From Candidatus Binatia bacterium (GTDB lineage: Bacteria; Desulfobacterota; Binatia; Bin18), in the NCBI GenBank assembly GCA_963664395.2, contig OY761159.2, forward strand, positions 1,088,001-1,152,000: a DNA stretch of 64,000 nt, read 5' to 3'. A model generated the notes under the pieces. It was given only the letters and a program-made list of their open reading frames with translations, ran no database searches and was not told where the DNA came from. Below are positions 1 through 64,000 of the stretch, piece by piece. Every line of letters starts with the position of its first letter. The first letter of the stretch is position 1. The position numbers were made by a program, and so were the translations under genes.

Positions 1-496
1 TCTCTCGGGCGTGAAGCTGTATAACCACCACGCGGTCTGGTCGACTACGTATAGTTCGGAAAATACGCCGACGCCGACCGGAGCATTCATGAACCAGCTC
101 AATACGGCGACAACCAACAGCCGCCTGCCCATGCTGGGAGACTTTGACTTTTTTGTGATCTTTCCAAACTTTGTCATTCTCCAGTTTCGGGGCATCGAAG
201 ACGACTATTACATGACCTATAATTTCTGGCCGCTGGCGGTTGACCGCTGCATCTGGGAGATAAAATTTTATTTTCCACCCGCGGAAAATGCCGGCCAAAA
301 GCTCAGCCAGGAATATCTCAAACACCGTATCTGCGACGTCCTCCAGGAGGACGCCGTAGCGCATGAGACCCTGCAAATTGGTATAACCTCGCGGGCGAAA
401 ACACATATCATCCTCCAAGATGACGAGATCCAGATTCGGCAATTTCATAAAGTGTTGGAAGACTATATGGGATTTTTCAACGGACAGGGGCAGTGA
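1..496 (+). CDS. Rieske non-heme iron oxygenase alpha subunit, C-terminal catalytic domain (5'-truncated by window edge)
   Basis: Frame is open from the window start. IFPNF, LQED and QDDEIQIRQFH closely parallel the C-terminus of the Rieske protein at 15122-16357. Confidence 0.85.
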   Translation, partial: LSGVKLYNHHAVWSTTYSSENTPTPTGAFMNQLNTATTNSRLPMLGDFDFFVIFPNFVILQFRGIEDDYYMTYNFWPLAVDRCIWEIKFYFPPAENAGQKLSQEYLKHRICDVLQEDAVAHETLQIGITSRAKTHIILQDDEIQIRQFHKVLEDYMGFFNGQGQ

Positions 497-819
497 TGCC
501 TGGAGCGCTATTTCCGGAGCAGTTTCAGAACCTTGAACCGTTTCGGGACTGGGCTCTGGCCAAAGAGAGTGAGCGCAGAGCAAAACGCCTGTCCAGCACA
601 ATGGATGAGATTCAGGCATTCTACGACGCAATTTTTCCTCAAATGGAAGCCGTCGTTGCCTATCTCAATCAGTTTCCGCTCAACCAGCTGCCCGAAGGGA
701 CGCAGCAGCTCTACTATCTGACGCTCTCATTGGTGGAAGTCACCAGCGCCGTGGAATTGTATCACCAGCCCCACATCATTGAGGCCATTGCGCCAGCTCG
801 CTTCCGGCGGGTGGAATAA
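496..819 (+). CDS. Conserved hypothetical ~107-aa Rieske-associated protein
   Basis: Start overlaps the upstream stop (TGATG). Clear paralog of 16369-16719 (LEP..WALA.E.ER...RLSSTM..IQ.FYD). Confidence 0.8.
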   Translation: MPGALFPEQFQNLEPFRDWALAKESERRAKRLSSTMDEIQAFYDAIFPQMEAVVAYLNQFPLNQLPEGTQQLYYLTLSLVEVTSAVELYHQPHIIEAIAPARFRRVE

Positions 820-861
820 CACTTTCACGAACAACTTTTTCAGAAGAAAGGAATAACGGCC

Positions 862-1635
862 ATGGCTGGGCGATTAGACACAAAGGTAGCACTGGTGACT
901 GGTGGTGGCTCGGGCATTGGACGCGCCTCAGCCCTGGCCTTTGCACGAGAAGGTGCCAAGGTTGTTGTTGCCGACGTGGATGTGGCAGGCGGAGCAGAGA
1001 CGGTCCGCATGATCGAGGCGGCCAGCGGAGCGGCGCTGTTTGTCAGCGCTGATGTCTCCAAGGCGGCGGAAGTCAGCGCGTTAGTCGAGCGGACAGTCGA
1101 AACCTATGGCCGTTTGGATTGCGCCTTGAATAACGCCGGTATCCAGGGCGACATCAAGCAGACCGCCGAGTGCAGCCAGGAGAATTGGGACCGTATCATT
1201 GCGATTAACCTGACCGGAGTGTGGTTGTGTATGAAACACGAGATCCCGCACATGTTGCATCAAGGTGGGGGTGCGATCGTCAACACTGCCTCGAACTTCG
1301 GGCTAGTAGGATCGAACGGGATGCCGGCATATTCAGCCAGCAAGCACGGCGTCGTCGGTCTGACCAAAACGGCCGCCCTGGAGTACGCCAAGTCGGGCAT
1401 TCGCGTCAACGCCGTCTGTCCGGGGCCGGTTCAAACACCGCTGATCGATAAGGTCCTGGCCGCCCAGCCCGAGCTGGGCGACCAGATCATCAAGGCCATC
1501 GAGGCCAGGGAGCCGATAGGGCGCATGGGGCAGCCGGAGGAGATTGCCGAGGCTGTCGTCTGGTTGTGTTCCGACGCGGCCTCTTTTGTGACCGGAACGG
1601 CCATGGCCGTGGATGGCGGCTTTGTGACGCAGTAG
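862..1635 (+). CDS. Classical short-chain dehydrogenase/reductase
   Basis: TGGGSGIG, NNAG, YSASK and VDGG motifs; AAGGA RBS. Confidence 0.95.
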   Translation: MAGRLDTKVALVTGGGSGIGRASALAFAREGAKVVVADVDVAGGAETVRMIEAASGAALFVSADVSKAAEVSALVERTVETYGRLDCALNNAGIQGDIKQTAECSQENWDRIIAINLTGVWLCMKHEIPHMLHQGGGAIVNTASNFGLVGSNGMPAYSASKHGVVGLTKTAALEYAKSGIRVNAVCPGPVQTPLIDKVLAAQPELGDQIIKAIEAREPIGRMGQPEEIAEAVVWLCSDAASFVTGTAMAVDGGFVTQ

Positions 1636-1661
1636 CGGCGCGAACCAAAGGGGTTATAACC

Positions 1662-2492
1662 ATGTCTAGCCAAGCCACAAGTCGCTATGAAACCATCAAC
1701 GGCCTGAAGCTGCACTACGTTGACTGGAGAAACGAACAGGCGACGCCAATGGTATGTCTGCATGGCTTGCGAGCCTACGGTCATTGGTTCGACGAATTCG
1801 CCCTGGTAGTGAAAGATCGCTATCGAGTGCTCGCTCTAGACCAACGGGGCCGGGGTGAGACGGACTGGGCGCCGGACTGCGACTACTCCAGAGCAGCCTA
1901 CGTCTCGGACGTGGAAGCCTTTGTCGATACACTTCAGCTCGACAAGCTTGTCCTGGTTGGCCACTCGATGGGCGGCCTCAACGCCATCCACTACGCCGCT
2001 CGACACCCAGACCGTGTGCTAGCCCTGTGTGTGCTGGACATCGGCCCAGAGGTTGACCCTGTGGGAATGCAGCGTATGCGCACAGAACTAGGTGAAACCC
2101 CAACGGGCTTTGACTCGTGGCAGGAGGCCAAGGCGTTTCTGAAACAGCGTCATCCCAAGGCGTCAGAAGAGAACCGCCAAACGCGCCTCAAGTGGATGCT
2201 TAAGGAAGGGGCGGAGGGCAAGGTTGAGTGGCGGATAGACCAAGCCATATTCGATCCCAACCTGCGCCCTGACGACCCGCAGCAGACGTGGGATCTTCTG
2301 AACCAGATACGCTGCCCTACCCTCATCGTGCGTGGCGGTGTGTCAGATGTACTGAGCGCTGACACATGCCAAAAAATGCTCACGTGTATCCCGGACGGTC
2401 AGTGGGTCGAAATTCCCAATGCGGGTCATATGGTGCTTGAGGATAATCCCGAGGCGTGTAACGCGGCGCTGCTCGACTTCTTCAAACGTTAG
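1662..2492 (+). CDS. Alpha/beta hydrolase
   Basis: LHG, DQRGRG, GHSMG nucleophile elbow, C-terminal AGH. Start moved to ATG 1662. Confidence 0.92.
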   Translation: MSSQATSRYETINGLKLHYVDWRNEQATPMVCLHGLRAYGHWFDEFALVVKDRYRVLALDQRGRGETDWAPDCDYSRAAYVSDVEAFVDTLQLDKLVLVGHSMGGLNAIHYAARHPDRVLALCVLDIGPEVDPVGMQRMRTELGETPTGFDSWQEAKAFLKQRHPKASEENRQTRLKWMLKEGAEGKVEWRIDQAIFDPNLRPDDPQQTWDLLNQIRCPTLIVRGGVSDVLSADTCQKMLTCIPDGQWVEIPNAGHMVLEDNPEACNAALLDFFKR

Positions 2493-2500
2493 GAGAATAT

Positions 2501-3646
2501 ATGGCTGCACCGCTCGCCCTTCAGGACTTCTCAAAAACACGGCAGGACCTCCTTCACGCCAGGCATCTGCCGGGCGAGTTTTATACCTCACCCGAGATCT
2601 TCCAAAAAGAGATCGAACAGATCTTTATGAAAGACTGGGTCTGCGTCGGACGGGTCGAGCAATATGCCAAGCCGGGCGACTACCGCGCCCTGCGCATTGC
2701 CGGCGAGCCCGTCCTTGTCTGTAAGGATAAGAACGGCGCGCTGCACGCCTTTGCCAACGTGTGTCAGCATCGCGGTGTAGAGGTTGTACAGGGTGAAGGA
2801 AACACCCAGGAGTTTAGCTGCCCCTATCACGCCTGGACGTACGGTCTGAATGGCGAGTTGACCGGTGCGCCCTACAGTCAAGAGGTCACGGACTTCGACT
2901 GGAAATCCTGCCGTTTGCCCACAGTCCAGCTCGACACCTGGGCGGGCTACATCTTCATTAACTTCGATCCTGGGGCAGAGAGCCTGGCCGCCTATCTCGC
3001 AGCCGACGGCGTACAGGAAGCCGCCGGATTTTTACGCGCCGAAGAGACGCGTATCGCGGACGAATACACGTTTGAGCTGGGCTGTAACTGGAAGTTTATC
3101 CCGGAAAACCTGATGGACATCTATCACGTCGGGGTGATTCATGGCTCGTCTTTTGGCAAGGTCTTTCCCATAGACAAATTTCCGTTCTACCTGACCCAAA
3201 ACGGCTATCATTCGGAGTACGAAAGCCTGACCATGGCACCGGATGGTGCCTGGTTATTCGGCAAGGCCATGCCCTGGCTGGAACAGAAATCGAAATCCTT
3301 TGCGTTCACCATATTCATCCGGCCAAGTTTTAATATGTTCGCTCGGCCCGATATGTTACAGCCCTGGTTTTGTCATCCCATCGCGCCGGACAAAACACGC
3401 ATTACCATCCTGACCCAATACCCGGACGAGTGGTTTGAGCAGCCAGCGTTCGAGGCCAAGAACGCGGTGGTAAAAGATTTCATTCGTCTGGTCGCCGGCG
3501 AAGACACAGAGATGATGCTCTCGCTCCAAAACGGCGTCGGCTCCCGCCACTTTCGCCCCGGTCCGACCATGGGCCTCGAAAAGGCCATCCACCATTTGCT
3601 CAACTCCTATCTCGACCGCATGTTTGGGGCGGCGGTGGCGGGGTAG
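2501..3646 (+). CDS. Rieske oxygenase alpha subunit (choline monooxygenase/GbcA-like group)
   Basis: CQHRG...CPYHAW Rieske motif; NWK..ENLMDIYHVGVIH iron motif; C-terminal ED. Confidence 0.93.
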   Translation: MAAPLALQDFSKTRQDLLHARHLPGEFYTSPEIFQKEIEQIFMKDWVCVGRVEQYAKPGDYRALRIAGEPVLVCKDKNGALHAFANVCQHRGVEVVQGEGNTQEFSCPYHAWTYGLNGELTGAPYSQEVTDFDWKSCRLPTVQLDTWAGYIFINFDPGAESLAAYLAADGVQEAAGFLRAEETRIADEYTFELGCNWKFIPENLMDIYHVGVIHGSSFGKVFPIDKFPFYLTQNGYHSEYESLTMAPDGAWLFGKAMPWLEQKSKSFAFTIFIRPSFNMFARPDMLQPWFCHPIAPDKTRITILTQYPDEWFEQPAFEAKNAVVKDFIRLVAGEDTEMMLSLQNGVGSRHFRPGPTMGLEKAIHHLLNSYLDRMFGAAVAG

Positions 3647-3677
3647 GACGGTATAATACGTAAAGCAGGGGTCCTTC

Positions 3678-3890
3678 GTGAAAACGCGCAACAGCAAGGA
3701 ACTCGGACAGTACATCATCGTGAACCCGGACATCCGTCATGGCCAACCGACCTTCAAGGGGACCCGGATCATGGTCAAGAGTGTCCTTGAAATGCTTGTC
3801 AAAGGCTGGGACTGGGATCGGGTCTCGGCTGCGTATGATGGCCGGATCGATCACGCTGCAATCGATGAGGTCCTCTCGCTTTGTCCCTAA
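3678..3890 (+). CDS. DUF433-family protein (putative antitoxin, possibly truncated)
   Basis: I.VNPDIRHGQPTFKGTRI.V..VLE.L..G is the DUF433 signature. Confidence 0.8.
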   Translation: MKTRNSKELGQYIIVNPDIRHGQPTFKGTRIMVKSVLEMLVKGWDWDRVSAAYDGRIDHAAIDEVLSLCP

Positions 3891-3960
3891 ATATACGTTG
3901 GCTATCTAGCGATAATTAAGCTACCTGACAAAACTTGAGAACGCTGACTCCCCGCTGCAT

Positions 3961-4464
3961 TTAGCCAAACAAAACATCAGGGAATGCGTTCCGGCGGACA
4001 ATGAGCTTCGTCTCCTTGAGCATTCTTTTCCTTCTTCCTGGCTGGTTCATGTAGACACGTATGCTCTTTCCTGCCGGAATAGTAACCAGAATAGTGTATT
4101 GATCTTCTTCCCCACCGCTGGCGGCCTTACGATGTCCTATCATCTCATTGAGTTCGCCTGCGGATAGACAGCATATCTGGCGTTCTTTGACACAAACTAA
4201 AGCTATGAACATTTTCGGGTTTGTACTGGAAAGCTCCACAATTGTCTCAAGGTGATCCTTACGGAATGTAAAGACGTATTCTTTATAACTTCCGTGCGGC
4301 TTTGCTGCATACTTCAGATAGACAGCGATTTCATTATTTATTTTGTATGCCGCGCGAACCACCTTATCTTTGACTGTGAGTGAATTGATTGCGGTAAATT
4401 GCGGATGCTCGGCAATCTGAATAAGCCCGGCGCCATGATAAAGGTGATCATCGTCGATCTTCAT
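3961..4464 (-). CDS. Hypothetical protein (AT-rich, basic)
   Basis: 167-aa ORF with GGGGAG RBS and AT-rich codon usage. No recognised family. Confidence 0.75.
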   Translation of the reverse strand: MKIDDDHLYHGAGLIQIAEHPQFTAINSLTVKDKVVRAAYKINNEIAVYLKYAAKPHGSYKEYVFTFRKDHLETIVELSSTNPKMFIALVCVKERQICCLSAGELNEMIGHRKAASGGEEDQYTILVTIPAGKSIRVYMNQPGRRKRMLKETKLIVRRNAFPDVLFG

Positions 4465-4561
4465 ATTCTCCCCTCAATACAAATCTATTTTCTATAGAAA
4501 AAGCTCAATAATCCCCCAAAATTGTGTTACTTTTTGTGGCATTTTAGTGTAACGAACTTCA

Positions 4562-4975
4562 CTATTCCCCCTTCCCCTCCTGCTCAAGCAGCGTTTCTGC
4601 CCACATAACAACTTCTTCCGCCAAGTGTATGGCGCTCTGATACTCCTCTTCGGTTATCGGCTCAACAATGCCTGGATATCGTGTTTCCACTGCATACCGA
4701 GTGAGAATGATCGCTTCTTTCACCTCAGACGGAACTTCTATCCCATCGTCCTCAAGCCCTTTGCCTAATTCTTCCAAGTCATGAATATATCGAAACGGAA
4801 GTGCTCTTGATTGATAGACCGCTTTGAGCGCCTTTTCCGCTGCTTGCTGAGCCAAGAAGCACAAATCTTCCCGGAATGCTCCTTCGACTTTCGACTGCTT
4901 AGCCAAAGCGAGATTCCCCTTAGCCCGAGCTAACCACTCCTGTGGACTGCCTGGAATAGAGTTATCCAGCGGCAT
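4562..4975 (-). CDS. HEPN domain protein (MNT-HEPN pair)
   Basis: WLARAK, CFLAQQAAEKALKA, HDLEEL and TRYP motifs. Start at ATG 4975 overlaps the MNT gene end. Confidence 0.9.
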   Translation of the reverse strand: MPLDNSIPGSPQEWLARAKGNLALAKQSKVEGAFREDLCFLAQQAAEKALKAVYQSRALPFRYIHDLEELGKGLEDDGIEVPSEVKEAIILTRYAVETRYPGIVEPITEEEYQSAIHLAEEVVMWAETLLEQEGKGE

Positions 4976-5285
4976 GATAGAGTTCCTTACCCGTCTCAAG
5001 CGCCTCCTTGATAACAAGGGAGAGATTCGCCGCGTGCTCCCGGATATCGCCTTCTGTGACCACCACGATATCCTTGGCGAAACCAAGACCCCACAGGTGG
5101 CGATATATCTCTTGAGCAGTCTTTCCACGATGGCTGCCGTCGGGCATGATGACCAGAGTATCCAGATCGCTATCCAGTCCCATCTCTCCGCGGGCGGCAG
5201 AACCAAATAGGATAATCCGCAGGGGATGTACCGCATCAACGATACGGGACACGAGTTCGTGCAGGAGTCTCTGGTCGGGTTTCAT
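4962..5285 (-). CDS. Minimal nucleotidyltransferase (MNT) antitoxin
   Basis: IILFGSAARG....SDLD motif. Confidence 0.9.
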   Translation of the reverse strand: MKPDQRLLHELVSRIVDAVHPLRIILFGSAARGEMGLDSDLDTLVIMPDGSHRGKTAQEIYRHLWGLGFAKDIVVVTEGDIREHAANLSLVIKEALETGKELYHAAG

Positions 5286-5372
5286 ACAAGCTCTCTCACC
5301 CCATGTTCTAAACCTACCATAATATCTCACTGACAGAATCCGCTAATCAAGCATCCTCAGTGTAGCCGAAAT

Positions 5373-5408
5373 TCAGGTAGATCAGGTGGACCAGGTAGGC
5401 CAGGTAAG
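5373..5408. repeat. Intergenic 9-nt tandem repeat x4
   Basis: tcaggtaga tcaggtgga ccaggtagg ccaggtaag. Confidence 0.75.
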
Positions 5409-5440
5409 CATTGAGCAACGTGAGACAAAATTGGCGGCAC

Positions 5441-6715
5441 TTATATCACATTCTGTGCAGCCAGCGCGTTTATTTCAGCGTCGCTGAAGCCTGCTTGCTT
5501 GAGGACCTCCCGCGTGTGCTCGCCTAAATGCGGCGCTCGCCGCTGGAAGGCGGTCACACGCTGCTTGCCGTCCGTTGCGACGGAGACCGGATACGAGAGG
5601 GCGCGGTCGAGTCCGGGCTGACGGATAGACTGAAAGGTGCCGCGCGCCTGAAAATGTGGGTCGTCGATATTCTCCTCGGGATATCTAACGCTCGCCCACA
5701 ACAAGCCTTTGGCCTGGGCGCGATGAAACACTTCCTCAGCCGTCATTGAGGCGACCAGGGTGTCGATCAGCGCGCTGAAAAGCGTATGCGCCTCGGACGG
5801 TGAACGCGCGGCTAATTCGCGGTAGGCGTCCGATTCGAGATCGTGCTCAATACCAGCCTCATTCAGCATCTCGGTAACGATCCGCACGTCGCGGTCGCCC
5901 CAAAACAAGAATGCCTTGACGTAGCGCCCGTCCCTGGTTCGGCGCAGCCACGGCGGTGTCCGGCCCACACCCGCGTGGCGTCCGGTCTGCCGTTGCACAA
6001 CTTTTTCATTATAGATGTAGCTTGGCAGAGCGACCTCGGTGCAGGTGCTGACCGCTTCGTGAATCGACACATCAATACAATCGCCGCAATCGCCTCCATC
6101 CGTCAATTCACGAAAATTGAGCGCTGCCGTGATCGCAATCACCGCGTGCTCACACGCGATATGGTATGCCTGCCACATGCCGGGCGCGATCGGCGGGGTG
6201 TCATAAATTCTGTCGGGCCGCGGATCGTATCCGCACGACGCCATCACACCGCCCATTGCCAGCTGGGTCAGGTCCGTCATCTTGAAATCACGATAGGGAC
6301 CGTCGAGCCCAAAAGGGGTAATCGTGCAGACAATGAGACGCGGATTCGACTCACGCATCTCTTGATACAGCCCAAGCCGCCACTCCACGTCGGCGGCCTC
6401 GCCAGCATCGATAATGACGTCGGCGCGCTGTCCGAGGCGTTCCAGGACGGTACGTGCCGCGGGATGGTCCCCCTCAAGGCGAACGCTCTTCTTACCCAGG
6501 TTATAACGCCAGAAACACAGACTTTGTTCCGGATCGGGTTGGGATGAGGCGAAGGGGCCCAGACGACGCGCGGGGGACCCCTGACGACCCTCCAATTTGA
6601 TCACCTCGGCACCAAACGATGCTAGCAATACACCGGCGAATTCTCCGCGCTCATCACCGTTTTCGATGATGACAGTTCCGTCGAGGGCCACGCTCAAAGC
6701 CGCTTCAGTATTCAA
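5441..6715 (-). CDS. Class III CoA-transferase (CaiB/BaiF), probable non-catalytic subunit
   Basis: LASFGAEVIKLE, NLGKKSV, ITPFGLDGPY, APHLGEHT. No Asp at the catalytic position. 4-nt overlap with the upstream paralog. Confidence 0.88.
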   Translation of the reverse strand: MNTEAALSVALDGTVIIENGDERGEFAGVLLASFGAEVIKLEGRQGSPARRLGPFASSQPDPEQSLCFWRYNLGKKSVRLEGDHPAARTVLERLGQRADVIIDAGEAADVEWRLGLYQEMRESNPRLIVCTITPFGLDGPYRDFKMTDLTQLAMGGVMASCGYDPRPDRIYDTPPIAPGMWQAYHIACEHAVIAITAALNFRELTDGGDCGDCIDVSIHEAVSTCTEVALPSYIYNEKVVQRQTGRHAGVGRTPPWLRRTRDGRYVKAFLFWGDRDVRIVTEMLNEAGIEHDLESDAYRELAARSPSEAHTLFSALIDTLVASMTAEEVFHRAQAKGLLWASVRYPEENIDDPHFQARGTFQSIRQPGLDRALSYPVSVATDGKQRVTAFQRRAPHLGEHTREVLKQAGFSDAEINALAAQNVI

Positions 6716-8007
6716 ATGATCCAGTCCTCTCTGAGTTGCGCAATTTCCTCGGGGGTCAGCCCAAGCACATCCCGGTACACGGCATCGTTGTCCTCACCCA
6801 TACACGGCGCAGCCCGCCCTGGCAGTCCGCCGACTTCGACCGGCATGGTGTGGAACTTGGCAGGAAAGTCTTCGATCGGCCAGGTCCCGATTTCGCTGTG
6901 AGGTAAGGGCACAAAAGCGCCCCGCTCCTTGAGTTGCGGGTCACGCAGGTAACGATCGGCCGCGGTCTGCACCACACCGGCTGGGACGCCCCGCTTCTGC
7001 AGACGGTGCATCAGCTCGTAGCGGTCTTCACTTTTCGTGAACTCGGCGAGCAATCGGTCAAGGTCATCTTCATGGGCCTTGCGTCCAGCCGCTGTCTGAA
7101 AACGGGCGTCCCGCGCCCAGCCGGGCGAACCGATCTCGGCTATAAACGCCTGCCACTGCTCATCAGTCTGCACGGCTATCGTGATCCAGTCGTCAGTCCC
7201 GCGACATGGGTACGCGCCATGCGGAGTCCAATCCGCGGCATGCATCCGGTTGCCATAACGGGGAGTCGATTGCCCGGTCAGCTGGGCTTCCAGCGTGGCG
7301 GTCCCGGATGTCATGACCCCGACTTCCGTCTGCGACAGATCGATATAACAGCCACGGCCAGTCCGCCGCCGATTCAAGAGCGCCAGCATCACATGCAGAG
7401 CCCCGTAGTAGCCGGTTGAATGATCGAGATACGAATAGCCCCATCCAGCCGGCGGCATGGGCTCGGGCAAGCCTGACATATGGGTCAAACCCGAAAGCGC
7501 CTGGGCCGTCGGTCCGACGCTGAGATAGTCGTGATACGTCCCCGACTTTCCCATGCCGCTGATCTGGAGATAAATGAGCCCGGGATTGATCTTGCGCAGC
7601 GTGTCATAGCCGAGTGCCCAACGCTCCATCTGTCCGGGACTGTAGTTTTCGCACAGGACGGCGGCCTTGGCGATCAAGCGTTTGAACAGGTCGCGTCCCT
7701 GCGGCAGGCTCATATTAAGTGTAATGCCATACTTGCCGGGATTAATATTGTTGAATAGCCCGCTGCGATTCAGACTATCGGCTTCCCCACCAGGGGCTTT
7801 CGGCAGTACTCCACGCAGCAGGTCGAGCGCGCGCTGATCGTGCCATTCGACCCGGATCACTTCCGCGCCCATGGTCGCCAGCATCCGTGTCGCGTTCGGG
7901 CCGGCTACAATCTTCGTCAGATCTATGACCCGCACCCCCTCAAGGGGACGATGGGGACGATGGGGACGACGGCGGGTAGATTTATTTGGTGGTTCGGATT
8001 GTGTCAT
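6712..8007 (-). CDS. Class III CoA-transferase (CaiB/BaiF)
   Basis: PLEGVRVIDL, AGP, MGAEVIRVE, YSYLDHSTG (catalytic Asp), APCMGEDN. Confidence 0.92.
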   Translation of the reverse strand: MTQSEPPNKSTRRRPHRPHRPLEGVRVIDLTKIVAGPNATRMLATMGAEVIRVEWHDQRALDLLRGVLPKAPGGEADSLNRSGLFNNINPGKYGITLNMSLPQGRDLFKRLIAKAAVLCENYSPGQMERWALGYDTLRKINPGLIYLQISGMGKSGTYHDYLSVGPTAQALSGLTHMSGLPEPMPPAGWGYSYLDHSTGYYGALHVMLALLNRRRTGRGCYIDLSQTEVGVMTSGTATLEAQLTGQSTPRYGNRMHAADWTPHGAYPCRGTDDWITIAVQTDEQWQAFIAEIGSPGWARDARFQTAAGRKAHEDDLDRLLAEFTKSEDRYELMHRLQKRGVPAGVVQTAADRYLRDPQLKERGAFVPLPHSEIGTWPIEDFPAKFHTMPVEVGGLPGRAAPCMGEDNDAVYRDVLGLTPEEIAQLREDWII

Positions 8008-8070
8008 TTGTGCAGCCCCGTCTGTCCGCGACCATACTCCGGATAGTCTCTACGCGCAATAAAATACGAG

Positions 8071-8099
8071 TTGACATTGCCTTTCCCGCGCCATATGAC
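8071..8099 (+). promoter_or_regulatory. Putative sigma70 promoter
   Basis: TTGACA-17 nt-TATGAC upstream of the dehydrogenase gene. Confidence 0.4.
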
Positions 8100-8120
8100 G
8101 GCTGCACATGAAAAGGGAAG

Positions 8121-9125
8121 GTGACGTATATGACCGATATAAAGCTGGACGGCCCGGCAACGATCCTCGTTCTGCTCGGGCTGACCTTGCCGGAAATATC
8201 CGAAAGCGAGCTTGAAAAGATTCGGACCGCAGCCCCGCCGGGCTCAACCGTCAAAGTCGCCCCCCAGGTGCGCGATGCTATCGACATGGCCGATGATGTT
8301 GAGGTCATCCTCGGCTTCTTACCCGAATCATTATTTCACGCCGCCCCCCGCCTGCGCTGGGTGCACGCCATCGCCTCAGGCGTGGACATGTTTCTCTACC
8401 CGGCGATGCGGGACTCCGACGTTGTGCTGACCGGCGAAAAGGGCCTGGTGGGTGGACACTTGGCGGACACCGGCTTCGGCCTGCTCCTGGCGCTCACCCG
8501 CCAGATTGCGACCGCCATCCGCCTCGGCTCGGCCAGTTGGCAGGCACGTGAGGCGATGCGCCGTAAAGAGGTCGAGCTTGAGGGGTTGACGATGGGCATC
8601 GTCGGCTTCGGGGGGACCGGTCGGGCGATGGCCCGCCGGGCGGTGGCGTTTGGTATGCAAGTGTTAGCCCTGGACGAGCACCCCGTCCCGGCGTCAGACG
8701 GTGTGAACGCGGTATGGGGACGGAATCGGTTGACCGAGTTGCTGGCTTCCTCCGACGTGGTTGCGATCTGCTGTCCGCTTACGGCCGAGACGCGGCAGAT
8801 GTTCAACACTGAAACATTCGCCCACTTGAAACGAGGGGCACTTCTGGTCAACGTCACCCGAGGTGAGATCATAGACGGCGAGGCGCTGGTACAGGCGCTG
8901 CAAGACGGGCGGTGTGGCGGCGCGGCACTTGATGTCGCTCCGATCGAACCCCTACCGGCCGACCATCCCCTGTGGACGTTTGAGAACGTCGTCATGACTC
9001 CGCACACCGCCGGCGCCAGCCAACTGCGCGCTACGCGCAACCTCGAACGCTTTTGTGAGAACCTGCGCCGCATCCAGCGGGGCGAGCCCCTCCTCGGGGT
9101 AGTCGATAAACAGCTCGGCTACTAA
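8121..9125 (+). CDS. D-2-hydroxyacid dehydrogenase family protein
   Basis: GIVGFGGTG, NVTRG, LDV...EPLP and TPHTAG motifs. Start may be ATG 8130. Confidence 0.93.
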   Translation: MTYMTDIKLDGPATILVLLGLTLPEISESELEKIRTAAPPGSTVKVAPQVRDAIDMADDVEVILGFLPESLFHAAPRLRWVHAIASGVDMFLYPAMRDSDVVLTGEKGLVGGHLADTGFGLLLALTRQIATAIRLGSASWQAREAMRRKEVELEGLTMGIVGFGGTGRAMARRAVAFGMQVLALDEHPVPASDGVNAVWGRNRLTELLASSDVVAICCPLTAETRQMFNTETFAHLKRGALLVNVTRGEIIDGEALVQALQDGRCGGAALDVAPIEPLPADHPLWTFENVVMTPHTAGASQLRATRNLERFCENLRRIQRGEPLLGVVDKQLGY

Positions 9126-9200
9126 GGACAGTCACAGAGAAAGGGCAAAGGCTACGCGCAACGATTCCTGAGCATTGCACTTCGATATCATCACCAGGCT

Positions 9201-10439
9201 TTACGGAGGGGTGACGGGTGCGATCTCCTTCAGCCGGGGCAGCACGTCCCTGGCGAAGCGTGCGATGCCCTTCTCGGCCTCGGCATGGGTCATGAATCCT
9301 GACCGTCCAATCATGACCAGATGACCAAAGCCGCCGACCTTGCGGTAAAAATCCATGATCTGCCGGTAGACGGTGTCAGGGCTGCCCGCAAACAGAATCC
9401 CCCGCGCCATGGCTTGCGCTGTGTCCATATTCGTAAGCCCCCCGACATTGAGGATAGCCGGAGCGACGGGCGTGCCTGCCTGCGCCCGGCTGCTGGCCGC
9501 CGGTCCCTCGACCGGGGCGTCTGGCCTGGATGCGGTGCGGTAGACCTGAGACGCAAAGTGGGGCGGCGTCGCCCCAGGCAGAAACTGGGCGTACTGGGGC
9601 GCCATCTTCAGACTCGTGTTGAGGAACCACAGCAACTTGCTCCCAATCTCGACACCCTCTGCATGGGTGTCACCGACATAGACCAACGCCGCATATGCAA
9701 AGTGGTCGGTCATGACCGTGGGCAGCCCGGCCTCCGCGCGCGCCTGACGATACGCGGCCCAGGCACGCCTGGTCCCCTCCTCGCCGCGCAGAACGAGCAC
9801 ATTGACCATCCCCCGCCGGCCGACCTCGCTCGCCGTTTCCGGGTCGCCCGTCGCCGCCCACAGGGGCGGATGCGGCTGCTGCCACGGGCGCGGCCAGATG
9901 TTCACGTGCCGGTGCGTGTAGTGCTTGCCCTCCCAACTGAACGGTCCCTCCTGAAAGGTCAGCGCCTTGGTGACGAGATCGATCGCCTCCCAGTAGCGTT
10001 CAATATTCGTCACCGGGTTGGCATTGTTCGACGCCATCTCACTCGCGCCCGACTTCACGAAGCCGATATCCAAACGTCCACGCGAAATCACATCCGCCGT
10101 GGCATACTCCTCTGCGACTCTGACCGGGTCTGGCCGCAGCGAGATCAGGGTCCCCATACTGAGAATGCGGACCTTGCGTATCTGGCGGGCCAGGATACCC
10201 AGGACCAGCGGGTTGGCCCCAAACAGAGAATTGATTCCAGCGTGATGCTCGATGGCGACAACATTGATTCCCCGCTCGTCGCACAGCATGAACTCGTCAA
10301 AGGTTTCCTCGAACAAGTCAGCAGCGACCTGTGGGTCACAATACTTATTCGGCAGGCTGGCGCGGACGGAATCTGCGCGATCGAGCACGTCTGGTGGGAC
10401 GAAGGGATACGGGTTCTCGTTATGATACCAGGCTTCCAT
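9201..10439 (-). CDS. LLM-class flavin-dependent oxidoreductase
   Basis: EHH, PVRVAEEYATADVISRGRL, PRPWQQPHPP, FARDVLP. Confidence 0.92.
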   Translation of the reverse strand: MEAWYHNENPYPFVPPDVLDRADSVRASLPNKYCDPQVAADLFEETFDEFMLCDERGINVVAIEHHAGINSLFGANPLVLGILARQIRKVRILSMGTLISLRPDPVRVAEEYATADVISRGRLDIGFVKSGASEMASNNANPVTNIERYWEAIDLVTKALTFQEGPFSWEGKHYTHRHVNIWPRPWQQPHPPLWAATGDPETASEVGRRGMVNVLVLRGEEGTRRAWAAYRQARAEAGLPTVMTDHFAYAALVYVGDTHAEGVEIGSKLLWFLNTSLKMAPQYAQFLPGATPPHFASQVYRTASRPDAPVEGPAASSRAQAGTPVAPAILNVGGLTNMDTAQAMARGILFAGSPDTVYRQIMDFYRKVGGFGHLVMIGRSGFMTHAEAEKGIARFARDVLPRLKEIAPVTPP

Positions 10440-10465
10440 GGCGTGTCCCCTCCTCAGCCCACTGA

Positions 10466-11254
10466 CTATTGTTCCAAGAAGGCAGCTACGCGATCGACAA
10501 ATGCCTCGGGCTGCTCGATCTCAGGATGATGCCCCGCCTCAGCAATGAGCTCGAAGCGCGCGCCGGGAATCAACGCGCTGTAGGCTCGTCCGTAGGACGG
10601 CGTCACGATCCCGTCGCTCGCCCCCCACAGCACCAGCGTCGGCCGCCTGATCCGACGCAGCCAACGCTTGAGCTGAGGGTTGTACATATAGGGCTGCCAG
10701 CCGTACAGGCATAGCGCGTCCCAGTTCCGGGCGTGGACGACGATTTCGTCATCCGATAGCGCGTTAAAGTCCGGCGCCCACTTCTCGGGGTCATGCCAAC
10801 GGTGCCGCTCCACTTCCTGGGGTGAGGTATTAAAAACGTCCAGGATATCCGGTGTCTCGCGATCGCTGATCTTGATGCCAAAGGCATCCACCAGGACGAG
10901 CCGGTCAATACGATGGCTACACGCGACCGCGATTTCCGCCGCCAGCCAGCCGCCAAAGGACAATCCCACGAGGCTGACCCGCTCATAAGGCAGCGCTTCG
11001 AGGACGTCTGAATACAGGTGTACTAAGTCGTACACTGTGTCGAAATCCTTTGGACGCGCAGAGTGGCCAAAGCCGGGGTGTGAGGGGGCTATGATCTCTG
11101 CCCGCCGACTGAGCAGATCGAGAAAACGCGCCCGCGGATCGACGGTGCGCATACCGTGCAGGAGCAGGACTGGCCGACCCTGGCCCCGGCGTATCACTTC
11201 GAGCTCAATGTCCTCGACTGACAAGCGCTCTCCGACCGGCGCGATGTCATTCAT
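10466..11254 (-). CDS. Alpha/beta hydrolase
   Basis: HPGFG, GLSFGG, WGASD, AGHHP. Co-oriented with the LLM gene. Confidence 0.92.
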   Translation of the reverse strand: MNDIAPVGERLSVEDIELEVIRRGQGRPVLLLHGMRTVDPRARFLDLLSRRAEIIAPSHPGFGHSARPKDFDTVYDLVHLYSDVLEALPYERVSLVGLSFGGWLAAEIAVACSHRIDRLVLVDAFGIKISDRETPDILDVFNTSPQEVERHRWHDPEKWAPDFNALSDDEIVVHARNWDALCLYGWQPYMYNPQLKRWLRRIRRPTLVLWGASDGIVTPSYGRAYSALIPGARFELIAEAGHHPEIEQPEAFVDRVAAFLEQ

Positions 11255-11478
11255 CCTGACTTCCTACGGCTATTCGTTCTCCGTGCTCCACTTTCGCAAT
11301 ACCTACCGTTTGCTGTCTGCTCGTCCAGGAGACCATAAGCGACCCGGATCGTATTCTCAAGCGCTCAGTTATTGATGATGAGGCAAGCGCAGCATATCGG
11401 CGCTGCCGTTCAGCCTTTTCTCTACGGTACACAACAGCTATAGTTCGGCCTGACAGAGGGAGCCACAAGGAGGCAGCC

Positions 11479-12492
11479 ATGAAATTCGGACTGATGCATG
11501 ACTTTCGTAATCCCGCACCTTGGTTTCGGCCCTATTCCGATCTCTACCGGCTCTTGCTTGACCAGTGTGTGCGGGCCGATGAACTCGGCTATGACAATAT
11601 CTGGCTGACCGAACACCACTTTAGCGGGGACTATAATCCCACGCCTTTACATGCCGCGACCGCCATTGCGGCGCGGACCGAACGCATCCGCATTGGCACG
11701 TTTGTGCTGCTACTGCCTTTCTATCATCCTGTGCGCGTGGCCGAAGAAGTCGCTTTCATTGACAACCTCTCCAAGGGACGGTTTGATCTTGGGGTAGGAC
11801 AGGGCTATCGCGTCGATGAATTCTCCGGATTTTGTATGCCCCGCAAAGAGCGCTCGGCCCGTCTGGCTGAGGGGCTCGACCTGATCCGACGCCTGTGGAC
11901 CGAGGAGACGGTTACGTTCGAAGGGAGGTTCACCCAGATCAAAGAGGTGCATATCCAGCCCGAGCCCTTGCAGAAGCCCCATCCGCCTATCTGGATTGGC
12001 GCGCGCACCGAAAAAGCCATGCAGCGAGCGGCCCGCGAGGGCTATCACCTGCACCTCACGCTGGGCCCGGACTGGGCTCCCCGCTACTATGAGCTGCTGA
12101 AACAGCAGGGCCGCACTCCGGCTGACTTTTCGACCACCCAACTGCACTTCGTCTATGTTGCGCCGACTGAGGACGAGGCGTGGGAGGACATCCAGGACCA
12201 GGCCCACTGGATGATGCAGGTGTACGATGGCTGGTTTAAGACCAGTGGAGATGTCGCCGGCGACGAGCGGCTGTGGGACATCAAAGAAGCACGCGACATT
12301 CGCCACTCGTCCTATGGGCAGGCGTGGATGGTAGGCAGCCCGGACCAAGTAGCGCGCAAAGTCGAGGCGTTTGTCAAAACCTCATCCTGTACCCACTTAG
12401 TCATGGCTATGCAGGTCCCGGGGGTCGAGCCGGCCAAGGGCACCCGCTCGATGGAACTGTTCGCGCAAGAGATCATGCCCGCATTCCGCTAA
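11479..12492 (+). CDS. LLM-class flavin-dependent oxidoreductase
   Basis: WLTEHHF, HPVRVAEE, GRFDLGVGQGY, PLQKPHPPIWIG; AAGGAGG RBS. Confidence 0.93.
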   Translation: MKFGLMHDFRNPAPWFRPYSDLYRLLLDQCVRADELGYDNIWLTEHHFSGDYNPTPLHAATAIAARTERIRIGTFVLLLPFYHPVRVAEEVAFIDNLSKGRFDLGVGQGYRVDEFSGFCMPRKERSARLAEGLDLIRRLWTEETVTFEGRFTQIKEVHIQPEPLQKPHPPIWIGARTEKAMQRAAREGYHLHLTLGPDWAPRYYELLKQQGRTPADFSTTQLHFVYVAPTEDEAWEDIQDQAHWMMQVYDGWFKTSGDVAGDERLWDIKEARDIRHSSYGQAWMVGSPDQVARKVEAFVKTSSCTHLVMAMQVPGVEPAKGTRSMELFAQEIMPAFR

Positions 12493-12493
12493 A

Positions 12494-12549
12494 GGACCGG
12501 CGGGTGGGGCGCCATTCTCCTACAGGTCGGAGGATGGCGTATCCGGTCC
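12494..12549. terminator. Large stem-loop between convergent genes
   Basis: ggaccgg...cgccattctcc / ggaggatggcg...ccggtcc inverted repeats. No U-tract. Confidence 0.4.
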
Positions 12550-12606
12550 GCCATAGAGAGAGCAAGGTGAGCCTGGGAGAGTTCTCCTTGTCCTTTGTTG
12601 GAATCC

Positions 12607-13680
12607 CTAGCCGGTGGCCACGCAGTAGACCTGGTCGGCATCGGCCGGCAGCGCATGCGCACTCCAGGTCGCCCCGGCGTCGGCGCTGGTGAAAACCTGA
12701 CCCTTTTTGCTGGCGCAGACCATGCGCTCAGTACGGCGTTGGTCGATGGACATGGCGAAGAGAGTGCTGTTGACCGCATGGCCGATATCCACCCGTTCCC
12801 AGCTCAGACCGCCATCCTCGCTGCGGAACAGGCCACCGACGTTACTCTCAAAATCTCCCCCGCCAGACAGCCACAGCTTGGTCGGAGCGCCCGGCACTTC
12901 ACGCAGACAGCGGCAATAGGTGGTACCGTGGTCGTTCAGCGGCTCGATGGGCACGCGCTGCCAGTGGTCGCCCCGGTCGGTGCTGCGAAACATGCCGACG
13001 CGACAGATGGCAGTGACCGTTCCTGGGCTCAGACGGCTGGCCAGCACGCCGTGCATGTCCACGGTATCGTCGGTGAGGTATTGACCGTGACTGAGGTTCT
13101 GCCAGTGTTCCCCCCCATCCAAAGACCGGAGCAGTCCCCCGACTTCCAGGGAGGCGTACAGTTCGTCCCGGTCGGCAACGCTGCCGGACATCATCAGCAC
13201 CCGCTTGGCCGGTATGCCCTGAGGAGGCATGGTCACATCCGGGAAGCGGACACTCACCGGGAGCTGGCACCAACTCTCTCCGGCGTCGTCGCTCCGATAT
13301 ATCTCCGCAGACTCGTAGCCGGCGAACATGATCTGCGGGTCGGCCGGATGGAATAATAACGACCACATGGGCAGGCCGTGGTCGGGGACAGCCACCTTCT
13401 CCCAGTGGTCACCATGGTCATCACTGCGGTACGGTCCGTCTTGGGTCGCTACGTAGACCACTTCGGACCTCTGGGGGTGTATCGTTATAGCCCGGATCTC
13501 AGGCGCATCAGGCAGCCCCTGCGTGAGCGGCTCCCAGTGCCCCTGCCCGAAGACACTCCGATACAAACCGCTTTTGACAACCAGCTTGATGCCCATATGC
13601 TTTTCCACCCATTCGATGCCTGGGCTGGTATCACCCGCCCGACCGGCGAAGACATAAGATGTACCGTTGTCCATTGCCAT
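12607..13680 (-). CDS. BNR/Asp-box beta-propeller protein (Ycf48-like fold)
   Basis: Repeated S.D.G..W boxes: RSDDHGDHW, RSDDAGESW, RSLDGGEHW, RSTDRGDHW, RSEDGGLSW, TSADAGATW. Confidence 0.88.
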   Translation of the reverse strand: MAMDNGTSYVFAGRAGDTSPGIEWVEKHMGIKLVVKSGLYRSVFGQGHWEPLTQGLPDAPEIRAITIHPQRSEVVYVATQDGPYRSDDHGDHWEKVAVPDHGLPMWSLLFHPADPQIMFAGYESAEIYRSDDAGESWCQLPVSVRFPDVTMPPQGIPAKRVLMMSGSVADRDELYASLEVGGLLRSLDGGEHWQNLSHGQYLTDDTVDMHGVLASRLSPGTVTAICRVGMFRSTDRGDHWQRVPIEPLNDHGTTYCRCLREVPGAPTKLWLSGGGDFESNVGGLFRSEDGGLSWERVDIGHAVNSTLFAMSIDQRRTERMVCASKKGQVFTSADAGATWSAHALPADADQVYCVATG

Positions 13681-13693
13681 ACCTTGTTCCTCC

Positions 13694-14887
13694 TTATTTT
13701 AGCGACGGCATTATCTCGCGTGGATCTAACCCCAGCTCCAACGTCCCCACGCTGGAGAGACAATAGTCACTGGGCGGAAACTGAATAGGACCGACGGCGC
13801 CGTCCCGAAACAAGCGCTCGAGTGGTACGGTTTTGAAGAGCGCATGCGCTCCTCCCAGCGTGAGCGCCGTACGCGTGATCCGCGCCCCAGCCTCGCCGAC
13901 CAAATACTTGGCTCGGAACAGCGCCGCCAGGGTTTCCGAGGTCGGTCCCTGGGTGTCGCTGAGCCAGGCCGACTGATACGTCAGCAGCCGGGCAGCCTCC
14001 AGGTCCACGCTCATGTCGGCCACCCGCCGGCGCACATCCGGATGATAGGCCATCGGCTGGGTATAGCCCCGCGGGACCCTTTCCCGGACCAGTTCACGCA
14101 CGGCGTTGTAGGCGGCCGCAGCTACACCCAGATACACCGCCGTATAGGAGGCCCACAGCCAGTTCGCCCCACTACGGATGAACGGCAGGATATCATCCGT
14201 CTGATAGAGGACAGCTTCCTTGGACACGAAACAGTCTTCGAGAATGAGGGAGTCACTGCGCGTCGCCCGCATGCCGAGCGTATCCCATATCATGTCGACG
14301 CGTCGGCCCGGTGCCTTGCGTGGAACCATCAGCAGAAGCGCAGCCCCAGGCTTATCGACCTCCTCGGGATGCGCCAACACCGCACAGAAGTCAGCTGCCT
14401 CCAACATGGAAGCAAACGCTTTTCTGCCCGTGATCCGGTAGCCGCCCGCAACCTGTCGGGCGCGCGTAGCCGGTTTATAGGTGGCCAGCAATCCGGACGT
14501 CCTCGGCTCGGAGAAGTTCCCGGCAATCAGCCTTTGCTCTTTGACGACCAGATCGGCCAGACGCTGCTTGGTGGCCGGCGGAACTATCGGACTTTCGAAC
14601 AGGGGACCGATAATCGAGAGGTGCATATTGAACGAGAGGGCGGTGGCCGGACAGCCTTGGGCGAGTTCTTCGGCCGCCAGGGAGTAGTTGAGCAGCCCGA
14701 CGCCCTCTCCGCCCATCTCTCTGGGAACGTTGAGGCTGTAGAATCCATCCCGGCGCAAGGCCGCATAGTTTTCCAGCGGATGGCTGGCTTCCTGATCGTG
14801 CGTCGCGGCTCGGGTGGCGAAGTCTGCTGCCAGCCGCCGGCTCCGTTGCTGGAGGCGGGTGCCTTCTTCGCTGATCTGAAAGTTCAT
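13694..14887 (-). CDS. Acyl-CoA dehydrogenase family protein (DszC/SfnB-like branch)
   Basis: NVPREMGGEG, FSEP, TGRKAFAS, WDTLGMRATRS, LERLFRD. Confidence 0.9.
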   Translation of the reverse strand: MNFQISEEGTRLQQRSRRLAADFATRAATHDQEASHPLENYAALRRDGFYSLNVPREMGGEGVGLLNYSLAAEELAQGCPATALSFNMHLSIIGPLFESPIVPPATKQRLADLVVKEQRLIAGNFSEPRTSGLLATYKPATRARQVAGGYRITGRKAFASMLEAADFCAVLAHPEEVDKPGAALLLMVPRKAPGRRVDMIWDTLGMRATRSDSLILEDCFVSKEAVLYQTDDILPFIRSGANWLWASYTAVYLGVAAAAYNAVRELVRERVPRGYTQPMAYHPDVRRRVADMSVDLEAARLLTYQSAWLSDTQGPTSETLAALFRAKYLVGEAGARITRTALTLGGAHALFKTVPLERLFRDGAVGPIQFPPSDYCLSSVGTLELGLDPREIMPSLK

Positions 14888-15121
14888 GACCGCCCTCCTT
14901 CTGTTCAGATATGAGGTCAGGCTGTCCGGAATCGCGGAAGAAACCTAGAGCATACGGCTTTATCTCCCCACACAAGCCTGCCTGTCAACCCAACGGCCTC
15001 CCGAGCAAGAAAATTATTCGGCCTCAAGGCGACACCGACGGTGCCGCGTCCATTGTATTCCCAGCCGAGATGGAGCAGGATGGCGTCATATCCAAGGCTC
15101 GCACGTCAGACGAGGGATACG

Positions 15122-16357
15122 ATGCAGGACAGTGGACAGACACACGCGAACGGCAAACGCTGGACGCTCGACCATCCGGAGTTGGGAACCGGGTCCTTAC
15201 CGATCACGCCCTATCTTTCCGCCGAGTATTTTGAGCGGGAGCGCGAGAAAATTTTCAGCCGTACCTGGCTGAGTACAGGGAAAAAAATCGAAGAAATCCC
15301 ACGGGCGGGGGATTATCTGGTGCTGGATATTGCGGTCGGCAAAACCTCGATCCTGCTCGTTCGGGGCAAGGACGGGACGGTACGCGGGTTTCACAACGTG
15401 TGCAAACATCGCGGCAATCGGCTGGCCTGGAACGACCGTGGCGCGTGCGGGTCCGGGTTGACGTGCCGATTCCACGGCTGGACCTATGCCTCGGACGGGC
15501 GCCTGGTCGGAGTACCGGAAGAAGACATGTTCTTTGACTTTGACAAACGGGACTACGGCCTGAGCCCGGTCGCTACGGATGTCTGGGAAGGATTTATCTT
15601 TATCAATCTCGACCCCAACCCACCGGAAACGCTGCATCAGTATCTGGGCGAAGTGGTTGACTTGCTGCGCGGCTATGCGTTTGACCGCTTGCCGCTGAGC
15701 TGGTCGTATACGGCCGAGCAGAAATGCAACTGGCGGATTCTGCGCGACTCGCAGCTCGAATTCTATCATGGCAAAGCGCTGCATCAGCAGTTCGCCGGCA
15801 AGGTGATGATTAATAAGCAGCAGCCTTCCTGCCACGTTCTCGACGCCAAACTCTTTCGCCGCCACAGCATGATGTCGTTTTACGGCGACCGCCGGAATAC
15901 CCAACGCACGCCCATGGAACGGCTGGTGGCCCAATTCGGGACCAGCCTCAAAACCTTTCCCGGCGCGCGTGACATGGACCGCTGGCCCCTGGGAGTCAAC
16001 CCCACGCGCAGCAAACAGTGGTTCTTTGACATTTATTACATCTTTCCGAATTTTCACCTGGTGATTCTGAGCCCCTTTCTCTTTGTCGCCCATACCATGT
16101 TGCCGGAGACGGTGAATCGCTCGACCTGGAATGCGCGCGGCTATTTTCCGCAGCCCGCGAACGCCGCCGAGTCGGTGACCCGCGAATATAATAAATGTCT
16201 GGCGCGGGACGTGTGGCTGGAAGACGGCAGCACCCTGGAAAACACCCAGCGCGGGATCGAGTCGGGCGTCCTGAGCCACTATCCGGTCCAGGACCAGGAA
16301 CTGCTGATCCGCCACGCCCATAAGGTGGCGGAAGAGCTGCTCGCCGGCGGCGCATAA
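15122..16357 (+). CDS. Rieske oxygenase alpha subunit
   Basis: CKHRG...CRFHGW; NWR..DSQLEFYHGKALH; WLED. Start placed at ATG 15122 after GAGGG. Confidence 0.93.
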   Translation: MQDSGQTHANGKRWTLDHPELGTGSLPITPYLSAEYFEREREKIFSRTWLSTGKKIEEIPRAGDYLVLDIAVGKTSILLVRGKDGTVRGFHNVCKHRGNRLAWNDRGACGSGLTCRFHGWTYASDGRLVGVPEEDMFFDFDKRDYGLSPVATDVWEGFIFINLDPNPPETLHQYLGEVVDLLRGYAFDRLPLSWSYTAEQKCNWRILRDSQLEFYHGKALHQQFAGKVMINKQQPSCHVLDAKLFRRHSMMSFYGDRRNTQRTPMERLVAQFGTSLKTFPGARDMDRWPLGVNPTRSKQWFFDIYYIFPNFHLVILSPFLFVAHTMLPETVNRSTWNARGYFPQPANAAESVTREYNKCLARDVWLEDGSTLENTQRGIESGVLSHYPVQDQELLIRHAHKVAEELLAGGA

Positions 16358-16368
16358 GCGGGGGAAGC

Positions 16369-16719
16369 ATGTCCGACACGAGCCTGCCCGAGCCGTTCGC
16401 CGACCTTGAACCGCTGGCCGTGGTCTGGGCGCTGGCGACCGAAACCGAGCGCAACCAACAGCGCCTCAGCAGCACCATGGCGCAGATTCAAACTTTCTAC
16501 GATACCATGCTGCCCCGCATGGAGGCCATCCTCACCTACCTGAGTAAATTCCCGCCAGAGCCACTGGACGCGCTGCCCCAAGAGGCGCGGCGGCTCTTAT
16601 ATCTCGCTCTGGCGATGGCCGAAATCACAACCGCGGTGGAACTCCATCAGCAGCCAAGTGTGCCCGCCGGCTTCGAGCCGCGGCGTTTTATTCCTGACCA
16701 CGAGCGAACGGAACGATAA
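16369..16719 (+). CDS. Conserved hypothetical Rieske-associated protein
   Basis: Paralog of 496-819. Starts 11 nt downstream of the Rieske gene, with an RBS. Confidence 0.8.
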   Translation: MSDTSLPEPFADLEPLAVVWALATETERNQQRLSSTMAQIQTFYDTMLPRMEAILTYLSKFPPEPLDALPQEARRLLYLALAMAEITTAVELHQQPSVPAGFEPRRFIPDHERTER

Positions 16720-16723
16720 CGAG

Positions 16724-17764
16724 CTACGCGCTCTTTTGAAAATGGGGCATGACCTCTTTGGCAAAGAGCCGCATGGCCCGCACCGTTTTGGCCTGATCCA
16801 CACCAGGGAACTGCATCCAACACAGCAAATAATCCATGCCTAATTCTCGCTGGTATTGCTCAATCTCCCGAATACAATGATCCGGGTCGCCGATAATGAA
16901 ACGCTCCCGGTGGGTGTCAAAGGTCACGCTCGCCGGGTCCCTGACCACCTCTCCCTTATCATCTTTGAGCGGACGGACATTGGCCCACTTGCCGTACATC
17001 CCGGCGTGCAGATACATGATGCCGTCCCGGGCCTCTTCCTCAGCTTGGGCCGTTGTCTCAGCAACATATATCTCACGAATGACCGGCGTGGCGCTGGCCG
17101 TCTTATTGAACCGCTGGAGCTGCTGCCGATACAGCCGGTAGTGCTCCTTCAACTCATTGATATGATGCCGAGGAGAAGCCACCAAGGCCGATCCCCACTG
17201 GGCTGCACGACGCACCCCGCCGCGGGTTGAGGCCCCGACCCAGATCGGTGGGTGCGGCTTTTGGACAGGCTTGGGGGTAATGGACAGGTCTTCCACCTGG
17301 TAGTACTGACCGGAAAACGAGAAGCGCTCGGTCGTCCAGCCCCGAATCATAATATCGAGCTGTTCTTCCATACGTTGCTCACGCTCGGAGCGTTGCTCTT
17401 CATACGCAGCGAACTCCTCCGGTCGATAGCCGGTCGCAACGCCGAAGATAAAACGACCCGCGGCGATATTATCGAGCACAGCCACGTCCTCGGCGGTCTG
17501 TACCGGCCGATGGAGCGGCAGGAGATACATACTCGTCCCGATTGTGAGCTTTGATGTCCGCGCGGCCATGGCAGCCGCCGTCACCAAGAGCGACGGGCAG
17601 ATGCCGTCTTCCAGAAAGTGGTGCTCAACCAGCCAGGCCGATTCAAACCCAATCTCTTCGGCGATGACAATCTGGTCCAACATCTCGCGATAGAGCTGGG
17701 CGTGGGTCTGGCCAGAGCCTGGCCGGACCTGCATAGAGAACGGACCGATCCCGAATCGCATCAT
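16724..17764 (-). CDS. LLM-class flavin-dependent oxidoreductase
   Basis: WLVEHHF, GRFIFGVATGY, PKPVQKPHPPIW, FAKEVMP. AAAGGAGG precedes ATG 17764. Confidence 0.92.
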   Translation of the reverse strand: MMRFGIGPFSMQVRPGSGQTHAQLYREMLDQIVIAEEIGFESAWLVEHHFLEDGICPSLLVTAAAMAARTSKLTIGTSMYLLPLHRPVQTAEDVAVLDNIAAGRFIFGVATGYRPEEFAAYEEQRSEREQRMEEQLDIMIRGWTTERFSFSGQYYQVEDLSITPKPVQKPHPPIWVGASTRGGVRRAAQWGSALVASPRHHINELKEHYRLYRQQLQRFNKTASATPVIREIYVAETTAQAEEEARDGIMYLHAGMYGKWANVRPLKDDKGEVVRDPASVTFDTHRERFIIGDPDHCIREIEQYQRELGMDYLLCWMQFPGVDQAKTVRAMRLFAKEVMPHFQKSA

Positions 17765-18036
17765 GCTCTGCCCTCCTTTGGTGAAGCCGCTCAAATTATT
17801 CTCCTCTGAACAAGGACTGTCAATGTTTGGAGAGGTGAGCGCTGGTGACAAATCATCGTTGCAGCGTAAGGGCTGGCCAGGAGCGAGTTGACGGTCATCA
17901 CCGAGTGTGCGAAACGGGAAAACAGCCCTGATAGGGGAGATTGCTGTTATAGTCAGATAGACGATGCCGATAGGGATCGACTACTGTGTCGTATGTTGAA
18001 TAAGCGGTAAGACCGTCTCGCACAGGAGGGGTAATT

Positions 18037-19164
18037 ATGGACAGTTACCGAGCCATTTCGTCGGACAGCCACATCTTTGAGCCGTCCGACTTGTGGACCA
18101 GCAGAGTAGAGCCTCAGTTCAGAGAGAGCGCTCCCCGCGTTATCCACCGCGCAGAAGACGCCACCGACTGGTGGGTCTGCGAGGGGTTGAAGGGAGTCAG
18201 CGGGGCGTCCGGGGGAGCCCAGACGGGCGTACGATTTGAGGATCCCGAGAAGGTGAGTTTTACCGGGTCACTCAAAGACGTCTGGCCTGGGAGCTATATT
18301 CCCGAGGCCCATCTTAAAGACATGGAACTCGATGGAGTTGAGGGGAGCGTTATCTATCCCACCCAGGGACTTGTGCTGTATGGCCTTTCCGATGGCGCTC
18401 TGCTCTCCGCTCTGTGCCGGGCGTATAATAACTGGCTGGCTGATTTCTGCCGGCCGTTCCCACACCGGATAAAAGGCATTGCGATGCTCAACCTTGACGA
18501 GGTTCAAGAAGCGGTCAGAGAGCTCACACGATGTGCCAAGCTCGGCCTGGCCGGAGCTATGATCACCGTGTCGCCTCCTGCCGGGCGATCCTATGATTCA
18601 GCTGAGTATGACCCGCTGTGGGCTGCTGCCCAGGATCTGGATATGCCGCTGAGCCTGCACGTCGCGACGAACAGGACAGGGTCGCAGGACTCGGCATTAG
18701 ATGTCGAGGATATTCCGCCGGCCTTTTTCACCAATATTGACCACTGGGTGCGCATGTCCCTGGCCCATATGATCTTCGGTGGCGTCTTCGAGCGCTATCC
18801 GCGCCTTCAGGTCGTTTCTGTAGAGCAAGAGCTGTCGTGGGCCCCGCATTTCTTGAACCGGCTGGACAACACCTATACCCAACGCCCTCAAGCAAAGAGC
18901 CACCACCGGTTTAAGAACGCGCTGCTGCCCAGCGATTATTTCCACCGCAATGTCTCTCTGAGTTTCCAAGAAGACGCCTTGGGTATTCGTGACCGGCACA
19001 TTATTGGAGTGGAGAATCTCATGTGGGGCTCTGACTATCCCCATCCCGAATCCACCTTTCCCCGGTCGCGGCAGATTCTCGCGCAGGTTCTCGCTGAGTG
19101 CACCCAGAACGAGAAGGCCAAGATAGCCGGGGGCAACGCAGCCAAGATATATCATTTCGATTAA
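18037..19164 (+). CDS. Amidohydrolase_2 family protein
   Basis: ISSDSH, IYPT, AYNNW, SLH, MWGSDYPH. Confidence 0.92.
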   Translation: MDSYRAISSDSHIFEPSDLWTSRVEPQFRESAPRVIHRAEDATDWWVCEGLKGVSGASGGAQTGVRFEDPEKVSFTGSLKDVWPGSYIPEAHLKDMELDGVEGSVIYPTQGLVLYGLSDGALLSALCRAYNNWLADFCRPFPHRIKGIAMLNLDEVQEAVRELTRCAKLGLAGAMITVSPPAGRSYDSAEYDPLWAAAQDLDMPLSLHVATNRTGSQDSALDVEDIPPAFFTNIDHWVRMSLAHMIFGGVFERYPRLQVVSVEQELSWAPHFLNRLDNTYTQRPQAKSHHRFKNALLPSDYFHRNVSLSFQEDALGIRDRHIIGVENLMWGSDYPHPESTFPRSRQILAQVLAECTQNEKAKIAGGNAAKIYHFD

Positions 19165-19202
19165 GGGCAGCTCGCGGGCGGCACGACCAGGGGGCTGGGA
19201 TT

Positions 19203-20666
19203 TTATATATCTCCTGTCTTGGGGGGACCATAGCCTGCCATCAACTCATCGACGATGGCGTGGAACTCCTCCCACGGGGTCTCCCGATACGCATGGCCGC
19301 GCACGATGAATGAGGCCCCGGCATAGAACTTCTCATACTGCTGATGCCGGCCCGCAAACTCAGAGCCAACCATATCCCAGGCCAGCTTAAACAGCTTCAT
19401 GCGCGCTACCGCATCAGCCTGGGGTGTCTGAAAGTAGTTCACAAACTGCTGGGCGAGGTGTTCGTCCTCCATGACGGAGATATCGGCCGGCATCTGAAAC
19501 ACGCCCCCACCGCACAGGTCCCGCAGTTGATCGATAAACAGCGTGTAGTTCTGGGTGCACCAGTCGAGCGCCGCGTACATCATGCGGCGGTTAAAACACA
19601 CATAGCCGTCCGGCCAGCGCTCATAGGCGTTGATCTGGCCATGCACCATGCCGGCGATCGCGCCCTCGACCGAGGCCATTTTTCCGAGCGTCTCCCGCAC
19701 TGCCGGGATCTGGGCTGCGCCGGTTGCACGGGCGACCTGACTACACAGGCCGAGCAGCAGGCGCATCTTCGACCAATACCGCACGTTGGACTGATGATTG
19801 CCAAAGCAGTGGCTCGGGGTCTTGAGGTAGATGTCCCGCGATAAAACCGCATCGTCATGAACAAAAACTTTCTCCCAAGGCACCTTCACCTGGTCACACA
19901 TCACCATGCTATCGGTTTCGTCATATCGGTACGCTAACGGCGAATCAAACTCTGACCGGCACGCCTGTTCCATGGATTTGCGCGACCACAGACTCAGCCC
20001 TGAGGCATTACACGGCACGGCACACGTAATCGCTTCTTTTTTCTGGTCAGGCGACAAGGGGATGACATTCCCGATCCAGATTTCATTGGCGAACACCGCG
20101 CCTGTCGCCAGCATCTTCATGCCGGAAATAACGACACCGGCGTCGTCTTCACCTACCACACGGAGCGTGGGTACGGGTAGATTCTGACGCTGGTAGAACT
20201 CCGGATCACGCGCAGCTTGAGGGGGCAGCACGGCATAGACGGTGTAGATGTCGTTGTCGCGCACGTGGCGATAATAGGCGAGCAGGTTGTCTGGATTACC
20301 ATACGGCGGTGTGAGTTCATCCGGCTTCATGGCCAGGCCGGTCACAAAGCTGGCTACGTGGTCGGGCGACCGCCCGAACATACCATACGTCAGGTCCGCG
20401 ATTTTTCGATGCCCAACCATCCGCCGCTGCAAGTCGTCGCGCGTCTTGGCCCGCAAATAGTAAATCGAGTGTCGGTCGCCGTCCTCTTCGAAGGTCAGCG
20501 TCTCGCGATTCGCCGGGTCAGCCTTCATGTCGTAGATGGCAGCCACCGTACGGGCGGCGTTGCGGAACGCCGGGTGGGTGGTGACATCCTCGACTCGTTC
20601 CTTGCCAATATAGACCACCCGTCCATCCTGAAGGGATTCCAAATGCTCCTGACCAGTCTTCAGCAT
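19203..20666 (-). CDS. 4-hydroxyphenylacetate 3-hydroxylase-family (HpaB-like) flavin monooxygenase, oxygenase component
   Basis: TG.E.LESLQDGR.VYI.KE.V.DVTTHPAF, GRSPDH, G.KMLAT, YDETD, GSEFAGRH.QYE.FYAG. Confidence 0.92.
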   Translation of the reverse strand: MLKTGQEHLESLQDGRVVYIGKERVEDVTTHPAFRNAARTVAAIYDMKADPANRETLTFEEDGDRHSIYYLRAKTRDDLQRRMVGHRKIADLTYGMFGRSPDHVASFVTGLAMKPDELTPPYGNPDNLLAYYRHVRDNDIYTVYAVLPPQAARDPEFYQRQNLPVPTLRVVGEDDAGVVISGMKMLATGAVFANEIWIGNVIPLSPDQKKEAITCAVPCNASGLSLWSRKSMEQACRSEFDSPLAYRYDETDSMVMCDQVKVPWEKVFVHDDAVLSRDIYLKTPSHCFGNHQSNVRYWSKMRLLLGLCSQVARATGAAQIPAVRETLGKMASVEGAIAGMVHGQINAYERWPDGYVCFNRRMMYAALDWCTQNYTLFIDQLRDLCGGGVFQMPADISVMEDEHLAQQFVNYFQTPQADAVARMKLFKLAWDMVGSEFAGRHQQYEKFYAGASFIVRGHAYRETPWEEFHAIVDELMAGYGPPKTGDI

Positions 20667-21001
20667 GGGTGTCTCCTTTACATCAGCTCGGTATGAGCCG
20701 TGCATAGCACGCATTGTGGGCGAAATCGCGTTCGATACTCGTGGGAGAGAAACTCTCCTTGCTGAGGCCCGACCATCAGCAGGGATTAGACGGATGCGGA
20801 TTCTCCCGAAATCAGTTGGATATTAGGAGGGGGCAGAGGGAGAGGGACTATCATAGAAAGTGATATAATTTGAGCTAAGGGGGGAGTCTCACTTGACTTT
20901 TGCTGACAACTGACCCAGTTTCTCTCCACTAGTTGGCGTTGTCTGGATGAATCCGCCACCACTGAGAGCGCACGCACGGGCGCGCGCAAAAGGAACGTCA
21001 G

Positions 21002-22198
21002 ATGTACGAAATGTTATCCGGCCTTCGCGTGGTCGAAATGGGCCATATTGCCCTTGGGCCCCTAGCTGCCCAAATGTTGGGTGACTATGGCGCGGAAGTC
21101 ATCAAAATCGAGTCGCCAAGCGGCGATCTGTACCGCGCCCTCGGAATAAGCCGCAACCAGGGTATGAGCGCCCAATGGATGGCTTGCAATCGCAACAAAC
21201 GCAGCGTGGCTATCGACCTCAAGCGTGAGGAAGGTCGGGAACTGCTGCGTGACTTACTGAAGACGGCGGACGCGTTCCTCCACAACATGCGTCCACCCGC
21301 TATTCGCCGCTTAGGCTTCGACTACGCGGCGGTGCGTAAAATCAATCCCGACATCGTCTACTGCTTCTCCGGCGGCTTCGGACAGAATGGTCCGTATAAG
21401 GATTACCCGGCGTTCGACGATATCATCCAAGCGTACTCGGGCATCGCTGCTGTCAATAGCCTGCAAACAGGACAACCTGAACTGGTCCCCATGGTGGTGT
21501 GCGACACCCTGACTGGACAAGCGCTCGGGCAAGCCCTACTCGCAGGGCTACTCAGTCGTCAACTGCACGGCGAAGGAGTCTGCATCGAAGTGCCGATGTA
21601 CGAGTTGGTTGTGAGCGCGCTCATGAATCAACACCTGAACGGCGAAGGCTTCGTTCCCGCGGAAGGGCCACTTGGTTATAAACGCGTGCTGAACCCATCA
21701 AGACGCCCGTGTCGAACGAAAGACGGCTTCATGGTGCATGGCGTCTACAAGGTCGAGAACTGGCGCAAGTTGTGCGAGGCGGTGGGCCGTCACGATTTGC
21801 TCGATAGCGGCATGCTAGACGACCAACACACCGTCGCGGCCAACATCTCAACCCTGTACAAAATCATGCTCGAAGAGATCATGCCGCAACGCACGAATAC
21901 CGAATGGGTCGCTCTCTTCAATGCATTGGACATTCCTTACGCTGAAGTCCAGCAGCTGGACACGTTAATGGACGACGAGCATTTGCGTGCCGTTGGATTG
22001 TTCGAAGAATATGAGCATCCGACAGAAGGCGCCGTGCGGCAAATTCGCCAACCGATCAATGTGACTGGACGTGACCGCCGCGGCGACCGGCCACCGCCGC
22101 AGGTCGGCCAAGACTCCGTAAACGTCTTGAACGAGCTGTACGGCGATGAGGACCATGTGCGCCAGCTCATCGATGACGGCATCGTCGTGGCCAGGTAA
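21002..22198 (+). CDS. Class III CoA-transferase
   Basis: LSGLRVVE, GDYGAEVIKIE, NRNKRS, VCDTLTG. Confidence 0.92.
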   Translation: MYEMLSGLRVVEMGHIALGPLAAQMLGDYGAEVIKIESPSGDLYRALGISRNQGMSAQWMACNRNKRSVAIDLKREEGRELLRDLLKTADAFLHNMRPPAIRRLGFDYAAVRKINPDIVYCFSGGFGQNGPYKDYPAFDDIIQAYSGIAAVNSLQTGQPELVPMVVCDTLTGQALGQALLAGLLSRQLHGEGVCIEVPMYELVVSALMNQHLNGEGFVPAEGPLGYKRVLNPSRRPCRTKDGFMVHGVYKVENWRKLCEAVGRHDLLDSGMLDDQHTVAANISTLYKIMLEEIMPQRTNTEWVALFNALDIPYAEVQQLDTLMDDEHLRAVGLFEEYEHPTEGAVRQIRQPINVTGRDRRGDRPPPQVGQDSVNVLNELYGDEDHVRQLIDDGIVVAR

Positions 22199-22256
22199 AC
22201 ATATACGAAGGAATCGAAAGTGGCACAATTCCTCTCGAACAAACGGCGCCCATCTG

Positions 22257-23030
22257 CTAGCCCATATTCTTCACCATTCCGCCGTCGATGTCATACGCCG
22301 CACCCGTGATAAAGCTGGCTCGTTCTGAGCACAGAAAGGCGACCAAGTCGGCAATCTCTTCAGGGCGGCCAAACCGACCGAGCGGAATATTGGCGGCGGC
22401 AAAGTCGTTGATCATGCCGTCCGGGTCGTCGGGATTCAACGTCTTTGCCAAACCATCCCACAGTGGAGTCCGCGTCGGCCCTGGGCAGACGACGTTCACC
22501 AGGATGTTATCCTTAGCCAGTTCGTCGGCTAAGGTTTTGCTCAGACTGATGACAGCCGCTTTCGTTGTGTTGTAGTCGATCAATCCAGCGTTGGGCTGTT
22601 TGCCGAAGATCGACGAAATATTGATAATCCGGCCCCATTTTTGTTTTTGCATCAGGGGAATGGCAAGCCGGGAGCAGCGAATCACGCTGAACAGATTGAT
22701 ATCAAGATTATCTTGCCACTCCTCATCTGACAGACTCAGCCCCTGACTCAGATGGTACCAGCCAGCATTATTGACCAGGATATCAAGCTTGCCGAACTGC
22801 TGTACCGTTGTGTCAAAAAGGGTCTGGATGCCTGCCACTTTACTGACATCAGCCTGGACTGCTAGAGCATGCGGACCTAAAGCTTGGGCGGTGCGAGCTA
22901 ATTGCTCCTCACCGCGGGCGCAAATCACGACGTGGGCTCCCTCTTTGACCAGGCGCTGGGCCATGGCCTCGCCCAGACCGTAGCTCGCTCCAGTAACGAC
23001 CGCTACGCGATCTTTTAAACCAAGATCCAT
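22257..23030 (-). CDS. Short-chain dehydrogenase/reductase
   Basis: TGASYGLG, NNAG, YNTTK, IDGG. Confidence 0.94.
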   Translation of the reverse strand: MDLGLKDRVAVVTGASYGLGEAMAQRLVKEGAHVVICARGEEQLARTAQALGPHALAVQADVSKVAGIQTLFDTTVQQFGKLDILVNNAGWYHLSQGLSLSDEEWQDNLDINLFSVIRCSRLAIPLMQKQKWGRIINISSIFGKQPNAGLIDYNTTKAAVISLSKTLADELAKDNILVNVVCPGPTRTPLWDGLAKTLNPDDPDGMINDFAAANIPLGRFGRPEEIADLVAFLCSERASFITGAAYDIDGGMVKNMG

Positions 23031-23344
23031 GTCTCCCTCCTTCCCACGCTATCGCTTATCAATTCGGGGTTGCGATAGCAAACGATACTGGAGAAGTAAT
23101 GAGGGACGTTACAGTCTGAACGGAGCGACGGCAACGATATTGGCGGCGCTGCGATCGGGTATCGGGCAGGGGGATTATAGGGTGGATGGTGATCTCTTCA
23201 TCGGGAACGACGATTTTCTGTTTGGTCTCAAAGCTGGGCTGCTGATGGGCCGACCCGGCAAATCGTGGGATGACTTTACAATACGGTGGGCAGGTACTAG
23301 AAGGTGAATTGCCATATGGACAGGTGATTCAGAAGGAGGCAACG

Positions 23345-24565
23345 ATGGCGATGGGACTGGACCAGGTACAACCAGCGGCCCCGCTGGATTTTTTGATGAT
23401 TGATGCCGACCACCATTATTATGAGCCAGATGATTGCTTCACGCGTCATATGGAATCAGCCTATGCCAACCGTGCGGTCAATATCCGCAGAGGCGAGGGC
23501 AAGTTTGGACGGGTGTATATCGGCGATGAACGTATACGATTTTTTAGCGTCATTCCTGGTGACCACACGGGCGGGCCTGGCGCACTACAGAAATTTCTCA
23601 AGAGTCACTCAGGCGAGGGCGATGGCCTGGTCTCGGGCGAGACAGTCTCAGCGCCAACGTTTCCCGAATCAACAGACTACAACGTGCGGTTGCGAAAGAT
23701 GAATGAACAAGGGGTCGAGGCAGCCCTGATGCTTCCGACGCTGGGTGTCGGCGTCGCGCATGAGCTCCGCCACGAGCCGCAAGCCTTGTTCGCCAATTTG
23801 CGCGCGTTTAACCGTTGGCTCGAGGAGGACTGGAGCTTTGGGAAGGATGGCCGTCTCTATGGTATTCCCGTCTTGTCACTCGTGGATATTGACCTCGCAG
23901 TCGCCGAACTCGAACGGGTCCTCGCCTTAGGCGCGCGAAGTGTGAACTTAACGCCAGGTCCGGTCAATGGGCACTCGCCGGCAGACCCGCTGTATGATCC
24001 GTTCTGGGCACGCTGTCAGGAAGCCGGCATTCCGGTTGTGTTTCATCTGGGCAATGACGGCCTGACCGAAATATACTCTTCACAATGGAGTGAGAGCCCC
24101 TCCCCTCCGAGCCACCGGCTCAGTCCGTTCCAACGGGTGATCGCTTCGACGGAACGCGCGACGGCTGACACCCTGAGCGCGCTCGTGTTCCACAATCTGT
24201 TTGGTCGATTTCCGGGTCTACAGGTCGTGAGCATTGAGAACGGGGCCACATGGATTGCGCCCTTACTCAAGGCTATGGACCACGCGGCGCGGTTGTCGGG
24301 TCCACGAGATTGGACATTCGGACATTCTCCGGACCGACCCAGCGAAATTTTCAAGCGACACATTAAAGTCTCTCCCTTTCCGGAAGAGGACATTCCGGCG
24401 CTGGTCGAGGTCCTCGGGCCAGAAAACGTGTTGGCCGGTTCCGACTGGCCGCATCCTGAGGGATGTGCTGAGCCGATTGATTATGTGGAAGGGCTGGAAG
24501 GCTTGTCACCTGAGGTGGTGCGTGCGGTGATGCGCGATAACACACAGAAGCTCTTTGGCGTCTAA
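23345..24565 (+). CDS. Amidohydrolase_2 family protein
   Basis: IDADHHYYE, PTLG, VFH, GSDWPH. AAGGAGG RBS before ATG 23345. Confidence 0.92.
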   Translation: MAMGLDQVQPAAPLDFLMIDADHHYYEPDDCFTRHMESAYANRAVNIRRGEGKFGRVYIGDERIRFFSVIPGDHTGGPGALQKFLKSHSGEGDGLVSGETVSAPTFPESTDYNVRLRKMNEQGVEAALMLPTLGVGVAHELRHEPQALFANLRAFNRWLEEDWSFGKDGRLYGIPVLSLVDIDLAVAELERVLALGARSVNLTPGPVNGHSPADPLYDPFWARCQEAGIPVVFHLGNDGLTEIYSSQWSESPSPPSHRLSPFQRVIASTERATADTLSALVFHNLFGRFPGLQVVSIENGATWIAPLLKAMDHAARLSGPRDWTFGHSPDRPSEIFKRHIKVSPFPEEDIPALVEVLGPENVLAGSDWPHPEGCAEPIDYVEGLEGLSPEVVRAVMRDNTQKLFGV

Positions 24566-24594
24566 CCCGACCCCACAGGTCTTTACGTGTCCTA

Positions 24595-24711
24595 CGGGTC
24601 AAACGGGATATCCGCATCCGCATTGAGGAAATGGGCCTCCCCTACACGATCGTGATTCCCGTCTCCCCCGAGTCGTAGGAACTGTTTGTGAATGCGGTCA
24701 TGCCCGCGTTT
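24595..24711 (+). pseudogene. Remnant C-terminus of an LLM oxidoreductase gene
   Basis: Translates as RVKRDIRIRIEEMGLPYTIVIPVSPES*ELFVNAVMPAF, matching LLM C-termini in this window (ELFAQEIMPAF). No start codon and an internal stop. Confidence 0.55.
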
Positions 24712-24746
24712 GGGTCGTGCGGGGACAATATGTTGGGAGAAAAACA

Positions 24747-25514
24747 GTGAGCGACATCAAGCAATCCGTCCACGATCAGTTCGGTCGGGCAGCCGCGCAA
24801 TATAAAACCAGCCAGGTCCATGCCACGGGCGAGGATTTGGTCCGGATTGCCAAGCTGGTGCAACAGCAGGAACAGCCGTACGCCCTGGATGCGGGCTGTG
24901 GCGCGGGCCATGCCTCGATGGCTATCGCTCCGTATAGCCGCCGGGTCGTCGCCCTGGACCTCACCCCGCATATGCTGGAGCAGGTCGAGCAGTTGGCCGC
25001 CGAACGCGGCTTCTCCCATATCGAAACGCGCCAGGGCGATGTCGAACAGATTCCGTTTGGAGACAACAGCTTTGATCTTGTGGTCTCCCGCTATAGCGCC
25101 CATCACTGGCCGGACCCCCTGACGGCGCTCCAGGAATGCGCTCGCGTGCTGAAGCCCGGCGGACGATTTATCCTGAGCGATATTATTTCGCCCGAAGAGC
25201 CGGCGCACGACACCTTTCTACAAACGTTTGAACTCCTGCGTGACGCCTCGCACGTCCGCGACCACACGCTTGCCCAGTGGCAGACCATGTTTGTACGGAA
25301 CGGGTTTCAGTCACGCGTCGTTTTCACCTGGCGCCTGCCGCTGGACTTCCAGGCCTGGACAGCCCGGATGGCGACCCCACCCGCACGAGTCGCCATGGTG
25401 CAGCACTTGTATGAGAGCGCGCCCGAGGAGATCCGAACGGCTTTCGCTATCCAGGACAATTACGATTTTGCCCTGTACGGAGCGTTGTTTGAGGCGACCT
25501 GTCAGGGCGGCTAA
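24747..25514 (+). CDS. Class I SAM-dependent methyltransferase (YcgJ/YafE-like)
   Basis: LDAGCGAGH, FDLVVSRYSAHH, RVLKPGG, RDASHV. GTG start. Confidence 0.9.
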   Translation: MSDIKQSVHDQFGRAAAQYKTSQVHATGEDLVRIAKLVQQQEQPYALDAGCGAGHASMAIAPYSRRVVALDLTPHMLEQVEQLAAERGFSHIETRQGDVEQIPFGDNSFDLVVSRYSAHHWPDPLTALQECARVLKPGGRFILSDIISPEEPAHDTFLQTFELLRDASHVRDHTLAQWQTMFVRNGFQSRVVFTWRLPLDFQAWTARMATPPARVAMVQHLYESAPEEIRTAFAIQDNYDFALYGALFEATCQGG

Positions 25515-25526
25515 CAGGAGGCAGCC

Positions 25527-26753
25527 ATGGGTACGATAGTCTTGCGCGACGGCATCATTTTCGATGGCCACAGTCCTGAGCTACTCGACGGGGCAGACGT
25601 CCTGATCGAAGATGGCGAAATCAAGGAGGTTTCTGAGCGGCCGCTCAAGGCCGCCAGCGCTCAGGAAATCCGCCTGGGTGGTCGTTTTCTCATGCCCGGT
25701 CTGATCGACGCCCACTTTCATGCCTATGCCGCCCACGTCAATCTCGCCAGCCTGGACGATTGGCCGATGTCGCTTTTGAGTCAACATGCCCGGACGTTTT
25801 TAGAAGATGCCCTGCAACGTGGCTTTACGAGCGTGCGGGATGCGGCTGGAGCGGATTTTGGACTGGCCGCCGCGGTTGAGCAGGGGTTGATCAAGGGGCC
25901 CCGTCTCTTTTTCTCGGGCCGGGCCTTGAGCCAAACCGGCGGGCATGGCGATACGCGGCCAGTCAAACATTTTGAACCCTGCGCCTGCGGCTTTCAGGGC
26001 TGCCTCTCACAAGTAGCGGACGGGGTGGACGCGGTCCGCCGGGCGGCCCGGGAAGAGCTGCGCAAAGGGGCACATCAGATCAAAATCATGGCCACGGGCG
26101 GCCTCTCCTCACCCACCGACCCGGTGTGGATGCTGCAATACTCGGACGAGGAAATCCGCGCCGCGGTCGAGGAGGCGGCCTCGCGGCGCACCTATGTCAT
26201 GGCCCACGCCTACACCGCGGAAGCCATTGCCCGCGTCGTCAAGCTGGGGGTGCGCTCAATCGAGCACGCCAATCTGATTGACCGGCCAACCGCAGAACTG
26301 GTCGCCCAGCACGGCGCGTATGTCGTCCCCACCCTCGTGACCTATGAAACCCTCGGAGAGCTGGGCAAGGAGTTGGGCCTGCCCGAGGGTAATATCGCTA
26401 AGCTGAAAGAGATCCGGACTGCGGGACTGACCTCGCTTGAGCTGTGTCAGGCGGCCGGGATCAAGTTGGGCTACGGGACCGATCTGCTGGGGAGTTTGCA
26501 CGCCCAGCAGTGTCGCGAGTTCCTGATCCGGCGGGAGGTCCTCAACCCTATCGATATTCTGCGTTCGGCAACGACGATCAACGCCGAGATCCTGAACCAA
26601 GCGGGAAAACTCGGCACGGTCGCTCCGGGGGCGTACGCCGACTTGGTTGTGTTTGATGGCAATCCGCTTGAAGATGTCGGCGTCTTGCAGCCCGAGGCCG
26701 GCGGGCCACGCCTGGTCATGAAGGCCGGTGCGATCTATAAGAACTCTTTGTGA
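25527..26753 (+). CDS. Metal-dependent amidohydrolase (prolidase-like)
   Basis: PGLIDAHFH, GFTSVRDA, QTGGHGD, IKIMATGG, AHA, IEH, GTD. Confidence 0.93.
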   Translation: MGTIVLRDGIIFDGHSPELLDGADVLIEDGEIKEVSERPLKAASAQEIRLGGRFLMPGLIDAHFHAYAAHVNLASLDDWPMSLLSQHARTFLEDALQRGFTSVRDAAGADFGLAAAVEQGLIKGPRLFFSGRALSQTGGHGDTRPVKHFEPCACGFQGCLSQVADGVDAVRRAAREELRKGAHQIKIMATGGLSSPTDPVWMLQYSDEEIRAAVEEAASRRTYVMAHAYTAEAIARVVKLGVRSIEHANLIDRPTAELVAQHGAYVVPTLVTYETLGELGKELGLPEGNIAKLKEIRTAGLTSLELCQAAGIKLGYGTDLLGSLHAQQCREFLIRREVLNPIDILRSATTINAEILNQAGKLGTVAPGAYADLVVFDGNPLEDVGVLQPEAGGPRLVMKAGAIYKNSL

Positions 26754-26773
26754 CGAGGCGCTGTATCTGCAAT

Positions 26774-27268
26774 CTAGCCCTCCACCTGTTCAGCGAGTCG
26801 CTGGGCGGTATCAATCAACGGTTGGGTCAGCGCCGCCACCTCGGGGTCGGCACACATCATAATCTTGTCCGGGTCCGCAGCGAGAGGATCAACATCCACA
26901 TGGCGGTGTGCGATGCGCCACTGCCCGGCCTGTTTCACCAAACGGTCCACGTAGCGCCCTTGGCCGAAGATCTTATACCCACCCGGGGTCGCAAGCGTTG
27001 CCAGGACGCTGACCTGTCCGGTCGCTTCGTTTCCATCGACCTCATACAGTAAGTTGCTGGTCATGTGCCGACAGCGAATTTCCCGCACATGCACGCGGGC
27101 ATACTCGCGCAGAGCCGCATGACCGCGGACCACCCAGGTTGCGACCTGAAAAGCCCCGTCCGGGGTGAAACACTGCACCCAGGCTTCGGGGTCCAGGCTG
27201 TCTATCGCATGGGCATAGCGAGCACACAATTCTTGGATGGCGAGCTTCTCGATCCAGGTCTGTTCCAT
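26774..27268 (-). CDS. SnoaL/NTF2-like protein
   Basis: AIQELCARYAHAID, FTPDG, RH..SN, GRYVDRL....WRI. Confidence 0.85.
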   Translation of the reverse strand: MEQTWIEKLAIQELCARYAHAIDSLDPEAWVQCFTPDGAFQVATWVVRGHAALREYARVHVREIRCRHMTSNLLYEVDGNEATGQVSVLATLATPGGYKIFGQGRYVDRLVKQAGQWRIAHRHVDVDPLAADPDKIMMCADPEVAALTQPLIDTAQRLAEQVEG

Positions 27269-27386
27269 ACCACACCTCTGCCTTTCTTTTGCCTTCACTT
27301 TCTCTCATGAATATAACGCTGAGTTCAAGAGCGATATTTGGGGGAGTCCGACTCGTCTGAGGGACAGCCAGGAAAGTTCCCCTCCT

Positions 27387-27858
27387 ATGAAGCGAGCCAT
27401 ACGTTTCGCTGTATGCAGGTTTGGAGAAGGCGGGCCGAAACCGGAGCGAGCTTACCATCGACCTGTTTGTGACGATGAGCATCAACGAGGACGAAAGCCT
27501 GGCCCTCAACGATGTCCGAGCCTGGGCCACCAGTCAGGCCGCAACCTTCCATACCTGGAAACAGCTTCCCCCGACCTGGGAGCGCTTTCGGCCGGATTTC
27601 GAACGCGCGGCGCAGCACTACCGGCTGGTTGAGCACTTGTCTCTACGCGCCGGTCACAAAGAAATTGTGAGTAATGAATTTGTGCAGGCCGTCGCTATTG
27701 CGGGCAATAGACGCACGTGTCTCGATCGACTGAACGAGTTGGCCCGGCTTGATATTGACCGGATAACGTTCGCTCTCCTGTCCGGCGGACGGATACGCCG
27801 CCTAGACGAGTTGGCAAACCATATTATGCCCGGCCTTGCTGGGGTAGAGTCGAGCTGA
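27387..27858 (+). pseudogene. 5'-truncated, frameshifted LLM (Mer-like) oxidoreductase fragment
   Basis: AGLEKAGRNRSEL...AVAIAGNRRTCLDRLNELARL...LANHIMP is an LLM C-terminal half. The N-terminal half is missing and the upstream ATG is in another frame. Confidence 0.65.
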
Positions 27859-27861
27859 GCG

Positions 27862-28200
27862 TCAGGTCAGTGGTATAAAATCGTATTCACCGGCCTGCAA
27901 AACCAAGAACACCACTGACTCCTCCCCCGCGTTCGTCACAAGGTGGGGGCGGCGTGGTACCACCGCGTAGGTCTCACCGGGCGCCAGGCGAACGTCTTCT
28001 TTGGGGTCTTGCATAAATATACGCAGGTGGCCGTGGAGAACGTAGAAGGTATCCTGGACATCGGTGTGGGAGTGCCAGGGGACTTTCTGGCTTGGGCTGA
28101 GCTGTAGTTCGGCGATCTGAAATCCTGGTCGTTGGGCGTGGTAGACCAAGCGCTCGACTTCCAATAGAGAACTCGGATTCCTGAGCGGTTCCCTTTTCAT
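27862..28200 (-). CDS. Cupin_2 protein
   Basis: PWHSH...DTFYVLHG, PRRPHLVTN. Confidence 0.88.
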   Translation of the reverse strand: MKREPLRNPSSLLEVERLVYHAQRPGFQIAELQLSPSQKVPWHSHTDVQDTFYVLHGHLRIFMQDPKEDVRLAPGETYAVVPRRPHLVTNAGEESVVFLVLQAGEYDFIPLT

Positions 28201-28275
28201 TTGTATGTTCCTCTTTCGCAAACTCTTGTCTTGATAACAATTCGATTTCAACTAAGGCCCTAGAAGGAGAATGAT

Positions 28276-29196
28276 ATGCCCAATTCAGTTGAGCCTCGAT
28301 CCGTCGATAGTTTTATTGCTTTCTTCGATGTGCTGGGGTGGAAGTCCTTGGTTCGCACTACGGAAAAAGACAATGGTTTCTCCGTGCAGAAGGTTGTTGA
28401 TGTTCTGAACATGATCAGATCGGAGCTGGAAAGATGTCGTTATTTTTATAAGAAAGATGGTCCTGAAATTTGTCCCTCTGCACCATTTATCAAGAAAGAT
28501 ATGGATTTCCGTTTTACTTTGTCTTCCGATAGCGTTGTTCTTTCATCCGAAGTCTCCCCGGCAGGGCTCGTCAATCTTCTCAACTGTTGTCGGGTTGTAT
28601 ATTTCAAGTTGTTTTTGAGGAAAGAACTCATGTGTCGCGGTTATATTAAACGTGGACTAATCTACCACACGGCAGATTATTGTGTAGGCAGCGGTCTTAA
28701 TGATGTTGTCGAAGGGGAGAAGAGGGTTTCTATCTTCAAGACGGAGGATGGTGAACGTGGGACTCCTTTCGTCGAGGTTGACAGGAATATTGTTCAATAC
28801 GTCAATGATGAAACATCTGATAGTTGTGTAAAAGAAACATTTTCAGAGTTTGTCAAGATGAAAGATGGTGTTGCTGCCATCTTTCCGTTCAAACGTCTCG
28901 ATCCTGGTAGCTTCGGGGATGGAAGGTTCGATCCCGATAAAGAACGTCAAACAATCGCTACTGTTCGTAATTGGATAGATAAAGCGAAGGAAATGGTGCG
29001 CCGTCATGTTGATCCTTCCAGCGACTCTGCACGCCGAAAGGAACGTTGTCTGATTCGGATGCTTGATGACCAACTCGACATCTGTGATCGTACGGAAAAG
29101 GCAATCCACGAGATGACAGAGCCATATCCAGCCCATACATTGCCGAGTTTCCCCATCCCAGGATTAAAAAAAGACGCGACCGGTAATAGAGCTTGA
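28276..29196 (+). CDS. Hypothetical protein with class III nucleotidyl-cyclase-like motifs
   Basis: AFFDVLGW, SSDSVV, CRGYIKRG, GSGL. AAGGAG RBS; AT-rich. Confidence 0.7.
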   Translation: MPNSVEPRSVDSFIAFFDVLGWKSLVRTTEKDNGFSVQKVVDVLNMIRSELERCRYFYKKDGPEICPSAPFIKKDMDFRFTLSSDSVVLSSEVSPAGLVNLLNCCRVVYFKLFLRKELMCRGYIKRGLIYHTADYCVGSGLNDVVEGEKRVSIFKTEDGERGTPFVEVDRNIVQYVNDETSDSCVKETFSEFVKMKDGVAAIFPFKRLDPGSFGDGRFDPDKERQTIATVRNWIDKAKEMVRRHVDPSSDSARRKERCLIRMLDDQLDICDRTEKAIHEMTEPYPAHTLPSFPIPGLKKDATGNRA

Positions 29197-29246
29197 GTGG
29201 TTTAAGGGCATTGCGTTTTGCCTTCCCCTTCGCCACAACAGAGCCC

Positions 29247-32075
29247 ATGACGCGACTCTCCTGGAATGAAATCCGTGTCCGCGCCGCCGCATTTGCCGAG
29301 GAGTGGCGGAACGCAGCCTATGAGAAAGGCCAGACGCAGAGCTTCTACAACGACTTTTTCAATACCTTCGGTGTTAAGCGGAGCAGCGTTGCTCGCTATG
29401 AGGAGCATGTCAGGAAGCTGGACAATCGTTCGGGCTTCATTGACCTGTTCTGGCCGGGCGTCCTCCTGGTCGAACAAAAGAGTGCTGGCCGCGACCTGAC
29501 CAAAGCATACGAACAAGCTGGCGACTACTTCGACGCCCTGCCCGAGCAAGAACGTCCACGCTACATCCTGGTCAGCGACTTTCAGACTTTCGAGTTGCAC
29601 GACCTGGACGAGCGGGAACGCGCGTTTTTCGCTCTGGCCGACCTGCCTCAGCACGTGGAGAAGTTCGGCTTTATCCTGGGCATACAAAAGCGCACCTTCA
29701 AGGATCAGGACCCGGTCAACATTCAGGCGTCCGAACTCATGGGCCACCTGCACGACGCGCTCGAACACTCCGGCTACACCGGCCACGACCTGGAGCTGTT
29801 TCTGGTGCGTACCGTGTTCTGCCTGTTTGCCGACGATACCGGCATCTTCGAGCCGCGCGACATCTTCCTTGATTTCCTGGAAACCCGCACCAGCGAGGAC
29901 GGCGCTGACTTGGGGCCGTGGTTGGCCCAACTCTTCCAGGTACTGGATACGCCAGAGACAAAACGCGCGGCCACGCTGGACGAAGATCTGGCGGCTTTTC
30001 CCTACGTCAATGGCGAACTATTCCGGGAGTCGGCGCGCATTCCGTCCTTTACTGCGTCCATGCGGCAGTCATTGCTTGACGCCTGCCGATTTGACTGGAC
30101 TGCGATCTCTCCGGCAATTTTCGGTGCACTGTTCCAATCGGTCATGGAAACCGCAGCACGTCGAATCCAGGGTGCGCATTACACCACCGAGCGGAATATT
30201 CTGAAAGTAATTGAGCCATTGTTCCTGGATGACCTCAAGACGGAGTTCGCACATCTGAAGGCACGCAAGGACAGCCGTAAGCGGGCCGACCTCCTGGCCT
30301 TCCAACAGCGACTCGGGCAACTGACCTTCTTAGACCCAGCCTGCGGTTGTGGCAATTTTTTGATTATCACCTATCGGGAACTACGCTTGCTCGAAATCGA
30401 GGTGCTACGAACGCTACGGGAGTTGGCGGGCGAAACGGATCAACGGGTACTGAACGTCGCCGAGCTTTCCAGGGTAAACGTGGATCAGTTCTACGGAATT
30501 GAGATTGGCGAGTTCCCGGTCCGAATTGCGGAGACCGCGCTCTGGATGATGGACCACATCATGAACAGTCGGCTGAGCCTGGAGTTCGGCCAGACCTACG
30601 CTCGTATTCCACTCATCGCCTCACCCCACATTGTGCATGGTGATTCCCTGGAAATCGATTGGGCGGCTGTCCTCCCGCCGGAGCAGTGCAGTTACGTGCT
30701 CGGCAATCCGCCGTTCGGTGGATTCGTCATGCGCGATAAGCAAAAGCAGATACAAACCAAATCCATAATGGCCAAGCTTGGCGCTACGGGTTCGCGTCTC
30801 GACTACGTCGCAGCCTGGTTCCTGAAAGCTGGGGCTTATCTCAAAGGAAAGCCTGCGCGGATAGCTTTTGTTGCAACCAACTCTATCACCCAAGGCGAGC
30901 AGGTGGCGCAACTCTGGCCGACACTATTCAACCGGTACAACCTTGAGATCATGTTTGGTCATAGGACTTTCCCTTGGGGATCGGACGCGCGTGGTGTCGC
31001 CCACGTCCATGTAGTGATTATCGGTTTATCCGACCATAAATCTACGCCTCTTAAACGGCGACTCTTCACATATGAGCATTCAGCCGACGAACCCGACGAG
31101 GTCGAACTCGCTCAGATGAGTCCGTATCTTGTTGATGCGAGCCATTTGAGTGACCCGCATCTTGTCGTTGCAAGACATAGGAGTTCCATCTCTAGTCTTC
31201 CCAGGATCGGTGTTGGTACTAAGCCGGTCGATGGAGGTCATTATATCTTTGACCGGGAACAGCGTGAGGAATTTCTGAAACAAGAACCTGGGGCATCCGA
31301 ATTGCTTCGCCCTTTCATTGGGTCAAAGGAATATATCAACGGCAAAGAACGTTGGATTCTCCTCACCTTGGGCGTTTCACCAGCGAAGTTGAGAGCAATG
31401 CCAAGCGTTATGGAGCGGATTCGTACTGTACGGGAGTTCAGAACACATCACACAGGCAATCTCGCGAATGCACTTGCAGGACAACCCATGGAGTTTCACG
31501 TAACTGTAGTTCCTAATACTGAATTTCTGGTCGTACCCGAAGCAAGCTCCCAACGCCGCAAATATGTTCCCATCGGATTTTTACAACCTCCCACTATTCC
31601 CAGCAATCAACTCCTAGTAGTGGAAAACGCAACATTATCCCTCTTTGCGTTACTGACCTCTGCCATGCACATGGCTTGGCTTCGTCATGTCGGAGGGCGG
31701 CTAAAAAGCGATTATCGCTATTCAACAGGCTTGGTCTACAACACTTTCCCCTCGCCACCCGAGGACACAGACCTATCGAAGCTGGAGCCGCTGGCCCAAA
31801 CCGTACTCGACGCCCGCGCGACCCATCCCGGCGCGACCCTGGCCGACCTGTACGACCCCGACCTGATGCCGTCCAACCTGCGCAAAGCTCACACGGCACT
31901 CGACCGCGCGGTGGACCGTCTCTATCGTCGTGGCGGCTTTACCTCTGAATGCGAACGGGTAGAACATCTGTCCGGGCTGTATGAAAAAATGCAGGTACCA
32001 CTTCAATCCAGGATAAAAACAAAACGGAAACGTTCCAAGGTTCACAAGCGTCCCATGATTAAGTCTCAAAAATAA
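29247..32075 (+). CDS. MmeI-like type IIL restriction-modification enzyme (endonuclease-m6A MTase-TRD fusion)
   Basis: N-terminal IDLFWPGVLLVEQKS nuclease motif; GAHYT, LDPACGCGNFL, GNPPF, NSITQGEQ, GGRLKSDYRYS, TLADLYDP. Confidence 0.92.
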   Translation: MTRLSWNEIRVRAAAFAEEWRNAAYEKGQTQSFYNDFFNTFGVKRSSVARYEEHVRKLDNRSGFIDLFWPGVLLVEQKSAGRDLTKAYEQAGDYFDALPEQERPRYILVSDFQTFELHDLDERERAFFALADLPQHVEKFGFILGIQKRTFKDQDPVNIQASELMGHLHDALEHSGYTGHDLELFLVRTVFCLFADDTGIFEPRDIFLDFLETRTSEDGADLGPWLAQLFQVLDTPETKRAATLDEDLAAFPYVNGELFRESARIPSFTASMRQSLLDACRFDWTAISPAIFGALFQSVMETAARRIQGAHYTTERNILKVIEPLFLDDLKTEFAHLKARKDSRKRADLLAFQQRLGQLTFLDPACGCGNFLIITYRELRLLEIEVLRTLRELAGETDQRVLNVAELSRVNVDQFYGIEIGEFPVRIAETALWMMDHIMNSRLSLEFGQTYARIPLIASPHIVHGDSLEIDWAAVLPPEQCSYVLGNPPFGGFVMRDKQKQIQTKSIMAKLGATGSRLDYVAAWFLKAGAYLKGKPARIAFVATNSITQGEQVAQLWPTLFNRYNLEIMFGHRTFPWGSDARGVAHVHVVIIGLSDHKSTPLKRRLFTYEHSADEPDEVELAQMSPYLVDASHLSDPHLVVARHRSSISSLPRIGVGTKPVDGGHYIFDREQREEFLKQEPGASELLRPFIGSKEYINGKERWILLTLGVSPAKLRAMPSVMERIRTVREFRTHHTGNLANALAGQPMEFHVTVVPNTEFLVVPEASSQRRKYVPIGFLQPPTIPSNQLLVVENATLSLFALLTSAMHMAWLRHVGGRLKSDYRYSTGLVYNTFPSPPEDTDLSKLEPLAQTVLDARATHPGATLADLYDPDLMPSNLRKAHTALDRAVDRLYRRGGFTSECERVEHLSGLYEKMQVPLQSRIKTKRKRSKVHKRPMIKSQK

Positions 32076-32087
32076 GGAGGTGTCCGT

Positions 32088-32537
32088 ATGAAAAAAGAAG
32101 CGATCAATCCCGACAATGTGTGGAAGCCGGAAGACTACTTCAATATCTACCACTCTCCCGGTTTACCCAAAGTCCCACCCGAAAAATCAGGCTGGGAACA
32201 AGCCGTTAAAAAGGGCAACTGGCTGTTTATCTCGGGCCAGACGCCAACCACGCCAGACGGAAAAACGATTGCCACCGATATGCATGCCCAACTCCGACAG
32301 GCGCTACAAAACACCCGGAATATTGTCGAGACCGTGGGCGGCACGATGGATGACATTGTGTCGATCCGCTACTACTTTAAGGCGGGATATGTGGAGGAAG
32401 GGCTGGCTGCGCTGCGGGATTTGGGCGGTGAATATTTTCAGAGTCCCTACCCCTCTACCACATGTGTCGAAGTCGTGCGGGTGGCGTGGGCCGATCATCT
32501 TTTGGAAGTTGAGGCCATCGCCATATTGGATGAGTGA
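32088..32537 (+). CDS. RidA/YjgF/UK114 family protein
   Basis: QAVKKGNWLFISGQ, YPSTTCVEV, LLEVEAIA; AAGGAGG RBS. Confidence 0.88.
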   Translation: MKKEAINPDNVWKPEDYFNIYHSPGLPKVPPEKSGWEQAVKKGNWLFISGQTPTTPDGKTIATDMHAQLRQALQNTRNIVETVGGTMDDIVSIRYYFKAGYVEEGLAALRDLGGEYFQSPYPSTTCVEVVRVAWADHLLEVEAIAILDE

Positions 32538-32564
32538 GGAAAAAGCACACGTTCTTGCTACATA

Positions 32565-33362
32565 CTAATCGGTAAACGTCGCCTCGACGGTTCCGAGTGA
32601 ACCGAAGTCTCCCAGAACCCGGGTCCCCGGTGTGATCTCAGTCGGCTGAATACACGTTCCGGTGGTCACGATCTGTCCGGCCTTGAGACCGCCGGCCCGG
32701 ACCGTTAGCTCATTGGCCAGCCAGGTAAGAGCAATACGTGGGTCGCCGAGCACGTTGGCGCCGCATCCCTCGCCAGCCCGGGCGCCGTTCAGGCTGAGCG
32801 ACACGGGATGGGCGGCAAGGTCGATAGTTCCCCAGTCAGATGCTGCCTCGCTTCCCCATACGAATAGCCCGGCACAGGCACTGTCCGCGATCAGCTGGGC
32901 GGGACCGGCAGTGCTGAAATCCAGGAATCGCGAGTCAGGGACCTCGATAGCCGGATGCAAGCTTGCGACACTGGCCATGACCTCGTCCATCGAGTATTCA
33001 TGATCGCGCGGTGGCAGGTCGCGCGCCAGCCGGAAGGCAAACTCCAACTCCACCACGCGCATCCCGTTCGCGCCGAGTGAGAGCGTTGCCGGGCTGCGGC
33101 TGATCTTCTCTGCCAGTAGCCGCCCCGCCAGCGGCCCGTCCACACCAATATGCGCCTGTCCGGCCTGACTGGTGGCGGCAATCTTCCAGCCCGAAACGGC
33201 CTGTCCCGAACAGGCGGCCAGCCTTGCCTGAACCGCATACCCATCCTCAATGGTCTGCGGCCGACACTCACCAGGTAATCGTTCGAGCTTTCGACCATCC
33301 TGCCAGGCGTTCCAGAGTAACTGGGCCGCCTCGTGTATTTGTGCTTGGTCCATGAGCTTCAT
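32565..33362 (-). CDS. 2-keto-4-pentenoate hydratase-like (FAH superfamily)
   Basis: GYAVQ, GWKIAATS, E.EFAF, PAIEVPDSR, ANVLGDP, GQIVTTGT. Confidence 0.9.
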   Translation of the reverse strand: MKLMDQAQIHEAAQLLWNAWQDGRKLERLPGECRPQTIEDGYAVQARLAACSGQAVSGWKIAATSQAGQAHIGVDGPLAGRLLAEKISRSPATLSLGANGMRVVELEFAFRLARDLPPRDHEYSMDEVMASVASLHPAIEVPDSRFLDFSTAGPAQLIADSACAGLFVWGSEAASDWGTIDLAAHPVSLSLNGARAGEGCGANVLGDPRIALTWLANELTVRAGGLKAGQIVTTGTCIQPTEITPGTRVLGDFGSLGTVEATFTD

Positions 33363-33417
33363 CCAGTCTCAATACGGAACCACGCTAAGATCCTCAGAGG
33401 GTGCCGGGGTGATATCA

Positions 33418-33897
33418 CTATTGCGCAGCGTTTACTTGCCATTCCTTCGTAATCCGCCCCTCTTCTCCACCAGGAGTCCAGATCACTAATGCGTGCACTG
33501 GCTCCTTGGATTTCACTGTGTGACGTGTCGTCGTGTTGGCCGGTACCAAACAGGCCATACCAGCGCTGAGCGTCTGTACCTTTCCCTCACTCGTCTGTTC
33601 CATCTCTCCAGACAGAATATAAAAAGTTTCGGTCGCCTGATGGATGTGGTCGGGTACGTCAACCCCCGGCGGCACGACTAAATACCCAAGAGTCAGCTCT
33701 GTCGTCCCCCCGAGGTGTTGATCGATCAAGATGGTAATTTCTGTCTTCGTGACCGGGTCGATGTATGTCGTTGCCTGTTCGGGGCGGACGAATCGCGACG
33801 GCTCCTCGGCCAGAGTTACCGCAGACGGGAAAGTGTAAACGAGCCCCACCAGTAGCACAGGAATACTCATCCAACGTGAGAGACGCGGGGTAGGCAT
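33418..33897 (-). CDS. Cupin domain protein with probable signal peptide
   Basis: Hydrophobic N-terminus ending TLA-EE; PDHIH..E.FYILSG, H, TPGG. Confidence 0.82.
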   Translation of the reverse strand: MPTPRLSRWMSIPVLLVGLVYTFPSAVTLAEEPSRFVRPEQATTYIDPVTKTEITILIDQHLGGTTELTLGYLVVPPGVDVPDHIHQATETFYILSGEMEQTSEGKVQTLSAGMACLVPANTTTRHTVKSKEPVHALVIWTPGGEEGRITKEWQVNAAQ

Positions 33898-33912
33898 CGT
33901 TTCAATCTCCTT

Positions 33913-33941
33913 TTGACATTGCCCCCTTTTGGCAGGATAAT
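33913..33941 (+). promoter_or_regulatory. Putative sigma70 promoter
   Basis: TTGACA-17 nt-GATAAT about 95 nt upstream of 34037. Confidence 0.55.
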
Positions 33942-34036
33942 ACCAGCCCGCAAGGAGGGGGATCGCGCCGGGGTCACCATAGGACGGTCAGCCATAGAAC
34001 TGCAAGAGCAACACAAGGTTAAAAGGAGGGCAAACC

Positions 34037-35140
34037 ATGGCAGGCAAAGATAGCAGTGATCGTAGCCTTCGCATCGCCTCAATGACGACGATGCTGGATT
34101 ATCATTGGATGTTTCTGCGGACACTCTCTTCTTCAGTCCGAGAATACTTGGGCGAGGCAGGGCTTGCAGCGCTTGAGCGCGGCTTCCGGCGGGCGGGCTA
34201 TTCTCGTGGCCAGCGCATTCGTGACCGCCCGGAGACCTTTGCCCAAGGACGTGATGCCCTGTCGCTGATCCGCAACTGGGATATGGGTGATCACGCGATG
34301 GGCGCGGAGACGGGTTCGTTTGCAGTCAACGGCACCGCGGCCCGAGCAACCGTCAGCCTCCCCCACGTTCCCGGCGCGGACTACTTCAGCGCCCATGCCG
34401 GGGGTGACATACTGGAGCCCTATTGGCGCAATACCTTGGCCGGTATGGCGGAAGGCTATGATGCGGCAACCGGGGTCGAGTTCTCTGCCGTGACATTGGA
34501 CCTGAACACGCCCTGGCAGCTCACCTGGACCTACCAGGGCGAATCCGAAGAGGTCACTGCTGGGCCAGTGGAGGATGTTTTTGCTCAGCCGTCCAAGGCT
34601 ATCCAACTCACCCGGAGTACCTTTGCCGCGTTTGCAGTCATGCAGATGTATGTCGGCTTTGAGCTGATTGATCGGTTTGATGCGTCAGGCGAGCGCGCGC
34701 TGCGCGAGGCCCTGTATCAGTTCGGGGTTGAGCGCGGCCAGGGCATGCGCGAACAGGCGCTGAGCCAAGGACGGCCGCTGGACTTTCAGTCCTGGTTCGA
34801 CGTACTCCAAGAACGCGACCCGGCCGAATCGGTTTTTGTCTTTCGCGGCGATACCCATATTTCACCAGGCGTCATGCAGGCCGAGTGCACCTACTGCCCG
34901 CTGGCTGAGGTCTGGTCGGGAGAGGGCGAGCGCGGTCTGAAGCTTGGCTATATGTACGATGTCGAAGTCCACCGGGGGTTGGTTGAGTCCTATCATCCTG
35001 GTGGCCGGATTGGCTGGAATACGGTTAAGACTCGCGGTGACCGGACCTGTAAATTCCATTTCTCGATTCCAGAGCTTGTGACGGCTGATGATCCCGATTG
35101 GGCCCAGCCGCGCCGCCAGAACAAAACCGAGCCAGACTAA
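34037..35140 (+). CDS. Tandem-domain ATC-hydrolase/V4R-like protein
   Basis: C-terminal CTYCPLAEVW...GDRTCKFHF. The N-terminal half repeats the helix motif (GEAGLAALERGFRRAGYSRG vs DASGERALREALYQFGVERG). Confidence 0.7.
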   Translation: MAGKDSSDRSLRIASMTTMLDYHWMFLRTLSSSVREYLGEAGLAALERGFRRAGYSRGQRIRDRPETFAQGRDALSLIRNWDMGDHAMGAETGSFAVNGTAARATVSLPHVPGADYFSAHAGGDILEPYWRNTLAGMAEGYDAATGVEFSAVTLDLNTPWQLTWTYQGESEEVTAGPVEDVFAQPSKAIQLTRSTFAAFAVMQMYVGFELIDRFDASGERALREALYQFGVERGQGMREQALSQGRPLDFQSWFDVLQERDPAESVFVFRGDTHISPGVMQAECTYCPLAEVWSGEGERGLKLGYMYDVEVHRGLVESYHPGGRIGWNTVKTRGDRTCKFHFSIPELVTADDPDWAQPRRQNKTEPD

Positions 35141-35182
35141 ACCAAAACGACGCGGTTCATGACTATGTAGAGGAGGCCCATC

Positions 35183-36130
35183 ATGCTCGATATGCTCAAT
35201 ATGCTCGAGAACCCCGTTCCGTGGCCCAACGGCGCGCGCTGTGCGGCATCCATTACGTTCGATATGGATACGGACAGCGCCTTACATCTGTCGCATGCCG
35301 ATGCGTATAAACGTGTGGCCGCCCTGTCGTGGTTACGCTACGACGAGGTCGCAGTGCCGCGGATTGTGAAGCTGTTTAACCACTATAATATCAAGGGGAC
35401 CTTTTTCGTGCCGGGCTGGTGCGTCGAACGCTATCCGGCCACGGTCGAGACGATTGTCGCCAGTGACCACGAACTGGCCTATCACGGCTATCTGCACGAG
35501 AACCCCATGGACCAGACGCGCGAAGGCGAGCGCTACTGGCTGGAGCGCAGCATTGAGGCGATTGAGCGCCTCAGCGGCAAACGACCGGTGGGCGGGCGGG
35601 CGCCGTATTACAACTACTCGCCCCATTCCACCGGGCTGCTGGCCCAGGCCGGCTTTGTGTACGATTCGAGTCTCATGGCCGACAGCCAGCCCTATGTCAT
35701 GCGCGCGACCGAGGGCGAGGTCATCGAATTGCCGACCGACTGGGCCATGGACGACTGGCCGCAATATGCGCATAGCCCGGACTTTCATTATCTGATGCCC
35801 ACGCGCGCGCCGGACAAAGCCATGGAAGTCTTCATGGCTGAGTTCGAGGCGGCCTATGCCTTCGGCGGCCTGTGGGTCACGGTCTGGCATCCGTTTGTGA
35901 CCGGGCGGCTGGCCCGCCTCGCCCAGGTCGCAAAGATGATAGAAGAGCTGCAAAACCGGGGCGACGTGTGGTTTGCCACCATGGAGGAAATCGCCCTGCA
36001 CGTGCGGCGCTGTATCGCGGACGGGAGCTACACGCCGCGCGTTGTTGCCATGCCCTACTATGAGGAACCCATTCCGGAATTGACCGCAGGATTTCCCGCA
36101 GGCCTGGAACTCAGAAAGCCGAGCGGTTAG
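35183..36130 (+). CDS. Polysaccharide deacetylase family (PuuE/HpPgdA-like)
   Basis: WPNGA, TFDMD, TFFVPG, HELAYHGYLHE, RAP, YDSS, DDWP, WHPF. Confidence 0.92.
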   Translation: MLDMLNMLENPVPWPNGARCAASITFDMDTDSALHLSHADAYKRVAALSWLRYDEVAVPRIVKLFNHYNIKGTFFVPGWCVERYPATVETIVASDHELAYHGYLHENPMDQTREGERYWLERSIEAIERLSGKRPVGGRAPYYNYSPHSTGLLAQAGFVYDSSLMADSQPYVMRATEGEVIELPTDWAMDDWPQYAHSPDFHYLMPTRAPDKAMEVFMAEFEAAYAFGGLWVTVWHPFVTGRLARLAQVAKMIEELQNRGDVWFATMEEIALHVRRCIADGSYTPRVVAMPYYEEPIPELTAGFPAGLELRKPSG

Positions 36131-37536
36131 ACGGGATGCCGTGTATGCCAGGTTGTGCTTTGCTCGTAGGCATACGCGAGGTGCAGGACCGTGGCTTCCT
36201 CAAACGGTCGCCCAACGAGTTGGAGCCCGATCGGGAGACCGGCGGGCGTAAACCCGCACGGTACCGAAATGGCGGGTAGGCCCGTCATATTAAACGGTCG
36301 GGTCGCCCGAGCGATATGAGCCGCAACGGGGAATTCCTTGTCGCCTATGGTGACGGTCGGCTGGTCTATCCTGCTGGCCGCCAGGACGGTCGTGGGCGTC
36401 ACCAACGCATCGACCCGGCCGAGCAGGTCGAGCATCTCCTGGCGTAACAGCGACCGAAAACGTTGGGCCTTGAGATATTGGGCGGCCTGCACGCAAGCGC
36501 CCAGCAACAGCCGGGTGCGCACGTCAGCGCCATAGTCCTGGCTGCGCGTCTGCATAGTCCGGGCATGAATCTCATACGCCTCCGCCGCAATAATAGCAGT
36601 CGAGCTGGCAATCACATGCTGAATGCTGGGAATCGAGACGGCTTCGACCGTCGCTCCCAGGCCAGACAAATGCTGTATGGCCGCCTGTACCCCCTCGCGG
36701 ACCGCCGGCTCAACGTCTTCAAAAAAATACTCTTGCGGCACACCGAGACGGAGCCCACGGATGTCCTCCTTCAGAGCCGCCGTATAATCCGGCACCGCTG
36801 TCGCGCTGGCGGTCGGGTCGTTGGGGTCGGGGCCGGCGATGGCGTGCAGCAACACGGCCGCGTCGGCCACCGTTCTGACCATAGGACCGACATGGTCGCA
36901 TGAATGGCTGAGCGGATAGACCCCGAACCGACTCACCCGCCCATACGTCGGCTTGAGACCGACAATGCCGCTGAGCGAAGCCGGAATACGGACCGAGCCG
37001 CCCGTATCCGTTCCGAGCGTCCCCAGGGCCAGTCCGGCCGCCATGGCCACCGCCGAGCCGCCGCTCGACCCACCGGGAAGACGGGTGCGGTCCCACGGAT
37101 TGCGCGGGGTACCGTAGTGCGGATTGAGCGAAGTCCCTCCCCAGGCGAACTCGTGCATATTGAGTTTCCCCAGCAGAATCGTGCCGGCTTGCTTGAGTCG
37201 GGTGACAACCGTGGCATCGCTGTCCGCGATATGATCGGCCATGATTTTTGAGCCGCAGGTCATGCGGACGCCCTTGACCGCAAACAGGTCCTTGAGCGCG
37301 ATGGGAATGCCGTGGAGCGGCCCTCGATATTGCCCGTGCACAATTTCCTGTTCCGCGGTGTGCGCTGCGGCCAGCGCTTCATCTCTCAGGATGGTGAGAT
37401 AGGCCAGGTATTCGTCGTTCAATCGGTCAATCCGGTCAAGATACACACGAGTCACCTCTACGGGTGAGACTTCTTTCTTTTGGATGAGAGGCGCTAACTC
37501 GGCAATGCTCGTAAAGACTAACTCTTCAGTCTTCAT
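36127..37536 (-). CDS. Amidase signature enzyme (GatA/AtzE-like)
   Basis: LHGIPIALKD, GKLNMHE, GGSSGGS, GTDTGGSVRIPA. Confidence 0.95.
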   Translation of the reverse strand: MKTEELVFTSIAELAPLIQKKEVSPVEVTRVYLDRIDRLNDEYLAYLTILRDEALAAAHTAEQEIVHGQYRGPLHGIPIALKDLFAVKGVRMTCGSKIMADHIADSDATVVTRLKQAGTILLGKLNMHEFAWGGTSLNPHYGTPRNPWDRTRLPGGSSGGSAVAMAAGLALGTLGTDTGGSVRIPASLSGIVGLKPTYGRVSRFGVYPLSHSCDHVGPMVRTVADAAVLLHAIAGPDPNDPTASATAVPDYTAALKEDIRGLRLGVPQEYFFEDVEPAVREGVQAAIQHLSGLGATVEAVSIPSIQHVIASSTAIIAAEAYEIHARTMQTRSQDYGADVRTRLLLGACVQAAQYLKAQRFRSLLRQEMLDLLGRVDALVTPTTVLAASRIDQPTVTIGDKEFPVAAHIARATRPFNMTGLPAISVPCGFTPAGLPIGLQLVGRPFEEATVLHLAYAYEQSTTWHTRHPV

Positions 37537-37744
37537 TGCGTTCGCCCTCCGACATCACAAAGCTCACCGCCGGCTCTATATGACTGAGGTTCAAGGCGTC
37601 CAGCGCGTCCAGTCCCGCAGACAATTGTGCATACAGCGTCGTCAGCTCTTTGAGAGCATCCTCACTCAGCGGTTCTGCGAGCTTGTCTCGGAGAAGAGCC
37701 GCCACGAGTTCTCGATCTCTCACAGGAATCGCTCTTTTGTCCAT
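37526..37744 (-). CDS. Small GatC/AtzG-like amidase partner
   Basis: 72 aa with GGAGG RBS, ends L..L.L...EPA..F, and overlaps the amidase start. Confidence 0.65.
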   Translation of the reverse strand: MDKRAIPVRDRELVAALLRDKLAEPLSEDALKELTTLYAQLSAGLDALDALNLSHIEPAVSFVMSEGERNED

Positions 37745-37860
37745 TTCGCCTCCCTCAGAAGCTGTTGCCCATGGATCAGCGCCTGGTGGTTCATCGCACG
37801 GATTTTGCGAACTTGTCATTCTGAAGAGCGCAGGTGAAGAACGACACCAGACATATTCGA

Positions 37861-38256
37861 CTAGAGTAGGTCTGCCCCAGCCTGAGCACAGTCTTCGTCC
37901 TGCTGACCAGTCCCCCCACCAACGCCGCACGCGCCCTCAAGTACCCCGTCGCGCATGATCGCAACGCCCCCCTGGCTGGCGATCATGTGGCCCCCTTCTG
38001 CCGCAACAATCCCACGTACAATCGGGCTGTCGGCCATTTGTTGGAGGGCGCCACTGGGCCGGGCAAAGCCGGCTGAAGCGACGGCCTTACCCTGGGAGCC
38101 GTAGACGCCGGCCCACAAGGCACCATCCATGCGGTTGAAAGCCACGAGGCGTCCCCCAGCGTCACACACGGCTACGCTGATCTTGATGTTGAGCTCTTGC
38201 GCCTTGGCTATGGCCCCGGCAGCAATGCGGTTCGCTTCTTCCAATGTCAGTACCAT
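37861..38256 (-). CDS. GlcG/HbpS heme-binding family protein
   Basis: VAVCDAGG, RMDGA, KA, GGV, GACGVGG...D..CA.AG. Confidence 0.9.
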   Translation of the reverse strand: MVLTLEEANRIAAGAIAKAQELNIKISVAVCDAGGRLVAFNRMDGALWAGVYGSQGKAVASAGFARPSGALQQMADSPIVRGIVAAEGGHMIASQGGVAIMRDGVLEGACGVGGGTGQQDEDCAQAGADLL

Positions 38257-38291
38257 ACGGCAAACCCTCCTCTCTCAATATAAAATTGAAC

Positions 38292-38316
38292 TTGCAAATT
38301 ATGGGCAATTTTGCAA
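38292..38316. promoter_or_regulatory. Inverted repeat in divergent promoter region (possible operator)
   Basis: TTGCAAA ttatgggcaat TTTGCAA. Confidence 0.4.
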
Positions 38317-38378
38317 ACGATGCAGATACAGAAGATAGCAGCGTTTGGCCGAGAAACCCACAGGAAAGGAGCAGTCAT

Positions 38379-39092
38379 ATGAGGGCAGAGAGTCTGGAAT
38401 ATAGAGATGGGGATGTCACGCTCAAGGGATTTGTGGCGCTGGATGACCAGAGCAATCATAAGCGACCCGGGATTCTGGTGATGCCCGAGGCATTTGGATT
38501 GGGCAAGCAGGCCAAGGACCGTGCCCTGCGACTGGCCTCACTCGGCTATGCCGCACTGGCGGGCGACCCGTATGGCAACGGCCTGGAGGTCAGCGATCTT
38601 CAGGAAGCGATTAAACACGCCGGAGCCATACGCGAGGATAACACCAAGTTTCGTCAGCGCATCCGCGCCGGACTCGACGCGCTGACGGCGCTGCCACAGG
38701 TGGACACTGACCGGCTTGTGGTCATGGGCTATTGTATGGGCGGCTCCTGTTCCCTGGAAATGGCGCGAGACGGCGCACCGCTCAAGGGCGTGGTCTCATT
38801 TCACGGCGCCCTGGAAACGCAGAGTCCGGCAGAGCCGGGCAAAGTACAAGCAAAGGTCCTGGTGTGCCACGGTGCGGATGACCCCTTTGTCCCGGTCGAA
38901 CATGTCACTGCCTTTGAAGAGGAGATGACCAAGGCCGGAGTTGACTGGCAGGTCATCAGCTATGGCGGCACGGTGCATAGCTTTACGAATCCGGAGGCCG
39001 ACGGCTCCATAGAAGGCATTTGCTACAATAAGCAGGCGGATGAGCGCTCGTGGCAGGCGATGCAGGCATTCTTTGACGAGATTTTCGCCTAG
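38379..39092 (+). CDS. Dienelactone hydrolase family protein
   Basis: E.FG, GYCMGG, SFHG, HGADD, HSFT. AAAGGAG RBS before ATG 38379. Confidence 0.93.
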   Translation: MRAESLEYRDGDVTLKGFVALDDQSNHKRPGILVMPEAFGLGKQAKDRALRLASLGYAALAGDPYGNGLEVSDLQEAIKHAGAIREDNTKFRQRIRAGLDALTALPQVDTDRLVVMGYCMGGSCSLEMARDGAPLKGVVSFHGALETQSPAEPGKVQAKVLVCHGADDPFVPVEHVTAFEEEMTKAGVDWQVISYGGTVHSFTNPEADGSIEGICYNKQADERSWQAMQAFFDEIFA

Positions 39093-39104
39093 CCCTTATC
39101 CTGA

Positions 39105-39755
39105 CTAAATTTCATACACATCGACCTCTTCACGTCCAGCCATCCATTCCGTCTCGCGGTGCTGGACCTGGACGTGAAGGCGCGAGGCCGCAAGCTGTTC
39201 CAAAAATTTTTCGACACCCTCCCGTCGCGGGTCGCCAAAAAAAGCCCTGCCGCCCGTTTTAAGCGTGGCCGCCAAGAGCTTATACATCCAGCCGCCATCG
39301 ACCGCCTCGTACAGCACGTCAGCACCGACAAGGACATCGTACTGGCCAAGCTGCCGCACGCTGTTCTCATCCAGCCAGCAGCGGCACAGTTCCTGAACAC
39401 GGGGGACAGTATTGAGTTCACAATTGCGCTGGACCAGCCGCAGAGCCTCAGGAATATGGTCAAGCGCGGTGACCTGCGCGCCCAGCGAAGACAGCACCAC
39501 ACTCTCCAGCCCGACCCCACAGCCAATCACCAAGGCATGCTTCTCGCGCCACCACTCGGCCGGATAGGTCGAGGCAAGATACTGCGACAGGGCGAGGCTC
39601 GCCGGCCAGGCCAGATGCCAGTAGTCGTTCGCGCCACAGTACGGACAGCGGGAAAATTCGGGCTGGACGTTGCGGAGTTCAATCAGACGCACGACGAGCT
39701 GCGGCGTGACCCGATACGGGAGAATGCTTTCTTCGAAGAGTGGACGTTCGCTCAT
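39105..39755 (-). CDS. Methyltransf_16-like (protein-lysine-type) SAM methyltransferase with CPYC
   Basis: YW...WPAS..L, IGCGVGL, GADVLYE, DP.R. Confidence 0.8.
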   Translation of the reverse strand: MSERPLFEESILPYRVTPQLVVRLIELRNVQPEFSRCPYCGANDYWHLAWPASLALSQYLASTYPAEWWREKHALVIGCGVGLESVVLSSLGAQVTALDHIPEALRLVQRNCELNTVPRVQELCRCWLDENSVRQLGQYDVLVGADVLYEAVDGGWMYKLLAATLKTGGRAFFGDPRREGVEKFLEQLAASRLHVQVQHRETEWMAGREEVDVYEI

Positions 39756-39969
39756 ACCCCAGCGATCCTTTCACGCAGGACACGAAGACACAGTTCTGTC
39801 TTTCCCCCCTACGGCTCTCAGCTCCTCTCTATTATCAAGAAAAAGGCATGTAGTGAGAGATACGTTTTCACTTGACAGCTCGTATGACAGTGCATTAGGA
39901 CGGAGGCACGAGGAAATCTCTGGGAGTACACACCATTAAGTAAGAACGTTTGCCGTAAGGAGGGACACT

Positions 39970-40566
39970 ATGGCACGGCTCAGTCTCGTTGACCGCAAGC
40001 AGATGAGTCCACAGTATGCGCAACTGGTGGAACGGGTAAAGGACGCGGACGGCTATGTCAATTTTTTGAGCATGATGGCCCACCGCCAGGAGGTCGTTGA
40101 GCCCATGTGGCGAGCCTATGTTGACATGTTCGAGGGCGGCATCGTCGAGCCACCACTCAAGGAGCTGGTGCGTATCAAAATTGCCTATCTGAACGGGTGT
40201 TTATTTTGACAGGGCTTTCGCTATGCATCGGTGATGCAAAAAGGACTGACCGAAGAAAAAATCGCCCAACTCGAGGATTATGAAAACAGCCCCGCCTTTA
40301 CTCCCCGCGAGAAGAGCGCCCTCCGCTATGCCGAAAAGCTGGCCGTTGATGTCGACGCTATGGATAATGACGAGTTCTTTAGCGGGCTACAGCAACATTT
40401 TACCGACGCCGAGATCGTGGAGCTCGGCATTGTGATTGGATATGACATCGCCTTTGGTCGGCTGCTGCGCGTGTTTGACGCCGACCCGAAGGTGTGTGAA
40501 GTCCCGGAGCATCGGGAGGTTGGTATAGACGTTAGCCAATCCCCCGCTCTGTCCGCAGCAAAGTAG
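39970..40566 (+). CDS. AhpD/CMD-family protein with in-frame UGA (CxxU), probable selenoprotein, 198 aa
   Basis: ORFs 39970-40209 and 40231-40566 share one frame. Readthrough gives ELVRIKIAYLNGCLF-U-QGFRY...GLTEEKI...FTPREKSALRYAE...HFTDAEIVEL. Confidence 0.85.
40210..40248 (+). promoter_or_regulatory. Candidate bacterial SECIS element
   Basis: Upper stem TGCATC/GATGCA (40224-29/40233-38) with a GGT loop starting 21 nt after the UGA. Lower stem CAG..CTTT/AAAG..CTG. Confidence 0.65.
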
Positions 40567-40576
40567 TGAGTGCTAC

Positions 40577-40610
40577 GGGTGGGCCAGCAGACGGCCCACC
40601 CTCTTCTCTT
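40577..40610 (+). terminator. Rho-independent terminator
   Basis: gggtgggcc-7 nt loop-ggcccaccc followed by tcttctctt. Confidence 0.7.
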
Positions 40611-40655
40611 GGCTAGCTTACCGGAACGTCTCGGCGCTGTCGTCAGACAGCGCCC

Positions 40656-41885
40656 TCAGATCCGTTCGATAATCGTGGCAATGCCCATGCCGCCGCCGAT
40701 ACACATGGTGACCAGCCCGGTGGTTTTATCCTGACGTTCGAGTTCGTCGAGGACGGTTCCTATGAGCATGCTGCCGGTTGCGCCGAGCGGATGACCGAGA
40801 GCGATCGCCCCACCGTTGACGTTAACCGTGTCCGGGTCCATGTCACAGCCGCGCATGGTTTTCAGGGGGACAACCGCAAACGCCTCGTTGATCTCAATCA
40901 GGTCAATATCAGTGATTGTCATACCGGCTTTCTTGAGCACCTTTTTGGTAGCCGGAACCGGTGCGGTCAACATAATAATAGGCTCATCCCCCGCGGTTGC
41001 GGTGGCGACAATCCGAGCGCGCGGTTTCATACCGTGGCTGCGGGCATACTCCGGAGAGGTAAGCAGCAGGGCTCCCGCACCGTCAACGATGCCTGAAGAA
41101 TTGCCGGCGTGATGGACATGGTTGATCTCTTGCACATCCGTGTAGCGTGACAGCGCCTTTTCGTCGAAACTCAGCGTGTCGCCCTTTTGGACATACTTTC
41201 CCAGTTCCGCAAAGGAAGGGGGCAGTTGGCCAAGCCCTTCAAGCGTCGTGCCTGGTCGCGGGTATTCATCGTGTTCGAGGATCACGTTGCCTTCAGCATC
41301 GCGCACGGGGATCAGGCTCTTTTTCAGACGGCCCTCTTTGTGAGCACGGGCATAGCGCTGCTGGCTCGACAGCGCGAATGTGTCACAATCTTCGCGGCCA
41401 AACCCCTCTCGGGTGGCAATCAAATCACCTGAGATGCCTTGCTGTACAAGCGGATGGAGTTGGCGCAGATGGCGATTATGGCCGTCGATCCCACCCCGGT
41501 CCGCATTCATCGGCACGCGGGACATGGACTCCACACCACCGGCAACCACCACGTCCTGCTCGCCGGACTTGATGCCCATAGCCGCAAAATTCACCGCCTG
41601 CTGTCCTGAGCCGCAGAAACGGTTAATCGTGACACCCGTCGAATCGTTCGGCCACTCGGCTGCCAGCACAGACATCCGGGCGATGCACATCGCCTGTTCA
41701 CCATACGCAGTCACACAGCCCACCACCACGTCTTCAACGTCAAGCGGGTCCAAGTGGTTCCGTTCTTTTGTGGCATTCAGGACTTGCGCCATAAGCTCCT
41801 GGGGATGGAGTCCTGCCAGCGCCCCGTCTTTCTTGCCCCGCCCACGCGGGGTGCGAACTGCATCAATAATCCAGGCTTCGCCCAT
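40656..41885 (-). CDS. Acetyl-CoA C-acyltransferase (thiolase)
   Basis: [49 protein letters not shown]. Confidence 0.96.
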
Positions 41886-41980
41886 GACTTCCTCCATCGT
41901 TTCCTATCAGACAACTCAGTTGGGAATTCTATAGCGGTGGCCGCGGGCGAGAGGGGATTGTCCGTGTTTCAGCGACATCC

Positions 41981-42021
41981 GCCAAGTCGGGGGGACAGAC
42001 AATTGCGCGTCCCGACTTGGC
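41981..42021. repeat. Perfect 11-bp inverted repeat
   Basis: gccaagtcggg ... cccgacttggc, downstream of the GPP34 gene. Confidence 0.5.
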
Positions 42022-42046
42022 TCCTGACACCGCTGGCGTAGTCGGT

Positions 42047-42700
42047 TCAGCGCTGCGCCAGCGCCATCGCCGTCATGACTGCCTGTTCAATTTCAGCGAT
42101 CACGCTGCCGACTTCGCGGCCGATCAGATCCATCTTGCGGAGCTGCTCGATACGGGGACCGGACCGCTCAAGCTCGCGGGCGGCGAATATGTCGCCCAGG
42201 AAGCCACAGGCATCGACCAGACAGATCAGGGCGACATCCCTGGGATCGGGGATATCGTCGGACAGCAACACGTCCTCAATCCGCAATTTGACCTCGCGTT
42301 CGACGCGCCCGTCGATCGTCGGATAGCGCCGTGAACGGAAGACCCACAGGAATTTCTTGTCCTGGGACTCCAGAATGCCGCGCTCGATCAAACTGGCCAG
42401 CGCCTGCTGCCGGATTCCGGTCGTCTCCTGGCCGGCCAGTGTCTCTATCCAGCCCTTGGTATTCTTTGTCTCGCCGGAATTCGCAATATACGCCAGGGCC
42501 TGATCGAACATCGGGTTGCCGGTCGGCGTCGAGTCGAGACTCACGAGTTGCTCGGGGTCGGTGTCGATTCGGTTGGCGAAGGCCAAGTCCATCAGTACCG
42601 CGCCGGCAAGGATGTATTCCACGGCTCCCCCACGGATTGGCAGGAACGCCCCGTCATCATCCAGCATCAACAGCAGTATCTCTTCAGCGAATGTCAGCAT
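42047..42700 (-). CDS. GPP34/GOLPH3-family protein
   Basis: LTFAEEILLLMLDD, LAGAVLMDL, L.ERGIL....KFLWVF..RYP. Confidence 0.88.
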   Translation of the reverse strand: MLTFAEEILLLMLDDDGAFLPIRGGAVEYILAGAVLMDLAFANRIDTDPEQLVSLDSTPTGNPMFDQALAYIANSGETKNTKGWIETLAGQETTGIRQQALASLIERGILESQDKKFLWVFRSRRYPTIDGRVEREVKLRIEDVLLSDDIPDPRDVALICLVDACGFLGDIFAARELERSGPRIEQLRKMDLIGREVGSVIAEIEQAVMTAMALAQR

Positions 42701-42710
42701 AGCGCCGTCC

Positions 42711-43046
42711 TCAGGACCCCGCGGCCAGGGCGGCAGCGCGGGTGTCGTAGTAGTCGAGCATCGTCAGGAACCCGCTGACCTCCATGACCGCTTTGCACGT
42801 AGCCCTGAGCGCGCAGACCGTCAATTTGCCGCCGCCCTGTTGGCATTTTTTGGCACCAACGAGCACGACGCGCAGGCCGGCGCTGCTGATGTAATCCATC
42901 TTGCTGCAATCAAGCAGCACGCGGGTATCGCCGCGTTCGACGATGGCCGAAATGCACTTCTCCAGATCCGGCGCGGTAGAACCGTCAACGCGCCCGTCCG
43001 GCGCGACGACCACCACGGAGTCTATCGTTTGCTCTTCAATTTTCAT
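42711..43046 (-). CDS. STAS-domain anti-sigma-factor antagonist
   Basis: GRVDGSTAP, LDCSKMDYISSAGLRV, V.E.SGF. Confidence 0.9.
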   Translation of the reverse strand: MKIEEQTIDSVVVVAPDGRVDGSTAPDLEKCISAIVERGDTRVLLDCSKMDYISSAGLRVVLVGAKKCQQGGGKLTVCALRATCKAVMEVSGFLTMLDYYDTRAAALAAGS

Positions 43047-43257
43047 TGGGCAGCCTTTCTCTTCAATCTCGACCGAATAGCCGCGTTCAGCCGTCTGGCT
43101 GAGGCAGGGATAGCACAGCGGCCGGTAGGCGGCAACCCTTTCTTGACCGCCAGCGAAGCCCGCTCGTGGCAAGCCTCACTCTTGGCGAGGGCGATAATTG
43201 CTGGCAGAATGTCCTAAATTCAAGAGGCTGGACACCAAATCAAAAAGGGAGATGCGT

Positions 43258-44478
43258 ATGGACAACGGAATTTTATCAGGACTGCGAGTGATCGACTGCG
43301 GGACCTATGTTGCCGGACCGGCCTCGACGACCATTATGTCGGATTTCGGGGCCGAGGTATTGAAGATTGAGCGACCCCAGGGCGGCGACCTCTACCGCTC
43401 CATGTCGGATTTACCCGGCTTTGCCAAGGCAGACCTCAACTGGGGCTGGATTCTGACCAGTCGGAATAAGAAGAGCGTCGCCCTCGACCTGGCTTCACCC
43501 CAGGGCAGAGAGGTGCTCATTCGGCTGGTCAAGACTGCGGACGTGTTTGTCTCCAACTACCAGCATCCGCTGCTCGAAAAGTTCCGGCTGACCTGGGCTG
43601 ACCTTCAGCCGGAAAACGAGCGACTCATCTATGCCCATCTGAGCGGCTACGGAGATGCGGGCGAGGATGCCGACGCACCAACCTTTGACGCGCTGGCCTA
43701 TTGGGCGCGCTCGGGCCTGATGATGAGCGTCGTGGGCATGGACGGCACGCCCAGCGGCCCACGCCCCGGCATGGGCGACCACCCGACCTCGGTCTCTCTA
43801 TTTGGCGCGATTATGCTCGGCCTGTATCAGCGCGAACGCACCGGACGGGGCTTAAAGGTCGGGACCTCGTTACTGGCCAGCGGAGCCTGGGCCAACGCCT
43901 GCGACCTCCAGGCCAAATTCTGCAACGCCACGTTTCCGGAACGCGGCGACGACGGCACGCCGCCCAACCCGCTGGCAGCCGGCTATCGGAGTCGTGACGG
44001 CAAAGCCTTCTTGGCTATCCTGCTCGACCCCGACAAGGAATTTCCCAATCTGTGCAAGGCTCTCGGCCAAGCCGACCTGGCCACCAACCCGCTGTTTGCC
44101 ACCAACGAGGCCAGAGCGGAGAATGCCACAGCCCTCTTTGCCATTTTACAGGGCCAGTTTGAATCGCGGGACCTCGATGAATGGCGGGGGCTGTTCAAGC
44201 AGTCTGATATCAAATGGGCGCCCCTGCCGGTGCGAGACGAGGTGGTCGAAGACCCGCAGATGCGGGCCGCCGGCGCCTTTGTGGATATGGAGTACCCTGG
44301 GCACGGCACGCTGACGACCATCAACAGCCCCATTTTTACGACCGCCGGTGACAAGCGAACGCCCACCCCGGCGCCGCAGTTGGGCGATCATACCGGCGAG
44401 ATCCTGCGCGACCTGGGGTATGACGAAGCAGCCATAGCCGCGCTGGTGCGTGACGGCGTGGCCGCGGTGGGTGAGTAA
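43258..44478 (+). CDS. Class III CoA-transferase
   Basis: LSGLRVID, SDFGAEVLKIE, RNKKSV, GMGDH, APQLGDHT. Confidence 0.92.
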   Translation: MDNGILSGLRVIDCGTYVAGPASTTIMSDFGAEVLKIERPQGGDLYRSMSDLPGFAKADLNWGWILTSRNKKSVALDLASPQGREVLIRLVKTADVFVSNYQHPLLEKFRLTWADLQPENERLIYAHLSGYGDAGEDADAPTFDALAYWARSGLMMSVVGMDGTPSGPRPGMGDHPTSVSLFGAIMLGLYQRERTGRGLKVGTSLLASGAWANACDLQAKFCNATFPERGDDGTPPNPLAAGYRSRDGKAFLAILLDPDKEFPNLCKALGQADLATNPLFATNEARAENATALFAILQGQFESRDLDEWRGLFKQSDIKWAPLPVRDEVVEDPQMRAAGAFVDMEYPGHGTLTTINSPIFTTAGDKRTPTPAPQLGDHTGEILRDLGYDEAAIAALVRDGVAAVGE

Positions 44479-44492
44479 CTTCAGCCAGTAGT

Positions 44493-44528
44493 GTCGGATG
44501 ACGCCTGTGGCTCATCCGGCCTACGGAC
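44493..44528 (-). repeat. GTAG-family REP-like palindrome, copy 1
   Basis: gtcggatgacgcctgtggctcatccggcctacggac. Confidence 0.75.
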
Positions 44529-44578
44529 TGGGGAGTTGGGTGATGCTGCACGTATCATTCTGAGAAAGGGGGAATACG

Positions 44579-45220
44579 ATGAGCGATCCATCCAATATTG
44601 ATCCATCACTTCGAGATTTCATCAAGGACGAAGCAGACAGAGCTCGGGGCGAAGCGATAGCTGATACTGATCGCTTGCGTCGCGACTTCAAAGTGGCAGG
44701 TATCGTCATCACCCCTCTCCTGGCTCTGGCAGCTTTCTTTGGCATCCCGACGCTGATCAATAACGCGGTCGAAAAAGCCATGAAAGAATATGCTATCAAG
44801 GAAGTCAGTGAGAGGGCGGAGGAAATTAGCAAGAATTTGGAAGAGACGAACGATAAAGCAGGAATGCTCCTCAATAATATTACAGAAGCCGCTAACAAGG
44901 TGGCGGAAGAAAAAAGACTCTTCCTGGAAGAGTTGGTTGGTCTGGGCATCGAAACTCGTCGCTACCGGCTAAACTTACCCCAAAGACAAGGAACTTACTC
45001 TTACGAGACCGGTCTGAAGAAGACCAAATTCGAGGCAGCCATAGTGAGTAGTTGGAGACTTTCGGGAGCGCGCTGCTCATACTCTGACTTGGAGGAGACT
45101 TGGCGAATCAAGGTTACCAAACCGCTAGGCTGTCCAAGACTGGATGTACGGATCGTGTATTTGCCTACTGCAATCGTAAAGAAGGCTTATGATAGCGTAA
45201 CACTGAATCCCATCAGGTAG
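44579..45220 (+). CDS. Hypothetical protein with one TM helix and a coiled coil
   Basis: 213 aa; hydrophobic VAGIVITPLLALAAFFGIP followed by an E/K-rich helix; RBS. Confidence 0.7.
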   Translation: MSDPSNIDPSLRDFIKDEADRARGEAIADTDRLRRDFKVAGIVITPLLALAAFFGIPTLINNAVEKAMKEYAIKEVSERAEEISKNLEETNDKAGMLLNNITEAANKVAEEKRLFLEELVGLGIETRRYRLNLPQRQGTYSYETGLKKTKFEAAIVSSWRLSGARCSYSDLEETWRIKVTKPLGCPRLDVRIVYLPTAIVKKAYDSVTLNPIR

Positions 45221-45389
45221 GGGCGATGCGTCGTGATGAAGCACATCCTCGATACGGGAGAAACGCTTATAGATTACTTGATCGTCCTTCAAAATCCTGT
45301 TGAACTCAATGAATGCCTGACATCATGAAGACCCCACAATATACCCTAGGCCGCCATGAACGTGGAGGAATTTCCGTCTTCCATATTTC

Positions 45390-46739
45390 TTGAGCCCCAT
45401 ACCGATGCCAATAGCGACTGAGACGCTTCCCCATACGAGCGGCGCCCGGAATAACCAGAACAAGCTCCGGCCCGAAGACCAGCCGGTTCACGACTGGTAT
45501 CGGTTTGTACTGTCATTCCCACCCCACTTGGTCCGTGACTATCTTGGACGGTTTGGCGTTCGCCCCTCCGAGACGGTTCTCGATCCATTCTGCGGAACCG
45601 GCACCACATTGGTTGAGTGTAAGAAACTCGGCATTCGGAGTGTCGGAATCGAGTCGAACCCCATGGCGCACCTCGCAAGCTCGGTAAAAGTCGATTGGTC
45701 AGTCGATCGTACCGGACTTCTGGACTATGCCGAGCAGGTTGTCACGTCAGCGAGAAAAACTCTGGAACAACAGGGCATAAGTGAATGGACCGGCCTCCCG
45801 CTGTTTACCGCTACTAGACCGGAACACTCACCGCTGGCCGAACTGCGTCCTGAGCAGTTAAAATTGCTATTAAAGGACTCAATCAGCCCTCTCCCCCTGC
45901 ACAAGACCTTAATGTTGCTGGACGCAATCGACCGACAGGGCGACCGGCAGATGCAGCAATACGGACGGCTCGCACTGGCCAGTGCGCTGGTACAGCGTAT
46001 CGGCAACCTGAAGTTTGGCCCGGAAGTAGGGGTTGGGAGGATGAAGGATGACGCTCCGGTCTTCGATGCCTGGCTTGACCGTGTCCGGTCCATGGCAAGC
46101 AACATTGGTCTCGTCGGAGACCGAGCTGACGTGACCGCCCGAGTCATTAAGGCCGACTCCCGACAGATCGGCCAGATTCTGGAGCCGCAATCGGTCGATG
46201 TGGTCATCACGTCCCCGCCATACCCAAACGAGAAAGACTATACGCGCACGACGCGCTTGGAGTCCGTCATCCTTGGATTGATACGCAACAAACAGGACTT
46301 GCGGGCGCTGAAACAGGGCTTGGTCAGATCCAATACGAGGGGTGTGTACAAATCGGATACGGACGATCTTGAGGTTGCGGACAATGTCGAAATACGAAAC
46401 ATCGCCGAGGCCATTGAGCAACGTCGGGTTGCGTTGGGAAAAACCTCCGGCTTCGAGCGGCTCTATCCACGCGTCACCCGGCTGTACTTTGGCGGTATGG
46501 CACGACATCTGGCTTCCCTCCGGCCCGTCCTCAAACCGGGGGCGCGACTCGCTTATGTGGTGGGCGACCAGGCGTCCTATCTGCGGGTCATGATTCGGAC
46601 AGGGCGTCTGCTGGCCGAACTGGCGCAATCGTTGAACTACACTGTTGCTGGCATTGACCTGTTTCGGACCCGGCTGTCAACGGTGACCGGCGAGCAGCTT
46701 CGGGAAGAAGTCGTTCTGCTCGAATGGCCGGGTCACTGA
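45390..46739 (+). CDS. Amino-DNA methyltransferase (SPPY, probably N4-cytosine)
   Basis: VHDWYRF, VLDPFCGTGTT (motif I) precedes ITSPPY (motif IV); LKPG...YVVGDQ. Start uncertain (45390/45405). Confidence 0.9.
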   Translation: MSPIPMPIATETLPHTSGARNNQNKLRPEDQPVHDWYRFVLSFPPHLVRDYLGRFGVRPSETVLDPFCGTGTTLVECKKLGIRSVGIESNPMAHLASSVKVDWSVDRTGLLDYAEQVVTSARKTLEQQGISEWTGLPLFTATRPEHSPLAELRPEQLKLLLKDSISPLPLHKTLMLLDAIDRQGDRQMQQYGRLALASALVQRIGNLKFGPEVGVGRMKDDAPVFDAWLDRVRSMASNIGLVGDRADVTARVIKADSRQIGQILEPQSVDVVITSPPYPNEKDYTRTTRLESVILGLIRNKQDLRALKQGLVRSNTRGVYKSDTDDLEVADNVEIRNIAEAIEQRRVALGKTSGFERLYPRVTRLYFGGMARHLASLRPVLKPGARLAYVVGDQASYLRVMIRTGRLLAELAQSLNYTVAGIDLFRTRLSTVTGEQLREEVVLLEWPGH

Positions 46740-47554
46740 CCGAGAGGGGGTACGCTATTCCGTCCCGGAACCGCTATGTGGCGATCATTGAGGCGATTTT
46801 TCACGCCAAGTATCAACCTGGACAACGGGCGGTGGCTTTCGAGCGAGAAGATATCGTCACGTTCGCATCCAGACTGAATATCCAGCTTCCCAAAAATCTG
46901 GGCGACTTGGTCTACAGCTTCAGATATCGAACTGCGCTCCCGTCGAGCATTCTTGCCGAGGCTCCTGCAGGAGAAACCTGGATCATTCGTCCCGCAGGAC
47001 GGAGTCGATACCAATTTGTCTTGGTGGCCGACAGGCCGCTCATTCCTAACCCGAACCTTGCGGTGACGAAGGTCCCCGACGCGACTCCCGGAATCATCGC
47101 GAAATATGCGTTCAATGATGAGCAAGCTGTCCTGGCTCGTATTCGTTACAACCGATTGATCGACATCTTCTTGGGGATAGTCTGCTATTCGCTCCAAAAC
47201 CATCTGAGGACGACTGTGCCTCAAATGGGCCAAGTAGAGACGGATGAAATATACGTGGGTGTGGACAAGAGCGGCTCTCATTACGTCGTACCTGTCCAGG
47301 CCAAGGGGGAGAAGGATACGCTCAGCAGAGTTCAGATTGAGCAAGACATAGGGCTGTGCGCCGATAGACTCCCGTCTCTGATCTGCCGGCCCGTTGGAGC
47401 GCAGCCCATGCGGGACAACCTGATTGTGCTCTTTGAGTTTGAGCACGCGAGTGGCGATGTGAGAGTAGTTTCGGAAAAGCATTATCAACTGGTGCCACCG
47501 GACGGCGTAACCGCCGAAGACCTGACCGCCTATCGACAACGACTGTCGGATTGA
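46724..47554 (+). CDS. Putative restriction endonuclease (PD-(D/E)xK variant)
   Basis: Overlaps the MTase end. DEQ..L.R...QVETDEIY...VPVQAKG resembles a nuclease core. Confidence 0.7.
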   Translation: MAGSLTERGYAIPSRNRYVAIIEAIFHAKYQPGQRAVAFEREDIVTFASRLNIQLPKNLGDLVYSFRYRTALPSSILAEAPAGETWIIRPAGRSRYQFVLVADRPLIPNPNLAVTKVPDATPGIIAKYAFNDEQAVLARIRYNRLIDIFLGIVCYSLQNHLRTTVPQMGQVETDEIYVGVDKSGSHYVVPVQAKGEKDTLSRVQIEQDIGLCADRLPSLICRPVGAQPMRDNLIVLFEFEHASGDVRVVSEKHYQLVPPDGVTAEDLTAYRQRLSD

Positions 47555-47558
47555 TAGC

Positions 47559-47600
47559 CCGTAGGTCGTATTACGCCTGCGGCTCATCCGACCTACGGAC
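47559..47600 (-). repeat. GTAG-family REP-like palindrome, copy 2
   Basis: ccgtaggtcgtattacgcctgcggctcatccgacctacggac. Confidence 0.75.
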
Positions 47601-48028
47601 TACCAGCCGGCCACATCTTTTCTGGCGATGATCCGGGTCGGCGTGACCCGGACGATCAGTTCTCCCGGTACGCTGTTGCGCTTGCCGTAAGCCGCGGATT
47701 GGTCGGCGCCCATATAGCGTCCACCAATCCGCGTTGCCCAGTACAGGAGTTGCTCAGGGTCATCGCTCAGGCTGGCCGTGCCGTCGATCTGGACAAACGC
47801 AAACGGCGGAGTTTCATCGTCAACGCACAGGCTGACTCGCGGGTCACGCCGCAGGTTGGCCGCCTTGACGCTGGCCTGCCAGGTGGAAAAGACCAGCGTC
47901 TTGCCGTCCACATCGAACCAGACCGGGACAACGTGGGGATGGCCGTTTGCTTTGACCGTAGCGCACTGGGCGGTGCGAGCCTGTTCGGTCAGAAAGGTCC
48001 AGACTTCGTCAGTCGTCATCCTTTTCAT
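47600..48028 (-). CDS. PPOX-class F420-dependent oxidoreductase
   Basis: ATV.ANG.PHVVPVWF, KAANLRRDPRVSLCVDD..PPF. Start uncertain. Confidence 0.88.
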   Translation of the reverse strand: MKRMTTDEVWTFLTEQARTAQCATVKANGHPHVVPVWFDVDGKTLVFSTWQASVKAANLRRDPRVSLCVDDETPPFAFVQIDGTASLSDDPEQLLYWATRIGGRYMGADQSAAYGKRNSVPGELIVRVTPTRIIARKDVAGW

Positions 48029-48079
48029 GACCGGAATTATGACTGCTTTCTCATGCTGAAGCAAAGCAGCCGCAGAAAT

Positions 48080-48115
48080 GTCGGATTACGCCTACGGCTA
48101 ATCCGACCTACGGAC
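48080..48115 (-). repeat. GTAG-family REP-like palindrome, copy 3
   Basis: gtcggattacgcctacggctaatccgacctacggac (reverse complement GTAGGTCGGATTAGCCGTAGGCGTAATCCGAC). Confidence 0.8.
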
Positions 48116-48159
48116 TTACGCGGCCTGTCGTCCCGTATGGCGGGCTGAATCAACCAGAC

Positions 48160-49044
48160 TCAACGTGGATCGTTGGGGAGGCTGCGCTGAGTAAAGCCCA
48201 CTACCATACCAAAGGCTTGCTCCGGCCCGAGAATGATGGTGTCTGCGCCGTCCGGTTCGGGCCGGAGCTGCTTGTCTCTCAGAAAATCCTGGGCTTGGCC
48301 AAGGTCGGCAGTCTTGAATATCAGGGAATAAATGCCCTCACCGTTTTGCTCCAGCTCACGGCCTTCTGGACTGGTCGAAGAAAGAGGCTGGGCCAGTTCC
48401 ACGACCGTATCTTCACCAACGGCGACAAAGGCACTCTGCTTGCGACCCTCGGTGTGCTCCTCGTGGAGCAGGCTCCCGTCCAGAATGTCGCAATACAGCC
48501 GCTTAGCCGAAGGCAGGTCTCTGACAACGACACCGATGTGCGAGGCGCGCTGGATGCCGAGCGGATGCTGGCGCCAGGGGTCGCTTGACCAGCCCGGTTC
48601 CAGGCGTGGGTCGGCAATGTAATCGCCGGACAGGGCAAACTCCAGTTGGCCGGGTGTCTGTCTCGGATGCGTCCAAATGGCCGCCGTCTTGTATGGCGGC
48701 TGCACCTCTTTGCCGACAAGATTATAGAGCCGCAGGCCGGCCGTATCGAGCCGGGCGGAGATGGCCGCAACATCGTCCACATACCAGGCAATGGAGTGGA
48801 AGTGCTGTCCGAAACGCTCGTGAAATCTTTTCACCGACGGATTCCTGAGGTTCGCTACGCGGGCGGGCATCATCGGCTCCATGATGACGTCGCCGATGGC
48901 AATCAGGGAGGCATTACGGCCGGCCAGCTCTTCATAGCCGTTATAGAAGCGCGTGACGGAGAACACGTCGTCATACCACCGGTCAACGGCTTCGAGGTCG
49001 TCCACAACGTGGGTGAGATGAAACAGCTTGCCTATGGTGAACAT
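48160..49044 (-). CDS. VOC/glyoxalase superfamily protein (two domains)
   Basis: FHLTHVVDDL, HSIAWYVDD, HIGVVVRDL, VELAQP. Confidence 0.85.
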   Translation of the reverse strand: MFTIGKLFHLTHVVDDLEAVDRWYDDVFSVTRFYNGYEELAGRNASLIAIGDVIMEPMMPARVANLRNPSVKRFHERFGQHFHSIAWYVDDVAAISARLDTAGLRLYNLVGKEVQPPYKTAAIWTHPRQTPGQLEFALSGDYIADPRLEPGWSSDPWRQHPLGIQRASHIGVVVRDLPSAKRLYCDILDGSLLHEEHTEGRKQSAFVAVGEDTVVELAQPLSSTSPEGRELEQNGEGIYSLIFKTADLGQAQDFLRDKQLRPEPDGADTIILGPEQAFGMVVGFTQRSLPNDPR

Positions 49045-49061
49045 GGAGCCTCCTTTCAGCC

Positions 49062-49664
49062 TCAGAGAGAATTTAGAGCTCTCACCCGCCCGGCAAACGG
49101 TGCAAATCCGTTAGGACAGCGGGCTTCAAGTTTCTCCATATCAGTTCTTTTTGCTATCTCCGCATACATCGCTCTTGGACTGAGTTGAGAGCGAGCCTCA
49201 TTTCTCAAACTTTCACATCTGCTCTTGGGATCGTCCTCAGACTCAGGATTCGGTGAGAGATCAATATGCGTCCCTAACACCGCTGATAAGGCTTGCTCAT
49301 CGGCAAGCATCCAGGCATCAAAAGTCTTGATCGCCACGCCGAGCGCTCGCGGGAGCGGCAATCGGAGGTCGTCCTGAGCTCGGTCGAATTGCTGTTTCCT
49401 CTCCCTCTTACCGTCTTGGTCAATGACGAGAATAATCGCATCATACCCTTCGCGTTCAGCCAGACGAATCCAGCCCAAAGCCCGCTTCTCATAGCCATCA
49501 CCCTTCCCGGGCTGGAGATGTACACGAACTCGTGGGCTCTTCACTCTATCCCGATTAAAGATTACGTTTTCGCCGAGCAGTCTGCGCGACAGAACGACCA
49601 AGGCGCCTTCAAGATTGTCATCTCCCAATTCGTGTGCTCCTTCGGAGACAATGAGAATTCTCAT
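49062..49664 (-). CDS. TOPRIM-like (DUF4276-type) protein
   Basis: ILIVSEG..E at the N-terminus, IDQD (DxD), AWMLAD, P..F..F. ATGA overlap with the ATPase. Confidence 0.7.
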   Translation of the reverse strand: MRILIVSEGAHELGDDNLEGALVVLSRRLLGENVIFNRDRVKSPRVRVHLQPGKGDGYEKRALGWIRLAEREGYDAIILVIDQDGKRERKQQFDRAQDDLRLPLPRALGVAIKTFDAWMLADEQALSAVLGTHIDLSPNPESEDDPKSRCESLRNEARSQLSPRAMYAEIAKRTDMEKLEARCPNGFAPFAGRVRALNSL

Positions 49665-50866
49665 TTACTGGCTGCCACACGGGGAGGAGAGGTTTCGGCC
49701 AGAGCTTCATCACCTTCGGCTGTCCAGATCTCACCTAACGTGAATATGTCAATTTGTTCTTTGACAGTTCGGCTCTCGGAGAGCTGATGGACTACGACCG
49801 ACCCATCCTTTTCCTTATGACACAGAGAGACCTCGTCAGGCTGGAATTGATCAACAACATAGGGGGAATGTGTGGTGAGAATAATTTGCGTATGCCCTTG
49901 CTCAGTGATCAGTTCACGAAGAATCTGGAGCACATCCTGCAGGCGTTTGGGGTGAATACCATTCTCCGGTTCTTCGATAAGGAGAACACGGGGTGGGTAG
50001 GGTAAATATAAGATAGTGAGGTAGGCCAAAACCAGGAGCATCCCATCGGAAACCTGAGCGGCTGGAAGCTCTTGTTTGTTTTTTTTTAATCTGAAGTAGA
50101 GTCCTTTTCCGTCAGCGTGCTCAAGTATAGGAATCTGTTCCGGATCGTCGATTGGTCCGGTGAATGCCTGTTCCCGAATGAGCAGAATGGAATCTACTTC
50201 TGGAAAAATCCGCTTAAAATGGTTCTCCAGATTATCGAATTGTCGTCTGTCATAACCAAGAATGTCGTCCAGGCAGAGCGCTAATCCAAAACCGGTCGAT
50301 TCCATCCGAAACCGACGTTGAGATTGTGCGGCAACAGGCAGGGAGAGCAGTCTTGGCACCCAGCGGTACAGGTGAACCCCAGAGAAAACGTGGTAGAACT
50401 CTCTCGCGGCAGCGCGTTGCTCGTCAGACATTTGATTCGCGAATGCGTCGCCGTCACGTGTAGAGATGTCATACAACACAGTCCAAGAGATGGGTAAGTT
50501 CTTCCATACTGCTGGCTCCGACACGGGATCAAATTTTAATAGCTCTTCTTTGACTTTGACATTCCGCCCCTTTTGCGCGAATCGACATCCGAGCCGGTAT
50601 TTCCAATCTTTCTCCCCGGTATTCCCTTCTGCTTCAAGAGCAACGATCTGATCAATATCTCCTTTCCAGACCAAATCGGCTCCTTGCCAGGACCCAACAA
50701 ATGCTTGTGGCAGTTCATGATCCACACTTCGGCATAAAGAAGCGAGGGCTTCCAGGATGCTCGTCTTGCCAGAGTCGTTCGGGCCAATCAGGACATGTAT
50801 TGGCGTCAGGTCCAGCGTCACATCGCGCAGGGCTTTGTAGTTTTGGACCCGAAAACGGGTGATCAT
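49661..50866 (-). CDS. ABC/AAA_21-type ATPase
   Basis: Walker A GPNDSGKTS, signature VSDG, Walker B LLIEEPENGIHP, H-loop TTHSP. Confidence 0.92.
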   Translation of the reverse strand: MITRFRVQNYKALRDVTLDLTPIHVLIGPNDSGKTSILEALASLCRSVDHELPQAFVGSWQGADLVWKGDIDQIVALEAEGNTGEKDWKYRLGCRFAQKGRNVKVKEELLKFDPVSEPAVWKNLPISWTVLYDISTRDGDAFANQMSDEQRAAAREFYHVFSGVHLYRWVPRLLSLPVAAQSQRRFRMESTGFGLALCLDDILGYDRRQFDNLENHFKRIFPEVDSILLIREQAFTGPIDDPEQIPILEHADGKGLYFRLKKNKQELPAAQVSDGMLLVLAYLTILYLPYPPRVLLIEEPENGIHPKRLQDVLQILRELITEQGHTQIILTTHSPYVVDQFQPDEVSLCHKEKDGSVVVHQLSESRTVKEQIDIFTLGEIWTAEGDEALAETSPPRVAASK

Positions 50867-50938
50867 TTTCCGCTCCCTCGTATGGAATGGATTGGCTGCT
50901 TCCAGGATAACATGAGACCTCGCGCCGTACCCCTTTGC

Positions 50939-51397
50939 TCAGTCGTTATTGGCCCAGCTCTCTTCGTAGTTCGTGCTCATGCGGCCACGCGCGCGGAGGT
51001 GCTGTATCTTCCACTCTCCGTTCACTTTGACGTAATCGTCTTCATAGCGCGCCGCCAGCCACTTGGCCTGATTGTTCTTATAGAACGTGAACGGCCCAAA
51101 GAAATACCAGATACCTGTGGCCCGCTCGCCATCGATTTTGATGATCGGGTTCATCACCTGGTGCTGGGAGAAACTGATCAGCGTCTGGAATTTTTTGAAC
51201 AGCTCGCGAATGGCCGCATGGCCCTGGGCCTTGCCGAAACCAGCGCCTTCCCAGATACCGTCTTGGGCAAAAATCGTGGTGATGCGGTCCGGGTTGTGAT
51301 CGTCATCGCAAATATCACAATAAGTTGCCTTGAGCTGTTTGATGGCCTCAAGGTCCTCAATACGGGTTAATCTCTGTTCGAGTGCAGCTATATCCAT
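50939..51397 (-). CDS. SnoaL_4/LinA-like NTF2-fold protein
   Basis: LED.EAIKQLKA.YC..CD, H...NP.I.IDGE.ATG.W, Y.DDYVK..GEWKI. Confidence 0.87.
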   Translation of the reverse strand: MDIAALEQRLTRIEDLEAIKQLKATYCDICDDDHNPDRITTIFAQDGIWEGAGFGKAQGHAAIRELFKKFQTLISFSQHQVMNPIIKIDGERATGIWYFFGPFTFYKNNQAKWLAARYEDDYVKVNGEWKIQHLRARGRMSTNYEESWANND

Positions 51398-51424
51398 TGT
51401 CTTTCTCCTTCCCGTGTTTCAGAC

Positions 51425-53128
51425 TCAGTTCTCACCAGCCCGGAGCACCTGCCCCGGCAGGCCGCCGACATGTTCTCCCTCTTCGTACAGCACTTGTCCG
51501 TTCACAATCGTGTATATAATACCTTCCGACTGCGTCACGAGCCGACGCCCGCCACCGGGTAGATCATGGCGTACTTCCGGGCGTTCCGGAGAGCGAACGG
51601 TGGTCAGGTCAAAAATTGTGATGTCAGCCGCCATTCCGGGCTGCAGCAGGCCGCGCCGGGGAAGACCAAAATACTGCGCCGGCTCGGAGGTGATACGCTT
51701 CACCGCATGCTCCAGCGTAATCGCCTGTTTGTCGCGTACGAACGTGCCTAACAGATAGGTTGGATAGCCCGCGTTACACAGCATGTCGACGTGCGCACCA
51801 CCGTCAGAGATGCCAATCAGCGTACGTGGGTCGCTGAACTTCTTTGCCACCCGTTCCTCATTGATATCGAGCCGCGGCAGCATGTAGTCGAGCTGGAGCC
51901 CATCTTCAAGCGAGAGATCAAAGAAGGTGTCGAGTGGCGCCACGCCACGATCATGGGCTATCTGTGCGATCGTTTTCCACTCAAGCGCCTTGAGGGCGGG
52001 CTGCGTCGCCTCCTTCACCTGAGTATTCTTCCAGATGTCACGCAAAAGCGGGCGGTGTTCCAGGTCAACAGCAAACGCGCGGCGAAACTCCGCGTCCGCA
52101 TAGGTCCGCTTTTGATCTGCGAGCGAGGCATCACCGAATACCGGTTTCATCGAGCGCATACTGGCGAACAAGAACGGGTTGCGCAAATTAAACTCAACAG
52201 TCAGTGGCCGCACCGCAACTTGCGGGCGGCAACCGCGGGCGAGCAGCGGCGCAACCTGGTCCAGGGTATCAGTCCACGCTTCGGGTGCGTCATCCCGGTC
52301 GCGCAGATTGAGCCAGGTGACGGGCCGTCCGCTCTCCGTTGCGAGCAGCTCAAGCAGCGCGTATTCTTTTGCGGAAATCGTGCTCGGCTGTTTCGTCAGC
52401 GCAATTTCAATTGTGCCCCGACCCCGTTGTCCGAGCAGCCTGGAATAGGCCCGCAATTCAGCCTGGCTGGCCAAACGGCAGGCCAGCGGTTTCGCTTTGT
52501 AGCCGATATGCTGTGGCAGGACCGTGAGAGAGAAGCCCAGGGCGCCGGCGTCAAGCGCCTCGCCCAGCAGCGCGCTGATCTTGCCTGTTTCAACCTGTGT
52601 GGCCTCACGCTCCATAGCGTCGTCCCCCATGACGAACTGACGGAACGGAGACAGGGCGGCCAGGAATCCGACGTTGATACCAATCCCACGCCGAGCGGCC
52701 GCGTCCATATACTGCGGGAAACTTTCCCAGTCCCACGGCAGGCCCTGACTGAGGACCTCGTAGGGAATGGCCTCAACGTGGACAAGGTTCGAGGTCGCAA
52801 TATCGCGCTCCTCGGGCTTGCAGGGGGCCAGTCCGACACCGCAATTGCCCATGATCACGCTGGTCACGCCATGCCAGGATGAACAGGTGACGAGCGGGTC
52901 CCAACAGATTTGGGCGTCGTAGTGGGTATGCGGATCAATAAAGCCCGGCGCAACAATGAGATCTGAAGCGTCGATTACGCGCGCGGCCCCAGCCGTGATC
53001 CTGTCCGAGCCTTTGCCTATCTCGACGATACGACCAGCGTGGACTGCCAGGTCGGCACGAAAAGCGGGCTTCCCGCTCCCATCAACGACCGTTCCATTTT
53101 TTACGAGTAGATCGTATACCACTGCCAT
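51425..53128 (-). CDS. N-acyl-D-amino-acid deacylase family amidohydrolase
   Basis: PGFIDPHTHYDAQ, GVTSVIMGNCG, SDGGAH, ADITIFD. Confidence 0.92.
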   Translation of the reverse strand: MAVVYDLLVKNGTVVDGSGKPAFRADLAVHAGRIVEIGKGSDRITAGAARVIDASDLIVAPGFIDPHTHYDAQICWDPLVTCSSWHGVTSVIMGNCGVGLAPCKPEERDIATSNLVHVEAIPYEVLSQGLPWDWESFPQYMDAAARRGIGINVGFLAALSPFRQFVMGDDAMEREATQVETGKISALLGEALDAGALGFSLTVLPQHIGYKAKPLACRLASQAELRAYSRLLGQRGRGTIEIALTKQPSTISAKEYALLELLATESGRPVTWLNLRDRDDAPEAWTDTLDQVAPLLARGCRPQVAVRPLTVEFNLRNPFLFASMRSMKPVFGDASLADQKRTYADAEFRRAFAVDLEHRPLLRDIWKNTQVKEATQPALKALEWKTIAQIAHDRGVAPLDTFFDLSLEDGLQLDYMLPRLDINEERVAKKFSDPRTLIGISDGGAHVDMLCNAGYPTYLLGTFVRDKQAITLEHAVKRITSEPAQYFGLPRRGLLQPGMAADITIFDLTTVRSPERPEVRHDLPGGGRRLVTQSEGIIYTIVNGQVLYEEGEHVGGLPGQVLRAGEN

Positions 53129-53160
53129 TGCCTCCTTTTCTTTTGGCTCTGCCCGGTACT

Positions 53161-54951
53161 TTAATACTCACTGCCTGTGGCAAGAGAGAGTGCAGGTCTT
53201 TCCCCGAGCTGCCCGATGTGCCATTCGCGCGAGAGGTCCTGGGCACGCACCATGCGCGCATAGTAACCGTCATGGACCAGCAGACTCTCGTGCGTGCCCT
53301 GCTCCGCAATACGTCCGTTGGCGAGAACAACGATGAGATCCGCGTCGCGGATGGTGCTGAGACGATGGGCTATTGTCACGGTGGTGCGCTGCGCGGTGAG
53401 GCGCGAAATCGCTTCTTGGATCAGATGTTCGGTTTCGGTGTCCACCGAAGAGGTCGCCTCATCAAGGATCAAAATCGGGGCGTCTTTGAGCAGTGCCCGC
53501 GCAATGGACACGCGTTGCTTTTGCCCGGCGGATAATCGGACCCCGCGTTCCCCAATGAGGGTGTCATAGCCCTGGGGCAAGGCCAGGATGAATTCCTCTG
53601 CATTGGCCGCCCGAGCCGCGGCGTGCAGCTCAGCCTCCGAGGCGTCCGGTCGGCCAAAGAGGAGATTCTGGCGGACGCTGCCGTGGAAGAGAAAGACATC
53701 CTGCAGCACCATGGCAATATTGCCGCGCAGAAAGTCGAGCTCCAAAGACCGCACGTTGTGTCCGCCAACGCGGACAGAGCCGTGTTGTGGGTCGTAAAAG
53801 CGGGGGATGAGGTTGGTTGCCGTCGTTTTTCCCGCACCAGTCGTGCCAACCAACGCGACCATAGTCCCCGCGGCGACGGTGATGTTGATGGCGCTGAGGA
53901 CGGGCCGGGCCGGCTGATAGCCAAAGGTGACGTCTCGGAGCTCCACGTCCCACGTCATCCGGGCTGGCCGCACGCCGTGTGGTGGGCTGACAATATCGGG
54001 CTGGAGGTCGAGCAGCTCAAACACACGCTCCGAGCTGACCGCGGCTTTTTGGAGCGTGTCGTTGATATTGGCGAGTTGCAAGAAGGGTTGATAAATCTGG
54101 GTCAGATACACAATAAATACGAACAAATCAGCCGCACTCACACGACCGCCGAGCGCCATGGCACCACCCAGCAGCGCGATCAGCACCACCCCGACTCCGC
54201 TGGTGACTTCGATCACGCCGACCGGAACGAACGACAGGGTACTGGCCCGCAGCATATCGTCCCGCAGCCGTTTGCTGCGATTTTCGATCGCGTACGCCTG
54301 GAGCTTTTCCTGAACAAACGACTTGATCACCGTCACACCGGACAGGTTATCCTGGACCTGCGCGGTGAGGTCTTCGAGGCGCTGCCGTACCGGGCGCCAC
54401 TCGGTACGGACTTTTGAAACCGAGCGAAAGACTACCCAACTGGCTACCGGCAGCGGCAGGAGGGCAACCAGGGCGAGTTGCCAGTTCAGATAGAACAGGA
54501 CGCAGATCATGGCCGTCGGCAGAACAAAAGCGTTGATCGCTTCCGGAATCCCATGAGCGATAAAATCTTCGATGGCCTCAATGTCGTTGATCGAGCGGGC
54601 GATCAACCCTCCGGTGCGTTGCGTATGGAAAAAGCTGTGGGGCAGACTCTGCAGATGGGTATACACTCGGACCATGAGGCTGTGCAGGACATCGAAAGAC
54701 ACCTCGTGGGAGAAACGGCCATAGCCATACCGAAACAGCCCCCGCCCGATATACACCACCAGCAGCAGCCCGCTAATGCCGATTAAGGCCGGCAGCGTTC
54801 CGCCCCCTTCGGTGATCCACTGGATAATCCGGCGGATGAGCAGGGGCGGCACCAGACCGGTGCCGGCAAAGAGGAGACCGCAAGCGACCGCCATCATCAT
54901 TTTCTTTTGGCTTCCGCGCAACAATTGCAGCAGACTCAGCAGAACATGCAT
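53161..54951 (-). CDS. ABC exporter, fused TMD-NBD (MsbA-like)
   Basis: TM helices; GTTGAGKT, LSAGQKQR, LILDEATS, IAHRLST. Confidence 0.94.
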   Translation of the reverse strand: MHVLLSLLQLLRGSQKKMMMAVACGLLFAGTGLVPPLLIRRIIQWITEGGGTLPALIGISGLLLVVYIGRGLFRYGYGRFSHEVSFDVLHSLMVRVYTHLQSLPHSFFHTQRTGGLIARSINDIEAIEDFIAHGIPEAINAFVLPTAMICVLFYLNWQLALVALLPLPVASWVVFRSVSKVRTEWRPVRQRLEDLTAQVQDNLSGVTVIKSFVQEKLQAYAIENRSKRLRDDMLRASTLSFVPVGVIEVTSGVGVVLIALLGGAMALGGRVSAADLFVFIVYLTQIYQPFLQLANINDTLQKAAVSSERVFELLDLQPDIVSPPHGVRPARMTWDVELRDVTFGYQPARPVLSAINITVAAGTMVALVGTTGAGKTTATNLIPRFYDPQHGSVRVGGHNVRSLELDFLRGNIAMVLQDVFLFHGSVRQNLLFGRPDASEAELHAAARAANAEEFILALPQGYDTLIGERGVRLSAGQKQRVSIARALLKDAPILILDEATSSVDTETEHLIQEAISRLTAQRTTVTIAHRLSTIRDADLIVVLANGRIAEQGTHESLLVHDGYYARMVRAQDLSREWHIGQLGERPALSLATGSEY

Positions 54952-55111
54952 GGGCCTCCTTTTCCTCCTCACTTACCACATACAGGCGGAGGAATGGTAG
55001 CTGACGTTTCTCTTTTAACAAAAGAACAAATCGGTTAGGACAAGTGAAGACACTGTGTTCGTCGAAGAACACACTCACCCGTAGGCACTGTATGAGAAAG
55101 GGAGCAGCAGC

Positions 55112-55990
55112 ATGACAGCCGACCAGACGTATGACATCGATGTAGAAGACGTTGAATATATCCGTCACGGGGACAAGCCTTTACTGGCACGTTTGTTCAA
55201 GCCGCGCGGGCCAGGGCCGTTTCCAGCCATTATCGAACTCCACGGTGGAGCCTGGTGTTTAGGCGACCGGCTGATGGACGTCGCCATCAACGAACCCCTG
55301 GCAAAAAGTGGTGTGGTCGTGGCCGCACTCGATTTCCGGGTGCCGCCCGAAGCCTCGTATCCCGGCTCACTGGCTGACATCAACTACGCCATCCGCTGGT
55401 TCAAGACGCAGGCCACGGAGTTTGGCAGCCGCCCGGACCTCGTGGGCGTATTGGGCAGCTCCAGTGGTGCCCACCAGGCTATGCTGGCTGGCATGCGACC
55501 GACCGATGCCAGATACGCAGCGCTGCCACTGCCGGCACTCTCCGGTGGAGCGCCGGACGTTGATGCGAGTCTGGGCTGCGTCGTCCTGTGCTGGCCGGTT
55601 ATTGATCCGTTGGCGCGTTATCACTATGCCAAGAAGTTGAAAGCGGGTGGGAAACCCTACCCCGATTTAATAGACCTGGTGCTGCCCCTGCACGACAAGT
55701 ACTGGAAGACTGAAGAGGCCATGGCCGAGGGCAACCCGGTGCTTGCCCTGGAACGCGGCGAGCAAGTCGAACTGCCGCCGGCACTCTACATACAAGGCAC
55801 CAACGACCGAGCCCATCCCCGGCCTGACCTTGACCGTTTTGTCGAACACTACCGCAAGGCTGGCGGGCAGGTCGCTCTGGAGCTGTACGAGGGTGAGGCG
55901 GAGGGGTTTATTATCAGGAATCCATCTTCACCGGCTTCCGAACAGGCGCTTGAGAAAATCATCGCATTCGTCCACGCACAGCTCCGCTAA
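55112..55990 (+). CDS. Alpha/beta hydrolase (HSL-like esterase)
   Basis: HGGAW, GSSSG, QGTND. Confidence 0.88.
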   Translation: MTADQTYDIDVEDVEYIRHGDKPLLARLFKPRGPGPFPAIIELHGGAWCLGDRLMDVAINEPLAKSGVVVAALDFRVPPEASYPGSLADINYAIRWFKTQATEFGSRPDLVGVLGSSSGAHQAMLAGMRPTDARYAALPLPALSGGAPDVDASLGCVVLCWPVIDPLARYHYAKKLKAGGKPYPDLIDLVLPLHDKYWKTEEAMAEGNPVLALERGEQVELPPALYIQGTNDRAHPRPDLDRFVEHYRKAGGQVALELYEGEAEGFIIRNPSSPASEQALEKIIAFVHAQLR

Positions 55991-56018
55991 ATCCGCTAAA
56001 GAAGATGGGCTACTCCAG

Positions 56019-57446
56019 ATGACAACCTCTGATTTCGTGCAGTTGGGCATTGCTGACGTGGTCGGCCTGATTCGGGCCCGCCAGCTCTCGCCGCTGGAAC
56101 TCGTTCAGTCCTCCCTCAACCGCATCGAGTCGCTCAATCCTTCCTTGAATGTCTACCTCACCGTCATGGCGGACGCAGCGCGTGCTGCCGCCAGCGCTGC
56201 GGAACAAGCTGTGACTGCGGGAGACGCAGTAGGGCCACTCCACGGCGTTCCCATTGCGCTGAAGGACAACTGCGAAGTCGCCGGGGTGCGGATGACAGGG
56301 GGGAATACCTTCTTGAGAGATCACGTGGCGACCGCCGATGCCGAGGTCGTCGCGCGCCTGCGCCGGGCGGGCGCCATTATTCTGGGCAAGCTCAATATGC
56401 ATGAGTGGGCCATTGGCGGCACGACGCGCAATCCGCACTATGGCCCGTGTCATAATCCCTGGGATCCCACACGCATTCCCGGCGGTTCCAGTGGGGGCTC
56501 GGGCGCTGCCGTTGCTGCGGATATGGCGTTGGTAACACTAGGCACGGATACGGGCGGGTCGGTGCGTATTCCAGCTGCGCTGAACGGCGTCTGCGGTCTT
56601 CGGCCTACAATGGGTCGAGTCAGCAATCGGGGCGTAATCCCGGTCAGTTGGACCTTTGACACGGTTGGTCCGCTGGCCCGACGGGCAGAAGACATCGCGC
56701 GTGTGCTCCAAGTCCTGGCCGGCTATGATCCGCACGATTTGACTTCTCTCGATCAGCCGGTCGGGAATTATCTGGCCGAACTCAACGACGGAGTCAAGGG
56801 CTGGCGCGTAGGATTACTCGGCGGACATTTCCGGACAGAGCCCCAGCCGGCGGTGGTGACGCTCGTCACGCAAGCGGCCCGTGTGTTTGAAGAGCTGGGG
56901 GCTAACGTAGAAGAGGTGGAGCTGGACGGCGCAGCAGGGACGATTGAACGCGCGAGTGAAATGCTCCTGGCTGATGCCGCAGCGTTTCACCAGGCGCGGC
57001 TTGCGGAGCGAGCGGAAAGTTTCGGACCGGACGTACGGACGCGGTTACAGATTGGCGCCCTGGTCAGCGGCAGCCAGTATGCCCTCGCCCGCCAGGAGCA
57101 GCGCCGCTGGCAACGCCAGCTCAATCAGACCTTCGAGCGCTACGATATCCTCCTGGCACCGACCTGTGGCATTCCGGCTCCGCTTATTGAAGAAAGCGAG
57201 GGGGTAGAGACAACTCGACTCCTGACCCGTTTCACCTATCCATTCAGTTTAGCCCAAGTGCCGGTGCTGAGCGTGCCGTGCGGATTTACGGAAGGCCGGC
57301 TACCGGTTGGCATGCAACTCATAGCCCCGGCCTGGGCGGAAGCCGGTCTCCTGCGCGCAGCGCATTCCTATCAGCAGGTCACAGACTGGCATCTACAGCG
57401 GCCTCCCATCAAAACCCAGCCGTCAAAGGCAGAGACCTCCATCTGA
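56019..57446 (+). CDS. Amidase signature enzyme
   Basis: LHGVPIALKD, GKLNMHE, GGSSGGS, GTDTGGSVRIPA. Start set at ATG 56019. Confidence 0.94.
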   Translation: MTTSDFVQLGIADVVGLIRARQLSPLELVQSSLNRIESLNPSLNVYLTVMADAARAAASAAEQAVTAGDAVGPLHGVPIALKDNCEVAGVRMTGGNTFLRDHVATADAEVVARLRRAGAIILGKLNMHEWAIGGTTRNPHYGPCHNPWDPTRIPGGSSGGSGAAVAADMALVTLGTDTGGSVRIPAALNGVCGLRPTMGRVSNRGVIPVSWTFDTVGPLARRAEDIARVLQVLAGYDPHDLTSLDQPVGNYLAELNDGVKGWRVGLLGGHFRTEPQPAVVTLVTQAARVFEELGANVEEVELDGAAGTIERASEMLLADAAAFHQARLAERAESFGPDVRTRLQIGALVSGSQYALARQEQRRWQRQLNQTFERYDILLAPTCGIPAPLIEESEGVETTRLLTRFTYPFSLAQVPVLSVPCGFTEGRLPVGMQLIAPAWAEAGLLRAAHSYQQVTDWHLQRPPIKTQPSKAETSI

Positions 57447-57503
57447 CGTACGCCGAGCCCTTTCCTTGTCTATGCTCTGCCCTACACCATTAAGGAGAAC
57501 ACC

Positions 57504-58571
57504 ATGATCGAACCGTATAATGCCGTTGGCTTGATTCCGACGTTTTGGGGTATCCGCAAGCGTGCGGATATGCAGAAAAATATCGACCATATCCGCAGTC
57601 TGACCAAAGCCGCTTTCTGGCTCTCCAATCTGGATATTCCGGTCCGCCTGCTCGCCATCCCGGAAGGCGCCTTACAGGGATTCAACGACGAAGTCCTGGA
57701 CGTCGATCACACTGAGTTTGCGCAGACCTGCGCGATTGATATCCCCGGTCCGGAGACCGACCAACTCGGCCAACTCGCGCGTGAGTACGGGGTCTTCATT
57801 ATGGCCCAGGCCAAGGCACGGCATGAAGACTGGCCCAAGCTGTTCTTCAATGTCGGCTTTATTCTTGATCCGGATGGTCAGCTTATTCTCAAACACTATA
57901 AGATATCCTCTTTGTTGCCGTGTGAGCGCTCGGTGTCTCCACACGATCTCTTTGATTGGTGGATTGAAAAATATGGCCGAACCTTGGATGCCTTTTGGCC
58001 GGTAGCCGACACGGAGATTGGCCGTCTCGGCATCATGATGGCCATGGAGGGCAACTACCCGGAGAACGGCCGCGGGCTGGCGATGAACGGCGCGGAAGTC
58101 GTCTACCGTGCCTCTTTGCCAGGTCCGTTCACCCAGAACGATGTCTTTGAAATCTCCAACCGTGCCCGGGCACTGGAAAACAATATGTATGTTGTTGCTC
58201 CCAATATTGGGGGCTATCACCTCTACCCGGACAGCGAGACGCCGATTGATGCCGGCAGCGGTCAGTCCATGGTCGTTGACTACAAGGGGACGATAGTTGG
58301 CAAGCAGCGCGACACCAACGGGTCAACCTATGTCAGGGGTGTGATCGACATCCAAGCCTTACGCCACCACCGGGCCAACGCCCAGGTCACGAACTGGCTG
58401 AAGGACGTGCGGGCAGAAATGGCGCAACTCATTTATGAAAAGCCAATCTACCCCAAGAATCGCTATATCGACAAAATCCCCGGAAACCACGCCCAGTACA
58501 AAGAGGAGGTCATCGACCAACAGATTGCCCTGATGCAAGCCCGCGACATTTGGAAAAAGCCGGCGAAGTGA
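57504..58571 (+). CDS. Nitrilase/carbon-nitrogen hydrolase family protein lacking the canonical Cys
   Basis: IPEG, FN..F.LDP.G, HYK, TEIGRLG.MMAMEG.YPE..R.LAMNGAE, RARALEN. Confidence 0.85.
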   Translation: MIEPYNAVGLIPTFWGIRKRADMQKNIDHIRSLTKAAFWLSNLDIPVRLLAIPEGALQGFNDEVLDVDHTEFAQTCAIDIPGPETDQLGQLAREYGVFIMAQAKARHEDWPKLFFNVGFILDPDGQLILKHYKISSLLPCERSVSPHDLFDWWIEKYGRTLDAFWPVADTEIGRLGIMMAMEGNYPENGRGLAMNGAEVVYRASLPGPFTQNDVFEISNRARALENNMYVVAPNIGGYHLYPDSETPIDAGSGQSMVVDYKGTIVGKQRDTNGSTYVRGVIDIQALRHHRANAQVTNWLKDVRAEMAQLIYEKPIYPKNRYIDKIPGNHAQYKEEVIDQQIALMQARDIWKKPAK

Positions 58572-58880
58572 GGGGATAGGAAGTAGGGCGCAGGATGAAC
58601 CATGAAAGATTACCATATTAACGTCTTTTATAGCGAAGAAGACGCGGGCTATATTGCTGATATTCCTGATCTACCCCATTGCGCAGCTTTCGGTAAAAGC
58701 CCGGAAGAAGCCTTGCAAGAAGTGCTCAAAGCAAAAAAAGCGTGGCTAGAGGCCGCCCACGCAAATGCCAAGCCTATCCCAGAACCCCGGTATCGCCCGG
58801 TCATCTCTCAGACAGGCCAATAAGTTCAGCAGATTGCCCTGATGCAAGCCCGCGATATCCAGAAGAAACCGGCGAAGTGA
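58518..58880 (+). repeat. 54-nt diverged direct repeat (58518-58571 / 58827-58880) of the nitrilase 3' end
   Basis: QQIALMQARDIWKKPAK* vs QQIALMQARDIQKKPAK*; 7 mismatches by my count. Confidence 0.9.
58602..58823 (+). CDS. hicB: HicB-family antitoxin (short form, no adjacent HicA)
   Basis: Y.....D.GYIADIPDLP.C.AFG.SPEEAL......AWLE......IPEP. Confidence 0.85.
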   Translation: MKDYHINVFYSEEDAGYIADIPDLPHCAAFGKSPEEALQEVLKAKKAWLEAAHANAKPIPEPRYRPVISQTGQ

Positions 58881-59021
58881 TTGATCGGTTTTCTCCAACT
58901 AAGGACTCAATCTGATCCTTCATAACGGAACCGCATCATCTCGCACGGTCTCAAGAAAAGGGCTGTGGCGAGTTTCAAACCCTTGGGGCGAAATCGGGTA
59001 TAGGGAAATCTAATGATACAT

Positions 59022-60074
59022 CTAATAATGCGCAATAATCTCCCGCGCAAACTCGACAATGCTCTCCTCAACATAGCCCCACGGCGGAGAAATCACCATT
59101 TGGGTCAGACCGACGGCTTCTAATTCTTTGAGGCGCGTAATCACTTCCTCTCGGGTGCCGGTCACACTCATGGCTCGAATCACCTCCGGGGTAATGAACT
59201 CTTCTTCGCCCGGATGCAAAAACCGTGAGTGGGTCACATGAATGTCATCCCAGCGTTCGTCCAGATACGCTCGGTATCGCGGAGTGAGGAACGGCTCAAA
59301 ATAGGCGGGCGCGTTCTTGCCCTGCCGCACGACTTCATACGCATAGTGCAGCCCAACGGCAATACGTGGCCCGACTCGGCTGAGGACCCGAGGACTATTG
59401 AGCGTTTCGCCCGGACGCATTACGCATGCGACGCCAACGGTGACGACCGGATAATCTTTGTGTTGCCCCGATGCTTGCTGCCTGCCCTTGGCCGCTTTGT
59501 CTAATGTCGCCGTCAGTGCGTCGGGGGTAATCGTACTCACCGTAATCAACCCATCACCGAGTTCCCCAGCCAAGGCCAGCGCTTTGGGATAGGAAGCGGC
59601 GAGATAAATCGGGACAGGATCGTTGACGTTAATATATCCGCGCTCGCGGTCGAGGAAACGGATCTGACTGTGACGGCCGCGTTCATGGTATTCAACCGCT
59701 TCGCCGCGCAGCAGTTTTCGACACACATCGATAGTATGCCGGAATGTATCCAAGCGGACGGGCGGCATATTCATAGCGCGCCAGGCAGTGTGGCCGGTCC
59801 CCAGACCCAGGATGGTCCGGCCTGGCGCGAGTTGGTTCACCGTGGCGATCGAGTGGGCAATGACCGGGGCAATACGGGTGCCGGCAATCGCCACCGCTGT
59901 CCCAAGCTGGATGGTGCTCGTATGCTCAGCCGCCAGGGCCATACACGCATACACGTCCGAGGCCAGCATCTGGGTATCGACAAACCACGCGGTGGTGAAG
60001 CCCATTTGTTCGGCCAGCACGGCATGCTTCCAACTGTTTTGAATATGCGACTGAAAACTCACACCAAAGTTCAT
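59022..60074 (-). CDS. LLM-class (Mer-like) oxidoreductase
   Basis: AEQMGF, D.Q, TSTIQLGTAV, APGRTILGLGTG, PIYLAA, AGELGDG. Confidence 0.92.
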   Translation of the reverse strand: MNFGVSFQSHIQNSWKHAVLAEQMGFTTAWFVDTQMLASDVYACMALAAEHTSTIQLGTAVAIAGTRIAPVIAHSIATVNQLAPGRTILGLGTGHTAWRAMNMPPVRLDTFRHTIDVCRKLLRGEAVEYHERGRHSQIRFLDRERGYINVNDPVPIYLAASYPKALALAGELGDGLITVSTITPDALTATLDKAAKGRQQASGQHKDYPVVTVGVACVMRPGETLNSPRVLSRVGPRIAVGLHYAYEVVRQGKNAPAYFEPFLTPRYRAYLDERWDDIHVTHSRFLHPGEEEFITPEVIRAMSVTGTREEVITRLKELEAVGLTQMVISPPWGYVEESIVEFAREIIAHY

Positions 60075-60083
60075 GGCAGGTCC

Positions 60084-60434
60084 TTACCCAATCTCGACGT
60101 CTTCGACAATAAACATTCGAGAGCTGGCAAAGTCCACAAATTTTGCCTCATCCGGGCGAATGATTTCGAGATAGCGCGGCTGGGTAAACGCCTTGCCAAT
60201 ATCCTCCACGCTGTCAAACCACAGCTCGGCGATTCCATCGAACGGGGCATCGTCTGAGGGTGGGAACCCCGGCACGGGAGTGCTGACCGTGTGGCCCTGG
60301 ACATATTTTCGGACGTACTGCCAGAACTCCGGCACACTTCTGACCAGCGGACCGTGATTGTTTTTCCAATAGTCCTGAAACTCAACCGTTGTCATCCCAG
60401 CCTTGCGGCGTGCACACCCAACAAATTTGACCAT
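60084..60434 (-). CDS. EthD family protein
   Basis: RKAGMT..EF..YW...HGPL, YVQ.H, FDGIAELWFDS, DE..F.D. Confidence 0.9.
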   Translation of the reverse strand: MVKFVGCARRKAGMTTVEFQDYWKNNHGPLVRSVPEFWQYVRKYVQGHTVSTPVPGFPPSDDAPFDGIAELWFDSVEDIGKAFTQPRYLEIIRPDEAKFVDFASSRMFIVEDVEIG

Positions 60435-60531
60435 GCGTTACCCTCCTCCATAAAAAATCAGACAAAAATAATCGTTGGCATGGTCCGGTAAATCCTTGTA
60501 AGAGTCAAGCTGTGATCCCGAAGGAGGATGT

Positions 60532-61353
60532 ATGCCCTACGCGAACGATAGCGGAGTCAAGCTGTGGTACGACCTGAACGGAGTTGGCGAGCCGCTGGTT
60601 GTCACCGGCGGTTTCGGCCTGCTGCACGACCAGTTCGCCCATGTCCGTGAGCTGCTCACACCCCACCTTCAAGTGATCGATTGGAATTACCGGGGCGCTG
60701 GACGGTCGGACCGCTCGTGGCCCGGCGGTTATCCTTTTGATCGATGGGTCGATGACCTTGGGGTCATTCTGGATCAGGCCGGTCTCGATGCGGTTCATCT
60801 ATGGGGCACCTCGACCGGCGCACTCCTGAATGTCCGCTTTGCCGCCCGGCATCCCGAGCGTGTCAAAAGCCTTATCACCTATCCTGGGATTTCCTTTAGC
60901 CCCGAGAGCCGCCGCATGTTTCAGGTCTTTCAAGACGTAACCGAAACGTTCGGCTACGAGGCGCTGGGACGTCTGACCCAATGGATAGGCAGCGCCGAGC
61001 ATAACGTATTCGGCGACAGAGCCAATGAAATAGCTCTTTTTGAAATCGAGTCTTTCAAGCGTAATTTCTCCATTCCATCTTTGGCAAAGACGCTGGAAGT
61101 TTTTTCCCACTGTGACCTGTCTGCCGATGTCGCCAAGCTCACTATGCCGGTCCTGGTGTTAATGGGGAACTCTGGCCACCTGGGAGCGGCCACGCCGGGG
61201 CAAACCGCGGCAATCGAGGCTTTTACTACCCTGTGCCCACATGCCGAAGTGACACTCATTGAGAACGGGGGCGGGACCTATCACATGATTGAACAGCCCG
61301 AACAGACGGCTGCCATTGTCGTTGATTTTGTGAACAAACACACAGGAGCCTGA
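60532..61353 (+). CDS. Alpha/beta hydrolase
   Basis: YRGAGRS, GTSTG, RHPERV, C-terminal H; AAGGAGG RBS. Confidence 0.88.
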   Translation: MPYANDSGVKLWYDLNGVGEPLVVTGGFGLLHDQFAHVRELLTPHLQVIDWNYRGAGRSDRSWPGGYPFDRWVDDLGVILDQAGLDAVHLWGTSTGALLNVRFAARHPERVKSLITYPGISFSPESRRMFQVFQDVTETFGYEALGRLTQWIGSAEHNVFGDRANEIALFEIESFKRNFSIPSLAKTLEVFSHCDLSADVAKLTMPVLVLMGNSGHLGAATPGQTAAIEAFTTLCPHAEVTLIENGGGTYHMIEQPEQTAAIVVDFVNKHTGA

Positions 61354-61407
61354 GCGAGGCCAAGAAGGAGGAAGGAGATTTATTATGTGTTGCGTTTGTG
61401 TCACATT

Positions 61408-61674
61408 ATGGACATGAATAAATCAGCCGTCGTACACGCGCGCATAGAGCCCCAAACAAAGAAGCAGGCTGAGGGCGTTCTCCAGCAGCTTGGACTCAGT
61501 CCCACGGAAGCGATTCGGCTCTTCTATCGCCAGATCTGTTTGCGCGGTGGCCTCCCGTTTCCAGTCCTTATTCCTAACAAATTGACGGCCAAGACGCTGA
61601 AGAAAAGTCAGCGGGGAGAGGACGTCGACACATTCGACTCACTGGAGGATATGCTTGAAAGCTGGGAGAAATGA
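61408..61674 (+). CDS. dinJ: RelB/DinJ-family antitoxin
   Basis: V.ARI....K..AE.VL..LGLS.TEAI.LF..QI....GLPF....PN. Confidence 0.9.
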   Translation: MDMNKSAVVHARIEPQTKKQAEGVLQQLGLSPTEAIRLFYRQICLRGGLPFPVLIPNKLTAKTLKKSQRGEDVDTFDSLEDMLESWEK

Positions 61675-61940
61675 AAAAGCTCTCCCAGACAAAGCAATTC
61701 GTGCGGGATATCAAACGAATGCGTCGCCGCGGGAAAGATATTGGCAAGCTCAAGGCCGTAGTGGTCCAGTTGGCCCAAGGGAGGGCTCTTGCTGCAAAAC
61801 ACCGCGCTCATGCACTGACAGGGGTGTGGAAGCATTACCGCGACTGCCACATAGAGCCTGATTGGATTTTGATCTATTCAATGGACAGGAACAGTCTTCG
61901 ACTTGAGCGTACAGGCTCACATAACGACCTTTTCGAATAA
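61671..61940 (+). CDS. yafQ: YafQ-family mRNA interferase toxin
   Basis: F.RD.K, H.LTG.W...RDCHIEPDW.LIY, RTGSH.DLF. ATGA overlap with the antitoxin. Confidence 0.92.
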   Translation: MKKLSQTKQFVRDIKRMRRRGKDIGKLKAVVVQLAQGRALAAKHRAHALTGVWKHYRDCHIEPDWILIYSMDRNSLRLERTGSHNDLFE

Positions 61941-62366
61941 CGGGCGCATCCAACGAATTTGACCATGCGTTCCCCCTCCATCGAGAGTCGGACAAAAATA
62001 ATCGTTGGCATGGTGAGGACGAGGGAACACGTTCACGACTCGACCGCCGGAACCTATCAGAAATCGTTCCAGGCTGATACGTACCCGAAAAATAGGTAGT
62101 ATCTCACTTTGAAATTGCTTCTCCTCGCCACTGATTGCCTGCCCATCTTTTTCGACGCCCGCGTCATTTTTTTTCATTTCCTACCAATTTTGGTAGGGAC
62201 AAGGGCGGCAAATTATATATATAATTCCTTCCTACCAGTGAAGCCAAAACACTGCGGCAGGCGGAGTCAAGGTCCGCCATACGAGAGCGAAATCCAAAGG
62301 ATTCAAACTGAGACACTACCGAAAAATAAGCGTCTTCGTATCGACACTTGGTAATAGGTCTCGTCT

Positions 62367-63689
62367 ATGAAATTGAATATGAAAAGAAGAAAGATTGCTA
62401 TTACCGGCATAGCCTCCGGCGGCAAGACCGTATTCCTGACGTCACTGTTATGGCAGTTGAAGGAATTCAAAAACTCGAAGTTCTATAAAGAAGTAAAGGA
62501 AGTGACAATCAGCAATTTTAGCAACGTTTCGTCGCACGGCGACAAGGAATTTCGGTTCTATAAACATCGGGACGCCTTGGCGAAGGGACGCAAGTGGCCA
62601 GAGAAAACTAATGATATTCATCGGTTTCATTGCGAGTTCGAACGTGGTGATCGGAAGTTGTTTAAGAAGCAGCAACTGAACTTCCTCGACTTTCCCGGCG
62701 AGCGCATTGCCGATGCTGCGATTGCTGCCTATACCGATTTTGATGATTGGTCCGACCACATTTTCGACTGCTTCAGCGATCGCGCAGATTACAGCGAAGC
62801 GACCTGTCAATTCCTGCGGGAGGTCGAGTCCACGGACTTGAGTGCGGATGAAGCTACGCGAGCCTATCGACGGGCGTTGGCACGTTTCGTTTTAGATTAC
62901 AAGCCGCTGATTTCACCATCCGTTTTTCTTTTGGATGAGGAGGGAGATAAAGCTACATATAAATCTTTGGAAGACTTGGCGGAGGAACGAATATGTGGGT
63001 TGGATGAACAGAGTCAGTTTGCGCCATTACCGGAATCGGTGCGCAAGACCAATAGGAAGTTAGCCAAGGAGATGCGTCGACACTACCAGCGTTACCGTAA
63101 AAAGTTGGTCATCCCGCTGTTTCGCGAAGTGGCGAATTCCGACAGCTTGATCGTACTGGTGGACATACCCTCGCTGCTAGTCGGGGGTGTAGAGCGCTAC
63201 AACGACAACCGGCAGATCGTGCTGGACTTGGCTGATGTTGTGGCTGGTACTGCCATCGGCGGGCGGCTTAAGCGGATGTTCGGGTTAAATTCACTGCAGC
63301 GAGTTGCCTTCGTTGCGGCCAAAGCCGACTTGGTCGCGCCGAACGACTTGAAGAATGGTCGCTTGTGTTCCCTGCTTCGAGAAATGACCGAACAGGCGGA
63401 GGATCGGTTACCAGGGAAAGTGGACATCGACTGGTTTGTTTGCAGCGCCTGCCACTCGACTAGGCCCAGCAATGCGGAGAATACGTTGGTTGGCGCACCG
63501 CTGTCGGATAATCCCGAGCGGCTGGAAAAGGAGTTTACGGTTTCGCCGTTGCCGGAGGCTTGGCCGGGCGATTGGGGGGTTCAGGATTACCTGTTCCCCG
63601 AGGTCCATCCTAAGACGGCGCGGAATCTCCAACAACCTCCAGAACACAGAGGACTCGACAAAGTGTTCGACTTCGTCGCGCTTCGTTGA
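62367..63689 (+). CDS. ycjX: YcjX-family P-loop NTPase
   Basis: IAITG...GKT.FLTSL, WP.KT, DFPGE, IVLVD, VAFVAAKAD, P.H..LD.V..F. Confidence 0.8.
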   Translation: MKLNMKRRKIAITGIASGGKTVFLTSLLWQLKEFKNSKFYKEVKEVTISNFSNVSSHGDKEFRFYKHRDALAKGRKWPEKTNDIHRFHCEFERGDRKLFKKQQLNFLDFPGERIADAAIAAYTDFDDWSDHIFDCFSDRADYSEATCQFLREVESTDLSADEATRAYRRALARFVLDYKPLISPSVFLLDEEGDKATYKSLEDLAEERICGLDEQSQFAPLPESVRKTNRKLAKEMRRHYQRYRKKLVIPLFREVANSDSLIVLVDIPSLLVGGVERYNDNRQIVLDLADVVAGTAIGGRLKRMFGLNSLQRVAFVAAKADLVAPNDLKNGRLCSLLREMTEQAEDRLPGKVDIDWFVCSACHSTRPSNAENTLVGAPLSDNPERLEKEFTVSPLPEAWPGDWGVQDYLFPEVHPKTARNLQQPPEHRGLDKVFDFVALR

Positions 63690-63699
63690 AGGAAGGGCC

Positions 63700-64000
63700 A
63701 TGGATACCAAACTTGACAACAAGCCGGAAAACCCGCCACGCGAGGGCGATGATGGGCTTGGCATTCCTCAATCTCGCGTAGAAGGTGCACGGATACTCAC
63801 CGACGCGGAGGGCGAGGGCCACCCGCGCCAGCGTGCTGGAGAACTCCGGCGTGAGTCCGAGAAGAAGCCAAAAGAAGACGTCAATTCAACGATAGCTGCG
63901 CCTGACAACGGGCCGGGAAAGTCTCTACGCGAGGGCGATGATGGGCTTGGCGTTCCTCAATCTCGCGTAGAAGGTGCACGGACGCTCACCCTTGAAGAGA
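63700..64000 (+). CDS. Partial CDS with internal repeat, possibly the YcjF partner (3'-truncated by window edge)
   Basis: RBS plus ATG 10 nt after the ycjX stop, open to the window end. YcjF identity is inferred from synteny only. Confidence 0.55.
   Translation, partial: MDTKLDNKPENPPREGDDGLGIPQSRVEGARILTDAEGEGHPRQRAGELRRESEKKPKEDVNSTIAAPDNGPGKSLREGDDGLGVPQSRVEGARTLTLEE
63738..63990 (+). repeat. 64-nt in-frame direct repeat (63738-63801 / 63927-63990), period 189 nt
   Basis: REGDDGLGIPQSRVEGARILT vs REGDDGLGVPQSRVEGARTLT. Confidence 0.9.

Follow-up and report, generated by a model that had tools for sequence, protein, structure and literature searches.

Overall, we believe that positions 39970-40566 on the forward strand of the window, the 64,000-nucleotide stretch of a Candidatus Binatia contig analysed here, form one gene, and that this gene encodes a 198-residue CMD/AhpD-like (YciW-related) selenoprotein in which UGA codon 80 is read as selenocysteine by means of a SECIS element, a reading to which we assign a probability of roughly 0.93. 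It is based on a single reading frame, a TGA that is kept among orthologs, homologs with Cys at the same column, purifying selection on both sides of the codon, a covarying hairpin and the presence of selenocysteine machinery in the genome; the actual insertion of selenocysteine, and the catalytic roles of the residues around it, are what we infer from these sequences. At the same time the gene, though real, is an unremarkable one, of a known kind whose family has been in print since 2005, and it brings neither a new decoding mechanism nor a new protein type, although its clade is divergent and lacks a model of its own. Its main value lies in the annotation rescue of a split selenoprotein gene, and in what the surrounding genome, with 11 candidates and a fused SelD, indicates about Candidatus Binatia, namely that they use selenocysteine fairly broadly.

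Translated with TGA as U, the frame runs for 198 codons to a TAG stop, and its only internal stop is the TGA at 40207-40209, which is codon 80 and lies in the peptide IAYLNGC77-L-F-U80-QGFRY. An ORF listing shows two pieces instead, 39970..40209 with 79 aa and 40231..40566 with 111 aa and a GTG start. An earlier note on this DNA had taken these two ORFs for one frame, broken only by a TGA at the second Cys position of a CxxC motif and bracketed by one ribosome-binding site and one terminator. Translation and the ORF listing confirm the single frame, actinobacterial homologs have Cys where the TGA falls, and both flanking signals could be located (Table 1). The AGGAGGG upstream of the start is kept in 15 of 15 genus orthologs. 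The terminator-like site is the one such site between 39700 and 40700, where shuffled sequences contain 0.8 on average, so that alone it is just a consensus match. The gene is surrounded by a dienelactone hydrolase (38244-39092, +), a methyltransferase (39105-39755, -) and a thiolase (40656-41897, -), and ahpC/peroxiredoxin linkage is absent among these three immediate neighbours.

Table 1. Features of the predicted selenoprotein gene and its flanks, in window coordinates
Feature	Position	Strand	Basis
Shine-Dalgarno GGAGG	39959-39963	+	6 nt upstream of ATG; read in sequence
CDS, CMD/AhpD-like protein, predicted Sec at residue 80	39970..40566	+	translation, Pfam, dN/dS
Glu65 codon GAG, Glu of the E-x11-C-x-x-C/U signature	40162..40164	+	invariant column, 20-sequence alignment
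Cys77 codon TGT, first position of CxxU	40198..40200	+	nearly invariant column, 20-sequence alignment
TGA, predicted to be read as selenocysteine U80	40207..40209	+	16/16 orthologs; Cys in 6/6 actinobacterial homologs
Arg84 codon CGC at U+4, His in canonical AhpD-type proteins	40219..40221	+	translation, alignment
Putative SECIS apical hairpin TGCATC / GGT / GATGCA	40224..40238	+	codon-anchored alignment
Cys176 codon TGT, third Cys, in tail KVCEVPEH	40495..40497	+	nearly invariant column, 20-sequence alignment
TAG stop	40564-40566	+	
Intrinsic-terminator-like stem-loop and T-rich tail	40577..40611 (stem-loop 40577-40601)	+	9 pairs, 8 G-C

The interrupting codon is conserved well beyond this one genome. 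A search of 41 genomes (the genome of the window and 40 relatives) found orthologs in 15 genomes of the genus, our own included, at 88-99% identity and with exactly one in-frame TGA each, and a collection of species genomes supplied a further ortholog at 80% identity (L056). All 16 have the TGA at codon 80, within an identical NGCLFUQGFRY motif, at synonymous distances from the window gene that reach 1.04 (L028) and 1.69 (L056). In eight pairwise comparisons the dN/dS ratio lies between 0.02 and 0.08 ahead of the TGA and between 0 and 0.10 after it, and third codon positions account for 34 of the 51 variable sites upstream and 78 of the 117 downstream. One genus genome, G019, carries a decayed copy (L031/L057) with TGG at codon 80, more stops and a frameshift, and the gene can thus be lost. 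The nearest full-length relatives in a collection of 5.8 billion proteins are actinobacterial CMD proteins of about 40% identity, and the U80 column is Cys in six of six of these (NGCLFCQDWR) in an alignment of 20 sequences. A search for homologs with Cys or TGA at this column, proposed as a check in the earlier note, therefore returned both, TGA in the 16 orthologs and in many paralog families, and Cys in the six actinobacterial proteins. The sequencing error that had also been put forward for checking is excluded because 16 independent assemblies carry the TGA, and the contigs from public runs that cover codon 80 (3-4 runs) have no other letter there.

A second line of evidence is the hairpin that follows. 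The perfect 6-bp stem with a G-first loop 21 nt downstream, which had been noticed at the outset, was recovered as a 5' arm TGCATC (40224-40229), a loop GGT (40230-40232) and a 3' arm GATGCA (40233-40238), with the stem beginning 14 nt after the TGA and the first loop G standing 21 nt after its A, and this stem covaries in paralogs. For the comparison, the TGA and the 48 nt after it were taken from 64 CMD-family loci with CxxU in Binatia-class genomes, of which 58 are distinct; the MAFFT alignment of these 58 is gapless, and so it follows the codon register rather than structure. The hairpin is present at 58 of 58 distinct homologous TGA sites. Forty-three rows (38 distinct) share the register of the window gene, in which stem columns 17-23 face columns 27-33; here 93.6% of the cells in the seven pairs are paired, and all seven pairs have changes on both sides. 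None of 500 shuffles matched the observed pairing or covariation score, a control that overstates the significance because the compared sequences are kin, and when the 3' partner is slid by 1-3 columns 31-56% of cells are paired. The inner six pairs (columns 18-23 with 27-32), which correspond to the two arms of the window hairpin, are 100% paired in the 38 distinct rows, with compensatory changes in six of six; this complete pairing and the slid-partner control offset the kinship in part.

Eleven further sequences have the same hairpin in a second register, 2 nt nearer the TGA, with 93.5% of cells paired and compensatory changes in five of seven pairs, and the last four of the 58 have a stem with loops of 4 or 5 nt (GGGG, GGUCR), as read by eye. 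The first loop base is G in all 43 rows of the window register and in all 11 of the second, and figure legends in PMC1088965 name a guanosine as conserved in the apical loop of such elements in bacteria. The peptide encoded by the hairpin changes (YASVMQ, FASMMH, VALAKQ, FALARQ, YASARQ) while the pairing stays. Under narrow criteria (6 bp, a loop of 3-5 nt starting with G, a stem start 11-15 nt after the TGA), 182 of 40000 TGA trinucleotides sampled in the genome (0.46%) have such a hairpin after them, and under broad criteria the rate is 1.8%. The support for this element is comparative, not thermodynamic, since the window sequence by itself folds no more stably than shuffled versions of it (z -0.89 over 81 nt and -1.23 over 44 nt), the lower helix predicted at minimum energy was rejected with 45.5% of its cells paired in the window-register alignment, and an Rfam scan of 39800-40700 gave no match at E <= 1.

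The genome in which the gene lies (5.04 Mb, 95.9% complete; the window is C1:1088001-1152000) was searched for selA, selB, selC and selD, and all four are present. The tRNA-Sec gene, selC, was called by ARAGORN, scores 66.7 bits against an Rfam gathering score of 47, and directly adjoins selA (596 bits); selB is matched over its full length at 390 bits, and selD, at 316 bits, forms a fusion with a pyridine-nucleotide-disulfide oxidoreductase domain on its N-terminal side. On the contig of the window, 953 of the 2640 stop-to-stop frames that reach 300 codons or more end in TGA, and the view that the genetic code is not reassigned holds because TGA is an ordinary stop elsewhere in the genome. 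We also considered a 93-nt ARAGORN call of 'tRNA-Pyl (cta)' at C1:1053530-1053622 as a sign of a second recoding system, but set it aside, since Rfam shows no tRNA there at E <= 0.01, the call overlaps ORFs, and it reads CUA, not UCA. PylS was not found in the genome at its 95.9% completeness.

The suspicion that the gene belongs to a larger unannotated selenoproteome has proved well placed. Scanning the CMD paralogs for in-frame TGA by protein search gave four further TGA-containing genes in the same genome, together with a 99% duplicate on a small contig. A genome-wide scan required an in-frame TGA in open, coding-like surroundings together with a perfect stem of at least 6 bp and a G-first loop; it returned 43 candidates, and recovered all five of the CMD genes found by homology. 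Pfam was run on 21 others, and six have a family at the TGA while 15 have none at E <= 0.001; 15 other non-CMD candidates and two duplicates on small contigs stayed outside the Pfam step. The six are a sixth CMD protein with CHYU (L100, TIGR01926, 119 bits), and candidate selenoproteins that comprise a rhodanese (TYUQGGIRA), a DsbA-like thioredoxin-fold protein (YQUPYC), two members of the UGSC family and a GrdB/PrdB-like protein, whose U falls three residues past the end of the profile match. Thus the five CMD-type genes found by homology and the six added by the hairpin-guided scan make at least 11 candidate selenoprotein genes, at least six of them CMD-type, and 11 is a lower bound because the scan is restrictive. 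All 11 fall in selenoprotein families that appear in published tables (PMC1088965, PMC2398784, PMC13188914). We count this recurrence of TGA and hairpin in genes of known selenoprotein families of the same genome in favour of the selenocysteine reading of the window gene. A candidate within the window itself, at 59505-60488 with its TGA at about 60255, was set aside, having no Pfam family and a translation that looks like a spurious frame.

Several other explanations of the interrupted frame deserve consideration. The TGA might be a true stop that separates two cooperating pieces, of 79 and 111 residues, the latter starting at the GTG at 40231, with the hairpin serving coupling or mRNA stability. 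ORF calling yields exactly these two pieces, the GTG lies in frame inside the hairpin loop, and the ortholog group is represented in the 5.8-billion-protein collection by unnamed C-terminal fragments of 108-116 aa (8 clusters) only; since only such fragments have been deposited, the active site and the N-terminal half are missing from public protein sets. Yet the split would cut through the CxxC motif, the seven codons from TGA to GTG (QGFRYAS) are identical in 16 of 16 orthologs and lie within the aligned domain, and there is no Shine-Dalgarno sequence before 40231. Paralogs, moreover, keep the TGA and the hairpin without a start codon at that place, as in L035-L037 with their GGC loop, and the Cys homologs run unbroken through this column, where they have Cys. 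We therefore regard a pair of separate genes as very improbable. A nonsense change in a CxxC gene, whether real, as in a pseudogene, or produced by sequencing or assembly, is the least probable of the alternatives, close to negligible: the decayed copy in G019 shows that such an end can come to this gene, but the TGA is shared by 16 of 16 intact orthologs from independent assemblies across synonymous divergence up to saturation, the sequence downstream of it is held at a dN/dS of 0 to 0.10, many paralog families have a TGA in that column too, and the contigs from public runs agree on the codon.

It could also be argued that the UGA is read through by other means, by a near-cognate Trp or Cys tRNA or a suppressor tRNA, with the hairpin merely stimulating read-through. 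The argument gains what force it has from the fact that the selenocysteine reading is drawn from sequence and not from selenium itself, and from the 'tRNA-Pyl (cta)' call elsewhere in the genome; the latter, however, reads the wrong codon, matches no Rfam tRNA, overlaps ORFs and stands without a PylS. Against it, the genome encodes the full selenocysteine machinery, the column is Cys in homologs as expected of Sec/Cys pairs, and the position of the hairpin and its G-first loop fit bacterial SECIS elements. Such read-through is, in our judgement, just as improbable as the two-gene arrangement. The conservation of the TGA, the Cys homologs, the covariation of the hairpin and the sel genes instead support what had been suggested from the start, a selenocysteine enzyme that gene callers split in two.

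Taking the gene as a selenoprotein gene, its decoding would follow the bacterial scheme, with SelB, GTP and Sec-tRNA(Sec) binding the hairpin 3' of UGA80, SelB delivering selenocysteine at the UGA, and the ribosome going on to the TAG at 40564-40566. The predicted redox centre is C77-L-F-U80, preceded by the Glu of the family (E65-x11-C). By analogy with AhpD-type enzymes, U80 would attack from the nucleophile position and C77 would resolve the mixed bond. The product is then most likely a selenol/thiol-based oxidoreductase of the hydroperoxide or disulfide reductase type, an analogy of function that extends to superfamily membership only, because the protein scores under the cut-off of every NCBIfam model that it touches.

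Those scores place the protein as follows. In Pfam, the CMD profile (PF02627, positions 16-83 of 84) matches residues 55-122, across the TGA, and its 42 bits exceed the cut-off of 23. Among NCBIfam models the strongest match is to NF053654, 'GroundWater_YciW', a YciW-related (seleno)protein model, which aligns end to end (residues 1-167 with profile positions 1-170 of 179; E 3.8e-24) at 85.4 bits, under its cut-off of 310; paralogs likewise stay under that cut-off, at 60-86 bits. The peroxid_rel model TIGR01926 gives 39.8 bits against 81.8, and the AhpD core domain model TIGR00778 gives 14.5 against 27.8, whereas L100, the sixth CMD protein of the same genome, passes TIGR01926 at 119.3 bits. 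By its sequence, then, the window protein is a divergent member of the AhpD-like/CMD superfamily that falls in no curated equivalog.

The divergence is visible at two further residues. The earlier note had suggested a non-canonical subfamily from the lack of a His after U, and this suggestion stands in part: Arg84 at U+4 is real, but it is not particular to the selenocysteine form. Arg stands at U+4 in 35 of the 58 distinct selenocysteine forms, and the others have Asn (9), Val (7), His (5) or Gly (2); Arg also occupies the position in the six Cys homologs of the 20-sequence alignment. Because these Cys homologs share the Arg, the loss of His is a feature of the clade and not a consequence of selenocysteine. 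A Cys 95-105 residues after U is found in 54 of the 58 distinct selenocysteine forms; this third Cys (Cys176 in the window protein) also occurs in the Cys homologs and is absent from two paralogs of the same genome that have no CxxC motif (L038, L040). It is possible that Cys176 is a third redox residue or a ligand.

A bolder proposal is that the Binatia CMD selenoproteins form an unrecognised clade, marked by E-x11-C-x-x-U, by mostly Arg at U+4, with His never required there, and by a tail of the form C-x-[LIV]-P that holds a third Cys, and grown to six or more paralogs per genome, in which a Cys-Sec-Cys relay serves another reaction, for example reductive dehalogenation. Such chemistry may resemble that of the CMD-family debrominase Bmp8 and of the selenoenzyme deiodinase, in place of AhpD-type peroxide or disulfide chemistry. 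The sponge habitat is rich in organohalogens, and the public runs that hold this gene, from seven studies, include several labelled sponge metagenome. Even so, we consider this proposal quite unlikely, and offer it as a speculation.

The same public runs bear on transcription. In two RNA-library runs from a single study, contigs that span 39918/39920-40247, and with it the TGA, show 0 differences, which is weak evidence for transcription because DNA can be present in such libraries. The contigs of four runs all break at 40218-40250, where the hairpin lies, and none of the pieces listed runs through the whole gene region; because all four are contigs, transcript ends, strand and expression level are not readable from these runs.

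With respect to known systems, the closest solved relatives in a profile search are PA0269 (2o4d, 2ijc), 7xw1 and Atu0492 (2gmy), with E-values from 5.5e-27 to 2.5e-23, and the solved CMD relatives match query positions 36-166. The INGCAYC of PA0269 aligns to the NGCLFU motif of the window protein. The three relatives are Cys proteins with a canonical CxxCxxxH (CAYCVNMH in the alignment), whereas the window protein has a predicted selenocysteine and Arg84, and at 145-165 aa they are without its Cys-containing C-terminal tail. Depositors label all three hypothetical or merely CMD-family. The debrominase Bmp8 and chains that carry the AhpD name are matched more distantly; among the 18 PDB matches, none is named as an AhpD chain of M. 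tuberculosis.

M. tuberculosis AhpD has the signature E-x11-C-x-x-C, with the second Cys acting as nucleophile and the first as resolving residue, and AhpD sensu stricto has a His four residues after the second Cys. The signature is matched here by E65-x11-C77-L-F-U80, whereas the His at +4 is replaced by Arg84 in the window protein, and the window gene, judged by its three neighbours, has no adjoining ahpC or peroxiredoxin. The tetrabromopyrrole debrominase Bmp8 (6ohi, 6ohj) is also a CMD-family protein, and its redox-thiol route of dehalogenation has been likened to that of the selenoenzyme deiodinase; at E 1.8e-12 (query 33-171), it is far more distant from the window protein than are the PA0269-type proteins. 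The name of NF053654 implies selenocysteine forms and the window protein aligns over its whole length, but at 85.4 against 310 bits it is a relative of that family and not a member.

The closest counterparts in kind are selenoproteins already in the literature. That AhpD-like selenoproteins exist, as the earlier note had said, is on record: AhpD-like (COG2128) and CMD-domain selenoproteins with CxxU were predicted from Sargasso Sea data by Zhang, Fomenko and Gladyshev in 2005 (PMC1088965), and in a 2008 study they number hundreds in GOS data (PMC2398784). Literature tables list AhpD-like 1 (COG2128, CxxU), AhpD-like 2 (pfam02627, CxxU), 'AhpD-like protein TIGR01926 CxxU' and 'CMD-like protein PF02627 CxxU' (PMC1088965, PMC2398784, PMC13188914). 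A 2026 review gives TIGR01926, PF02627, NF041047 and NF041238 for these selenoproteins (PMC13188914), and a 2026 database paper uses the AhpD-like family as a browsing example (PMC13326102). A literature search found no paper that joins Binatota with selenoproteins; where Binatota or Binatia occur together with selenium terms, the texts consulted have a reference-list mention and otherwise unrelated mentions. From the published selenoproteins of this type, the window protein differs in scoring below the TIGR01926 cut-off, in its Arg at U+4 and in its conserved C-terminal Cys. With the published AhpD-like/CMD CxxU selenoproteins as a whole it shares the PF02627 superfamily, the CxxU motif, a predicted selenocysteine at the second redox position, the existence of Cys homologs and a putative bacterial-type SECIS element directly 3' of the UGA.

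A third cysteine of the CMD/AhpD-like selenoprotein, Cys176 (window 40495-40497), is widely retained: the homologous column, 95-105 residues past U, holds Cys in 54 of the 58 distinct CxxU Sec forms of the CMD family collected from Binatia-class genomes. This residue lies in a C-x-[LIV]-P-like tail, and its equivalent is also found in Cys homologs; it is missing from both own-genome paralogs that have no CxxC. The genome that holds the focal gene (G000) has six additional selenoprotein gene candidates, each of which combines an in-frame TGA with a G-first hairpin (Table). A decayed copy of the focal gene occurs in G019, a genome of the same genus, with the Sec codon replaced by TGG (CLFWQGFRL) and with two other in-frame TGAs, one TAG and one frameshift.

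Table. Coordinates of selenoprotein candidates and related features.
Feature	Motif	Coordinates	Locus	Strand	Remark
CMD candidate	CHYU	G000:C1:550258-550908	L100
Rhodanese candidate	TYUQGGIRA	G000:C1:1210267-1211229	L101
DsbA-like candidate	YQUPYC	G000:C1:422828-424213	L103
UGSC-family candidate		G000:C1:3355130-3355711	L106
UGSC-family candidate		G000:C1:3805989-3806549	L114
GrdB/PrdB-like candidate	VUPVC	G000:C1:3753654-3754616	L109
Decayed copy of focal gene		G019 C1:6024830-6025427	L031 / L057
'tRNA-Pyl (cta)', probable false positive		G000:C1:1053530-1053622	L058:2031-2123		ARAGORN; 93 nt; ~35 kb upstream of window
selD fusion gene		G000:C1:4504791-4508708	L010:1390-3657	-	outside window

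Several observations bear on the records and assemblies themselves. One ortholog 88% identical to the focal gene (L055) sits on a contig titled 'uncultured Enterobacteriaceae bacterium', a title that probably reflects a mislabelled bin; the titles of the remaining close orthologs name Binatia or Binatota, with the exception of one that names Thermodesulfobacteriota. Within G000, parts of contig C1 recur at 99% identity on the small contigs C2-C14, each 10-26 kb long (for example C8:2-505, C2:24763 and C9:18535), and C8 holds a copy of the focal gene from residue 31 onward. Such copies appear to represent either variation between strains or duplicates created in assembly, consistent with the contamination estimate of 5.37%. 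In all three public runs that cover the place, contigs are interrupted at window 40218-40250, where a 33-nt piece stands apart and has far greater depth. The break is likely an effect of the assembly graph rather than biology, arising from the palindromic hairpin common to strains and paralogs.

The pyrrolysine tRNA called by ARAGORN was rejected as a probable false positive, since Rfam gives no tRNA match for it at E <= 0.01, it overlaps ORFs on both strands, and PylS was not found in G000 (95.9% complete).

The selD product of G000 is a 755-aa fusion in which an N-terminal Pyr_redox_2 domain (residues 10-317) is followed by AIRS/AIRS_C (451-745), and its gene contains no in-frame stop. In this arrangement it is similar to the Ndh-SelD fusions that the GOS selenoproteome paper (PMC2398784) mentions.
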